Source: Octopus vulgaris (lineage: Eukaryota). Taken from it: 64,000 nt of DNA. Of the stretch, positions 1 to 64,000 are shown in pieces; positions within the stretch are counted from its first letter, which is position 1; every line of letters starts with the position of its first letter. The stretch lies in contig OX597833.1 of assembly GCA_951406725.2 (NCBI GenBank), positions 69,254,001 to 69,318,000 on the forward strand, written 5' to 3'. The translations under genes were made by a program, and so were the position numbers. The notes beneath the pieces were generated by a model. It saw nothing but the letters and a program-made list of their open reading frames with translations, made no database searches and was not told the DNA's origin.

Positions 1-398
1 AATATTTTAAGATATTTTTTTCATACTGATGTCTTGATCTCAAGAATATACACACACTTATATTTCGATAGGTAGACACACAGACGTATCCTTTTTCATC
101 CCATCTCAAAATGTCCTTCATAATTACATTCGCTGCTAAGTGCTTATCATATGATACGTGGTGTACTACTTTTATTTTATCCAATAGTCTTATAGTAAAA
201 TGTATATATGGACACTATTATTCGTTCAAATGTACTTGCACAATTCACTGCACTTTGCATTCGCTGTCTTTGATAACGTTAGCACAGTTCGCGTTTTCAT
301 TGTTAATGATGTCGTTGCAGCGATGTTCGCATATAGAAATTTATTTTTTTTAACAATCGTGTAACAATGATGTCCATTTAAGATTAGTATTGCTATGG

Positions 399-425
399 AT
401 ATTATTATTATTATTATTATTGTTG

Positions 426-457
<32 letters not shown>

Positions 458-551
458 GGTGATGGTGGTGGTGGTGGTGGTGTTGGTGGTGGTGGTTTGT
501 TGTTGTCATTATTATCATTATCATCATCGTCGTTATTATTATTATTATTAT

Positions 552-585
<34 letters not shown>

Positions 586-593
586 TGTAGTAT

Positions 594-643
<50 letters not shown>

Positions 644-644
644 T
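399..644. repeat. Compound trinucleotide microsatellite (ATT)-(GTT)-(GGT)-(GTT/ATC)-(ATT)-(AGT)
   Basis: Directly visible. It explains the poly-T/N/P/I/V/G ORFs at 226-754. Confidence 0.95.
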
Positions 645-1275
645 TCATTAGTCTTATTTTTATCACGTGCATTCAATGCACCAGCGAGCGCAGGTCCGTG
701 TACATTGGGTGTGTTCTATGGTTTGTTGTGGTGCTTTTATTTTCACGAAATTGAAAGTGATTCATGCAGGATGTATGTGGTGCCTAGTAGTGCTATTTCT
801 GTATATTATATTTACTTGTAAGTCATGTCGTTTTGGTTATATATTTGTCTCAATCTTTTTATCATACCTAATGCGCCTACAATAATACGAATTGTTTCTG
901 TGTTTAGGCACTACATTCGATTTAATTTTATTTCCAGATGTTTGTATCTTGAATGTTTCTCTGTTACATTTAGAGAAACTGCCGTCTGTTGACATTGTTA
1001 CATCGATTAGAAAACATTTTTCTTCTTCGTGATCTCTAACAACTATATCCGGCCAAATTTCTCTGCTTGTATGTATTAGCATATCTCAAAAATGGTTGCT
1101 TTCTCGTTTTCTCTGACCTTTTCTGGGGTTTGCCTATACCATCTTTTTTCTGTTATTATTCCAGAGTGAAGGCATAGCTTCCAGCGTATATAGGTCCCAA
1201 CACTGTCGTGTCTGTGAATATACTCCTTCTTAGCCAGGACTGGGCAGCCAGAGACAATCACCTCATATCCTGAAG
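645..1275 (-). mobile_element. 5'-truncated, decayed R4/Dong-type (RLE) non-LTR retrotransposon: end of Zn-knuckle, restriction-like endonuclease and 3' UTR
   Basis: Minus-strand peptides IVSGCPVLAKKEYIHRHDSVGTYIRWKLC...WY...ENEKATI, IHTSREIWPDIVVRDHEEEKCFLIDV and IIVGALGMIKK match the RHD and PD..D motifs of RLE LINEs. The 3' UTR runs into a (TAC)n/(TAA)n tract. Confidence 0.8.
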
Positions 1276-1354
1276 TTACATACTTTTCATTATGTGTTTT
1301 TTGTGATTTCTGATGAGAAGGCTTTGATCTTCTGTTATCATTATTATTGCTTAT

Positions 1355-1497
1355 TACCAATAGATGGAAGCTGTTCTCGCGACAACGGGTCTCGGTTCCG
1401 TTCTCAAAAGCTGGATCACTGCAATGTACAGCAATATCTGCTTGGTGGTCCAAGTAAAAAAAAAAGGCCAACTTTCGGAATCGTTTAAATCACTCAT
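1355..1497 (+). mobile_element. Short L1/Tx1-like reverse transcriptase fragment
   Basis: EAVLATTGLGSVLKSWITAMYSNICLVVQV resembles the 'GFGxxFxxWIxxLYxxxxSxVxVNG' RT segment of L1/Tx1. Short and interrupted by an A-run. Confidence 0.5.
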
Positions 1498-1499
1498 TC

Positions 1500-1625
1500 G
1501 AAATTCCTCCAAGACACCTGAAGAAGGCTGGAGGGTGTATCAGCCGAAACTATGTGATAACAACAAACAAGATGAAGACAAATATCCGTCAAATGTAAAT
1601 AATGTAAATAATGTAATGTATAGAA
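1500..1625 (+). mobile_element. Penelope-like terminal repeat fragment with a degenerate hammerhead core
   Basis: CTGAAGA-a-GGCTG(loop)CAGCC-GAAAC at 1518-1550. The downstream 'caagatgargacaaatatccgtcaaatgtaa.taatgtaaataatgta' recurs at ~11848-11896. Confidence 0.6.
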
Positions 1626-2092
1626 ATTGAAAATTATAGAAAATCAAATTCAGTTTTTTTACTATTTCTTGCCGAGTGTCTTCCTGACACCTAGGGCATC
1701 GAAACTCACTGTATACATTGGTAGAAACGGTGGAAGAAAGAGGGAGAGAGCGAGAGAGAGAGAAAGGAAAAAAGAAAATGAAAAATAAGTAAACAAAGAA
1801 AATAAGGAGGAAATAAAAAGAGAAAACTTAACAGTGACAATACTCTTTTCGGTCCGTGTGAGGTACCACCTGAGACAAGCTGTTGCAATTCCTGCATGGA
1901 TGGTAAGCCAGGGATTAATCTCGAATAATTTTCAGTTCCTTTTTTTTCCTCATTCCAAGTACTCCTGCAAACATTGGTATTTTAACCACCTTGAGATGCC
2001 ACATTTTTTTTCAATTTCGATCGATATATATTTATATTTTATAAGCTTATCAGAATAATACGTATTATTACTTTATTGCTGTTGTTGTTGTT

Positions 2093-2262
2093 AAGGTAGT
2101 AAGCTCTCTGAATCGTTAGCACGCTGACAAAATGCATAGCGGTATTTCACCCCCTCGCTTCGTTCTGAGTTCAAATTCCGCCGAGGTCGTCTTTGTCTTT
2201 CATCTTTTTTAGGATCCATAAATTAAGAACCACTGAAACAGTGCGGTCAATGTAATTGACTG
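2093..2262 (+). mobile_element. tRNA-derived SINE group A (Meta-domain-like), diverged copy
   Basis: ctgagttcaaattccgccgaggtcg B-box region plus a decayed 'ctttcatc...ataaattaag' core, homologous to 18138-18374. Confidence 0.8.
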
Positions 2263-2289
2263 GCATATGAGCGGAAGTTTTCGACTAGA

Positions 2290-2812
2290 GAATGAAAAGC
2301 AGAAAAAAAAAAAAAGAAAGAAAGAAAATTGAGAAGAAAATGAAGGAGAAGGGGAGGAGGAGGGGGGGAGGAGAAGAAGAAGAAGAAGAAGAAGAAGAAG
2401 AAGAAGAAAAAGAAGAAGAAGAAAAAGAAGGAAAGGAAGAAAAAGAAGTAGAAGAAGAAGAAGAAGGAAAGGAAAAAAAAGAAGAAGAAGAAGAAAGAGG
2501 AGGAGGAGGAGAAGGAGGAGGAGAAGCAGAAGAAGCAGAAGAAGAAGGAGAAAAAGAAGAAGAAAAGGAAGAAGAAGAAGGAGGAGCAGTAGAAGAAGAA
2601 GCAGTAGAAGAAGAAGCAGTAGAAGAAGAAGAAGAAGAAGAAAAGGAAGAAGAAGAAGAAGAAGAAGAAGAAAGAGGAGGAGGAGGATGAGAAGAAGAAG
2701 ACGAAGAAGAAAGAGGAGGAGGATGAGAAGAAGAAGAAGAAAGAGGAGGAGAAAAAGAAGAAGAAAAGGAAGAAGGAGAAGAAGAAGAGGATGAAGGAGA
2801 AGAAGAAGATAA
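2290..2812 (+). repeat. ~520-bp polypurine (GAA/GGA)n tract
   Basis: Directly visible. It is the source of the poly-E, poly-L and poly-F ORFs. Confidence 0.95.
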
Positions 2813-3842
2813 AACTTGGGATTGAGTATTTTGTTGATGTATACATCAGTCCCAAACAGATAATAAAGAATTTCGTTAAGAGTTGACAGATAAAAACAAA
2901 AAAATAAAAATGTCTGGTAGCAGAGATAAAGAGGACGAAGCCAATCTTGAAATAGTGTGTCGCGGGATAAATTCTGTAAAGATACAGACGGATACATTAC
3001 AAAGATTCTGGGACATATGCATATATACTATAAAATGAAACAACATCTGCTTGGCAATTTGCATAAATTATGCAAATCACTTCCAGTTTAATAGAGCAGA
3101 CACTAAAAAAATACATTTCTGTGTATCTAAAACTTAGAGACCTGCGTTTGGTTGTACAGCGAAATCTCAAAATAAAGATAAGGCAACTGAAATAATTAAA
3201 ATAATTGTGATACCTTATAGATATTTTCTCTCTATCACACCTGTCAAAATAAATACGCTTTTTCTAAAAATATTTTATCTTCTGGTATTGATCGTTTTTT
3301 TTTACTAAGTTGTGTTGTTGCTTTTTACGGGTTTTTTTTTCTTCTTCTGTATTCTAAATGGAGATAAATCAATAGAAACACCTCCAGTAGATAACTAGTG
3401 CTGCAGTCTACTGAATTATTCAATTCAAATATTTATAAAGAATACTTTGTATCTGAAAGATATTTTAAATATGTATGCGAAGTTAGCCATATCTATGTGA
3501 GTTCGGTGTGGAATTAGACACGGTATTTAGAGAAGAGGGGCATTTGACGCCTGTACATGAGGATCGAATTGAACCAGCACCAACTGCTTTCATATTAACA
3601 CATATCTGACCATGACGTTTAATATCACAGCGCCACCAAATGCATGTTGATATATCATTTGTGAGACCTCACTCCATTATATGTAGTCGTTTTCCGATCG
3701 ACTATTCTACGATTCCTCGACATACTATTTCCTGGTTTTTCAATCATGGTCAACCTAGCTATGCTTATAAATTACCAGCTGAAGTATTCACGCAAATCCG
3801 ATGATTGACTCCTCAGTAGAATGATCTTTTTTTCAGCGTTAA

Positions 3843-3919
3843 TAAAAAAAAGCATATTACTGTACCTTCGGGATTCGAGTCCTGTTTTCCCACCTTGTTT
3901 CGCATTTATCTGCTTACTC

Positions 3920-3972
<53 letters not shown>
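3843..3972 (+). repeat. Dispersed repeat end abutting (TA)n, copy 1 (related copy at 4781-4886)
   Basis: aaaaagcatattact.taccttc.g.attcgagt.ct.tttt...acc.tgttt.gca.ttat.tgcttactcgtgt followed by (TA)n occurs twice about 940 bp apart. Confidence 0.8.
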
Positions 3973-3978
<6 letters not shown>

Positions 3979-4518
3979 CATACATATATTGTAAATATTT
4001 ACTTATATATTATGATATTTGTATACTCTGGTGACACATTTCAATATATTGGACATACACGAAATTTAAATTTTTGTATATATAGCAATACTTTATCTGA
4101 ATATGGTATATTATACAGACCTGAAACAGATTGAGAGCTACGAGCTTATTACATATTAGGATACTTCGATTGAGAATTATTAGGGTAAAGTATATGCAAG
4201 GCATTACAGAATTTCGAATCACGAAGTATTGAGAGCAATTTTGATAGAGTTTTATATACGATTTACAGAATAGAACGTTTTGAAAGATGATAAGTACCTC
4301 ATGATTGACAACTACTGTACTACAGAAACAGGATTTACACGCTTTATAAGAAGTTAAATTTACGAGATTGAAAAAGTATTCTTGGAAATACAATGTCCGA
4401 TGTTAGCCTTCATAGAAATTGAGATATTTTCTTCCTAACACTGGGCAACGCACAAGTGAAGGTAATTGTAGTAAACTATTTTATACATCTATCTATCTAC
4501 TTATCTATCTATCGATCC

Positions 4519-4652
<134 letters not shown>

Positions 4653-4689
4653 ATATACTTTTTTCTATTGACATTGCAAAAACATACGA

Positions 4690-4859
4690 AAGTTGTTACT
4701 CAGAGTTTCACGTTTCCGTTTGTCGGTCAATCATCACAACTGTCCGACGAACAGAAACATGAAACACTGACTAATAATTTTAAAAAAAGCATATTACTCT
4801 ACCTTCAGTATTCGAGTACTATTTTTCTACCATGTTTTGCAATTATATGCTTACTCGTG

Positions 4860-4886
<27 letters not shown>
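4690..4886 (+). mobile_element. Penelope-like terminal element: 26-bp inverted repeat carrying HHR-like cores, then a tail into (TA)n
   Basis: cagagtttcacgtttccgtttgtcgg (4701-4726) pairs with ccgacgaacagaaacatgaaacactg (4744-4769). The tail is shared with 3843-3922. Confidence 0.55.
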
Positions 4887-4925
<39 letters not shown>

Positions 4926-4989
4926 TGTGTGTGTGTTTGTGTCTGTGTGTGTGTATACATATATGGTAAATAGAATCACCGCGTATTGG

Positions 4990-5184
4990 TTTCAAATTTC
5001 TTCATGAGGACAGCAATTTCGTCCGGGCAGAGCTAAATTGATTACATTGACCTCAGTACTTAACTGGTACTTTATTTTATCAACCCAGAAATTATAAAGG
5101 ACAAAGTCGTCCTCGGCAGAAATTGAACTCAGATAAAAAAGACGTAGGAAAGTGTCCTGAAGTATCTGCCAGGTCACCGCCTTG
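4990..5184 (-). mobile_element. SINE group A, diverged copy
   Basis: Reverse complement shows aaggcggtgacctggcaga...ctgagttcaatttctgccgagg...gataaaataaagtaccagtt. Confidence 0.75.
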
Positions 5185-6302
5185 ATTAGGTTTAGAACTT
5201 TGCTCCTATAAATGCCACAATAGAGTATACTGCTGCTGCTGATGATGATGGTGTTGTTGCTGTTGCTGCTGATGCTGTGGTGTCTATAGTTACAATAGTA
5301 GTGGTGGTAATGATAACCATGCAGAGTAGGATAAGAAGCTTGAGAATTTCCAGGAGAGGAATTGGAGAAGAGGAGAAAATTGTGATCGTCATCATGGGAG
5401 GTGGAAAAGTAGAGGATGCATAATGAGGTCTAGGTGTCGGGGAAGGAAGTGGAGGGGGAGGAGCGGATGAGAGTGCTGTTATTTGTGTTTGGTGGTGGGA
5501 ATGATGACTATGACAATCATAATGGTGGCCATAGTAATGATGATATGGAGAAGGATGATGGTAGCAGCTGTCTTTATGATGATGATGATGATGATAATAA
5601 TAATGTGAGGAGGACGAGAAAGAGGGGAGGGTGGTTGTGCCATTTGTGATGGCCATGTGTGGATACAAGAATAGAGAGAGCAAAGGGAGACAACTGTAGG
5701 AAGTTAAGCATTAATTTCACTAAATTAATTTCAGGTATTTCGTCTTTTACACTCAATCGGAGATGGTTAAGCTACTCTTTTTGTTTAATGAGACCTCAAG
5801 TATTTATCTCAATCTATATTAATACCTCACATGATTATCTTCCCCATATGTTATTATATAACGTTTTAATTATGTTTAATTGTCTGAATATGTTTCATAA
5901 ATCGTTATTCTTTCATAGAAAATGTAATATTTGAAAAAATATGACATTTCGCAGATGCAGTTACAAAACATTTGAAAAGTTAAGCTGTACACTTAAATCA
6001 TAATAACTGTGATCTTCAGGAATAATAGGGCGAAAAAGAGTGACGTGATCTAATTGAAATGTAAAAAGATAGAAATTATTAACGAAAATATGCTGTAATA
6101 TTGTTCTGTTACAGAGACAGTCAATATTGTGACAAAGGACTAACAAACGTTATAGATAATATTGTTGTGATTTTTGTTGAAGGTTTTATCTTCTAGTTGA
6201 TCAGCAAACAAAACTGGAATCGAAATCATTTTAGCCACGACCTTCCCGACTGTTCAGACTAAAATTATCCAATAGGTCTTTCCTTCTTTTCAAAACAAAA
6301 AG

Positions 6303-6525
6303 TCTGAGCTGGCAGAAACGTTAGCACGCTGGGCGAAATGCGGTATTTCGTCTGCCGTTACCTTCTGAGTTCAGATTCCGCCGAGGTCGACTTAGCCTTT
6401 TATCTTTTCGGGATCGATAAATTAAATACCAGTTACGCACTAGGGTCGATGTAATCGACTTAATCCCTTTGTCTGTCCTTTTTTTGTCCTCGCTGTGTTG
6501 AGCCCCTTGTGGGCAATAAACAAAA
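6303..6525 (+). mobile_element. SINE group A
   Basis: gagctggcagaaacgttagcacgc...ctgagttcagattccgccgaggtcgac...gataaattaaataccagttacgcactagggtcgatgtaatcgac...agccccttgtgggcaataaa. Confidence 0.9.
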
Positions 6526-6689
6526 AGGCTAATTTCGGCTGACGGCCACACACCAGAGTGCCACTTATAAAAATGAGAAGCCTGATATTGTTTACCGATG
6601 TAATCTAATTAAGACATTTTCCTTTTATTTTATTATTATTCAAGGCAATGGCAAGCGAGCATTCTAGGGAACCACCTGAAAGGGTTTAG

Positions 6690-6995
6690 ATGGACAAATC
6701 ACCAGCAGTTCTTATGTTCTACATTTCAGTACTTTTTGTATCGGACACCTTTGCCGCAGCTAACATATGAAAACGTAAATAAAGCAACACCGTTTAAGTA
6801 GCAGTGCGGAGGAAATAGAAACGCAGACACAAACAAATATATATATATATGCATACGATAGGCTTCCGTTCAGTTTCCGTCTACCAAATTCACTCGCAAG
6901 TTATTGGTAGGTCCGGAGATTTAATGGAAAACATTTGGCTGTGGAGTCGCCTAGTTGGTGTGAACCCGAAACCATTTAGTTGAAAACCAAATTTC
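6690..6995 (-). mobile_element. SINE group B, old diverged copy
   Basis: cagtttccgtctaccaaattcactcgcaag and tgaacccgaaacca match group B copies. Confidence 0.65.
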
Positions 6996-7614
6996 TTCAG
7001 TAAGGTGAACTTTTGATATATATTTGATCAAGCAAATTGAAAGAGGAAAGAAAAATAAAGAAACTTTAAACATTTAAAATATGACATATTGAAGATACAA
7101 ATCATGAAAATAAATCTATCCCAAGGAAAACAAGCATAAAGTAGAAAACTATAAAATAAAGCCACACCGAATGTACAGAATATCGAGCACCAATCACCAG
7201 CCAAAGATAAACCACAAAGTCAATAATAAAAATACGAACGTAAGTAAATATAGGAAACATCTAAGTGTAGATAGCTACAAAGTTGCAATTTTTTTTTAAT
7301 ATGGCGGCCATAAATTGAAGATAGAAATAGTTAAAAGATTAAAATCGATACACTACGTAAAATTCCAGCACCATGAAATAAAATATTTACCAATAAAATA
7401 ACATTGATTAATAAACAAAAATATCATACTGAGCCATCGTAATCATGCTGAAACTAAATGTAAACCGAAGTAAAAATACATAAATCAAAATGGTGTATCT
7501 TGGATACGAAGTTATCACTTGCAAAAGTGAAAGTACATGCGAAAAATTCTCTTCAAACTTTCAATTCAATAAGTTGTAAATTTTGTGAAAAACTTCGCGA
7601 CGATATACGCACAT

Positions 7615-7845
7615 ATATACATACATGCACACATACATGCATACATACATACATACATACATACATACATACATACATACATACATACATACATACATAC
7701 ATACATACATACATACATACATACATACATACGTACATACATGCATACATACATACATACATACATACATACATACATACATACATACATACATACATAC
7801 ATACATACATACATACATACGTACGTACGTACGTACGTACATACA
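7615..7845. repeat. (CATA)n tetranucleotide microsatellite
   Basis: Directly visible. It generates the YIHT/MYVC ORFs. Confidence 0.95.
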
Positions 7846-7884
7846 TGTATATTATATAGATATATATATATGCATGTATATTTT

Positions 7885-8364
7885 AGGCGTAGGAGTGGCT
7901 GCGCGGTAAGTACCTTGCTTATGAACAACACAGTTCCGGGTTCAGTCCCACTGCGTAGCAACTTGGGCATGTGTCTTCTACTATAGCCTCGGGCCCACCA
8001 AAGCCTTGTGAGTAGATCTGGTAGACGGAAACTGAAAGAAGCCCGTCGTATATATGTATATATATATGTGTGTGGGTGGGTGTGTCTGTCTGTGTGTGTG
8101 TGTCTGTGTGTGTGCGTTCGTGTGTGTGTGTCTGTGTTTGTGTGTATACGTTTGTGTGTCTGTGTTTGTCCCCCAATATTGCTTCACAACCGATGCTGGT
8201 GTGTTTACGTCCTCGTGACTTAGCGGTTCGATAAAGACCGATAGCATAAGTACTAGGCTTACAAAGAACTAGTCCTGGGGTCGATTTGTTCGACTACAGG
8301 CGGTGCTCCAGCATGGGCACAGTCAAATGACTGAAACAAGTAAAAGAGTAAAAGAGTAAAGAGT
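7885..8364 (+). mobile_element. tRNA-derived SINE group B (CORE-like), full length, with internal (TA)/(TG) microsatellite and (TAAAAGAG)n tail
   Basis: Head aggcgtaggagtggctgcgcggtaag (A-box-like), ggttcagtccc (B-box-like), CORE-like cttgggcatgtgtctt, and tail gctccagcatgg.cacagtcaaatgactgaaacaagtaaaagag. Confidence 0.92.
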
Positions 8365-10371
8365 ATATATACTCCCACAAACACACATACAATCTTGACA
8401 CACTACTCTTGGAGTGTAGTTCATTGTCATTAATTTGCATCGTCATTTTTCTTCCAAGATACACTATTCATGTTCCGTATCTCATCAAAGCAACTGCCCG
8501 CCTGTTAATTGCTCTTATAGTGCCCATATAGCTTCGATTGGGCTTTTTGAAATACAGAATTACAATGAACAATTAGAAAGGAGTTTATAGCATATTTGCG
8601 ATGGTAGAAATTGTTATACACTAAAACGGGGAGGTATGAACTAAATCTTTACACTTAAAAGAGATATAATTTATAACAAACTGGCAGAAATAAATGACGG
8701 ACCTTAAATAATAATTGTGTACATACTACTACACGGAGACGGAAGCACTGCCTCTGTAGGCTAAACCAATGTGGTGCCTTGGGTCTCTTTAATGGTACAA
8801 GTGATTTAGCTTATTGCAATAAAATTGTATTTGTATCATGAGATCTGTCCTTAGTTGCCCTTAACGTGTAATGTATACCAGTATTAGCTTGTTACAGTTC
8901 CAAGATCATCTTTGCCCCAAATTCACCACTCCCTATACAGATCTCGTTTAAAGCAGTCACTAAGTAGCTTGCTTATGAACAACACAGCATAAACTCACAT
9001 TTCTTGCTTTTATTTGAAAAGGGAAATGTTTCCCGAAATATTGCAGGATCTTTAAACAAAGTACGCAAAGAGAATTTTTTCGTTATTGTTCTCATTCATT
9101 GAAATCATTTTTCGTATTTTGCTTAACGCCTCAGTTGCATTGCTGAAAATATATATTTTTTTTTTTGGCAAACATTAATCTCATTTACATATCTTAGCCA
9201 TTTCCGCCTGCTAGTCTAATTTTGCAAATACAAATCAAAGGAGCTCTCCCATTAGTTACTTTGATAAACTTTTTGTCACCCTTTCATAAATATATTGACT
9301 GTTTATATATTCCGATCATCTGATAAATATTTAATAATTGTTCCACTAATGTTTCCATTTCACTTTCATATTATAACTTTCAAACTGAGATTTTTAAACC
9401 TCTACATCAAAATTCTTCCTTTGTGTTAGTATAAAATTATCATAAAAGACAGTCTTAGAATTACATTTAAAATATTTCTAGTTATTTTTCTCTGGTTTTA
9501 AAATATAGGCTTTTAAAAATATTAAAAAATACATTTTTCTATGTTATATATATATATATGTATATATTGCTTTTCATAAGAATAAATATATTTCGTTTGC
9601 ATTTGTCATAAAATTCTAAAACATCATTAACCGAAATATCAACATTTTAAATTGCAGAAAGTGAAAAACGTTCCACAGTGGTTTATTTCTTTTTCGAAAA
9701 CCCCATTTCTATTTTATATATTAATGGAACAATTAAAAGATATTCTAGCAATTAATTCATGAATGCTCCTACTAACCATTCAGGTGAGATTCTGTTATAC
9801 GGTTTTACTTTTTAATATTCTTTTAAAGAATTAATATATGAATTGTCTTCCAAATTTTTAATATTTCATATTGCAAACATAAAACCTCGGAGACCCATTT
9901 AAAGGGATATCATAACAAGAAAACTATTAGAAATGGGACGAATTAGGTTGATGGTATGGTAACAGAATCACAAAATTACGACTCAAACTACAGTAAGATC
10001 GGATTTCAGAGCAGAGTAATGTATGTGTGTTGTGTGTGTTTGTGTGTGTGTATGTGTGTGTATGTGTGTATGCGTGTGTTTGTGTTTATGTGTATGTTTG
10101 TATGCTTTCCTTCTTTTCTAATTCAGAGTGAATTCTGAGCGGCCATCTGCAATGTAGCGCGGCTGTGAATGAAAAGAACCTTAAATCTTAACAAGGCATT
10201 GCAAATGTTCATCCTGTTCACTTCTTGCGCATGAATTAAGGATGTGTAAACTCCTGACCATTGGTCCTGGTATGTGTGAGTATGTATAATGACACACATA
10301 CACACACATACATACATGCATACATATATACATATATGTGAATATATACATATATATATATATATAGAGAG

Positions 10372-10422
<51 letters not shown>

Positions 10423-10559
10423 CAGACAGACAAACAGACAGGCAGATTGATAGATAGATAGATAGGTAGATAGATAGATAGATATTTATGTGTGTGTATG
10501 TGTGTGCGTCTTTGTCTGTATGAGTGTCTATGTACGTACGTACACATATACTGAATATT

Positions 10560-11545
10560 ACTGATAACATCGCCACAATCGCTTAAACAATATGTCTAGA
10601 CTACAAGAAGGCATTCGATCCATGGTTGAGAGATTAAACACACCTTGCCAAAATCTTAGCTGCTGTAGCGAATGTCACTGAAAGACTGACAACACCATGG
10701 TCCGCACGGTTATTACTGGCAACTAATAAGCAAAGCCTATTATTACAAACAGAATTAAACCATCGACAAGCGTGTCCCAGGGTGATAGTTTATCTGTAAT
10801 GCTGTTTGTACTGGCAAGGAACCCATTGCCAATCCTGTTACCAAAATGCCATGGTTAAATGCTCGGATATAAAGAAAAGAATAAAATTAGTGTCATCCCC
10901 ACATCTTTTTTCAATGACCCCCCCAAGTTTTATTTTGGTAAAATTTTCACCATCATGAGACAATTAGAATTAGTCCTACTATTCTCACAATGTATAGAAA
11001 CGGGGTTTGGGCCAGATAAGTACTCGCACACAGTAGTCAACCCGAGAAAGATTGTTGACCGGACAGAAAACATGTTTATCATTACTTGTCTATCTTCGCT
11101 ATCGCTAATAATGCAAATTACAAGCATCAGAGAATCGAGGAGAATGTTGCATGCGTTGGTGCTGTGACTGAAACCAGAATAGCAAAGAAGCGACTTCAGC
11201 AGACTCTGGAAAATATGGAATTCAGAGCAGTCTGATTTAACAAGAACATATCTCACAATGTTTTGCAGTGGCAGGACTAATGCCAACATTTGGTATATTG
11301 GACTGGACCCGAAAGGTACTGACCTCCAGAAGCAACTTTTACATTAAGAGTGACACTGATAGGACCTGTGTGAGACAAAGTGATGGCGCTAAAGTCATAA
11401 GGTCAGTCCAAACAGCCTTCGAATGTCGCATTGTATCACTCAGACAACACCTGCTGAAGGATAAAGAAAGAAATGAGTACATTCCATGCGTACTCAAAAG
11501 TGAGGGCAACAACATCTTCAGAGTTAGAGAAGACCTACTGTGCAG
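10560..11545 (+). mobile_element. Decayed reverse transcriptase region of an RLE (R4/Dong-like) LINE
   Basis: Fragmented motifs CLDYKKAFD, SQGDSLSVMLFVLARNPL, HIFFND, GFGPDK and LMPTFGILDWT, with many stops and frameshifts. Confidence 0.75.
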
Positions 11546-12222
11546 GTGCTTTGTGTCACGTGACTCCCAAAAGTGACAGGACTGGCCAATCTAAACACAG
11601 GCTTGGAGTTGCAGGCTGTATACCAGCAACATGCAATACACGTGTACATATTCCGTATAGTATAGGGCAATAACAGCTTTGACAGGTAGGGTAGACACTC
11701 CTAGACCGTTACAACAATGTATAACTTGTGTTTCCTGCTCCATAGTACAATTTCAGCTGTGTTATATTTGCACCAACTTGATGTTTTATTCGGAGTGTTC
11801 CACCAGTATTGCTTGTTTCTGAAGGTGTGAATACCTGTTAGTTCTGACAAGATGAGGACAAATATCCGTCAAATGTAATTAATGTAAATAATGTACATAA
11901 TTCCTCATTTCTTAAATATAGAACTCAAAAGACATTCTTGTCTATCAAAAATACTAAGAAGTTACAACAATTATATATATCGAGGAACCAATGGTGCTTC
12001 CTTTTTCAGGCATGAAACTAGAACCCATACAGTGTCTGCCCAAATGTTCACTCCGTTATATGTAGTGAGTATTATTCTTGCTGTCGTTGTCAGAAACTGT
12101 AACTACCTGCAGGCATATGCGCATGTATATGTTTGTCTTGGTACACGTGCATCGAAAGACCAAGAATTTGGGTTATACATGTACGTGTGTGTGTGTGAGT
12201 GTGCACGTGCTTGTATGTCTTT

Positions 12223-12257
<35 letters not shown>

Positions 12258-13445
12258 GACACACATACACACACATATATAAATATATGTTTGTGTTTGT
12301 ATGTGTATGTGTTCGTGTGTGTGTGTGTGTGTGTTTAATTGAATGAAGATAGTTTTTATAAACTTTGAAACTATACTTAGGCAAAGATTATAGTTTCTCA
12401 GTAACTCCCATTATATAAATTAAAGATTTCCATCTGACATCTAAAATTTAGCAGATCTTATAGTAAATTGTTACATTGTGAGTAGATACAATTATATATC
12501 GTATATCTATTCTGTTGAATTCAATTTACTATGAATATACAATAAAAAAAAAATCATACGAAAATTTATCGATTGATATTCTTCATAATATCTATTTTGA
12601 TATGTTATAGATGCAAAGAATTATGATGGTTAACGTAATCCTAAGCATCCGTAGGAAATTTTCACAAGAAATTACTAAATTATCTTCTCTAAATTTCATT
12701 TCTAAGTCTTTTTCAGTATATTTAATAATTCAAAACAATATAAATTTAATTTGCCATATGCATATGGTTTATATTTTGATTTAGCGACTCCGTTATTGTA
12801 GATTGAAAATCTTATCTTCGAGATAGTGATTGTAAAATGATATTACAGGCTGCAGTTTTCTCATACTTCAGTAATTAAATTTGATATTATATAGAGTAAG
12901 CATTTGAAATTGTTCACGCCAGCGCTAATATTTTAAGAATGGAATAAAGATGAAAACGGAAAGAAAAGATACAGTGTACAAATTTCATTATAGGAAAACT
13001 TCTGCAAGTTTTAATCATTTTTTTCCCCAGCAGTCCAGTAACTATTGCCAGGAAATACAGAGTCGGCGTATAAAACGCCAAATCTTATTTCTGTCGTATT
13101 TATTTTCAGTGTTGTAGTTATTTCCTTGTTTATAATTGCATGTCAAACGTTAGAAGAAGTTAAGCTTAGGCGTGTATTGGTTTCTTGCAGATAAAAGAAA
13201 TATAGTTACAAGAAGTGTGTGGCGCTGCGAAGCATTTTGATATTTTTTCAGAAGAAGGGATTTCCTGATAGTTGAGAAAAAGGTAAAACAACTAGTCATA
13301 TATTTCCGAGTTGTAGAAGAGAAGATTAGCCGAAGGGGTTCTTTCGATTCTCAGCTCATGTCCGTTCGTGGCACGTAAAACCCTGTTGCCCTTCCTATAT
13401 ACATAAATGTGTGTTTGTGTGAGTGCCTGTTCGTGTGTGTGTGTA

Positions 13446-13496
<51 letters not shown>

Positions 13497-13623
13497 TTGT
13501 GTGTGTGTGTGTGCTGAAACAGAGGTACCGTCTTAGAGTAGGTTTGCTAATTCATTACATTATTCTTGTTGCGGATAACTAGCGCAATTACACCAATACG
13601 AGTATAATTACAATTATTTTTTA

Positions 13624-13906
13624 TTTATGCGTCCTTTTCAAGCCTAGCCAGGCTCATGGGCCAGGGTTTCCTGTTTCTGTGGCGTATGTGTTCCCCTCGG
13701 TTGGACGGGACGCCAGTCCATCGCAGCGTTACTCAAGAAACCGGAAGAAAGTGTGAAAGAAAATTGGGGCGAAAGCGTACAAAAAGTGTCGTCACCACCC
13801 CCTGCCGGAGTCTCGTGGAGCTTTAGTTATTTTCGCTTGGGATTCGAAACCGCGTTCCTCCGACAACGAGTCCGCTGCCCTAACCACTGGGCCATTGCAC
13901 CTCCAC
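13624..13906 (-). mobile_element. tRNA(Arg)-like-headed SINE group C, tail type 1
   Basis: Reverse complement: gtggaggtgcaatggcccagtggttagggcagcggactcg...gtttcgaatccc...ctgcgatggactggcgtcccgtcc...cccatgagcctggctaggcttg. Confidence 0.85.
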
Positions 13907-14563
13907 ATAGTTACAATAGCCACTTCAAATAATAATAAAAAAAATAGGTAGAAAATCATTTTATTGTTTATAAACACAGATATAAAAATACAACTTCATT
14001 ATTCATTATAAGTAGAAATATTATTTTCTGAAAACATTAACCCATATTGAACTTATATAAACAAAATATTTCGCAGACTGAATTTCACGTCACTTTCTTG
14101 GGAATGTCGTAAGCGACATCACTATTTCTTTGTCTAATCATGCATAAACTCAGAACTTGTTGTTTAGATACAACTAAAGAGTATCTTGAACATTGATAAA
14201 CTGAATAACAGCGAAAACCCGAACCCGATCAGTTTAAATATGATTTTACAAGACTTTTTTTGGCTACAGTATACACTGAAATTTATACACTAAAACGCTT
14301 TACACACGCAGCCGTATTCTATAGCGAAACCTTTCAGCAACGAGATCTTTTTTCTCATCTTTTATGCGTTGCGTGTGTAAAACTCGCCTTGTGAAAACAT
14401 ACACCAACATATTTTCTGTAAAACTGTTATCCGAAAACATTTGTTATATGCAAAGGTATATTTGTTTTTTTTTTTTATTTTCATATCTATATATGCATGG
14501 AAAAAAAAAGTACTCTCCTTTTATGTAAAAAAGTAAAACTACTTGCTTTATTCAAACAACTAT

Positions 14564-14634
<71 letters not shown>

Positions 14635-14727
14635 CGAGTGTATAAAAATTTTACGCATTTGCAACATTTCTCATTTCTTTTAATATAATGTGCGTTTGTG
14701 AGTGTTTGTGTGTATGTTTGTCTGTGT

Positions 14728-14761
<34 letters not shown>

Positions 14762-14769
14762 ACACACAC

Positions 14770-14805
<36 letters not shown>

Positions 14806-14904
14806 GAAGAGAGAAGTTGATATATAGACATGATGATAGAGAGGAAAACGGATAGATAGATACATACATACATACATACATACATACATACATACATACA
14901 TACA

Positions 14905-14936
<32 letters not shown>

Positions 14937-16185
14937 CATACATCGCTTCTTTTTCAGAGAAAGGTTTACAAAAATAATAGCATAACCAGTACTTCTGAAA
15001 TTATAAAACACACTATTAAAAGTTAACAGAGAGAATTCAGTATATTTTCCGTTTTTATTTCGATGTTGTTTAGAATCATTGAAATGTTGTGAATATGTTT
15101 TCTCCAGCAGACGCCAACGCAAAAAGCGAGATCTACCATCGGGAGACATTTTGTGGGTTCTGGTTTCATGCTTAAACAAGGAACCGCGATTCTTTCCTCG
15201 ACATATATAATTGTTTTATCCTCGCCTTCCCATGATACGCACTACTCGTAGCTTTTCTGTTCTACGTGTGACTGAAGTCTTTTAGGAACTGTAGTCTATG
15301 ATATGCACCATAAATGTTACAAGTTCTTCATGTTAGATACAAAAACATTGAACTTTAGTGAAAGTGGAAAATCTGCTTGAACTACGACATTGTTTCTTCC
15401 AAAATAATTTGTTTACACGTAATATGAGGTGTTGGTAAGCCGTTGGTGTTTAGACCGCTATAATTTGCGGGCATTCTGAAAAGGTCACTGACTTATTTCT
15501 CCATTACAATCTCTAGTCATATGTTCTACAACATGGCATTGTTGTCTTTTCTGGAATAGAATCCTCACAGATTGTTGCTGCTGTTATTATTGTTGCTACT
15601 CATGTTTATCACAGATGACCTGAGCGAGTAAACAAACCCAAATGTACTTCAACGAAGCCAAATATGTTCTATATACTATCATATTCGTTTTCCTTCTGTC
15701 ATACTGAATGCTTTCGATCTTGTAATTACTGATTCTGCTGATAGAATTAGCGTCAGTTTCACTGGTGTTGTGGGCTGTGTTTCGTATGAAAAGGAATTAC
15801 TAAGTTTGCTAATCTATTATATTATAGAATGTGATTGATTGTTAGAGTAGACTATACTGAATCTATATATTTGTACAGAAACAGGTAAAAGAGATGCAAA
15901 CAAGAAGGTAAAACGATCGAAACTGGTAATGAGCATTCCAGTCGGATTTGAACTCACAACAATGAGATCCACAAATAACGAAGTTTACAATCTACAAATC
16001 GAACACGCAACAACTGCTTAGGGACTGGTGAATATTTTGCTTATTTGGAACGAGGAAGATGGCCCTTTTTGACTGATTAAGAGAGAACCAGTAAATGGAT
16101 TCCAAATGCTTTATTCGAAGAATTCTAAACGGGGAGACAATTCACTCCTCAGCAGATTTCTTCTGCCCTCATAACTTAAGCTTAA

Positions 16186-16579
16186 TCTTTATATATCAAA
16201 GAGAGGTTGTGTGTCTGTCTACTCCGATTTAGATTCCTAACCACTCCCACATTTTGCGGTGCAGTTTAACCAAAACCGGCTATCTAATAGTCGTGATTCA
16301 TATCGGGCCCTTCTGGGTATTAGCGCGCGTCTACGATGAGTCTACGATTTTAAAATTAAATTACCATCATTTTTTCCCATTTTAATGCATATTTTTTAAA
16401 TGTAAGGGAAGTAACTCTCTAAAAATGTCTACGATGTGTCAACGATTTTTTAAAAAAAATTACCACAATTTTTTTCCATTTTTAATGCATATTTTGCTAT
16501 TTTGGGGCTATAACTCTCTAAAAATGCTTATATAGTTATTTCCCTTACAAACCCGAGCAACGCCGGGCGATACTGCTAG
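16186..16579 (+). mobile_element. Non-autonomous Helitron
   Basis: Starts A|TC(TTTATAT) and ends with GC hairpin cccgagcaacgccggg followed by ...CTAG|T. No TSD. Contains an internal ~95-bp tandem duplication (tctacgatg.gtc.acgattt...ttaatgcatatttt). Confidence 0.85.
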
Positions 16580-17669
16580 TATTAATTGAAATGAGACCTT
16601 AAACATTTCAGATGGATATACAAGGAAACGACTTCAATGTATGACGATAATAAATTTTAACTACAGTAAATGCTAAATGGTCTACATAAATATACCATTA
16701 TTTACTCCAGGCATTTGAAAGATAGCATATTATACATTCGTAGATTGTGCTTCATCACAGGTGAAGTTTCTCATTGCGAAATCACACGGGAGCTTGCATT
16801 CCTTTCTTCTCTTACGTTACAAACATATCTTAGATGCCGGCATTGTTATGTTTCCCCAATAGTATTATAAATGCTAAGGCCATAGTGGAAAATTTAGACA
16901 ATTTACCGTTGTAAACGTAATTGCCCTTTAACATAAGTATTAATTAAATTGAAACAAAGCACACAAGACGTGATTTTACTTCAGATAATGTAGTTCTATT
17001 AATTTAGATAATTGTGTTAAGAACATTCTGAATCTATATACCATTATTGGACGGAAAGACACCTCGTTCCAGTTGCCGCAAGCTTAACATTTCGAGGTAA
17101 GCACTAAGAATATCGGTTTCTTTATAGCTGGCATCAAAGGCGCTAGAGGTAATATAGTATGGAGAGGAAATGAGATGTTGTGGCTTCAAAATAAAATTAG
17201 ATGCAAAAGTTAACTTCGATCAAACCGAGAGAATTAATCGACTTTTGTCTTACTCTGATCTCATCACACTATCTACAACATTTAACTAAACAGAAAGGAT
17301 ATTATTTGAGGTTATATTGTTCGTAAGATTCCGTTAATCTAACAGTTTATAATTAAATTATTTTTCAAGAATAATTAGATTTAATGTTAGTTTGCTTATA
17401 GATATCATCAACGTATCCAATAAGCTGTTGACGGTTGGCAACAGAAAACGGTACGGTGGGTATACGAGGAATTTACACATCGATTACATGCTCAAGTATA
17501 TGACCAGTTTGGAACCGAAAAATTAGTGGTTCCAAGGAAATACCGCTACTTCCAAAATATATATTTAACCATTTTGTGGCATAAGACAAACCCAAGATTT
17601 TGATAGCGTATTTGTCTTTGAGATATAACTTCCTTGATTCAATAAGGAATCTCTCACGGGATACATTGT

Positions 17670-17720
<51 letters not shown>

Positions 17721-18137
17721 TATAGCCAACCAAATTAGCTCCAGTGACAATCATATCATGATGTTTCATTTGAAATGTCTCAGCTCTGAGTTAGCGAGAC
17801 AATTCCTATTATTGGGGGATTGTATTTTAGCTAAGTGTATTATGCTGAAATTCTCCTAAACATCTATATAGACTTTCAAATACATTCCTATGCCTATCTC
17901 ATACATCAACAGGTGAGTTTCTGTGCGCACACACACACATACACACATTTTACAACAGTCTTCTCTTCCTTCTTGCACTAAACGTAGCGCAAACAATTTT
18001 AGTCACGGCCCTGACGGGCATCCTCGAAGAGATCAACCTGAGTACGTATGTTTCTTTTACAAATAAGCTACTTACTTTATTGCTCTCCCTTGGCGAACCG
18101 CTTAGTTACTTAGGTTAAACAATATAGATTATCAAGA

Positions 18138-18374
18138 AAGGCGGCGAGCTGGCAGACACGTTAACACGCCGGGCGAAATGCTTAGCGGTGTTTCGTCTGC
18201 CGCTACGTTCTGAGTTCAAATTCCGCCGAGGTTGACTTTGCCTTTCATCCTTTCGGGGTCGATAAATTAAGTACCAGTTACGCACTGAGGTCTTTGTAGT
18301 CGACTTAATCCCTTTGTCTGTCCTTGTTTGTCCCTTCTGTGTTCAGCCCCTTGTGGGTAGTAAAGAAATAGGTA
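18138..18374 (+). mobile_element. SINE group A (Meta-domain-like), full length
   Basis: aaggcggcgagctggcaga head, gagttcaaattcc B-box, gcctttcatcctttcggggtcgataaattaagtaccag core and tail agccccttgtgggtagtaaagaaataggta. Confidence 0.93.
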
Positions 18375-18754
18375 TAATGAAATATGTAAAAATATTTATA
18401 TCATCCCATTTTTTGCGTATGTGATATGTTATTCTGATTTTTCATTTAGCTTCTGTGACTATCGAGAAATGTGACAAAATGCATTCCCGCTTTCCGCATC
18501 CAATCTTATTCCTAAGTGTAGTTAATTCAAGACCAGAGTATCAAATGCCAAATCTGCGAATTCTGGATGATTTGGTTGCTTTTTATATCTGGCAGAGTAG
18601 AAGTTTAACACTCCAATGAAAGAGGCTTTGTTGAGAATCAACTACACTGCTTGTATTATAGCAGCAAACAAGTTCTGTGTCCGAATGTTTGAGAAATTCA
18701 TTTTCATTTATAATCTCAGGAAAAGAAATACCAGTTTTTTCAATTAGCAAATAA

Positions 18755-18985
18755 AGTAAGTTTTCAGAATCATATGCGCGCCGGGCTAAATGTTTGGCGT
18801 TTTTTTGTCCAATTATATGTTCTGAGTTCAAATTCCGCCGAGGTTGACTTTGCCATTCGTCGTTCGAGGTCGATAAAATAAGTACCAGTTGCATACTGGG
18901 GCGATAAAGATAAGTACCAGTTAAGTACCTATGTAATCGACTTGCTCACTCCCACGCAATTGCATGTCTTCTGCCAAAATTTGTG
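18755..18985 (+). mobile_element. SINE group A, diverged copy
   Basis: ctgagttcaaattccgccgaggttgactttgcc...gtcgataaaataagtaccagtt, with the core partly duplicated. Confidence 0.8.
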
Positions 18986-18999
18986 ACCAATATTTGTTT

Positions 19000-20200
19000 T
19001 GAGAAGGGATATTTCATTCTTGTGACGCCTATTATTTTTAGGATTGTATATTTGGCTATAAAATTCTTATCTGTAATCTTCCTTAAATTCCTATATTTCT
19101 TTGCCACTGGATCTCCATTGATTTCTTTCTATATTCTCACACAATGCTTCGTAAAATTCATTTTCACGAGGAGCCACAGTGTTTGTTTTCTGGAAAACAA
19201 CGTTGCCGCTTTTCCTGACAATCTCTTCTTGTTTTCTTTCTGATTTATCATGACTATCATCTTGTTAAAGGCGTTCTCTGAAGTCCTGTCTTTATTCTTT
19301 CTTATACTTCCATAATATTTATCTCTGTTTCTTCCATTATTTATTGGCTGCCATTGTATATCTCATTAAGGATTGGAACATCTCTTTGTTTATGCTATTT
19401 TCAATCAAACTTCTCCCTTATACTCTGTCTTACACGTTGTTGTTTGTTTACGTTCCGATCTTTTTCTATGAGATGTTGTTCAATGCGTACCTACATTACT
19501 GTGTGACTAATGCACAGCAGATGTTGCATTGATTCCTTGGTTGATTTATACTGCGTTTTATTGATGTTTTCATCTGTGTTTCCATATGTCTGTAATGGTG
19601 GCTAGCTTCTCTACTGCTTGTTATCGTTCTTCTTATTTTTATCATTGAATTTTATCATTGGGACGATCTTTCATTGGTCCATAGGAAGAACTATCGATTA
19701 TTATTCCTTAACTATTTCCATCTTTAGATTATTGTCATATTCAACATTTCCGACTTTAGATCTTTCTGCCTTTTGAACTTTCTCTTATCCAATATTGTTT
19801 ATATATTTTGTTTGTGAAATTCTGTTTCGGATTTTATCGGTTTGTATAAACGCAGTGTTTTGATTCGCTTCTGGATGAATATTCCGTTCCGTTTGTTTTT
19901 GCTTGTGATAAATCTATCTTCCTTATTTATACTTTACAATGTTTTAATGATTTTTTTGTGTATATGTGTTTTTAATATCTATTTTCGTTATTCGTATATT
20001 ATTTATTTCGTTTGTTTCTCCTCGCTACCATATTTGTTTCTTTTTTTTTATCTCTCCTTTCATTATGCGTTCGTTTGATTGAATATTATATATTTCTGTG
20101 TCTGATATACAGTTTGGCTTTTAAGTATCTATCTCCTTAAATTAACTCCTCAGTAGGGATCCGATATTTGGCTCTATATTAGGTTTTTTCCCCCTTATTC
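19000..20200 (-). mobile_element. Possible heavily decayed retroelement coding sequence (Penelope-like N-terminal/RT region)
   Basis: Strongly A-rich minus strand with coding-like scraps (KEINGDPVAKKY, NKMIVMIN). No intact diagnostic motif. Confidence 0.25.
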
Positions 20201-20214
20201 TCCGTTATTGTATA

Positions 20215-20759
20215 TCTGCGCTGTTGTTGTTATTATTATTGTTGTTTCTTGTGCGGTTGTTCTTGCAAATGTTCTTGATGTTGTTCTTGTTGCTTAATGT
20301 ATTACTACAGCTGTTACTGATGTCATTGTTGTTCTCGATGTTGCTGTTGGGGTTCAATTTTGCCTTATTTCTTAGTATATTTGTTTTCAAGTAACATGCT
20401 TTCGTTGTTGTTGTTGTTGTTGCTGTTGCTGCTGCCGCTGGTTGGCGTTGGTGCTGCTGTCATCTCTGTACAGGTTTATACGGTTCCTTCAGCTTTCGTG
20501 ACTAACATTTTTATTTGTTATTTCTGTTGTTGTTGCACCAATTATTTACGTTGTCTTTCATTTCATTATTATTGCTCTTTTAATGTAGAAATTCTTGATG
20601 ATCCTATGAGCGTCTTGGTAGATTAGTCTTGTTGTTGTTGTTGTTGTTGCAGCTACTACTGTTGTTGTTGTTGTCGTCCTTGATGCGACAGCTGCTACAG
20701 TTTCTGGTGCTGTTGTATTTCTTATTGCTCTTGCAGTAGATCATCGTCCTCAATTATCG

Positions 20760-20806
<47 letters not shown>

Positions 20807-21355
20807 GGTTTGTAGTGCTGATGATGATGACGGTGGTGACAGTAGTGGTGGAAGTAGTGGGGATGGTGGTGGTGGTGGTTGCGGCGGTGGTCGTGTCGGT
20901 GTTATTGGTGATGCTGATGTTGTTGTTGTTGTTATTGGTGGTGGTGGTGGTGGTGGTGGTGGTGGTGGTGGTGAGCTGCTGTTGCTATTAGTGTAAGTTG
21001 TTATTGCTGTTGTTGTTGCCGCTGTTGTTGCTGCTGCTGTTGTTGTTGTTGTTATTGATGATGATGATGATGATGTTGTCGTTGTTGTTGTTTTTGTTCT
21101 TGTTGCATTTATTTGATTTCGTACTCATTGTTTTTGCTCTTGTTATTGTGGCTTCTACAATTGTTGTTGTATATGTTTGTGTTATTACTGTTGCTGCTGC
21201 TGTTACTACTTTTTTCCTAATTGCTCTTTATATTTTCTCTTTTATCGTTACTGTTGTTTGTCATCACCATCGTCATCGTCTTCTTCTTTTTTCTTCTTTT
21301 TCTCCCGTTTCTCCATCTTCTACTTCTACTTCTTCCTTTTCTTCCTTTTCTTCTT
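20215..21355. repeat. Long degenerate trinucleotide region (GTT/GCT/GGT/GAT/TCT)
   Basis: Directly visible. It produces the poly-L/V/G ORFs. Confidence 0.9.
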
Positions 21356-21440
21356 TAGATATCGACCAACGCTGGCACATCAAACCTAAAGCAAGAAAGC
21401 ATTCCCACCATGACCACATAGACGACTACACTATTGTAAA

Positions 21441-21862
21441 GTGATAAGTATGTTATCAACTTAATGTGACAGTCCCATAAAAGGGAAGAATACAACTGTT
21501 ATTTAGCCCTAGGAATCACTGTGTCCTGTTGGTCATGACACATTTCTTGTGTCCAAATGTTTTCAAAATAGAGACAAGTACCTCCACCCAGCAAAGCCAA
21601 CAACCAGAGACTAATTTCAGAGACATTGCTCCTCCGGACTGATGATGAGCAATGACTCTGAAACTAGTCTCTGGGTGCTGGCTTTGCTGGGTAGAGATGC
21701 TTATATGCACTTTGAAAACACAAGGACACTTTGAAAACACAAGGACACTTTGAAAACACAACGTGTCAAGTCCAACAGGAAATGGTGTTTCCTAGGGCTA
21801 AATAACAGTAGCATTCTTCCCTTTCATGGGACTCTCACATTAAGTTGACAACATAGCATCAC
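21441..21862. mobile_element. ~420-bp palindrome made of two inverted copies of a hammerhead-bearing (Penelope pLTR-like) module
   Basis: Left arm gtgat...ttaatgtgacagtcccataaaagggaagaat...gttatttagccctaggaa...acccagcaaagcca...ccagagacta.tttcagag is the reverse complement of the right arm. The centre is near 21635-21643. Confidence 0.9.
21634..21674 (+). ncRNA. Type I minimal hammerhead ribozyme motif
   Basis: ccgga-CTGATGA-t-gag(caatga)ctc-t-GAAAC-ta-GTC-tctgg: intact core, stem I CCGGA/UCUGG, stem II GAG/CUC, palindromic ACUAGU stem III and GUC cleavage triplet. Activity is untested. Confidence 0.75.
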
Positions 21863-21913
21863 TCTATCGTGCTGCTACTACATAAATCTCTCTGAGAGAT
21901 TTAGAAATGTATT

Positions 21914-22129
21914 ACTCTCACTCTTTTACTCTTTTACTTGTTTCAGTCATTTGACTGCGGCCATGCTGGAGCACCGCCTTTAGTCGAGCAAATCTACCCC
22001 GGGACTTATTCTTTGTAAGCCCATTACTTATTCTATCGGTCTCTTTTGCCGAACCGCTAGGTGACGGGGACGTAAACACACCAACATCTGTTGTCAAGCA
22101 ATGCTAGGAGGACAAACACAGACACACAA

Positions 22130-22221
<92 letters not shown>

Positions 22222-22379
22222 GACAGGCTTCTTTCAGTTTCCGTCTACCAAATCCACTCACAAGGCATTGGTCGGCCCGGGGCTATAGCAGAAGACACTT
22301 GCCCAAGATGCCATGCAGTGGGACTGAACCCGGAACCATGTGGTTGGTTAGCAAGCTACTTACCACACAGCCACTCCTG
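21914..22379 (-). mobile_element. SINE group B, full length, internal (TA)n/(TG)n expanded
   Basis: Near-identical to 61447-61839 outside the internal microsatellite. Confidence 0.93.
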
Positions 22380-22644
22380 TTATTTCTATATTATTGTATA
22401 TTGCCTTCCTTTTCTATTTATTTATGGTTTGACTTGAAAGATATTTATCTTTTCGTTCAGGCAGTTAAAACAACCGCATGCATGGTTCCTAACTGAAGGA
22501 CATACTTTACGGTAGACACCTCTGTGGGTGACATGTCTCTCATGTACACATCTTGGTAGAGTTGTTGTTCTTTAATAACGGCTCCTTCCTAATCGAGTAA
22601 ATCGTTTATGAACCATGTTCTAAGTTTAATATTAACATAATATA

Positions 22645-22839
22645 CCGCATTTTAGCGTGTATAGAAACCCTTATGTATAAGGAACCCTTGTGCATAAGGC
22701 AACCCCTAATTTTGGGGGGTTAAAATTTGGAAAAAAGGTTTTGTAAGGGATTATAATACTATCACTGTATAAGAAACTCACATAATTTTTTAACCTAATT
22801 TTTGAAAAAAAAAGATTCCTTATACTCGTTAAAATACGG
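22645..22839. mobile_element. Tc1/mariner (pogo/Tigger-like) MITE with TA target duplication
   Basis: TA|ccgcattttagcgtgtata ... tatactcgttaaaatacgg|TA: imperfect ~20-bp TIRs, plus internal gtataag.aac subrepeats. Confidence 0.75.
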
Positions 22840-23455
22840 TATTCAAAAACATAAGGGTTTCCATGACGAAAGAAAGACATCATTTGGGGAAGCATTAGCT
22901 ATGATTTCTAGCAGACAGACAGTGACACTAAGAGATCACGCGATGGATTGTGCATGTGCATTTAATAGCACTATATATTGCTCTTAAATCAATAAGTATT
23001 TTTTCTACACTAACTGTAGAAGTGATTGACAAAACGTTATTCTCTGACACGCACCAAACTTTGGATCACAACAACACAGCATCCCGTCTGTGCTATTTCT
23101 ACTGTTACAACAATAGTGTAGGCTCCTTGCCCTTGGCTGAACTTATTTCACCTCCATTCAAACACTCCTCGCTTGCTTGCATTTGATTTTGCTTTTGATA
23201 AATCTATGGTATTTATTTTATAAATTCTTGTTTTCCTTTAATGATTTTATCTATTTACATTTCAATATGATTTCTATTTTTTTTATATTTGTTTTCTCCC
23301 TATTTACTCGTTGTGTTTCTTTTGATGTTTGTTTTTCTTTTTCCATTACTTTTCGTTCTATATGCCATTGATTTTTTGCGCATAATAAGTTTCTCTGTTT
23401 TATATATACATATATATAGGCGCAGGAGTGCCTATATATATATATACACATATAT

Positions 23456-23858
23456 AGGCACAGGAGTGGCTGCATGGTAAGTAGCTTGTTTACCAACCGC
23501 GTGGTTCCTGGTTCAGTCCCACTGCGTGGGACCTTGGGCAAGTGTCTTCTACTATAGCCTCGGGCCGACCAAAGCCTTGTGAGTGGATTTGGTAGACGGA
23601 AAGAAGCCTGTCGTATATATGTATATATATTTATCTGTGTGTGTGCGTGTATGTTTGTGTTTGTCCCCCTAACATTGCTTGACAACCGATGCTGGTGTGT
23701 TTACGTCCCCGTAACTTAGCGGTTCGGCAAAAGAGACCGATAGAATAAGTAATGGGCTTACAAAGAATAAGTCCCGGGGTCGAGTTGCTCGATTAAAGGC
23801 GGTGCTCCAGCATGGCCGCAGTCAATAACTGAAACAAGTAAAAGAGAGAGTAAAGAGT
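23456..23858 (+). mobile_element. SINE group B, full length (preceded by a duplicated head stub at ~23417)
   Basis: aggcacaggagtggctgcatggtaag...accttgggcaagtgtctt...gctccagcatggccgcagtcaataactgaaacaagtaaaagag. Confidence 0.93.
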
Positions 23859-23917
23859 ATATATATGCGTGTGTGTGTGTGTGTACAAAAATATATATAC
23901 ATGCACATATATTTATA

Positions 23918-24265
23918 TGGAGTGGCTGTGCGGTAATTAGTTGGCTACCAGCCACATGGTTCTGGTTTCACTCCCACTGCGTGACACGTTGGGCAAGTGT
24001 CTTCTACTATAGCTTCGCGCCGTCCAAAACCTTGTGAGTGGATTTGGTAAACGGAAACTGGAAGAAGCCCGTCGTATGTGTGTGTGTATGTGTTTGTGTG
24101 TCTGTATTTGTCGTTCGACAACCGATGTTGGTGTGCTTACGTCCCCGTAACTTAGCGGTTCGGTAAAAAGAGCCCGACAGAATGAGTGCTAGGCTTATAA
24201 GAAATAAGTTCTGGGGTCGATTTGTTTGACTGAAGGCGGTCAACTGACTGAAACAAATAAAAGAA
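23918..24265 (+). mobile_element. SINE group B, second tandem copy, diverged
   Basis: ggagtggctgtgcggtaa...ttgggcaagtgtcttctactatag...ctgaaacaaataaaag. Confidence 0.88.
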
Positions 24266-24302
24266 TATATATATAAATATATACACACACAAACACATAT
24301 AT

Positions 24303-24514
24303 CGAAGGAGAGGGGCTTTCTCCGTCCAGGTTGCGGATCCGTGGAATAAGCTGCCGGACGATATGGTGAAGATGCCGACGACCGCTCGGTTCAAAGTCTC
24401 CCTTGACCACAAGTGGACTGAACTCTTTACATGAACACCACCCTGTACATAACTCCATGTCCCCCTACAAGGCCTTGCTTTTTGCTTTTTGAACCAAAAA
24501 ATTAACTAACTAAC
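24303..24514 (+). mobile_element. 3' end of a CR1-group LINE (ORF2 C-terminus, 3' UTR, (TAAC)n tail)
   Basis: 24303-24434 reads RRRGAFSVQVADPWNKLPDDMVKMPTTARFKVSLDHKWTELFT*, matching the 'FSxRVxxxWNxLP...FKxxLD' CR1 terminus. Confidence 0.8.
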
Positions 24515-24591
24515 ATATATACATATGTATTTATATATGTATATATATGAATTCGCATATATTTTTTTTGTGTAGACTCACATACAGATAC

Positions 24592-24708
<117 letters not shown>

Positions 24709-25469
24709 AACACAAACACACAAAGCTTTTAAGTATGTATTTTGTTAAATCAGTTCGCATCTGATGTGGCGCCTATTGTTGGTTTCACTCTCTATATCTG
24801 CTGCTAATGTTGCTGATATTGCTGCTGCTGCTGCTGCTGCTGCTGCTTACCGGTCCGACGTGAATCACGTTTCATACCACTCCTTCCTTGATTGTCATCC
24901 ACTGGAATCCTTTTCTTGACCACGTGTTACTCTCAGATGTTGACATACAAGACTTCATGAGGAACCTGCAAGCAATCTAGCCATTGCCGTTTTCTCAAGT
25001 CGAATGAAAAAAAAAAATTAAAATTACAACTGCTAGTTAATTGCAATAAACAATATGTTTACCTGTTACCGTGTAAATTTATAAGATTTTGAGAAGAAAC
25101 ATTTTTCAAAATTAAATACATAAATATATATACATATGTAGTACAATCTCACAAAGTCTGTTGAAGAATTTGGATTAAATATGATAATCCAGCAATTAAT
25201 TTTTAAGAAATAAAAATCTGCTTGAGATGCTTAAATTAAAAGTCAAATCAAAAAATGTCGAATGATAACTGATTTTTAATACTTTATGGATAGAAAAACG
25301 TGAAACATATTGCAGTAAATCTTCTCTTTAAAGGAAACTCGCCAAAGCAGAGACTACGCTTTGATTTTATCTGTTCTTCCAAAGAAAACATATTTGTCTA
25401 TATAAAAACAAAAATATGAGCCATACATCTATTCTATCTATCTAATCATACATACACACAAACGCTGAC

Positions 25470-25538
25470 AGATAGATAGATAAATAGATAGATAGATAGA
25501 TAGATAGAGAGATGGATGGATGGATGGATGGATGGATG

Positions 25539-25601
<63 letters not shown>

Positions 25602-25652
25602 GGATGATAGATAGATAGATGGATAGATAGATAGATAGATAGATAGATGGAT

Positions 25653-25707
<55 letters not shown>

Positions 25708-25732
25708 TGATAGATAGATAGATAGATAGATT

Positions 25733-25768
<36 letters not shown>
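25470..25768. repeat. (GATA)n/(GATG)n microsatellite
   Basis: Directly visible. Confidence 0.95.
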
Positions 25769-25769
<1 letters not shown>

Positions 25770-26524
25770 GAGTTAAATGCACATGCGCATACAAATATAT
25801 ACATGGATAGAGAAGTGGCGGTTAAAGAAAGGAAGTTTCTGTTGTAACACTGTTTATGGCTATCAAGAAGAAAGCTACAGGAAATCCATTTACAGGAGAG
25901 TTCTGCACAATGTATTCTTATATGTAAGTCTACCATTCTCCATATAAGGAAATGGAAAAAAAAGTCGATAAATTGTATTATTCACCCAATCTGTAGAGAA
26001 TACTCCCGCTAGGAGTGACAAGCAAAAGAAAAGATGACAACGAAAGCACAGAAGTAACTGGAAATGTGTAGAAAAAGGAAACTGATGCTGATAGGAATGG
26101 ATTTTGCCATTAGATTAGCGAAATGGAAGCAAAGAACGTGTTGCTATGTTATAAAATATCACCAACAGCGAAAATTCCATACACTTGGCAAAACGCTTAA
26201 GTAATCAGAATGTATAGAACGAGACGAACATACTCCATTTTTCACATGAGTTCAGTGTTTCATGATGTTTGTTCCGGCTGTATATGTTCTGATATGAATT
26301 ATTAACGATCTCAATTTTGACTTTCATCTTTGCAGAATCGATGAAGGATACCACCACTCACGTACACTGGTCCACATGATAAAGTGCCTCTCGTTTGCTT
26401 GTTTATTTTTTATCTTTATTTATCCTTAGATTTTATAAAACCTAGTACCCTGTTCCCATAATGTATAAATGACAGAGGCCCTGATCTTCATCCCTGAACA
26501 GGGCACCGATCTGCTGCAGGGCTC

Positions 26525-26710
26525 AAGCCTAATAATTTTGCGGAGAAAGAAAAAGTCGATTGTATTGATCCCAGTATTTGAATGGTATATTATTTTATCG
26601 ACCCTAAAGGGATGAAATCTACAGGATTTGTACTCACATCGTGAAAAGCAGGTAGAAATGCTAAGTAATTTGTGTGACGCACTGACCATTCTGCCATCTC
26701 GATGCCTTAC
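26525..26710 (-). mobile_element. SINE group A, old diverged copy
   Basis: attttatcgaccctaaagggatgaaa is the reverse complement of the core, and ccattctgccatctcgatgcctt is the head. Confidence 0.65.
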
Positions 26711-28244
26711 TCATGTATTGGGATATAGATATAATCAATTAGTCCCCTTCTTTGAATTTTCTATCTTGTACCTTTAATAAAAACGAAAGAGAAAATTTAC
26801 TATTATTTCTATGTGGTGTATATCATCTACTTTTATGTAATGCCTGATTGCTTGTTGTGTAGTTTAGTGAGTCTAGTGTACGATGTTAGCAATATACTTC
26901 TTCGTCTTGTAAGATTTTGCGAGAATATTCATAGCACCCACTCAGTGTATGAAGAATTTATACCTAGTGCATAGCCTTTCCAAACATTTTACACTCATAC
27001 AACAGGAAATTTGTAACTGGAATGAGAGATAAACATGTCAGACGACGGGGCGTGTTATCTCTCAGACAGAGTCATTTACTTATAAGAGATAACACCGGAG
27101 TTTAACATTAATTTATAATATGATTCTATTGAAGTGTTGACATGGTGTGGTTAATAAACCGTCTTCGTGTTTCAGACATTTCTGTTCATACACAGTAATT
27201 TCGTTATCTAGGTGAATCATATGACAAACGTGCTTCCGTATTGGTAGTATGGCGTGATTGTGTCTGTGTTCACTTATTGTGTCTCTCTCTCTCTCTCTCT
27301 CTCTGCCGTAAATGTTCCCTTTAACCAATACATGCTTGCACATCCGTACATCCGTTTACATTTACAGTATTCTGTTCTCCGGTCGAAATCTCTATTATAG
27401 TTATCGTCCATTATTTATACGCCAACAATTTCGTCTCATACATCATAATGTATTTGATATATCGAGGAAATCATGCATAAAGAAGTATTAATGATTCCCA
27501 AATGCCAATGCGACACCTTAACAAATTTTACAAATCTTACAACTCTAGTTTATTGGAACTTGTCAGAATCTATACATGTTGATAACCAAGCAGTAATAAT
27601 TAGTATGTCTGTAGTAGTTCTACCATTTACAAATAAAATATGAAATATATTTATTAAATATAGTGATATTATGTTTTATATTTCTAAATACCTGTTACTC
27701 TTAAACTATTCGGCTCACTTTGAAATATTAAATAACGAACTGATCATTTGATTGCGACAGACCGGTTAAGCGTCCAAGGGTGGGTATATATACACCGCAA
27801 GATCCGTGAGAATGGTTGTTTGAGCCTAAGCTCGGGAACGACCTTTGAACGTTTTCTTCCTCTTATCATCTGATGTGTCTATATTGATTATTGAGATAAG
27901 TATAGTATTCTTTCACCCCTGTTAAGGGAAAATATGATTACTTTTCTATATGCTGGGTGACAGTATGATTTTCCTTGCTAAAGCTCTCTGTTACAGTCAT
28001 ATTTTCGGACACTAAGAGAGATAGACGGTCATATAAGTATCGCAGATTAATTGTTTCTGATGAGAATTTTTGGATAGATACTTATTAATATTATACAATT
28101 ATTATTATTGTCAATGTTATTTGATGAAAACTCTCAGCTTATTTGGCTGCGTATGATGGAAAATATCAGCTGTCCACAGTCAGTAGACTAAGGTGAGACT
28201 TGTTTACTGGTCTCCCCTCTCTCTCCTTCCCGCCTCTCTCTCTG

Positions 28245-28278
<34 letters not shown>

Positions 28279-30329
28279 TGTATGTATGTATGTATGTATG
28301 TATGTATGTCTGTATGCATTTCGATTTTGGAACTGGATCCGGTACGAGATGTAATGTTATAAATGGCATGTAATTATTGGGTTCAAAGACTTTCTGGGTG
28401 GAATTCGAAGACCTCCAAAATGACTTCTCAAGACAATATCGGTATTCAGATCATTGAGTGCCCAATATTTATTGCGTTATATGTAGCCCGAGAATCAGTT
28501 TTAAAGAAGGAATTAGTTCATACATTGTTCAAATTTCATAAATTCTTATAACCTCAGCAATGTATATATGTGAGTGGATTGAGACATATATACACAAACA
28601 CTACATACCAGCACCCACTCATATATATATATATATATATACGTAAGTATGAAATCACGGTGATACAGGTCTATATTTTTTAAATATCTTACTTTGAAAA
28701 ATTGCATTCGGTGGGATTAGTAATATTTTTGGTAGAAATGACTAATTGTCCCTCTTAGCGTGTGGCATGTATGTATAATGCCATCTGGCATGTATGTATA
28801 ATGCCCTCTATATATAAATTATATATATATATATATATATACATACATACATACATATATATCTTGGACAGGTGCCGCAGAGACAGCAGTAATTTTAATA
28901 AATCAAGAATTTCTGATGTATGCTGTTTCATATACAAGTACTTGTGTGAGAGTATTATGTATGTATGAATGTATGTAAGTGTGTAGGTCTGTATACACGT
29001 GTGTATGTATGGATATGCGTGTATATATGAGTGTATGTATGTGTATATGTATGTGTGTATGTATGTATGAATGTACGTATGTGTGTGTGTGTGTGTAAGC
29101 CAAGCAAAGGCATTTGTCTTCTTCATTCCGCCTGTTCCAGTTATAAAATATTGGTTAATCCAATGATAGTAATGGCAGGATAACCATTTCGTGATTCTCT
29201 CAGGTGCTGTGCAGTAGATTCGAAATCGCAACGACGTAGTTCAAATGTTAATCACTCAACAACACAGGTATTCCTATACCTTTGTGATCACCCATTCCTT
29301 TAACTGAATTGTAAAAAATCAATGAGATGTAGATTATTTATTACACTACACTAAACGAATCACCTGATAAACAGTTTAAATTCGAAATATAATCGATTCT
29401 ATCAGGATATAAATGCAGATTCGAAATATCCTCAATTCTAATGAACACAAAACACTTTTCCAATATTCAATGGCATTCCTCCTCTTGCTTTGCAATCTAC
29501 GAACAAACGCTGTTTGGTTCCGTATTTATTTGGCTGTGATACAATCATCGTGTTTAGTGTGTAATTTACCGTTGTATTTTCCAATTAGACACCCGGCATC
29601 GGGATTTAGTGAAGGGGATAATAGTCTCTTGATAGTCATGGCGTATGCTTGAGCATTATTTAAGTAACTGAAAATTATATTGAAATTTATACAAATTGGA
29701 AATAGAATAAATCATTTGACGCAGATCGATACAAACGTTAAAAGCTAAATATTTTCTGGAACAATGCGTGCATTACACTTGATGCACCGATTTGATTTCA
29801 ATAGTGAAACCAAAGCTTTCTAGCGGTAAATCTCTCACAGGATTTCACTCCAGGCTATCACATGCATATTTTGCAATGGAAAACGTTAAATCCTAATTGA
29901 AAATATAACAATACATAAACGAATAAATAAATAAGCATATATTAAATTTGCTGTGGCTGTAGTTACATACATTGTGGACGTTATGAGAGGAGGTGTTAAG
30001 TAATTCCATCCATATATTCTAATTTTGCCCTAAGCTGTGTATGTTGCAAGCACCGTACCAGACTGGGTGAAGATTACACGAACCAGCAACGACAGACTAC
30101 TCAGAGTTACTTTTGCATACACCTCCTATGTCTACTCTTTCCCCATTGGATTGAGATTCTTTACAGAGCCAAGTATTGGTTGCGATGATATTTTTTCTTT
30201 CAGGTTATCCTTGGCCTCCATAGGTCCATGCAATGCAGGAAGTGTTTATACTTAGAGAAATAGGGATATAATTACAGAGTTAATTCGCTGCATGGTTATT
30301 GTAAGAGGAAAATGGAAGGGGAAGAAATA

Positions 30330-30445
30330 TCAGATCGTTGACGTTCTGCGGAGGATTGAGAGCAGGAAACCATTTGTACAGAACTGGGAACGTTGGCAGA
30401 ATACGAGGAGAGGCTGAAAGTTCTTAGGCTGGCTCTGAAGGAATG
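30330..30445 (+). mobile_element. Possible CR1-type ORF2 scrap
   Basis: tacgaggagaggctgaaagttcttaggctg encodes YEERLKVLRL, like the CR1 'YEERLxxLxL' motif. Very short. Confidence 0.35.
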
Positions 30446-30639
30446 ATGCTAGAGCTGTAACATCCTGCATACAGTCATTTCAAGTCATTTCATTAATAGT
30501 TGCTGTTTTTTTTCCCATTCAAACAGACATTTGGCTGTTCAAAGAAAACTTCAAAAGCAACTTGGTTTCATTGGCTGCTGTGCTTGGATGTGGCTGATCC
30601 TGCTTTGTTTCCATATGACTATCACCTGTTTGTCCCCAT

Positions 30640-30930
30640 ACGACTATCATCTGTTCCCTATACAAGGCCAAGTTTGCGGACCCCAACGGAATAGCAACGA
30701 CTAATATCGGAATGACTGACAATCTGTTCAAGGAAAGGTATAAACAACATCAGGCGTCATTCAGAGGCAAAAACAAAAAGAAAACATACGACATCCCTCA
30801 CAAATATGGTCCATTGAAAGGAGGTAGAATAAACAACCCCCAGATAGAACAGAATATTATTGCCTAAGCCAAAAAATACAGAGGACGGGACACCAAATGC
30901 AAACTCAGTATTACTGAATAATTAAACAGC
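30640..30930 (+). mobile_element. Penelope-like element GIY-YIG endonuclease remnant
   Basis: YKAKFADPNGIATTNIGMTDNLFKERYKQHQASFR...NPQIEQNIIA*AKKYRGRDTKCKLSITE matches the PLE pattern IYKA..YIG.T...FKERY..H..SF...CxLCxxE. In-frame stops are present. Confidence 0.75.
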
Positions 30931-31517
30931 TAAAATCCTAAGCATTATGAATTAAACCTTCTCTCCCTGAATACACAAGCAATATTTTACACTCAAAGAT
31001 TGCAGAGAAGAGCCCATATCTGCGACGATATTCCTACCAGCGATAACCCCCTTCCTAAACACGAACACACATGGCACACAAATTCCGCACAAAGAAGAAA
31101 TAATGATCCCTCTTGTCAAACGACCTCAGCAAACAAGTATAAGAACACTATGCACAGAACAAAAACAGAATAATGCAGACTAATTGACCACACAAAAATT
31201 GGCCCGAAAGACAAATCCAAAGGAGACAAGCATCCAAAAGATGCTACCCAAGATTAATGTCCCTTGATTCAGTGATTCACTGCTTTATTCACGTGAATTT
31301 ACGAGACCCTCACTGCGCTTTCCAAAATGGAGATGAACATCTTTCTCCATGTGATCGGCTTGAAAAATTGTTAAGGCGCTGGGATATTTTCCTACTTTTC
31401 TTAATATGAAACCAATGGTAGCCTTAATTCACGTTATATATATATATCATATATATATATATATGCGTGTATTTATATATATATATACATATATATATAT
31501 ATACGTATATATATATA

Positions 31518-31571
<54 letters not shown>

Positions 31572-31581
31572 ATATATATAC

Positions 31582-31623
<42 letters not shown>

Positions 31624-31627
<4 letters not shown>

Positions 31628-31806
31628 ATCGCTAGCCACTACACATTCTTTACTTTCTCTCTTTGTTTCTTTCTGTGTTCCTTTGTGGAAGGGCATAGGC
31701 TCGAAACGTTAAAGACTTTCACTTCCCGAGCGATATACTAATACATATGTTTGTTGTCTACATCACCTGTCTTCGTCCTCTGTTTTTTTTTTGTGAATTC
31801 TCCCTA
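31624..31806 (+). mobile_element. Short Penelope-like terminal element inserted in (TA)n
   Basis: (TA)n on both sides. cttt-gtggaa-gggc(atag)gctc-gaaacgtt-aaag and ttcccgagcg...taatac are homologous to 49777-49980. Confidence 0.6.
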
Positions 31807-32251
31807 TATATATATATATATAATTGTATACAAACTACACTCTCCCAAAGAATAAAATAAAACATCAAATTCTAAATTATTATTATCTGCCATTCGATGC
31901 CAACACTTATTAGTTCGGTTGTCGTCTATGTTGATTTGTTATTATTCATGATCCGATCAAAAAAACAATTACGAACACAGAACGCTTTATATAAAACATA
32001 ATGAGGTGAAAACCAGAATCTACCATCTTATTGCGGATCTTTTTTACATTTATTAATTGACAAAGCAATAGATTGCTCGCTATTTCACCTCTGTGGCTGT
32101 GATTTATCGACATTCAACTGATATAGTAAAAGCTTTCGAACAAACAACGATTTAGTAGCAACAGAATATGTATAAATGAAGTCAGATCACATACACTAGT
32201 ACCTGATTATTATTGTGGTCATTGTTATAATAATCTTATTATTATAATTTT

Positions 32252-33070
32252 ATTGTCTTTGCACAGCTTCTAACGCTAGAGATGCACTAAGGTGTCAGCT
32301 GTTCACTACCAGTGAACTAAGGTAACACAACCTTATTTTTCGAGGACCTTCCGGATAATTCGAGCGGTTACAAACAGTGCTCTATTCCGCAAGAGCTCCA
32401 CCCTTATTGCAGTCCGTATTTGTTCCATGTACTTCTCAAGATTCTTAATCGCTGTTCCCAGAGCTCCGACAAATACTGGTGCTACTACCACCTTTTTCAT
32501 CGACCACAACTGCTTAACCTCCCAAGCTAACCTGTTACATCTATCGACTTTTCTTTCTTATTGCATAAATTGTTGTCAGCTGGGTATTTTATATCTATGA
32601 TCTAACATTGTTTGCTTTTTTTCTCAATTAACGATATGTCTGGTTTCCTATTCTCTATGTTATGGTCACACTGAATCATAAAACCCCGTAAGATCTTCGC
32701 AAAATCATTTTCGATCATACCTCTGGGTTTGTGGCCGTACCACTTTTTTGCTCTGTCAAATCCATACTTGTTGCAAAGTGCCCAATGAATAATCCTTGCT
32801 ATATTGTCATAACGTATCTTACATTCTCTCTGGGCCAGTGGTATACATTGACTGGTAATGTGCCATACGGTTTCACCATTTTGTCCACAAATTCTGCGCT
32901 TATCTCTTTCTGATGTGTTGTCTATTTGATGTAATTGTTTCTTAATGTTTGCTCTTGGGCAGCACAGATCAAAGCCACCGATTCCAGTTTTAAATTACTT
33001 TTAGTCACCTACAACCATCTTTATTCTTTGTTTTGTCATTATGAAATTGTCCATGCATTCTTTTCTTACT
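32252..33070 (-). mobile_element. 5'-truncated R4/Dong-type LINE, same family as 57404-58201
   Basis: Minus strand reads KRMHGQF, ICAAQEQ, RICGQNGETVWHITSQC, DNIARIIHWALCNKYG, PD and LWSMKKVVVAPVFVGALG. The 3' UTR cttagttcactggtagtgaacagctg is followed by a degenerate (TAA)n. Confidence 0.88.
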
Positions 33071-33268
33071 GACAGAAACGTTAGCACGCCGGGCAAATTG
33101 CTTAGCGAAATGTTTTACGATCAGAGTTCAAATTCCGCCGAGATCGACTTTGCCTTTCATCCTTTCGGTGTCGATAAATTAAGTACCAGTTGCGTACTGG
33201 TGTCGCTCTTATCGACTGGCCACCCTCCCTGAAAATTTTGGGCTTTTTGCTTGCAGTACAATAGATGA
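33071..33268 (+). mobile_element. SINE group A (alternative tail)
   Basis: cagaaacgttagcacgccggg...gagttcaaattccgccgag...ctttgcctttcatcctttcggtgtcgataaattaagtaccagtt. Confidence 0.88.
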
Positions 33269-33269
33269 T

Positions 33270-34770
<1,501 letters not shown>

Positions 34771-34920
34771 CACTTCTATTTTCGTTTCCACCACATAAAC
34801 CAATACATATATACATACACACGTACGTACATACATACATACATGCATGCATGCATGCTACATACATAAATATATATTATGTATGTATATATACATACAT
34901 ATGTATATATATACACACAC

Positions 34921-34962
<42 letters not shown>

Positions 34963-34994
34963 ACATACATATTTGTATATATATATATGTATTG

Positions 34995-35056
<62 letters not shown>

Positions 35057-35313
35057 GACAGATAGGCAGAGACAGAGAGGGAGAGAGTGAGAGAGATACC
35101 AATGGTTTTTAGTTCCTATTTACTTAATATACGTCTTTATTTCTTAACTTGATTTCTTTCCCGATTTAGGAATCATCGTAAGTTTATTTCCTTCCGCTTG
35201 TGCGATAAATCGTTTACGTTGTTGTTAGCAATTTTGTTTTTTCCATCCCGTTCTTAAATTTCCACTTCGCTCTGTTTATATTTTCTACTTCTCTCTATTT
35301 CCATGTTGTTAAA

Positions 35314-35349
<36 letters not shown>

Positions 35350-35350
<1 letters not shown>

Positions 35351-35720
35351 TAGCAGTATCGCCCGGCGTTGCTCAGGTTTGTAAGGGAAATAACTATAAA
35401 GCATTTTTAGAGAGTTATAGCCAAAAAATAGCAAAAAAATGGAAAAAAAATGATGGTAAATTTGTTTTGAGAGTTAAAAAGGTGGAGTTGCGTCCCTAGA
35501 CGGTCTGTGGTTTGGGTTTCTGATTCTCGACCCCATGTCGAATTTATCGATTTTTTCAGAACTGGGGAACTTTTCAAAATTTTCGCTGCGTTAGTTTTGA
35601 ATTATGACATTGGGCTATGTGTGTGTCAAGTTTCATCAGAATCGGTTGAAAGCCGTGGTCAGAGTGAGGGTACGAGAAAACAGACACACAGAAAACGCAC
35701 AGACAAACTGCCGTTTATAT

Positions 35721-35725
<5 letters not shown>
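35350..35725 (-). mobile_element. Non-autonomous Helitron inserted in (TA)n
   Basis: Minus strand starts A|TCTCTATATAAACGGC and ends cctgagcaacgccgggcgatactgCTAG|T. The 3' ~100 nt are shared with 16186-16579. Confidence 0.85.
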
Positions 35726-35771
<46 letters not shown>

Positions 35772-36519
35772 GGACAAAGAAGGAAAAGAACTAAAAGACC
35801 AATATTACCTTTATTTCTACTGCCCTGTAAACCAAGTTAATAGAAGCAGAACTCCAAATAGCAGAATATAATAAAAACACATGGCACAATATATGAAAGT
35901 TAATCAGATTAGATTTAAAACACATTTAAATGCATTCACTTGCTACGTTAACAATAAATAAAATTTTGTTATTGTATGTTTTTTTTTTGTCTGTCAGTTT
36001 AGACATTGTTTTTATAATTTATTTTATCATATAATATTATTTTTTTTATTATCATCTTTTGTTTATTTCTGCTATTTAACTTGTTTTTAATTTTGATTTT
36101 TTTTTTTTTTCGTTTTTTTTTTAAATTCTCTTTTACTATTTGTCAACCAACCGCTACGTTTACTTACGAGGTAAGAAAAATAATTTTCGATTTAAATACG
36201 AACATCGCACTCACGCACACCTCACACGTGCAGACACGTACATATATGAACACAGATCCCCCCACCACCACCACACACACACACACATACTTACTCTCGG
36301 ACACACACTCACACTCGCACTCGCACGCAGACACATACATACCGAAGGAATTACTCAAATATTTTCTGTTCTTTACACTTTGCTTACCGAACTCTATAAA
36401 CACTGCAAGTGTGACATTTCGCTATTTATACTCGTAAACTATTTATTTACTTTTTCATGCATTTATTTAATAATTCTTTCTTGAATTTCTTTCCTTTTAC
36501 CTACTCTGCATTTTCACGC

Positions 36520-36526
36520 TGATATA

Positions 36527-36573
<47 letters not shown>

Positions 36574-36596
36574 TTATATATATATATATATATGTG

Positions 36597-36641
<45 letters not shown>

Positions 36642-37038
36642 GTATATACATATATATATGTATATATATATATATATGTACATATACATATACACAAATA
36701 TGTATATACACAAATATATATATATATACATATATATATGTATATACATATATATATATACATATATATATACACAAATATGTATATACACAAATATATA
36801 TATATATACATATATAGATATATACACACATATATATATATATATATATATGTGTGTGTATGTATATACATATAGATATATATATGTAAACATATATATA
36901 TATTCGCATACACAAATAAATTATATATGTACATATATACGTATGAATGTATTTATATATGTATATGTATGTAAACATGTATATACATATATATATATGC
37001 GTGTGGCATATTTGTATAATAATGCCCTCTATATATAA

Positions 37039-37115
<77 letters not shown>
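36520..37115. repeat. Long complex (TA)n/(TACA)n/(TG)n array with higher-order duplication
   Basis: tacacaaatatgtatatacacaaatatatatatatacatata recurs at ~36691 and ~36771. Confidence 0.9.
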
Positions 37116-38126
37116 TATGTATAGGCACATGTGCAAAAATATACACACATACATAAATATATGACATATACATATATTTACTCTTTTATTTCATTTTATA
37201 TATATTTTTGGACACTTCTATTTTTTTTTTCTTCAGCTAAAACTTTCTGAAACTTAAGAATATTTTCTTCGACATTTATTTCATTGAATTTTTATTTCAG
37301 ATTCTTTACTTTTTTTTATTTTTTTACCTTTTCAGTATTTCTTGCTTTCGGTTTTTTTTTCTTTTTACAATCGTTTTATACAAAATGAAATGCAAAAATC
37401 ACCGATGATATTGAAGAAAGAATTTTAAAATCTCCTGGAGTAATGTAAACCGCAGAGTATGATTATTACAGTGACCTCACCGATCTCTTAAGCCACTAGA
37501 ATCAATACTAAATAATGCAGGTCTGAATTTACAATGGTGATATATTTTGCTTTGCTTTTTATATTTGTTTTCAATTTTAGAAAAGAAAAAAAACAACGTA
37601 AAAATGAAGAGTAAATTTGCTTTGTATAAGAATCTACTGCGACTGGCATGGAGCGAAGTGAACAATTCGGTGAAAAGTTATCTATAGTGTGAATGACGCC
37701 ATTCTCATAAATGGTCATCTGTTTTGCTTTAGAATTAATCCCTTTTCCAAATCGATAAGCAGCTTTATTCGACTTGCAATCTTCCATTCCTTTGCCATTT
37801 GACATTTTATTGAGTCGCTACTAAATACACATACACGCGCACACAGTCGCACACACACACACGCAGGTACACACATACACGCGCACACATACACACATAC
37901 ACATACACACATGCACACATTTAAGAATATAGAGAGAAAGAAAGAGAGCAAGACAAAGAAGAGAGTAGAGAAACGGAGATACGTATCTAGAGATAGATAA
38001 GTACTTACAGAGATAAATAAGTAAATAGAAGAAAATGTAAATGGTGGCAGAGAAATAGTGCGTGTGTGTGTCTACATGTATGTATATATATATATATTTA
38101 TATATATATATATATATACATACATG

Positions 38127-38180
<54 letters not shown>

Positions 38181-38481
38181 TACTTGTCGTTCAATGCTCG
38201 AAATGAGGAGTAGATAGACAGCCGACAACAGATGACAGATGAAGGGTCGTTGTTTATGTTACTTGTCCTGTTTTCCATTTGTTTCTCTCGATGTTTGCGC
38301 ATTGAACTCATTTGTCTTCATATATCATGTTGTTTACTGTCGGTGACGTCCTGTAACCATATATGCTTATGCATATACATATACACACATATATATATAT
38401 ATACATACACACACACGCACATATGTATATATATACACACACGCACAAACACACACACATATAAATGTGCGTGTGTGCGTA

Positions 38482-38532
<51 letters not shown>

Positions 38533-38578
38533 CACTTGATATATATTCGTATAAAGACGTAGATCCCGATTTCTAAGT

Positions 38579-38665
<87 letters not shown>

Positions 38666-39389
38666 TGTGTGCGTGCGTTTCTATGCATGTATTTCTGTAT
38701 ATACACACGCACGTATCAGTGCCTATGTATAAAGGTATTGAAGGAGTTTTAAAAGCAATGCACCTACCATTCAGCTCTTAAGATTAGTGCCTTACTGAAA
38801 CCCCTCTTTAATAAGCCCCACTCCAACCCTGTCCTGACTACGAGACACAGTAATCAAATTTACCTGAAATCACAGCCTTGCATTTTAAACAAATGGGCAA
38901 GATAAATTAGATAATGGAATTGAAGATGTACTTGAAAAGACGAAATGTTCACTGCTGGAAGGTCCATCATCGTGCGTGTGCTTGAATATGATTGACGTAG
39001 GAGTAAAAAAGAAACACCAACATCAAAAACAATATATCAGGTGTTTAATTTGAGTGTTCAATTAAGTGTGCAAGTACATCTGAAGTCATGTTCAGCATAT
39101 ATATTACTAAGTGTCTCACCGTATTTGACCCTATTTCCCTCAGATCTATTGTAAAAAGGAAACAGTATATTGAGATTAGACCCAGCAATTTTCAAAAGTA
39201 ATATTAGACAAATTAGAACACTTAAGTTAATATCTTTTAACATGATTCCACATTATCGGTTCAGTAGAGCAACTTGGGTTTCTTGATTGTGTGAGGCAGC
39301 CTCAGCGCGTCCACGACAAATGTTAGAAGTAACAAAACGAATACTCTTTCAAAGTACTTTCGTTTTACATTTTAAAAAAAGGGATATAC

Positions 39390-39652
39390 GGATCACAGCT
39401 TTTTGATATTCTCCCAAAGAGTCGGAGGAACTTGCACAAAGTAGATGTAGCAGTTTTAAAATCAAAGCTGGACATCTTCCTGTCGAGAGTCCCAGATGAA
39501 CCTACCTCACGGCAAGAGGTGCAAATGAGAGTAGCTATATCAAACTCCATTTTTCACCAAGTGCCACATATTAGAGGAGGTTCTTCGTAATAAAAGTGTA
39601 GCACAAAACGGCGGTGCATCAGCATGGCCGCAGCTCTGAGCTGAAACAAGAA
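39390..39652 (+). mobile_element. 3' end of a CR1/L2-group LINE whose tail matches SINE group B
   Basis: 39390-39590 reads GSQLFDILPKSRRNLHKVDVAVLKSKLDIFLSRVPDEPTSRQEVQMRVAISNSIFHQVPHIRGGSS* (the 'LFNxLP..FKxxLDxFLxxVPDxP' terminus). The 3' UTR ends ggcggtgcatcagcatggccgcagctctgagctgaaacaag. Confidence 0.8.
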
Positions 39653-39688
39653 AATTTTTTTAAAAATATATATACATATATATATACA

Positions 39689-39738
<50 letters not shown>

Positions 39739-39777
39739 ATATACACATATACATATACATCTATATACGCATATTCC

Positions 39778-39814
<37 letters not shown>

Positions 39815-40386
39815 TCGTTTGGCAACTAAGTGTTTTCCCCTATGTCCCCCCCCCCCAAAAAAAAAAATGTTTTATAGGACAAGTTTTATTGCTATTGGTC
39901 TTTAGTTGGATAGGGCAAATTATCGGAAGAAAATCAAAAGAGGGCTGTAGACTTGATCAATCATATAATATAGTCTTTTATACAAGTACCATGGAGGGTT
40001 GCATGTGTTTATTGTAAATCACGTGTAGTTCATACACAGCCGTTGCACACAAGTTTCGGTATTTATTTAAAAGTCTTTGAACGATTTAAAGTTAATTGTT
40101 TGTGTCACGTATGAAGGCAGTTGTGCGAAATTCTGGTATGTGTGTATGAGTATGTGTGTGTATATGTGTGTATGTCTATGTGTGCGCATGTGTATGTATG
40201 TGTTTGTATGCGTGACTGTGTGTCTGCTCATATATATATGTGTGTGTGTGTGTGTATCTGTATACACATAAGTATACGCATAATTATACAGATCTATAGA
40301 AACAGATATATAGATATAGATATATTCATACGCACACACTGAAGCATGCATACATATATATTACGCACACACTGAAGCATGCATAC

Positions 40387-40452
<66 letters not shown>

Positions 40453-40944
40453 TACATACACATTTTCTCCGGAAAACTTCTATGAATGAATACATCAGTT
40501 TCACAATTTTATGGCCACATCAAATTTCCCGGATTAAATTTGGTATTCAAAACTTTAGCGAAAATGTGCGTTTGGGTTCGAGGTTTTGTATGTGTGCTTG
40601 TGTGTGTTTGAACATGTGTGTTTGTGTGCGTTTGTGTGTGCGCGCGGATAGAAATAGACTGAAGAATTAAATAACACGGCGAGGAACTTTATTTATCGAT
40701 GTACAGTGAAAACAAAACTACAAAATACCATATAGAAATACATATGCTCGCCCTGACACACACATAGATATGTACGAATACATACACACACACTCACATA
40801 CGCTCACGTTCACATAAGGAAGAAAATTCACTGCCAATGTTACCGGTTATTTGGGATCAGCCGTTTACTGATCTTTGAAAATGTAATATTCAAAACCTAT
40901 GTTGTTTTTATAAAAGTATTTTAATATATATGTATATAATAACC

Positions 40945-41278
40945 GTGGAGGCACATGGCCTAGTGGTCGGAGCAGCGTACTCGCGGTCGAAGGATCGCGG
41001 GTTCGAATCTCAGTCCGGGCGATGTGTGTGTTTATGAGCGAAACATCTAAGCTCCACGCGGCACCGGCAAAATGTAATGAGGCACCTCTGCTGACTCTCT
41101 CGGCACAACTTTCGCTCAGTCGTTCCTCCTGCATCCAGCAGCTCACCTGAGGCGGGCCGGCGTCCCGTTCAGGTGGGGAACTTATACGCCAATGAAAGCG
41201 GTAAACCGGCGAAATTATACGCCACTGAAAGCGAGAAACCGACCCTTATGAGCCAGGCTTGGCTCGAGAAAGAACAAA
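40945..41278 (+). mobile_element. SINE group C, tail type 1, with a 33-bp internal tandem duplication
   Basis: A-box tggcctagtgg, B-box ggttcgaatc, and tail ggcgtcccgttcagg...cttatgagccaggcttggctcg. ttatacgcca.tgaaagcg..aaaccg is repeated. Confidence 0.85.
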
Positions 41279-41889
41279 TGACAGCATATAATAAACAGAT
41301 AAATATATATAATCTTTGTAAAGAGTATAAAAAGGATTATTGGAATGGAATACTGAGCCCAGCGGAAACCAGCTTAATTAAAAATCTATCTTACTACAAA
41401 TGTACACGCAGCACCTGAAATAATTAGTCAAAGGTGAATTGCCTTTGACCATGTGTCTCCACAAAAAATTATGAACAAAATGACAAACAACGACATGGGC
41501 AATGTTTAGTAAGCGTTACGAGAATATGGTGCGATGAAACTTAAAGCACAATGGGACTGTCCTGTTAAGCGGCAAGAAACTCTCAAAGGAGCTAAACAGC
41601 AGAAGATCTTCATAGAAGGGCCCCATCCCCCATCAGGCAAGTGTTTCGTCTCATATCTTCTTCAACAGCTCAATACCGATTTTCACAAGCAATTAAATTG
41701 ATTATTTTTTAATTAATAAAAATAAAAGAGGAAACGTTGGTAATAAGGGAGAACCAGGGAACTCCTTAGCATTAGTTCGGCTCAATAAAAAAATGTGTGA
41801 CTGGAATATTGAGAATATCCGGGAGGGTGTGATTATTTACACACGTGTGAAATATCCTTTTATATCACTTTCTATCATATATTTTCCCC

Positions 41890-42057
41890 ATCATTGGATT
41901 CAGGTCATGCTGGAGTACCATGTGGTAGCGTTTCATCGAACAAATTCACTCCGGAACTTATCTTTTTGAATGTGATATTAATTCTATCAATATCTTTTGC
42001 CGAACTGCTATGTTACAGGGAAATAATAATATCACCGGTTCTCAAGCGAGGCGGGGA

Positions 42058-42104
<47 letters not shown>

Positions 42105-42250
42105 GGGCCAGGCCAATGAATAGCTCATGAGTGAATTTGGCAGACAGAAACTGTGTGGAATCATGAGCTATTCATTGGCCTGGACCATAGCTATAAGCAC
42201 TATTCCAATGTTTCGTAGAACGGAAGTGAAGCAAAACCTTCCTGTTTGGT
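41890..42250 (-). mobile_element. SINE group B, old copy with an internal inversion/duplication
   Basis: catgctggagtacc, ctttTgccgaactgcta and ggggacaaacac match group B. The segment 42102-42160 is in the opposite orientation. Confidence 0.7.
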
Positions 42251-42269
42251 GAAACAACTTGAAATATTA

Positions 42270-42845
42270 TATTATCATATCGTTTCTACCTCTAGGAACA
42301 AAGCCCGAAATATTGCGGCAAGGATCAAGTCGATTACAGCGACCCCTGTGCACCACGAAAGGATGAATGTTAAAGTCGACCGCGGCGAAATTTGAACTCA
42401 GAGCATAAAGAGGAACGAATACCTATTTCTATTTCTTTACTACCCACAAGGGGCTAAACACAGAGGAGACAAACAAGGACAGACAAACGGATTAAGTCGA
42501 TTATATCGACCCCAGTGCGTAAGTGATACTTAATTTAGCGACCCCGAAAGGATGAAAGGCAAAGTCGACCTCGGCAGAATTTGAACTCAGAACATAAAGA
42601 GGGACGAAATCCGTATTTCGTTACTACCCACAAGGGCCAAACACAGAGGGAACAAACAAGGACAGAAAAATGGATTAAGTCGATTACATCGACCCCAGTG
42701 CGTAACTGGTACTTATTTAATCGATACCGAAAGGATGAAAGGCAAAGTCGAACTCGGCGGAATTTGAACTCAGAACGTAGCGACAGACGAAATACAACTA
42801 AGCATTTTGTACGGCACGCTAATAGTTCTACCAGCTCGCCGCCTT
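42270..42845 (-). mobile_element. Tandem trimer of SINE group A
   Basis: Three consecutive aaagtcgac..cggc..aatttgaactcag blocks (~42373, ~42561, ~42744). Only the last carries a complete head (ccagctcgccgcctt). Confidence 0.9.
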
Positions 42846-43399
42846 ATATTTCAGTATCATATTGAAGCATACATCTAAGTGTCTGTCTCTGTGGGAAACA
42901 TTTAGTTGACTTAACCTGTTATACCAATTTTCCTACAGTCAGTAGTGATCTGTTTCCTTCATATCCATCACTTTTTCTATATCTTCTCGACTGACATTTC
43001 TACAGTATCACCATTTTAATTTGTATTTTCTTTTTGTATGATTATATGTTTTATTGGACTTTTTTCTACTTCCCACAGTTTTTCTGGTCAAATCTTTATA
43101 ATTACTATCTGTCAAAGACTTTAACTACTTTTTATCACTTTACTCTGCATTTTTCATCTATGATGTATTTCACAATTTTCCTGTTTTCAAAAAAAAATTT
43201 CACTTTTCATTTCTTTTTTTTAATTCGATACATTTTTCCAAGAAATTATTTTCACTTTCTGATCAAAAGTGTTAGGTCGCATTTAATGTGTATGCTAAAT
43301 ATTGTAAACACTTGAATTATTCTAAAAACTATCTACACGCGCAGAGAACTTTATATAAGCGCACATGCGTTCCTTACTACCTAATTATATGTATGCATG

Positions 43400-43775
43400 G
43401 ATGGATGGTGGAAGGAAGGAGGGAAGAACGTCTAAAGCAGCAGAGGATTCCAGGATTTGTAGTTCGATCCCTGATGCAGCAAAATTGTGGGAAGAACTTG
43501 CATTCCAAAAAGCGACAGGTAAATATATCTGTATATTGGTTTATAAAATGAGGACACGCAACCCTGGACTGACGACGGGCAAGACCCAGAAACGTTTATG
43601 TCTCCAGGCTGCTAGTTCTAGCTGGTGGGGGTGCTTGCCTCCCCTCTGCACATATAAGGACAGAGGAAATGTGTCAAAGCCGACAGGAAGCGTAGATGCT
43701 TCCTAGGGCTATATAACTGTGGTGTGATTCCCTTTACGGGCCTGTCACGTTATGTTGGACTTTATGCAACTACTC
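43400..43775 (+). mobile_element. Penelope-like 3' end/pLTR carrying a hammerhead, homologous to the arms of the 21441-21862 palindrome, ending in (CT)n(TA)n
   Basis: gtgtcaa..c.acaggaa...ttcctagggcta.ataac.gt.g...ttcccttt...ggg.ct.tcac.tta.gttg is shared with 21763-21850. Upstream FVVRSLMQQNCGKNLHSKKRQVNISVYW weakly resembles a GIY-YIG C-terminus. Confidence 0.7.
43563..43608 (+). ncRNA. Type I hammerhead ribozyme motif
   Basis: cctgga-CTGACGA-c-ggg(caaga)ccc-a-GAAAC-gtttat-GTC-tccagg: perfect 6-bp stem I, intact core and GUC triplet. Activity is untested. Confidence 0.8.
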
Positions 43776-43777
43776 TT

Positions 43778-43851
<74 letters not shown>

Positions 43852-45179
43852 TGTGTTTTGATAGAAAGATATAGGGAGAGAGAGAATTCATGTATCGACC
43901 CATCCATCAGGAACCATCAGATGCCGTTGTACACCTCTGGTCTCAGTTTGCCGATTCCAATTCTATCTGGATTACACCATTGTTTTGCATCTTGATAAAA
44001 TTGCTTTACTAAACATTTCCCCACCACAACCACCACCATCGTGGAAACAATCCAAATGGCATTTTTGAATATCTTGGACACCACTGGAAAACTCCACTCT
44101 CTCCACGTCTATTAGCTACTCTGTGCTTTCATTATGTCACATGTTTCTCCTCAAAACAATTTGCTTTCTTCCACCTCAGCAACCACTTCCTGATGTTGTC
44201 CCTCATCTATTTCCTTAAGATATTCGTCTGCTATTCTAGTGAACCAATACGTTCTGTACAAAACCTTTGTGTCACGCATCATTACTTTCCAATTTAGCAT
44301 TTCATGCCACCTCCCTTTGTCACAATTCTCCGTGTGCTGTTTGCTTTCCCCCTCACTTCTAATACTCTCTCCCCATTCAATTTATTTTCACTGCTTCGCC
44401 TCCTTACATTTTTCTCTCTCTCATTATCCTATTTAATCGCTCCAGTTCCTTCCGTGTCTTTTCCAACTTCAATCGCATCCTCTTCCTCTACCCTGGCTCT
44501 TTCGCTTCCTCCCACCTTTTTTCCTCAACATTTCTCTATTGTTACATCACTACTATATATATTCGCCTATTTAATAGTTCTTTACTGTCTACATTCAACG
44601 TCGTATATCCTCCGGTTATTTTCTTCAATACGCTACATGATATTCTTAATGTGACTGCATTAAATTCCATCTGACGACATTAAATATCATCCCATTTTTT
44701 TAATTGTCATGCGCTAATTATGATGTTTCTTCTTTACATTTCTTCTTGCAAAGTGTATTTGGCAACAATGATTATATATATGTTTCGAGTATAATTTAGA
44801 CTATATCATTATCTGCCGATAGTATATCTGTGCTCTTTACGTTTTAGCTTTTAGCATCCATGATGTTCTAAACTTGCTTTGCTTACGTTAGAAATGCGTT
44901 GCTGTTTCCGCTCAAAAACGAAATCACAAAGAATTTCAAAAATAGGATTTTAAACAATTAAGTTAATCGTGTTATTTTTTCTTTGAAATTAGGGCGTCAG
45001 GATATCGTCATTGACACTGTGTGCTTTTTCTCCTTCTTCAAGTGAATATACAGCATACATACATATATACACAAACATACACACAGCTACATATCTATCT
45101 ATATATATATATATATAATTGTGTATGAGTGTAAATGTATACACACAGACACACATATATACAGATGTTAATGTATATA

Positions 45180-45250
<71 letters not shown>

Positions 45251-45719
45251 ATAGAGAGATATACCTTTACATATACATATGTATATGTGTGCGTGTGTGT
45301 AGACAGATCACTAGTGACTGTAGGAAAATGGGTATAACATTTTAAGACAACTAAATGTTTCCCACAGAGACAGACACTTAGACGTATGCTTCAATATGAT
45401 ACTGAAATATAAGGCGGCGATCAGATAGAACTATTAGCGTGCAGGACAAGATTTTTAGCGGTATTTCGACCCTTTTACGTTCTGAGTTCAAATTTCGCAT
45501 ACAAACACATACAAGCATATATATTAGCAATAATGAAAATGATATAAAACATGGAGATTTGTTCATCCTCAAAATTTATCCTCTCTTACTTTATACCATA
45601 TTTTTTATGGTCATTACGTCCTACGCGTATTTCAGCAACTCAGATTACGAGCGATAACAGAAGCAACACGGCACGATCTGCGGCTTAGCTGTCAGTTCAC
45701 GGACTTCATATTACCTTAT

Positions 45720-45925
45720 GTTGCATTCAAATTTGGCAAAAGGTCAGCAATGTCGAGGGAGGGGTAGGGGCCAGTTGATAAGAAAAACCCTAGTACTCGG
45801 CTAGTACTTGCTTTATCGATCTGAGAAAGGATGTAAATCAAAGTAGATCTCGGTGCAAATTGAACTTGAGAAGGTAAAAATGGTCGAAATTCCGGCAAGA
45901 ATTTTGTCCGGCGTGCTCCTGGAAG
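45720..45925 (-). mobile_element. SINE group A, old diverged copy
   Basis: ctttatcgatctgagaaaggatg...aaagtagatctcggtgcaaattgaactt. A plus-strand head fragment also lies at 45410-45497. Confidence 0.65.
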
Positions 45926-46726
45926 CTCACTGCTCTGTCGTAACTGACGTTGCAAAGCAGACATCTCGATTTGGTATCCCCTACTTTTGTCTGTCTTCTA
46001 AACATAGAGACAAAATCGCATAGCTACTGAGCAGCCACAATTTTTCACACCAGCACGGTATTTCTATATAAATGTCTATTTCTAGTCAGACAGTTCCCAA
46101 AAGCTAAACCAACTGAAAAATATGAACGCATACAGCATTTCACTGTTGTGCGCCATCAGAGCTTAAGCTACTATCAAGAGACTTTCTTGAAACATTCAAA
46201 GTTCTAGATTTGAGTTGTACAATCCATGCAGCTTTCGGTTACAAAACTTTATTCTTTGCAATAACATACAAAGATCTTTGAACAGAACTTTCTACTCAAA
46301 GATATCTCAGGTAAATACGAAGGTAAAGTTAAATTAATATGAAAGTTTGTTCAAGTAACTTCAAAGTGTTTCGTACCAAAATGAAATTATCAATTCCCAC
46401 TAAGTTTTACCGATAAATTTTAAATTCCACAACAATATTATTTATGCCTATTGTATAAATTGGCGTTTAATTCATTTGTGCAATTCTATTTTTAAAACGT
46501 CACCATTGAATATGAACAGCATTATTATACGATTGGAATCCCATTATTAGAATATTATTTCGATAATAATTATCAGATTAATTTAATTGTCTATATATAT
46601 GGCATTGGGGTAATTGTAAAACAAATATATGTAAATGTATTATAAGCAGGTGAATATAATTCAGTAATTTGTATTTATCTGTTTAAGTGATTTCTACTCA
46701 TTTCACTTCAAGTTAACATAGATACC

Positions 46727-46870
46727 TTTCCCATTGGGCCTTTCCGACCGCCTCCGTTGTGTATATGTATGTGTGCGTTTGTGTGTATGTGCTTGTATAT
46801 ATGTGTGCGGGTGTGTAGTGTGTATATCTATATATACATTAATATCATATACTTTCACACACACACATGC

Positions 46871-46938
<68 letters not shown>

Positions 46939-47106
46939 TAAATTAGAGACAAAACCACTATTATGCAAATCAAACAAAGAAAGACTTAAGCCAATACATA
47001 AATATATATAAATACACACTACACACCCGCATACATATATACAAGCACACACAAACGCACACACACATATACACAACGGAGGCGGTCGGAAAGCCCCAAT
47101 GGGAAA
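46727..47106. repeat. ~110-bp inverted repeats enclosing (TA)n and a ~65-bp unique spacer
   Basis: tttcccattgggcctttccgaccgcctccgttgtgtatatg...gcgggtgtgtagtgtgtat versus atacacactacacacccgc...catatacacaacggaggcggtcggaaagccccaatgggaaa. Confidence 0.9.
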
Positions 47107-47107
47107 T

Positions 47108-47203
<96 letters not shown>

Positions 47204-47205
<2 letters not shown>

Positions 47206-47400
47206 TGTGAAGGCAATGAACAAGTGAACAAATGCAGACATAACATAGCAGGGAGTGATTTATCAAGTATGGTATTTGCTGAATTCATAAAAAGGAAGAC
47301 AAAAAGGCTTCACTTTTCGGACGTTATTCCTTCATCAGAAGAAATTTACAGAAGATAACTCAGGAAGGATTGTGGAAAAGAAGAAAAGACGTATAAGTTT
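47204..47400 (-). mobile_element. Penelope-like terminal fragment with a degenerate HHR core, ending in (CA)n
   Basis: Minus strand ctt-CTGATGA-a-gga(ataacg)tcc-GAAA-agtg-aag at 47308-47341. The cleavage triplet is not canonical. Confidence 0.5.
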
Positions 47401-48432
47401 TATCTGCAGAAACCTCATTTCAGAATTCTCGTCCGCGAGTCAATGAGGTAATATATTTATATACAAAATTTAGAAATTATTCAACGAGATGAAAGCTAAT
47501 ACAAAGCAATTTCGTTAAGAGACAATAACTATAAAATTAAAGGCTCTTTATTATGTAATCGGCAGACATTTTTGCATATTTTTCAAAACATTGATTTATT
47601 ACCATAGAGCTAAATTAGATGCTAATGACTGCTTAAAATAGGAACCTTATATAACAATGTTCATCTATCGGGAAATACAACTACTACGAACATGACTACG
47701 TGTTTTTGCATATTCGAATACACTCAAATGATTTGATGGTTCCTAATAATAATTTATAAACTGCAGATGTATTTCGACAAATTTGTGTCAGGTAATCATT
47801 CAGGATTTCTCAATATAGATTTATGTTGATTAAATATTAACTTAAATGTATTTTTAGACAAGCCGATATAACACATAGAACCTGAAAAGTTAGTTATAAA
47901 CACTTTCAGGCAATGAAATATCGATTTAGACAGAAATTGTTTAATGTAGATGAAGAATTGGTCATAGTTCGCAGTTTAACGATTTTTGCAATGTGAAACT
48001 GAAAGTTAATTTAATACTTTTTTCTATTAAATATTTTCAATTTTTTTCGGACTGTAGTTTATCTAATGAATTAATTTTAGCGATATCTGTAAACACATAA
48101 AATTTAATCGCTGCAGTAAACCGAAATGCTTTTCTTCCTAATTCTGGGACCCAATTAATGTTGCTTATGCCATAAATATTTTTCAAACTACTGAGATTTA
48201 AATCTTCATTATTATGATGGATCGCTTTGTCAAAGAACACTAAATCAGATAAAATATTGAATAAATTGTATACTAAAATTTTCGCTGAATTATAATAAGT
48301 TATTGTTTTAAGGTTACACTTATGTATTGTAAATTTGCATTTAACTTCTGACTACACGCACTCACACGCACACAAACACACACTCATACACATACATATA
48401 ATAATAATAAAAAAAAATAAAAATAATAATAA

Positions 48433-48463
<31 letters not shown>

Positions 48464-48465
48464 AA

Positions 48466-48517
<52 letters not shown>

Positions 48518-48672
48518 TATTATGTATTTTAATTTAACTTTAAAAAAATGAACGAACTAGTGAGTTTAGTTTAATAGCCTACCAATGTATACTATGAGTT
48601 TCTTTGCCCTAAGAGTCGGGAAGACACTCGGCAAGAAATGGAAGCAAATTTAAAAGAAGAAGAAAAAAAAAG

Positions 48673-48853
<181 letters not shown>

Positions 48854-48865
48854 CTATTATTCCTG

Positions 48866-48958
48866 TTTGGAACCCTGCGATGGAAGTTCCATGTGCATAT
48901 AGGTGCTTGTGGTTCCGCCACTATATTCAAATTGGAATCTCCATCGCAGAGTTCCAAA
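48866..48958. other. ~93-nt imperfect hairpin (about 37-bp stem)
   Basis: tttggaaccctgcgatggaagttccatgtgcatatag pairs with ctatattcaaattggaatctccatcgcagagttccaaa around an 18-nt loop. Confidence 0.85.
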
Positions 48959-49627
48959 TAACCATAATGGTGAAATGCGCATAGGAACATCTGTTGATCT
49001 TTATTTTCCTTATTTTTGGTCTGTAGCTTATGACTTGTATCACGGTATGAACCAGACCATGAGATACTGTTTTTAACCCATAGCCTCAATGCGCTTCCAG
49101 TTCTGTGTTTATTGCGACATTTTTTCCCGTCTTCACCCAATTTGTTAAACTAAATCTTCCTCCCATTTTAGTGGAAGCCTTTCATTTTACCTATTCGTAT
49201 CCCTTGGATACCACTCGGTCACTGTTCAGCTCCACCTGTTATACCTGAATTATGAGAAATGTCCGGTCCAGCAGAACTTGTATTTTCACACCGCTCTGTT
49301 CCCCAATCATATAATATACACCTGCAAAATTCTAGAAATTATAAGTTTCACTTTCATCAATGTATATTATATTTGAGCCTTTGTCTGAGGAAATACGAAG
49401 AGATGTTTTCCTCTATTTCGATACAGTTCTAGTAACTGATCAAACTTCTCACAATCTTTCTTCCGGACAAGTACAGCCTCTCGTTGTAACTCTTACAGTG
49501 GAAGGCTCCGTGTATTGTCAATACTTTTCTTGTCTTTGTATCGCTTTTTCCTCATTATAACAATAATAATAATGATAATAATAATAATAATAATAATAAC
49601 AATAATAATAATAATAATAATAATAAC

Positions 49628-49665
<38 letters not shown>

Positions 49666-49776
49666 TAATAATAATAATGATTATTATTATTATCATTATC
49701 ATTATTGTTGTTGTTGTTGTTCTAGTTATTATTATATGTATTTATTTATATATATATATATATTGAATATATATGT

Positions 49777-49973
49777 GATCTCTTGAGCACCACCAGCAAA
49801 AATTTTTTTTCCTCTGTCTTCCCTTTTTGGGATCTTTCCTTCTCCTTGTTTCCGACGAAGAGCTCCGCTCGAAACGTTAAACCCTCCTTCCCTTCTTTCC
49901 TGAGCGTCAAATAATACTTTAATTGTTCCACGTCCTCGCGTTGCTGTGTTTTTTCTGTGTTTTCTTGTTTGGA

Positions 49974-49980
<7 letters not shown>
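49777..49980 (+). mobile_element. Short Penelope-like terminal element in (TA)n with a minimal HHR-like core
   Basis: gttt-CCGACGA-a-gagc(tcc)gctc-GAAAC-GTT-aaac at 49848-49882, with (TA)n on both flanks. Confidence 0.65.
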
Positions 49981-50024
<44 letters not shown>

Positions 50025-50026
<2 letters not shown>

Positions 50027-50235
50027 TTATGTGTCTGTGTTTTCGCCCCAACGCCATCATTGGTTGACAGCTGATGTTGGTGCGTTTACGCCGCCCTTAT
50101 CGGTTCAGTTAAAGGGGCCGATAGAATATTAGACTTACAAAGAAGTCCTGGGGTCGTTTCGTACGACGAAAGGCAGTGCTCCTGCATGGCCGCAGTCAAA
50201 TGACTGAAACCAGTACGAGACTGAAAGAATAGAGA
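50025..50235 (+). mobile_element. SINE group B, 3' half
   Basis: ccgatagaatattagacttacaaagaagtcctggggtcg...gcatggccgcagtcaaatgactgaaac. Confidence 0.8.
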
Positions 50236-50382
50236 AATATGTACGTATGTGTATATGTGTGTATATATATATACATACACACCTTCATATATTGCGTCTG
50301 TAGTTTTCTGTGTATACATACATATGTACACATGTGTATATTTGTACGTATGCTTCCAAACGCACACCAAGTGCACATGTTC

Positions 50383-50439
<57 letters not shown>

Positions 50440-51998
50440 GTTGAGAGTTTTATTGCTTAGGTCAGGTGATAGCTTTTCTTGTCTGTTTTCAATAACTTAC
50501 GTCTGCTGTTTGTTTATTAGTTGTCTGTTGTTTGTCGTTAATGCTTCGTCTCTTCGGGTCGTGTTTTTAATTTTCTCTTTCTTCTCCAATGTAACTCTAT
50601 TCAATTTGTGTTGACATTAGGCTTTTCCCCAGCTTAATTGATTTTACGGGACACTAGAACATATTACCTTGTTGTCTACAAATGTTTGTAATTATTTTGG
50701 TTTTTGTTTCGTTTTAAATTTGTGTTTCTCTTTAAGTCTTTTTCCAATCATTTTAAACGTTCTTTATATGTGTGAAAAGTGAATGACTTTTTTTTATCTA
50801 GAACATTTTTGTTTAGTTTAACATGAAAAATACTCTAAGATGAAATATACCTTTATGTAGAAACGCATGTATTTTATTTCAAATAAATTTCCAACCATCT
50901 TCCAAACTTCCGTGCTAAAATTTCACACTTTGTTCTGCCGATGTGTCGCTGAGTGCAATCGAATATCTTCGGGAGTCTTCTGCAAAAGACTCGTCTAACG
51001 TGACATTTCACAATAACTTTAGTTTAACGCTGCAGTATTAAGTCTATTTTTACATGAAATACTTCACTACAGTTATATGTTTAATAAGATGAGGGTTTAT
51101 TAAACTGTTGGTGTCAGCTTTGACAGAAATGAATAAGTATTCAATATTTGCATGCACTAAAGTGTCGACGGTTGAATCTGAGTGTTCATAGGCGCTATAT
51201 TTTTCTCTATAAAACTTATAAGGAACACACATACATGCATACATACATACACACACAAACATGCACTCATACAGTGATTCAGTTTTACGGTTTTAGTCTA
51301 TAATGTACTATTTTTCTACTCGGTACATAATAAACGAGTTACCTGCAGATTATTTTGTATTAATTGTCTGCGATAAAAGATATAAAATAAATTAGACTTT
51401 TTTCCCCAAAAACCGACGTGGGATGATACATTTTTATGGAGAGTTATGGTGAGGCCTGGGCTGGATGTAACAGTTTGGGAAACAATGATGTGGAGGAAAC
51501 TGAATAAGACGTCCGTTTACAACAATACTAATAAAATCAAAGGTGAGTAGGTGTCATTACCTATCATTAAAGTCAGAGCTGAGCATAAATATTCCGGACA
51601 CAGGTGTTTTAGCTGATTTCTAGAGTGCAAGATACCTATAACCTGACCAACCTGTCGATATCGGTTATATCAAAAATCACACCTTGCTGCAAACATATTT
51701 GGCACCTTCTGTATTACGTGCAGGTGTGTCAGAGAATATACTGTTATTTCGTTATATTGATCATCCAAAAACACACACACACACGCACACACATGTGCGT
51801 GTGTGTGTATGCATGTGTCTGTGTGGGTTGGTGTGTGTGTTTGTGTATGTGTGTATGTGTGTGTGTGTGTGTGTGTGTGTCCAAAAACTGCAAATTATTC
51901 AACGTGCATATAATCTTCACAGGAAAACTGAAAGACTGCACGTTCCGGATCAATATTTTCATTTCTTCGCGTGCATTCGTCTAAACTCACCAGCGTTC

Positions 51999-52072
<74 letters not shown>

Positions 52073-52473
52073 GTGTGTGTGCGTGTGTATGTGTGTATGT
52101 ATGATGAATGCAACCTCGTGTTCGGCAATAACCATCGCCTGATCGAAAGTCCCACACATGCAAAGGCTATGGCCATGGGTATTTGTGACAGGTCTCACAA
52201 TTTTCAAGCGATACATACACGTGAGGAATTTTTATAGCGGAGAAGAATTTCAGCAGAAGCAATCCTTGTTCCTCAATACGGACGACATAAACTAGAACAG
52301 AAGAACTATTCTTCATCATCGTCTGTAGGCACGTATGTATGCGCGAGGACGTGGAAATATCTGGGTTGGTGTCTCTGGGCGTGGTTAGCCTACTACGACT
52401 GGGAGCACCCCTCTCTTTTTGTCAAAACTTCTCCTTAGGGGAGAGAAACTCTGGAGGACAACCTACGACACTG

Positions 52474-52476
<3 letters not shown>

Positions 52477-52534
<58 letters not shown>

Positions 52535-52632
52535 TATATACATACATAAATATATATATAAATACATATATATATACATATATATATATATGCATACATA
52601 TGTATATATATATATACATACATACATATGTA

Positions 52633-52672
<40 letters not shown>

Positions 52673-52699
52673 CATATATATATACATATATATATACAT

Positions 52700-52744
<45 letters not shown>

Positions 52745-52816
52745 TATATATGTATATGTATATATATATATATTTATATATGTATATATGTATATATATA
52801 TATATATGTATATATA

Positions 52817-52857
<41 letters not shown>
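52477..52857. repeat. Long (TA)n/(TACA)n array
   Basis: Directly visible. Confidence 0.95.
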
Positions 52858-52858
<1 letters not shown>

Positions 52859-53279
52859 TATACAATCGCATGATACACTCTCCCAGTAATTATATCAGAT
52901 AATAAAAACTCTCTTTTATATATTATCGTATTATCATATCGATAATGGTATACATTTTTTGCCAAGCACTATTGCAATTGATTTTTTTGCACACAAGATT
53001 TCATAAAACAAATCCATAATATTGTCAGAAATACTTTTCTTTTTACTATATATAAGTTTTATTTCTTGATTTTCTTTTCTTACCACACTTTCTGAAAAAT
53101 TATTCCCGTCGTTGTTTTCCCCTTATTCGCAGTCATACAATTCTACTTTTTACTCTAATTTCCTTTGGAAGAAACTTTCATTTTTAAGATATTCTAATGT
53201 TTATTTCTAATTCCGGTTGGCTTTGGTTAACGCATAGCAATCAAATACAAAAGGGTCACACAATATTTTAGTGGATTTT

Positions 53280-53520
53280 ATCTTTTATCTTTTAGCTGTT
53301 TTATTCATTGTATTTCAACCATTCTGGAGCATCGCCTTAATGGGTTTTAATCGGACAAATGGACTCCCCTTTGTCCTTCGTAGATTATTTTGTAGCATCA
53401 TATTGGTACAGAGGACGTAAAGATGCTAAATCTACTCACAAGGCTTTAGACGGCCCAAAGCTGTAACAGAAGATACTTGCCCTTAATTCCACGGAGCGGG
53501 ACTTGAATTCCGAACCATGA
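53280..53520 (-). mobile_element. SINE group B, old deleted copy
   Basis: ctggagcatcgcctt and aaatctactcacaaggcttt...agaagatacttgccc match group B. Confidence 0.65.
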
Positions 53521-55043
53521 TCATCTGGTTTCATATACATCCATCCATCCATCCATACATACATACATACTTACATACAGAAATAATACCACACATGCAG
53601 ATATATATTACTTAAGAAATTATCATAACTTTCATGTATTTCACGCAACTTAATACGCCACCCAACCGATGATAAAATTCATATGCACACATAATATCTA
53701 ATCTATTTAAAAACTACCTGGCGATATTTGTGAACAAAATGGTTTATCTCTCTTTGGCCTACACACATACGGGTGTTTTATTTTCCGTATCCCGTATTTA
53801 TCGCTTTCAATATGTTTTCTCTGATCACCTTTTACGTTGTTATATAATTATTCAACCGTTTTCGACATTATGATCTGATTTGCTACCAAAGTGAAACAAT
53901 GTCTGTTTCCTAGCTGAATCCTTTCATAATCTTTAAATATATTGTCGTTTGATTTTAAAGCCATTACGGTTTCCTCCTTCGCATATTTCAGATTATTTGA
54001 TCTCTTCTTTTCTTTCAGGATGATTATCAACAATCCATAAATCCCCTTTGAGGTAGAATCAATTTTGGCTTTACACGCAGGATTATTAAATCAACTCTCC
54101 GAATTATCTTTGGGTAAGTAAATACCTACAAACGTTGGTCCTTGGATGTTACAGATTATGGATTTTGAACGAGCTTTATGTTTCTATGTACAGATTTTTC
54201 CTCTGTTTAATCTTTTCTTAATGCCGATTTATAAAGAACATCAAATAAACATTATCATCCACAGGGAATTAGATTCCATACATTTTCTCTGCTCAACTTT
54301 GTATCCACGAAATATTTTACTCGCTGTTTCGTATCTCTCTTTTAATCATTGAAACATCAAGTGGACCGAATTGTACAAACAATAGAACACCAGAATAAAG
54401 GAAATAAATGACTTTCATGACTACGGTGTGATGAAGTCTGCTTGAGGACAACGTGGTCTCGTGTTCGATCTCACTACACAACATCTAAGATTGTTCTAAC
54501 ATATACTCAGGACACCGAAACAAATAAGATGAAAACAGTTTGTTAGTCGCAGGCAGGACATTTCTTGTATTTAAATAGTAGGATTAATCAAATGACGGAT
54601 TAAGAAAACAAAGCTACATGGCAGTTAAAGCAGTTGAATGTCATATAATCCGGTCTGAGATGAAATATATAACCTTCGTATATCTCAAATCATCTCCAGA
54701 ATGTCGCGAGCCTTGCCTTTCTGCCACTGCAACTGTAGAAGTGTTTGACTCAAGTCCACTTGATTTCAGGTTTTGAGAATGAAATTTTTAAAAAATGTCT
54801 GTTACACCCACGAAATAATGTAAGTGTTCATATGTTTAGGTCGTTTACTTACATATGTTAAAGAAAATTGGACAACAAAACGAAGGATTTGTTGAACTTA
54901 TAGGAGATTAGAGTCGTATTAGACGCCTCACTCGTATAATTATCGGACCGAGAGTCTAACTACGGTCCTCCCGTAGCACTTACATGGCCTTACCTGCCAT
55001 CTTCGGTCTTCTGGATACCAATACCTCTCATATATATATATAT

Positions 55044-55082
<39 letters not shown>

Positions 55083-55120
55083 CATGCATACATACATACA
55101 TACATACATACATACATACA

Positions 55121-55152
<32 letters not shown>

Positions 55153-55200
55153 GATATATAGATATATTAATATTTGTATATGTAACGTAAACATATATAT

Positions 55201-55567
55201 GTGGGGGGAGGCGCAATGGCTCAGTGATTAGGGTAGCGGACTCGCGGTTTCGATTCCCAGACCGGGCGTTGTGAGTGTTTTTTGAGCGAAAATACCTAAC
55301 GCTCCATGAGGCTCCGCCAGGGGGTGGTAGCGAACCATGCTCTTCCACCACAACTTTCTCTCACTCTTTCTTCCTGTTTCTGTTCTACCTGTATTTCAAA
55401 GGGCCAGTCTTATCACACTCTGTGTCAGTCTCAATCTCCCCGAGAACTACGTTAAGAGTACATGTGTCTGTGGAGTGCTCAACCACTTGCACGTTAATTT
55501 CACGAGCAGGCTGTTCTGTTGATCGGATTAACTAGAACCCTTGTATCGTAATCGACGGAGTGCCACA

Positions 55568-55568
<1 letters not shown>
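55201..55568 (+). mobile_element. SINE group C head with tail type 2
   Basis: ggaggcgcaatggctcagtgattagggtagcggactcgcggtttcgattccc head as at 13906 and 40945, but the tail is gtggagtgctcaaccacttgcacgttaatttcacgagcaggc...gtaatcgacggagtgcc. Confidence 0.85.
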
Positions 55569-55605
<37 letters not shown>

Positions 55606-55917
55606 ACGTGTGTGAGTGTCTGTGTGTCTGTGTATGGATAAGCATGCAAGTAAATATATATTAAGTTTCTCTCCTTAGCCATATGTTCATAGGGCAGGTT
55701 CCTTTGGCGCATATATATATTTCGTAACCGAAAGGATTGTTAAATTAACCACGAAACTAACCGTATGCCACACCATAACGACACACCGGATACTATATAT
55801 TCACACAACCACTGTAATGATAACAAAAGAGAGAGCCATGGCTGGAAAGTCTTTCATTCTCTATTCAACAATGATCGACTGATGTGTAAACTAGAGACAA
55901 AGCGACGTTAAAATATT

Positions 55918-56143
55918 ACCTATTTCTTTCCTACCCACAAGGGGCTGAACACAGAGAGGACAAACTAGGACAGACAGTCGATTATATCGACTCCAGTGCG
56001 TAACTGGTAATTATTTAATCGACCCCGAAAGGATGAGAGGCAAAGTCGACCTCGGCGGAATTTGAACTCAGGACGTAGCGACAGACGAAATACCGCTAGG
56101 CGTTTCGCCCGGCGTACTAACGTTTCTGCCAGCTCGCCGCCTT
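55918..56143 (-). mobile_element. SINE group A, full length
   Basis: Reverse complement of the 18138-18374 type, from the cctatttcttt tail to the ctgccagctcgccgcctt head. Confidence 0.92.
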
Positions 56144-56469
56144 TAAAATATTACCGTTTACAAATGCTTCTGTCTTCGTGTTTTCTTTTTTCTTGTGTGT
56201 GTGTTTGTGTGTGTGTATGGGTGTGTGCGTGTGTGCGTGCGCGCATCATTTTCCTCCCGTGAACAATCAAACACGGCTGAATTTATCCTTGTTAACAAGT
56301 ACATTAGAAGGACTTCATGAAATTGGATACGACAGTCGCCAGCGAGTGTTAATGGTTTTCAATTAAATAAATTGATGTTCGAATGAGAGAAGAAGAGAAG
56401 ATTTCAAGTACTTGGGCAAACGAATATCAAAAGGTAAGAAGTCACCAAGTTACCATATCTATATGTGTG

Positions 56470-56557
<88 letters not shown>

Positions 56558-56558
56558 A

Positions 56559-56592
<34 letters not shown>

Positions 56593-56772
56593 TCATGTAT
56601 GTATGTTTCTTTCAGATTTTAGTTGCAACTGAATCTCCGATACAAAGAACCTGTTCCCAGCGTTCAAGGAAGGTGATTTGTAATATAAAATGGTTATTTA
56701 TGAAGATAAAACTCTTGAAAACTTAATCCTAAGGTAGTTAAGCGTAATTGAATATATGTGAACATGTGTATA

Positions 56773-56839
<67 letters not shown>

Positions 56840-57025
56840 GCATTCAATACGTGCTGTATTCCCAGTTTTCTCAGTTGCCACTGAAGTATGTACATATAAT
56901 GATACTCGTTATATGATGCAATTGATATCGCATTCTGCATTCACATTTACTTGCGTCCATACATACACATTTAAATTCAAGTCACAATATATGGATTCAA
57001 GGAATACGGTGATAATGTTGATTTA

Positions 57026-57329
57026 TGTGGGTTAGTGGTTAGCGTAATCGGCTGACGACTGCGAGGTCGTGCTTTCGAATCCCGGCAACGTGTTGTTTCC
57101 TTCACCAAGGTATATTCTTTCGCGTTCTTGCATTCCACTCCGTTGAGAAACATCAGATGTACCTATAATTCAATCGTTTTTCTTTTTGTCTACATATTCT
57201 GCGTCACGCTTAATTTCCCTGATAACAAGTGTTTGTGGAGTCCTCAGCCCCTTGCATGTTAATCGCGCAAGCAGGTCATTCCATTGATGGCATCATCTGG
57301 AAACTTGTGTCGTAACCGACGGATGCCCA

Positions 57330-57330
<1 letters not shown>
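57026..57330 (+). mobile_element. Older tRNA-headed SINE with tail type 2
   Basis: gtgggttagtggttag A-box and ttcgaatccc B-box. The tail gtggagtcctcagccccttgcatgttaat...gtcgtaaccgacgga is homologous to 55470-55565. Confidence 0.7.
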
Positions 57331-57403
<73 letters not shown>

Positions 57404-58201
57404 GAATTGTCCTTGCACAGCTTCTAATTCTTGAGATGTTCTACGGTGCCAGCTGTTCACTACCAGTGAACTAAGGCAGCACCCCTCATTTTTCGAGCAC
57501 CATCCGGAGTATTCCAGCGGTTCCGATCAGTGCTGTTTTCTGTAAGTGCTCTACTTTTATTGGAGCCCCTGTTTGTTGCATGTACTTCACAAGATTTTTA
57601 CTCACTCTTCGCAAGGGCGCCGACAATTACTGGTGCAACTGCCACCTTTTTCGTGGCCCACAACTGCTCAAACCCCAAATCTAGCATGTCATATCTATCT
57701 ACATTTCTTTCTTCCTTATTGCATACACTGTTGTCAGCTGAGCCTGCTACATCGATGATCCAGCATCTTTTGCTTTCTTTCTCAATAAATACTATGTCTG
57801 GCTTCCAATCCTCTGTCTCAATCTCGCACTGAATCATAAAATCCCATAGTATCATTGCATTATCATTTTCGATGATACCTACGGGTTTAAGTTCGTACCA
57901 CTTTTTTGCTCTGTCAAGTCCATACTTGTTGCAAAGTTTCCAATGGACAATCCTTGCTATATTGTCATGACGTCTCTTATATTCTTTCCGAGCAACTGGC
58001 GTACATTGGCTGGTAATGTGCCATACGGTTTCACCATTTTGACCACAAATTCTGCACTTATCACTTTCTGATGTGTTATCTATTTTGTATTAGATGTATT
58101 TAGTTCTTAATGCTTGCTCTTGGGCAGCACAGGTTACAGCTGCCGTTTCTGCTTTTAAATCACTTTTAGTCATCTGTAGTAATCTGTTTTCTGTCTATCC
58201 A
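57404..58201 (-). mobile_element. 5'-truncated R4/Dong-type LINE inserted within a (TAA)n tract
   Basis: Minus strand reads AAQEQALRT..DKCRICGQNGETVWHITSQC (CCHC) ..EYKRRHDNIARIVHWKLC..ILWDFMIQ..KPDIVFIEKESKRCWIIDVA..VIVGAL. (ATT)n flanks it at 57330-57403 and 58202-58348. Confidence 0.92.
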
Positions 58202-58348
<147 letters not shown>

Positions 58349-58897
58349 GAGTGAGAGAGCAGTTCATGCCATCAAAGTGACACTGGGGTAAAATATACGA
58401 AGCCCAATATACCCATCATGACTACCCGTCTGATAGGGGTACACCAGGCACATGCATCACAACCATATGTGCGCGACATGGTGATATCATATCAAGATAA
58501 ACAGCACATGACCTTGCAGGTGGGGCCCAGTTAGAATTTTCTTCAGGTTGAGTAGCCCATCCCGCTCAAAAGGTCCCTGAATAAGGGTTGTTTAAGGATG
58601 TTGAAAGAACCACCCATGTTTCCAGAGGTGAATTATTCAAACCCCAAAGAATCCCTCTCAACACATGACTATGATGCTCCCCCACTACTTCTGCTCGTGA
58701 TCAGAGATGCACATAACGTCAGTCACTAAGGGGCAACTGGTTAAGATCAAAGAACTGATAAGCAAATCTGTGGTATGGAGCAGAATATTTGCTGTAGCCC
58801 ATCTTTTATACCAAGACAAAACAATGTACATGATAACACTTCCAATCAGTTAAGATCAGAGGCCATGAGAGCCACTGCCTGGTACTGCATCAGGGCT
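58349..58897. mobile_element. Unclassified ~550-bp insertion inside (ATT)n
   Basis: A sharp-edged, higher-GC, non-coding block (gagtgagagagcag...ggtactgcatcagggc) with (ATT)n in the same orientation on both sides. Confidence 0.6.
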
Positions 58898-58907
58898 ATC
58901 ATTATCA

Positions 58908-59010
<103 letters not shown>

Positions 59011-59018
59011 TAATATTA

Positions 59019-59058
<40 letters not shown>

Positions 59059-59750
59059 AAATATATATACATACATGTATGTAGATATATATCTACATAT
59101 AGATCGATAGATATATAGATAGATATGTATGTATGAATTAAGTGTGTGTATATATGTGTATGTATACATACATGATAGATTACTCTGTATTTGTAGAGTA
59201 CACATTTATTATTCTTCTTGACAGTTTTAAGTCGGAAGATATTATATAAAGACAAAACTAATTCGAATGCATTGTATTCCGATTATGACTTTACCAACCA
59301 AAACTTCGAAATCATTGTCATCAACATTCTTGCTTAATAACAAGGTATATATTTATATATATATATTTGTATGTGCGTGTGTATTCATGTATGTACATGC
59401 TTATATACACGTATGTGTGTCGTGTTTGCGTGCATATGTATATATATACATACGTGTTGCCATGTATTTATATATACACTGATTTGTGCATACCTGTGTG
59501 TGAGTGGCTGGGTGTCTGCTTCACACCACCGGAAATGAAGGTGATATCAGCGTAGTGCACAGCAGCGATTAAGCGATATCAATAATGATCACTTTTTATC
59601 TAAAAATCTCTCATTTGCAAATAGTAATAAACGTCCCAAAAGGCTAGTAAGACTACTAATGAACCATTGAACTCAATTATTCTCAGTAGAGGCTTTAACA
59701 CAATCAGACACACACACACACACACACGCACACACACACACACAAACACA

Positions 59751-59786
<36 letters not shown>

Positions 59787-61446
59787 CACAAACACACACA
59801 AACACACACAAACACGCACAAACAAGCACAAATCACAACTTGTAAAACGAAGTTCGAATATGAAGTATTAATTTAGATATAAAAGCACCAGCAGCATTTT
59901 AAGTCCTGTTATCTTTACAGATGGTCGTGTCAAAAGAAAGGCGTGCTTTTGCTTTCAATACGATCAAATTGTTCTTTATTTTCAATTACTTATTTGTCAC
60001 TTTATCTTTAAATTCAACATGATCGAACCGTCTCTTGTTACCCAAAGCGTAAGTGACTTGAGAACTTTTATCAGGCCGTGTTAGTAGTCAACATTTCCGA
60101 CGAACTATCTGAAAAACTAATCGATATTATCTCTCAGATCAGTGCCAAGAATAACAGATCGATGAATTTTCAATCTACTTGGAAAACATCTAAATATGTT
60201 TGCAGAGTTTATGGACCGTGCTGCACCCAAATTTATATTATTTCTTCTGAGCTAAGCAGCGCCTCTATTCTATATAAAACCTATTATTTGTATGACCTAC
60301 AAATTATGATTAAAGACATAAAAAATATATATATATTCCCCACCCACTGTAAAAAAGAAATAAAAAGAAAAAGTAATAACAGACAGAATTTTTTGCCATG
60401 CATCGTTACAAAATGAATATATCAAATCTGATATCTTCTAGGAATCTTTTGTTTTCTTTTTTTAAGTTAGTACAAATGTAGTCTTTGAACCGCTGACGGT
60501 ATATAGTACGAATAAAACACCGGAAAATATTAAAGTTAGATACACTGGTAAGTATACATTATTCTCCTTGTCTCAGTGTGATTAGATAGATAAGGGGGCA
60601 CAGTTCTGTATAGGGAAACAAAAAAAGGTTCAGAATGCCAAACAGGAATACACAAATCTCACATGACTTGGATTGAATGTGTATATGCAAACTGGTTTAT
60701 ATATAAATTTTGTATTAATGTTATCTTCTATCTTGCATATTTTTTGTTTTGGATATAGGAGCTCGGACATGCTGAAAGGTTCAGTCGAACAAATTGATGC
60801 CTGTACTTTATTCTTCCAAGATTGGTACAGATTCTGTCGGAAGATTTATGCTGTAAATTAACCAGCACCAGTTGTGAATCGGTGTTGAACATTAGCTCAA
60901 TAATTAAAACAAGAAATAAGAAGGGCTACTCCCGACATATTTGAACATATTGAATGTCTTTAATAACCAATTATTATACAAAATAGTAAGAAGAAAATCA
61001 CAGCGTAGCACACAATTAGTGCAGACGAGCAGATGCGCAGAATTGGAATAATAACAAAAAAATAAACTGTTGTCAATTAGGTGGACGCCATCTGCGCGAG
61101 AAAAGGAAAATAAAGGAATGCTTAAATTGTGAAAATTAAAAATTTAATTAGAAATAATAATGTGGTGAGAAAGAGACAACTGAATAACTGGAGGAATCGC
61201 TGTTGGTCAGTTTTCTGTTGGGTTTGCTTTCTTCGAAATTGATGACTGGAGCCTAATTAGTAAAAAAAAAGTATTTTAATCATTTTGCAAACACGGAACA
61301 TATGAGGACTCACAGCGTGGTTTCAAATTAAAGAGACAGATAAGGAATTTTCATGACTTTGATAAAGAAAAAAATCTATGCAATTTTGACGAGACGCATG
61401 TGTACGTATAGGTATATACCTACGCGCACACATTTCTTTCTCTCTT

Positions 61447-61839
61447 TCTCTTTTACTTGTTTCAGTCATTTGACTGCGGCCATGCTGGAGCACCGCCTTT
61501 AGTCGAGCAAATCGACCCCGGGACTTATTCTTTGTAAGCCCAGTACTTATTCTATCGGTCTCTTTTGCCGAACCGCTAAGTGACGGGAACGTAAACACAC
61601 CAGCATCGGTTGTCAAGCAATGCTAGGGGGACAAACACAGACACACACGCATATATATATATATATACATATATACGACAGGCTTCTTTCAGTTTCCGTC
61701 TACCAAATCCACTCACAAGGCATTGGTCGGCCCGGGGCTATAGCAGAAGACACTTGCCCAAGATGCCACGCAGTGGGACTGAACCCGGAACCATGTGGTT
61801 GGTACACAAGCTACTTACCACACAGCCACTCCTGCGCCT
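61447..61839 (-). mobile_element. SINE group B, full length, young
   Basis: Runs from the cttttacttgtttcagtcatttgactgcggccatgctggagc tail to the cagccactcctgcgcct head. Near-identical to 21914-22379. Confidence 0.93.
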
Positions 61840-62373
61840 ATACATACCTACATACATACACATTCAGGCAACTAATAACATCCACAACTATATTATTAAT
61901 ACATTTGGAATTTACACAAACGCACGCACACATACACACGCATACACACACAGTCACTCATACACATTGACTCATACACACACACACACACACACACACA
62001 TTCTCTCATTCTCTCTCTCTCTCTCATTCACTCACTCACACACCCACTGGCCTTGCTTCTGTTGGCTCTCAGACAACTAGACGCCGCCAGCTCTCTGTCC
62101 AGCAACGCTGTGCAAAAATTCCTTTTCTAACAGGGCGGTTGTCGCTGATTCGCCGATTTTTCTCTCAGAAAACTACGTGACCCGATTTGAACAATAGGAG
62201 CCTTTAAGCCTGAAAGTGAAGGGTTTCCTCTAGAACTTCGAGAACTTTAAATCGTATGGAGCCGAATTAAATTGTTCTAAATAATAATGCATGTGTCTCC
62301 TACTAAATGTACGAAGTGCCCTTTCCTCTCGCTTGTCGACTCACTCAGACACAATCACAAACACCCACACACA

Positions 62374-62427
<54 letters not shown>

Positions 62428-62494
62428 TACGCACACACACACACATATATAAATATATATGTATGTATAGATACATAGATAGATAGACAGACAT

Positions 62495-62562
<68 letters not shown>

Positions 62563-62837
62563 AGGGAGAGAGAGAGATAGATAGATAGATAGATAGATAG
62601 ATGTATTATGTAATTTCTGTGAGGTTTCCCGAAAAGGAATTTATTTGGATGGTATTAGAATTTACTAAGCGAATTGGTTTCTTATGGAAGACACACACAC
62701 CTGCAAGGATCCGCGACGTTAAGCATATATACACATAGAAACACACACACACACACACATACATATATTTATATTTTTTTTTATATGTATAGCTCTCTAT
62801 ATAGACTTGTGTGTATTTGTTTTTGGGTGTGTGTATG

Positions 62838-62877
<40 letters not shown>

Positions 62878-63919
62878 AATTAAGGACTGAACACGAAAAA
62901 GTGGACAGTCAACATGCTAGATATAGACGTCAAATCGCCATTCTCCACAAAGATTTTGTTCTCAAATAAAATAAAATTCAGCACGACCTAAAACAATAGA
63001 TAAGACATATATATATATATATATATATATACATACATATAAATGTATATATATATGTATATACATATATATATATGTATATATATATGTATGTGTGTAT
63101 ATATGTGTGTATGTATGTATGTATGTATGTATGTATGTATGTATATATGTAAGTACGTATGTATACGTCATCTATTAATACGATTCAAATCAAATGTGTA
63201 TGTACAGGTATTCATACGTCTCTGTATATAAATATGTATACGTACATGTATGTATATGTGCGTGCCTATGTGGGTACACATATCCTTTCGTATTAGTACC
63301 ACAAATCTCAGCTGACGATAACTCTCTTCATGGAACATATACACATACTTAACATTTTGAATCTGATTTCTGTTTGCATTTTTGATCGAAAGAATATGGT
63401 GCCCAATGTGAAGTGTAATTCTCCATTTATGATTGAAAAAGAGTATCATACTGTTACAGGAGAGCACATATTCTCTCTAATGAAAGAGAATAAAATAAAG
63501 AAGATAACATTAAGAACAGCGGGGAATGTGAACACTAAAAGACGAAATAATTTAATAAACCAAACAATTACTGTTATGTGCTTTAAGCGGAGTTCAGCAA
63601 TATCTGTATGAAACTTATAACATAAGAAAAGATTTCTATAATACTTAATGTACTTAACTGTGAAAATATTGTAAATTACTAGTAGGATGTTCTGAACGTT
63701 ATGAATTATTGCATATTAACAAAAATATTTCTTTTATAATTGAACTAGTTACGGCATCTATTAATACAATTCAAATGAAATTTCTTTTCGTATCGATTTT
63801 CTGAGATATTAAATTCCAGTTGTAAAATTGTCTCCAGTCGCTTGTAAATTACCAATTTTATCTGTATGACTATTTGCAGGAGAAATTCATGTGTATTCGC
63901 AAGTTATACTCACACAAGC

Positions 63920-64000
63920 AGAGGTAAAGTGCGCTAAGAAATTTGTTTACTAGCCTCATGGTTCCAGGTTCAGTCCAAATGCATGGCACCTTGGTTAAAG
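63920..64000 (+). mobile_element. SINE group B head, truncated by the window end
   Basis: catggttccaggttcagtcca.atgcatggcaccttgg. Confidence 0.65.

Follow-up and report, generated by a model that had tools for sequence, protein, structure and literature searches.

Dispersed hammerhead repeats of Octopus vulgaris as likely decayed copies of a protein-free retrozyme with Penelope-like insertion ends

Introduction

Two short motifs in the genome of Octopus vulgaris, read from the letters alone, were proposed to be hammerhead ribozymes (HHRs) heading a mobile module. Both lie in a stretch of 64,000 nucleotides (assembly GCA_951406725.2, contig OX597833.1, positions 69,254,001 to 69,318,000 of the forward strand), which is referred to here as the window. 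The locus raises the question of what kind of element carried the motifs into this DNA and by which enzyme it was inserted; for animal retrozymes, the return to DNA has so far been proposed and not demonstrated. We conclude that the two loci most probably represent decayed copies of a protein-free hammerhead retrozyme of about 350 nt, which Penelope-like reverse transcriptase (RT)/GIY-YIG enzymes would likely have inserted in trans.

Results

Anatomy of the window copies

The hammerhead motifs at 43563-43608 and 21634-21674 were found to be real, with letters and GUC ends (43602 and 21669) as originally read. A loose CTGAnGA..GAAA scan of both strands of the window returned six matches, and the two flagged ones were members of a repeat family. 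The first is a subfamily A copy on the plus strand. Its extent had been given as 43563-43775; the true unit is 355 nt long, and the copy spans about 43550-43776 (ends approximate), corresponding to unit positions ~128-355 of 355. The copy is thus 5'-truncated, being without the first ~125 nt of its unit, and it stops at what we call the short 3' end. Its mean identity to 11 other A copies was 90%. The type I hammerhead core (43563-43608, plus strand) contains the CUGACGA box at 43569-43575, C10.1 at 43576 and A11.1 at 43588, and the predicted cut lies after 43602, where GUC ends. Because helix III carries three substitutions relative to the family palindrome and its self-duplex is weak (-3.8 kcal/mol, versus -13.3 kcal/mol for the intact palindrome), this copy is probably dead. 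A (CT)n(TA)n microsatellite at 43773-43848, to which no strand is assigned, adjoins the 3' end of the copy, and we infer that this tract was its insertion target.

The 21.6-kb locus revealed a head-to-head inverted pair of subfamily B copies with unequal arms. The right arm (21628-21914, plus strand) has the long 3' end with a tail of ~55 nt and a private 19-bp tandem expansion at 21708-21761. The left inverted arm (21439-21634, minus strand) has the short 3' end and is truncated within the ribozyme, where the CUGAUGA box is gone. The type I core of the right arm (21633-21675, plus strand) contains the CUGAUGA box at 21639-21645, U10.1 at 21646 and U11.1 at 21659, with a predicted cut after 21669, the end of GUC. 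Both this core and the palindromic helix III are intact, but the CUAC bulge has changed where the two arms meet. The homology first noted downstream of the two ribozymes was confirmed, with 74% identity over 91 nt (plus arm) and 135 nt (inverted arm). Both window copies are old and partly decayed, and they are probably inactive.

Other repeats were observed in the window. An abundant repeat, which we take to be SINE-like, directly follows the long end of copy B at 21915-22320, and similar copies recur within the window. A 183-bp tandem repeat is present in 2.3 copies at 42352-42776, and two fragments at 32602-32994 and 57598-58089 (minus) resemble LINE C-terminal zinc-finger regions.

Repeat unit and subfamilies

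Searches of the 2.8-Gb genome (227 contigs) with each window copy returned 2639 and 2219 first-look candidates, of which 40 were scored in each search; with 40 of 1319-2639 candidates scored per genome search, these figures are a lower-bound signal of a dispersed repeat and no copy numbers. Copies were dispersed over most large contigs. A structural pattern of 35 places matched the genome 1577 times, as opposed to 0 times for the reversed control, so the hammerhead motifs are not a product of chance.

The repeat unit measured 340-363 nt, with no ORF between successive ribozymes: 355 nt in A (L011), about 340 nt in B, 362 nt in C and 352 nt in D. The 3' end of the unit continues into the sequence found upstream of the next ribozyme. 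Head-to-tail repeats were seen as A dimers (L011, L066, L075), as D dimers and as a C array of ~10 units with a period of 362 (L177), while B reached only ~1.3 units. The sequence-only reading had left open whether the flanks would link the ribozyme to an ORF or form ORF-less tandems, and successive ribozymes were found to adjoin without an intervening ORF.

Instead of the two subfamilies originally described, at least six (A-F) were seen; C, D, E and F surfaced in the flanks and in the pattern search. Over the segment from the ribozyme to the unit end, within-family identity was 0.92 for A, 0.93 for B, 0.99 for C, 0.99 for D, 0.87 for E and 0.89 for F, and identity between subfamilies was 0.50-0.83; copies of C were 99-100% identical and copies of D 97-99%. 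Units were homologous at 67% (A-B), 58% (A-C) and 59% (B-C), and D and B shared 63% over part of the unit only. GC content ranged from 39 to 47%. In a midpoint-rooted tree of 36 rows, B was nested within F (group support 95/95), A, E and F/B were grouped together less firmly (86/90), and long branches led to C and D. Within-family identity marks A and B (92-93%) as old waves and C and D (99%) as recent ones. Additional subfamilies beyond these six were noticed at L293, L295, L298, L276, L289-L291 and L306, including a D-like one with C·A at position 10.1·11.1, B/F intermediates and a C-like one at 86%.

Ribozyme structure and covariation

All six subfamilies contained the core boxes CUGANGA / GAAA / NUH and three helices. 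Helix I comprises 6 bp and extends further as a long interrupted rod, helix II comprises 3-4 bp, and helix III consists of 6-10 self-complementary nucleotides. A CUAC bulge precedes helix I in five of the six subfamilies, and loop 2 contains CAA; we assume that bulge and loop resemble the loop-bulge contact of the Schistosoma hammerhead. As far as these predicted helices tell, the ribozyme is a canonical extended dimer-type type I hammerhead. The initial assignment to the minimal Penelope type did not survive, given the 6-bp, long-extended helix I, the CUAC bulge and the self-complementary helix III: the min-HHR of Penelope-like elements has a helix II of 7-8 bp, a helix I of 4-5 bp and an absent or tiny helix III, and none of these was found in the unit. 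A palindromic helix III has been described as the dimer-cleaving design of animal hammerheads (PMC4209133, PMC7229834).

A motif-anchored tally was used because helix III differs in length among subfamilies, and the ribozyme helices for this reason escaped RNAalifold when it was run on the MAFFT alignment. The tally comprised 48, 19, 31, 27, 5 and 9 distinct contexts for A to F, including at least two stray rows admitted by the classifier (L016 in C, L031 in D) and kept in the counts. By family majority, helix I was paired in 35 of 36 cells with two to three pair types per position, and helix II positions 2-4 were paired in 18 of 18 cells. At core pair 3-8, C has U-A where the other five subfamilies have C-G; this covariation is known from schistosome Penelope ribozymes (PMC4209133). 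Helix III was a perfect palindrome in five of six subfamilies, in four different sequences, and the D helix self-paired fully with G·U. The compensatory change in catalytic pair 3-8 and the four helix III palindromes argue for selection on the ribozyme fold, and the earlier claim of compensatory stem changes under structural selection is upheld, as helices I, II and III and pair 3-8 all covary between subfamilies. That both window motifs fold as type I hammerheads agrees with motif parsing and covariation, but the minimum-energy folds of the short motifs kept helix I only; because these lack the full hammerhead, the fold rests on parsing and covariation.

Whole units of A, B and D folded with z-scores of -7.8, -7.1 and -6.3, respectively, and with the same helix order. 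In circular folds, monomers were 58-66% paired, and C there matched the helix order of A, B and D. In an 18-row alignment, 85% of the cells of nine named helices were paired, compared with 29-43% when the helices were slid. This helix test comprised five measures, its structure being drawn from one aligned row and C and D being off-register in several helices; doubly changed cells numbered 45 versus 20.8 in shuffles (0/500), whereas pairs changed on both sides (12 versus 11.7, 282/500) and further pair types (31 versus 33.4, 465/500) did not exceed the shuffles.

Rfam hammerhead models gave no match at the gathering threshold in six loci and nothing at E<=10 on the two window motifs, and no hammerhead family was among the 150 of 389 matches listed from an Rfam scan of the window. 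The Rfam scans otherwise returned microsatellite/hairpin noise and one tRNA in L179.

Every C unit (for example L176:630-700) also contained a second hammerhead-like motif ~95 nt upstream of the main ribozyme, with U3-A8 boxes around a conserved hairpin followed by GAAAC and GUA. A, B and D share the hairpin but not the boxes; the motif may be a relic duplication or a chance occurrence.

Position 10.1·11.1

An unusual pair at the base of stem II had been noted in both window motifs and taken as a possible variant core architecture. When the motifs were aligned with C, the columns in question held G-C in that subfamily, which identified the pair as 10.1·11.1. In all 82 matches of A, with both places left free, we found C·A in 71, U-A in 8, A·A in 2, C·C in 1 and G-C in 0. 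In the first 100 of 195 matches of B, tallied by hand, U·U occurred in 65, A-U in 16, C·A in 8, G·U in 5 and U-A, C·U and U·C in 2 each, again with G-C in 0. D showed U·U in 26 of 27 and E showed U-A in 5 of 5. In C, the pair was G-C or G·U. G10.1-C11.1 was found only in C (28 of 31, one row being a misassigned match) and was absent in five of six subfamilies, in contrast to Penelope hammerheads, where it is described as "highly conserved" (PMC4209133).

These counts are best explained by a relaxed constraint on position 10.1·11.1, which changes between sub-lineages, with no new architecture. The pair itself is therefore present as noted, but it occupies a hypervariable position, and the suggestion of a variant core does not hold: C has G10.1-C11.1 in the same column, A and B each vary freely there, and U·U has been published before (PMC3088659, PMC7229834). 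A U·U at the base of helix II occurs in natural hammerheads, where it is described as the mismatch that is tolerated best (Perreault et al. 2011, PMC3088659), and the axolotl HHR_Amex2 carries the same mismatch (PMC7229834). Because such exceptions are published, a non-G-C pair at 10.1·11.1 does not exclude activity. No published description of C·A as a family-wide state was found in literature of incomplete coverage, and an earlier account is possible. The ribozyme of one resident Penelope-type family is readable with A·A at 10.1·11.1.

Insertion footprint

Among 106 distinct A-D loci, we counted 81 short, 72 long and 10 other 3' ends, placing 153 of 163 at two sites; the long site lies 45-60 nt beyond the short one. 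Head-to-head pairs combined one short and one long end in 48 of 57 cases. A tail together with inversion is a footprint typical of Penelope-like elements (PMC8557442), and the two-end pattern has been explained by an RT that starts at two internal sites and by nicks in both strands of AT-rich DNA (PMC11167929). The same two-end pattern was shown by two autonomous Penelope-type families of this genome, whose tails measured about 37 and 65 nt. The majority of A and B insertions were sub-dimer fragments with Penelope-type ends.

The 5' ends lay within 5 nt of the cut site in 1 of 38 arms of D, 2 of 45 of B and 1 of 70 of A, the A and B arms having been selected for long matches. As 5' ends do not cluster at the cut site, the template would have been either uncut or re-ligated. 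Ends adjoining microsatellites were counted in 0 of 45 cases in B, 31 of 68 in A, 27 of 32 in D and 17 of 18 in C; since B ends avoid microsatellites, unlike those of C and D, one helper may not explain all insertions.

Candidate helper enzymes

Three young Penelope-type families with many intact copies were found, encoding proteins of 781 aa (L141, L145), 717 aa (L142) and 727 aa (L190, L192). The 781-aa protein matched Pfam RVT_1 and GIY-YIG; the 717- and 727-aa proteins had no Pfam matches and were assigned to the Penelope type by weak similarity to the 781-aa protein and by structure. Presumably, the resident families are Neptune-like and Hydra-like. Each of the three has its own hammerhead variant (U3-A8; C4 with a long helix II; a 2-bp helix II with an A·A base), and L141 has an additional 359-aa ORF upstream.

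The unit showed no nucleotide similarity to the three full-length Penelope-type elements, and no homologous pseudo-LTR (pLTR) was found among these and 50 endonuclease-anchored loci. Penelope-type protein matches were present in 14 of 194 locus records (11 places), a sample of the genome in which no RT/GIY-YIG ORF was followed by a unit of the same age; three such loci that were examined closely had units nested in or near decayed elements. Four same-strand HHR pairs spaced 1.6-4.0 kb apart had no Penelope ORF between them. These pairs and a 5.3-kb gap in a C array were considered as ORF-bearing copies and rejected, as they represent Tx1-type insertions or segmental duplication. Of the two identities first offered for the family, pLTR or retrozyme-like, the ORF-less retrozyme holds, whereas no pLTR of an autonomous element was found. 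At one locus (L021:1290-1301; L143:4640-4830), an A copy stands head to head with a decayed, 5'-truncated Penelope-type RT fragment, a join arising either from co-insertion or from nested insertion.

Contigs assembled from four runs guessed to be RNA cover family C, and a neighbouring SINE-like repeat and a Penelope-type ORF were similarly deep in those runs; contigs of this kind are unable to show circles.

Discussion

A proposed cycle and its rivals

From the ORF-less unit, head-to-tail repeats, subfamilies, conserved fold with covarying helices, two 3' ends and head-to-head pairs, we infer the following cycle. A locus of several units would be transcribed, and two ribozymes, paired with each other through their self-complementary helix III, would cut after GUC and set a monomer free. 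We somewhat favour re-ligation of this monomer into a circle; otherwise, the uncut multimer would be the template. A Penelope-type protein would then nick both strands of AT-rich or (TA)n DNA, and cDNA would start at two fixed internal sites 45-60 nt apart, beside conserved hairpins. How far each cDNA continues past the ribozyme site would vary, and the products would be single arms, partial tandems or arms joined head to head. Two published results weigh against this cycle: the ribozyme proved dispensable for insertion in vitro (PMC11167929), and only one of nine frog retrozyme dimers showed cleavage (Li et al. 2026, 10.64898/2026.07.22.740005).

The Penelope-in-trans step is common to this cycle and to a rival in which cDNA is made exclusively from linear multimers that have not been cut, the ribozyme is carried along with weak or protein-assisted activity, and there is no circular RNA. 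We regard this rival as a serious possibility, though the less probable one. It would account for 5' ends that ignore the cut site and for A and B loci that reach only about two units; moreover, mismatched 10.1·11.1 pairs should slow cleavage (PMC3088659), and RNA that had not been processed was the dominant substrate in published work (PMC11167929). It sits less well with the compensatory change in pair 3-8 and the four helix III palindromes, and near-identical arrays of ~10 units with Penelope ends fit repeated copying of one short template.

We think it improbable that an autonomous Penelope-like element, with its ORF-bearing copies outside the sample, left these copies behind as truncated or solo pseudo-LTRs, since the tail passes straight into the next ribozyme with no ORF, none of the 14 protein-matching records has an ORF followed by a same-age unit, and the four spaced HHR pairs hold no Penelope ORF. 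The two-end and inverted-pair footprint is Penelope-like (PMC8557442), however, homology between retrozymes and pLTRs is published for Xenopus (10.64898/2026.07.22.740005), the scored candidates were few relative to those returned, and the L021 A copy is joined to an RT fragment. An element propagated at the DNA level, as a satellite or hairpin with a relic hammerhead and arrays grown by unequal crossover, would explain the tandem arrays and inverted arms that look like terminal inverted repeats; dispersed copies, a variable 5' end with two fixed 3' ends, unequal arms and RNA-level covariation make it scarcely credible. We consider it equally far-fetched that the associated Tx1 LINEs mobilise the unit as a SINE-like passenger. 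In favour of this reading, 23 of the 30 loci reached with the Tx1 3' end have the LINE next to the ribozyme; against it, the LINE lies inside the unit with a 12-17-bp unit duplication, the 3' ends of the unit share no LINE tail and show the Penelope pattern, and no LINE-tailed unit copies were seen.

Within the retrozyme reading that we prefer, a further-reaching version can be put forward, although we consider it rather doubtful. The family would be a self-standing retrozyme lineage, diversified to ~50% identity and with no parent pLTR left, whose single fold offers two start sites to any Penelope-type enzyme; helpers would have been switched (B avoids microsatellites, C and D use them), the RNA would be circular, almost any 10.1·11.1 pair would be tolerated, and a site-specific Tx1 hyperparasite would sit at what may be the transcription start.

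Comparison with known systems

At the level of sequence, the family has the features of animal non-LTR retrozymes. It bears the Penelope insertion footprint, but in the loci sampled it is not joined to the RT/GIY-YIG ORF of an autonomous Penelope-like element. The animal non-LTR retrozymes described by Cervera & de la Peña (2020, PMC7229834) are likewise ORF-less tandems of 170-400 nt (350-390 bp in mussel) with a type I hammerhead, a highly paired fold and a dimer-type helix III. Circular RNA and cleavage were shown there and are predictions for the octopus family; most A and B insertions here are sub-dimer fragments with Penelope-type ends, unlike those retrozymes, and, with units at 39-47% GC, A is slightly above the "<45%" given for them. 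The main text of that article names no cephalopod. The Penelope-derived retrozymes of Li, Clavereau and Pollet (2026, 10.64898/2026.07.22.740005) are similar in their co-occurrence with Penelope elements and their proposed mobilisation in trans; that work, as far as its available text goes, relies on pLTR homology in Xenopus and includes no mollusc, whereas the link here is an insertion footprint. Penelope-like elements share the tail, the inverted 5'-truncated arms and AT-rich targets (PMC4209133, PMC8557442, PMC11167929), and their pLTR hammerheads likewise have a palindromic helix III and, as reported from Cercyon elements, the U3-A8 variant (PMC4209133). In contrast to these elements, the octopus unit contains no RT/endonuclease ORF, its helix I is extended, and its tail measures 45-60 nt rather than 30-40 bp.

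No published description of this octopus or cephalopod family was found, and repeat libraries (Repbase/Dfam) may already contain it. In the text available, an octopus repeat annotation makes no mention of ribozymes (PMC13282606), and 235 Rfam hammerhead loci are given for a squid genome without context (PMC6962438). The present analysis contributes the A/B/E/F branch, which is the older one, the relation of that branch to C and D, and a series of substitutions at 10.1·11.1. Across the six subfamilies, natural substitutions are on offer both in helix III and at a hammerhead pair that is otherwise almost invariant. Because a fixed-end footprint, young near-identical C and D substrates and intact candidate enzymes reside in one genome, the reinsertion step of retrozymes is open to reconstitution by the published Penelope assay.

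A Tx1-type LINE at a fixed site in the unit

In A, B and C loci, insertions with an L1/Tx1-type ORF1 or its 3' end were found upstream of the core, at a distance of 18-32 nt, in the same orientation as the ribozyme and with 12-17-bp duplications of unit sequence where both ends were visible. As the LINE sits inside the unit flanked by these duplications, the retrozyme unit is the LINE target. A full-length Tx1-type LINE (L176:1090-6421) has an ORF1 with a zinc knuckle and an ORF2 with AP-endonuclease, RT and zf-RVT, and a second full-length copy (L304) showed an identical junction. When loci were sampled with the 3' end of an A-associated insertion, 23 of 30 passed directly into a ribozyme like that of A, B or D (22 of 29 if the query locus is left out). 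Tx1-type LINEs, and derivatives that have ORF1 only, were noted in L176, L304, L272:1863-3500, L270, L273, L002 and L274-L303. The window copies contain no Tx1-type insertion, and copy B is bounded by its own inverted arm.

Target-specific Tx1 LINEs with a fixed site in another repeat are known, such as Tx1L in Tx1D, Keno in U2 and Tx1-Mar (PMC4494074); here, the target differs in being a retrozyme. A literature search found no published account linking Tx1 elements to retrozymes. In the 5' flank of one Tx1-type element (L285), ~20 nt resemble the beginning of U1 snRNA but gave no Rfam match. At L288 and L299, a second Tx1-type copy is apparently nested at the same site.
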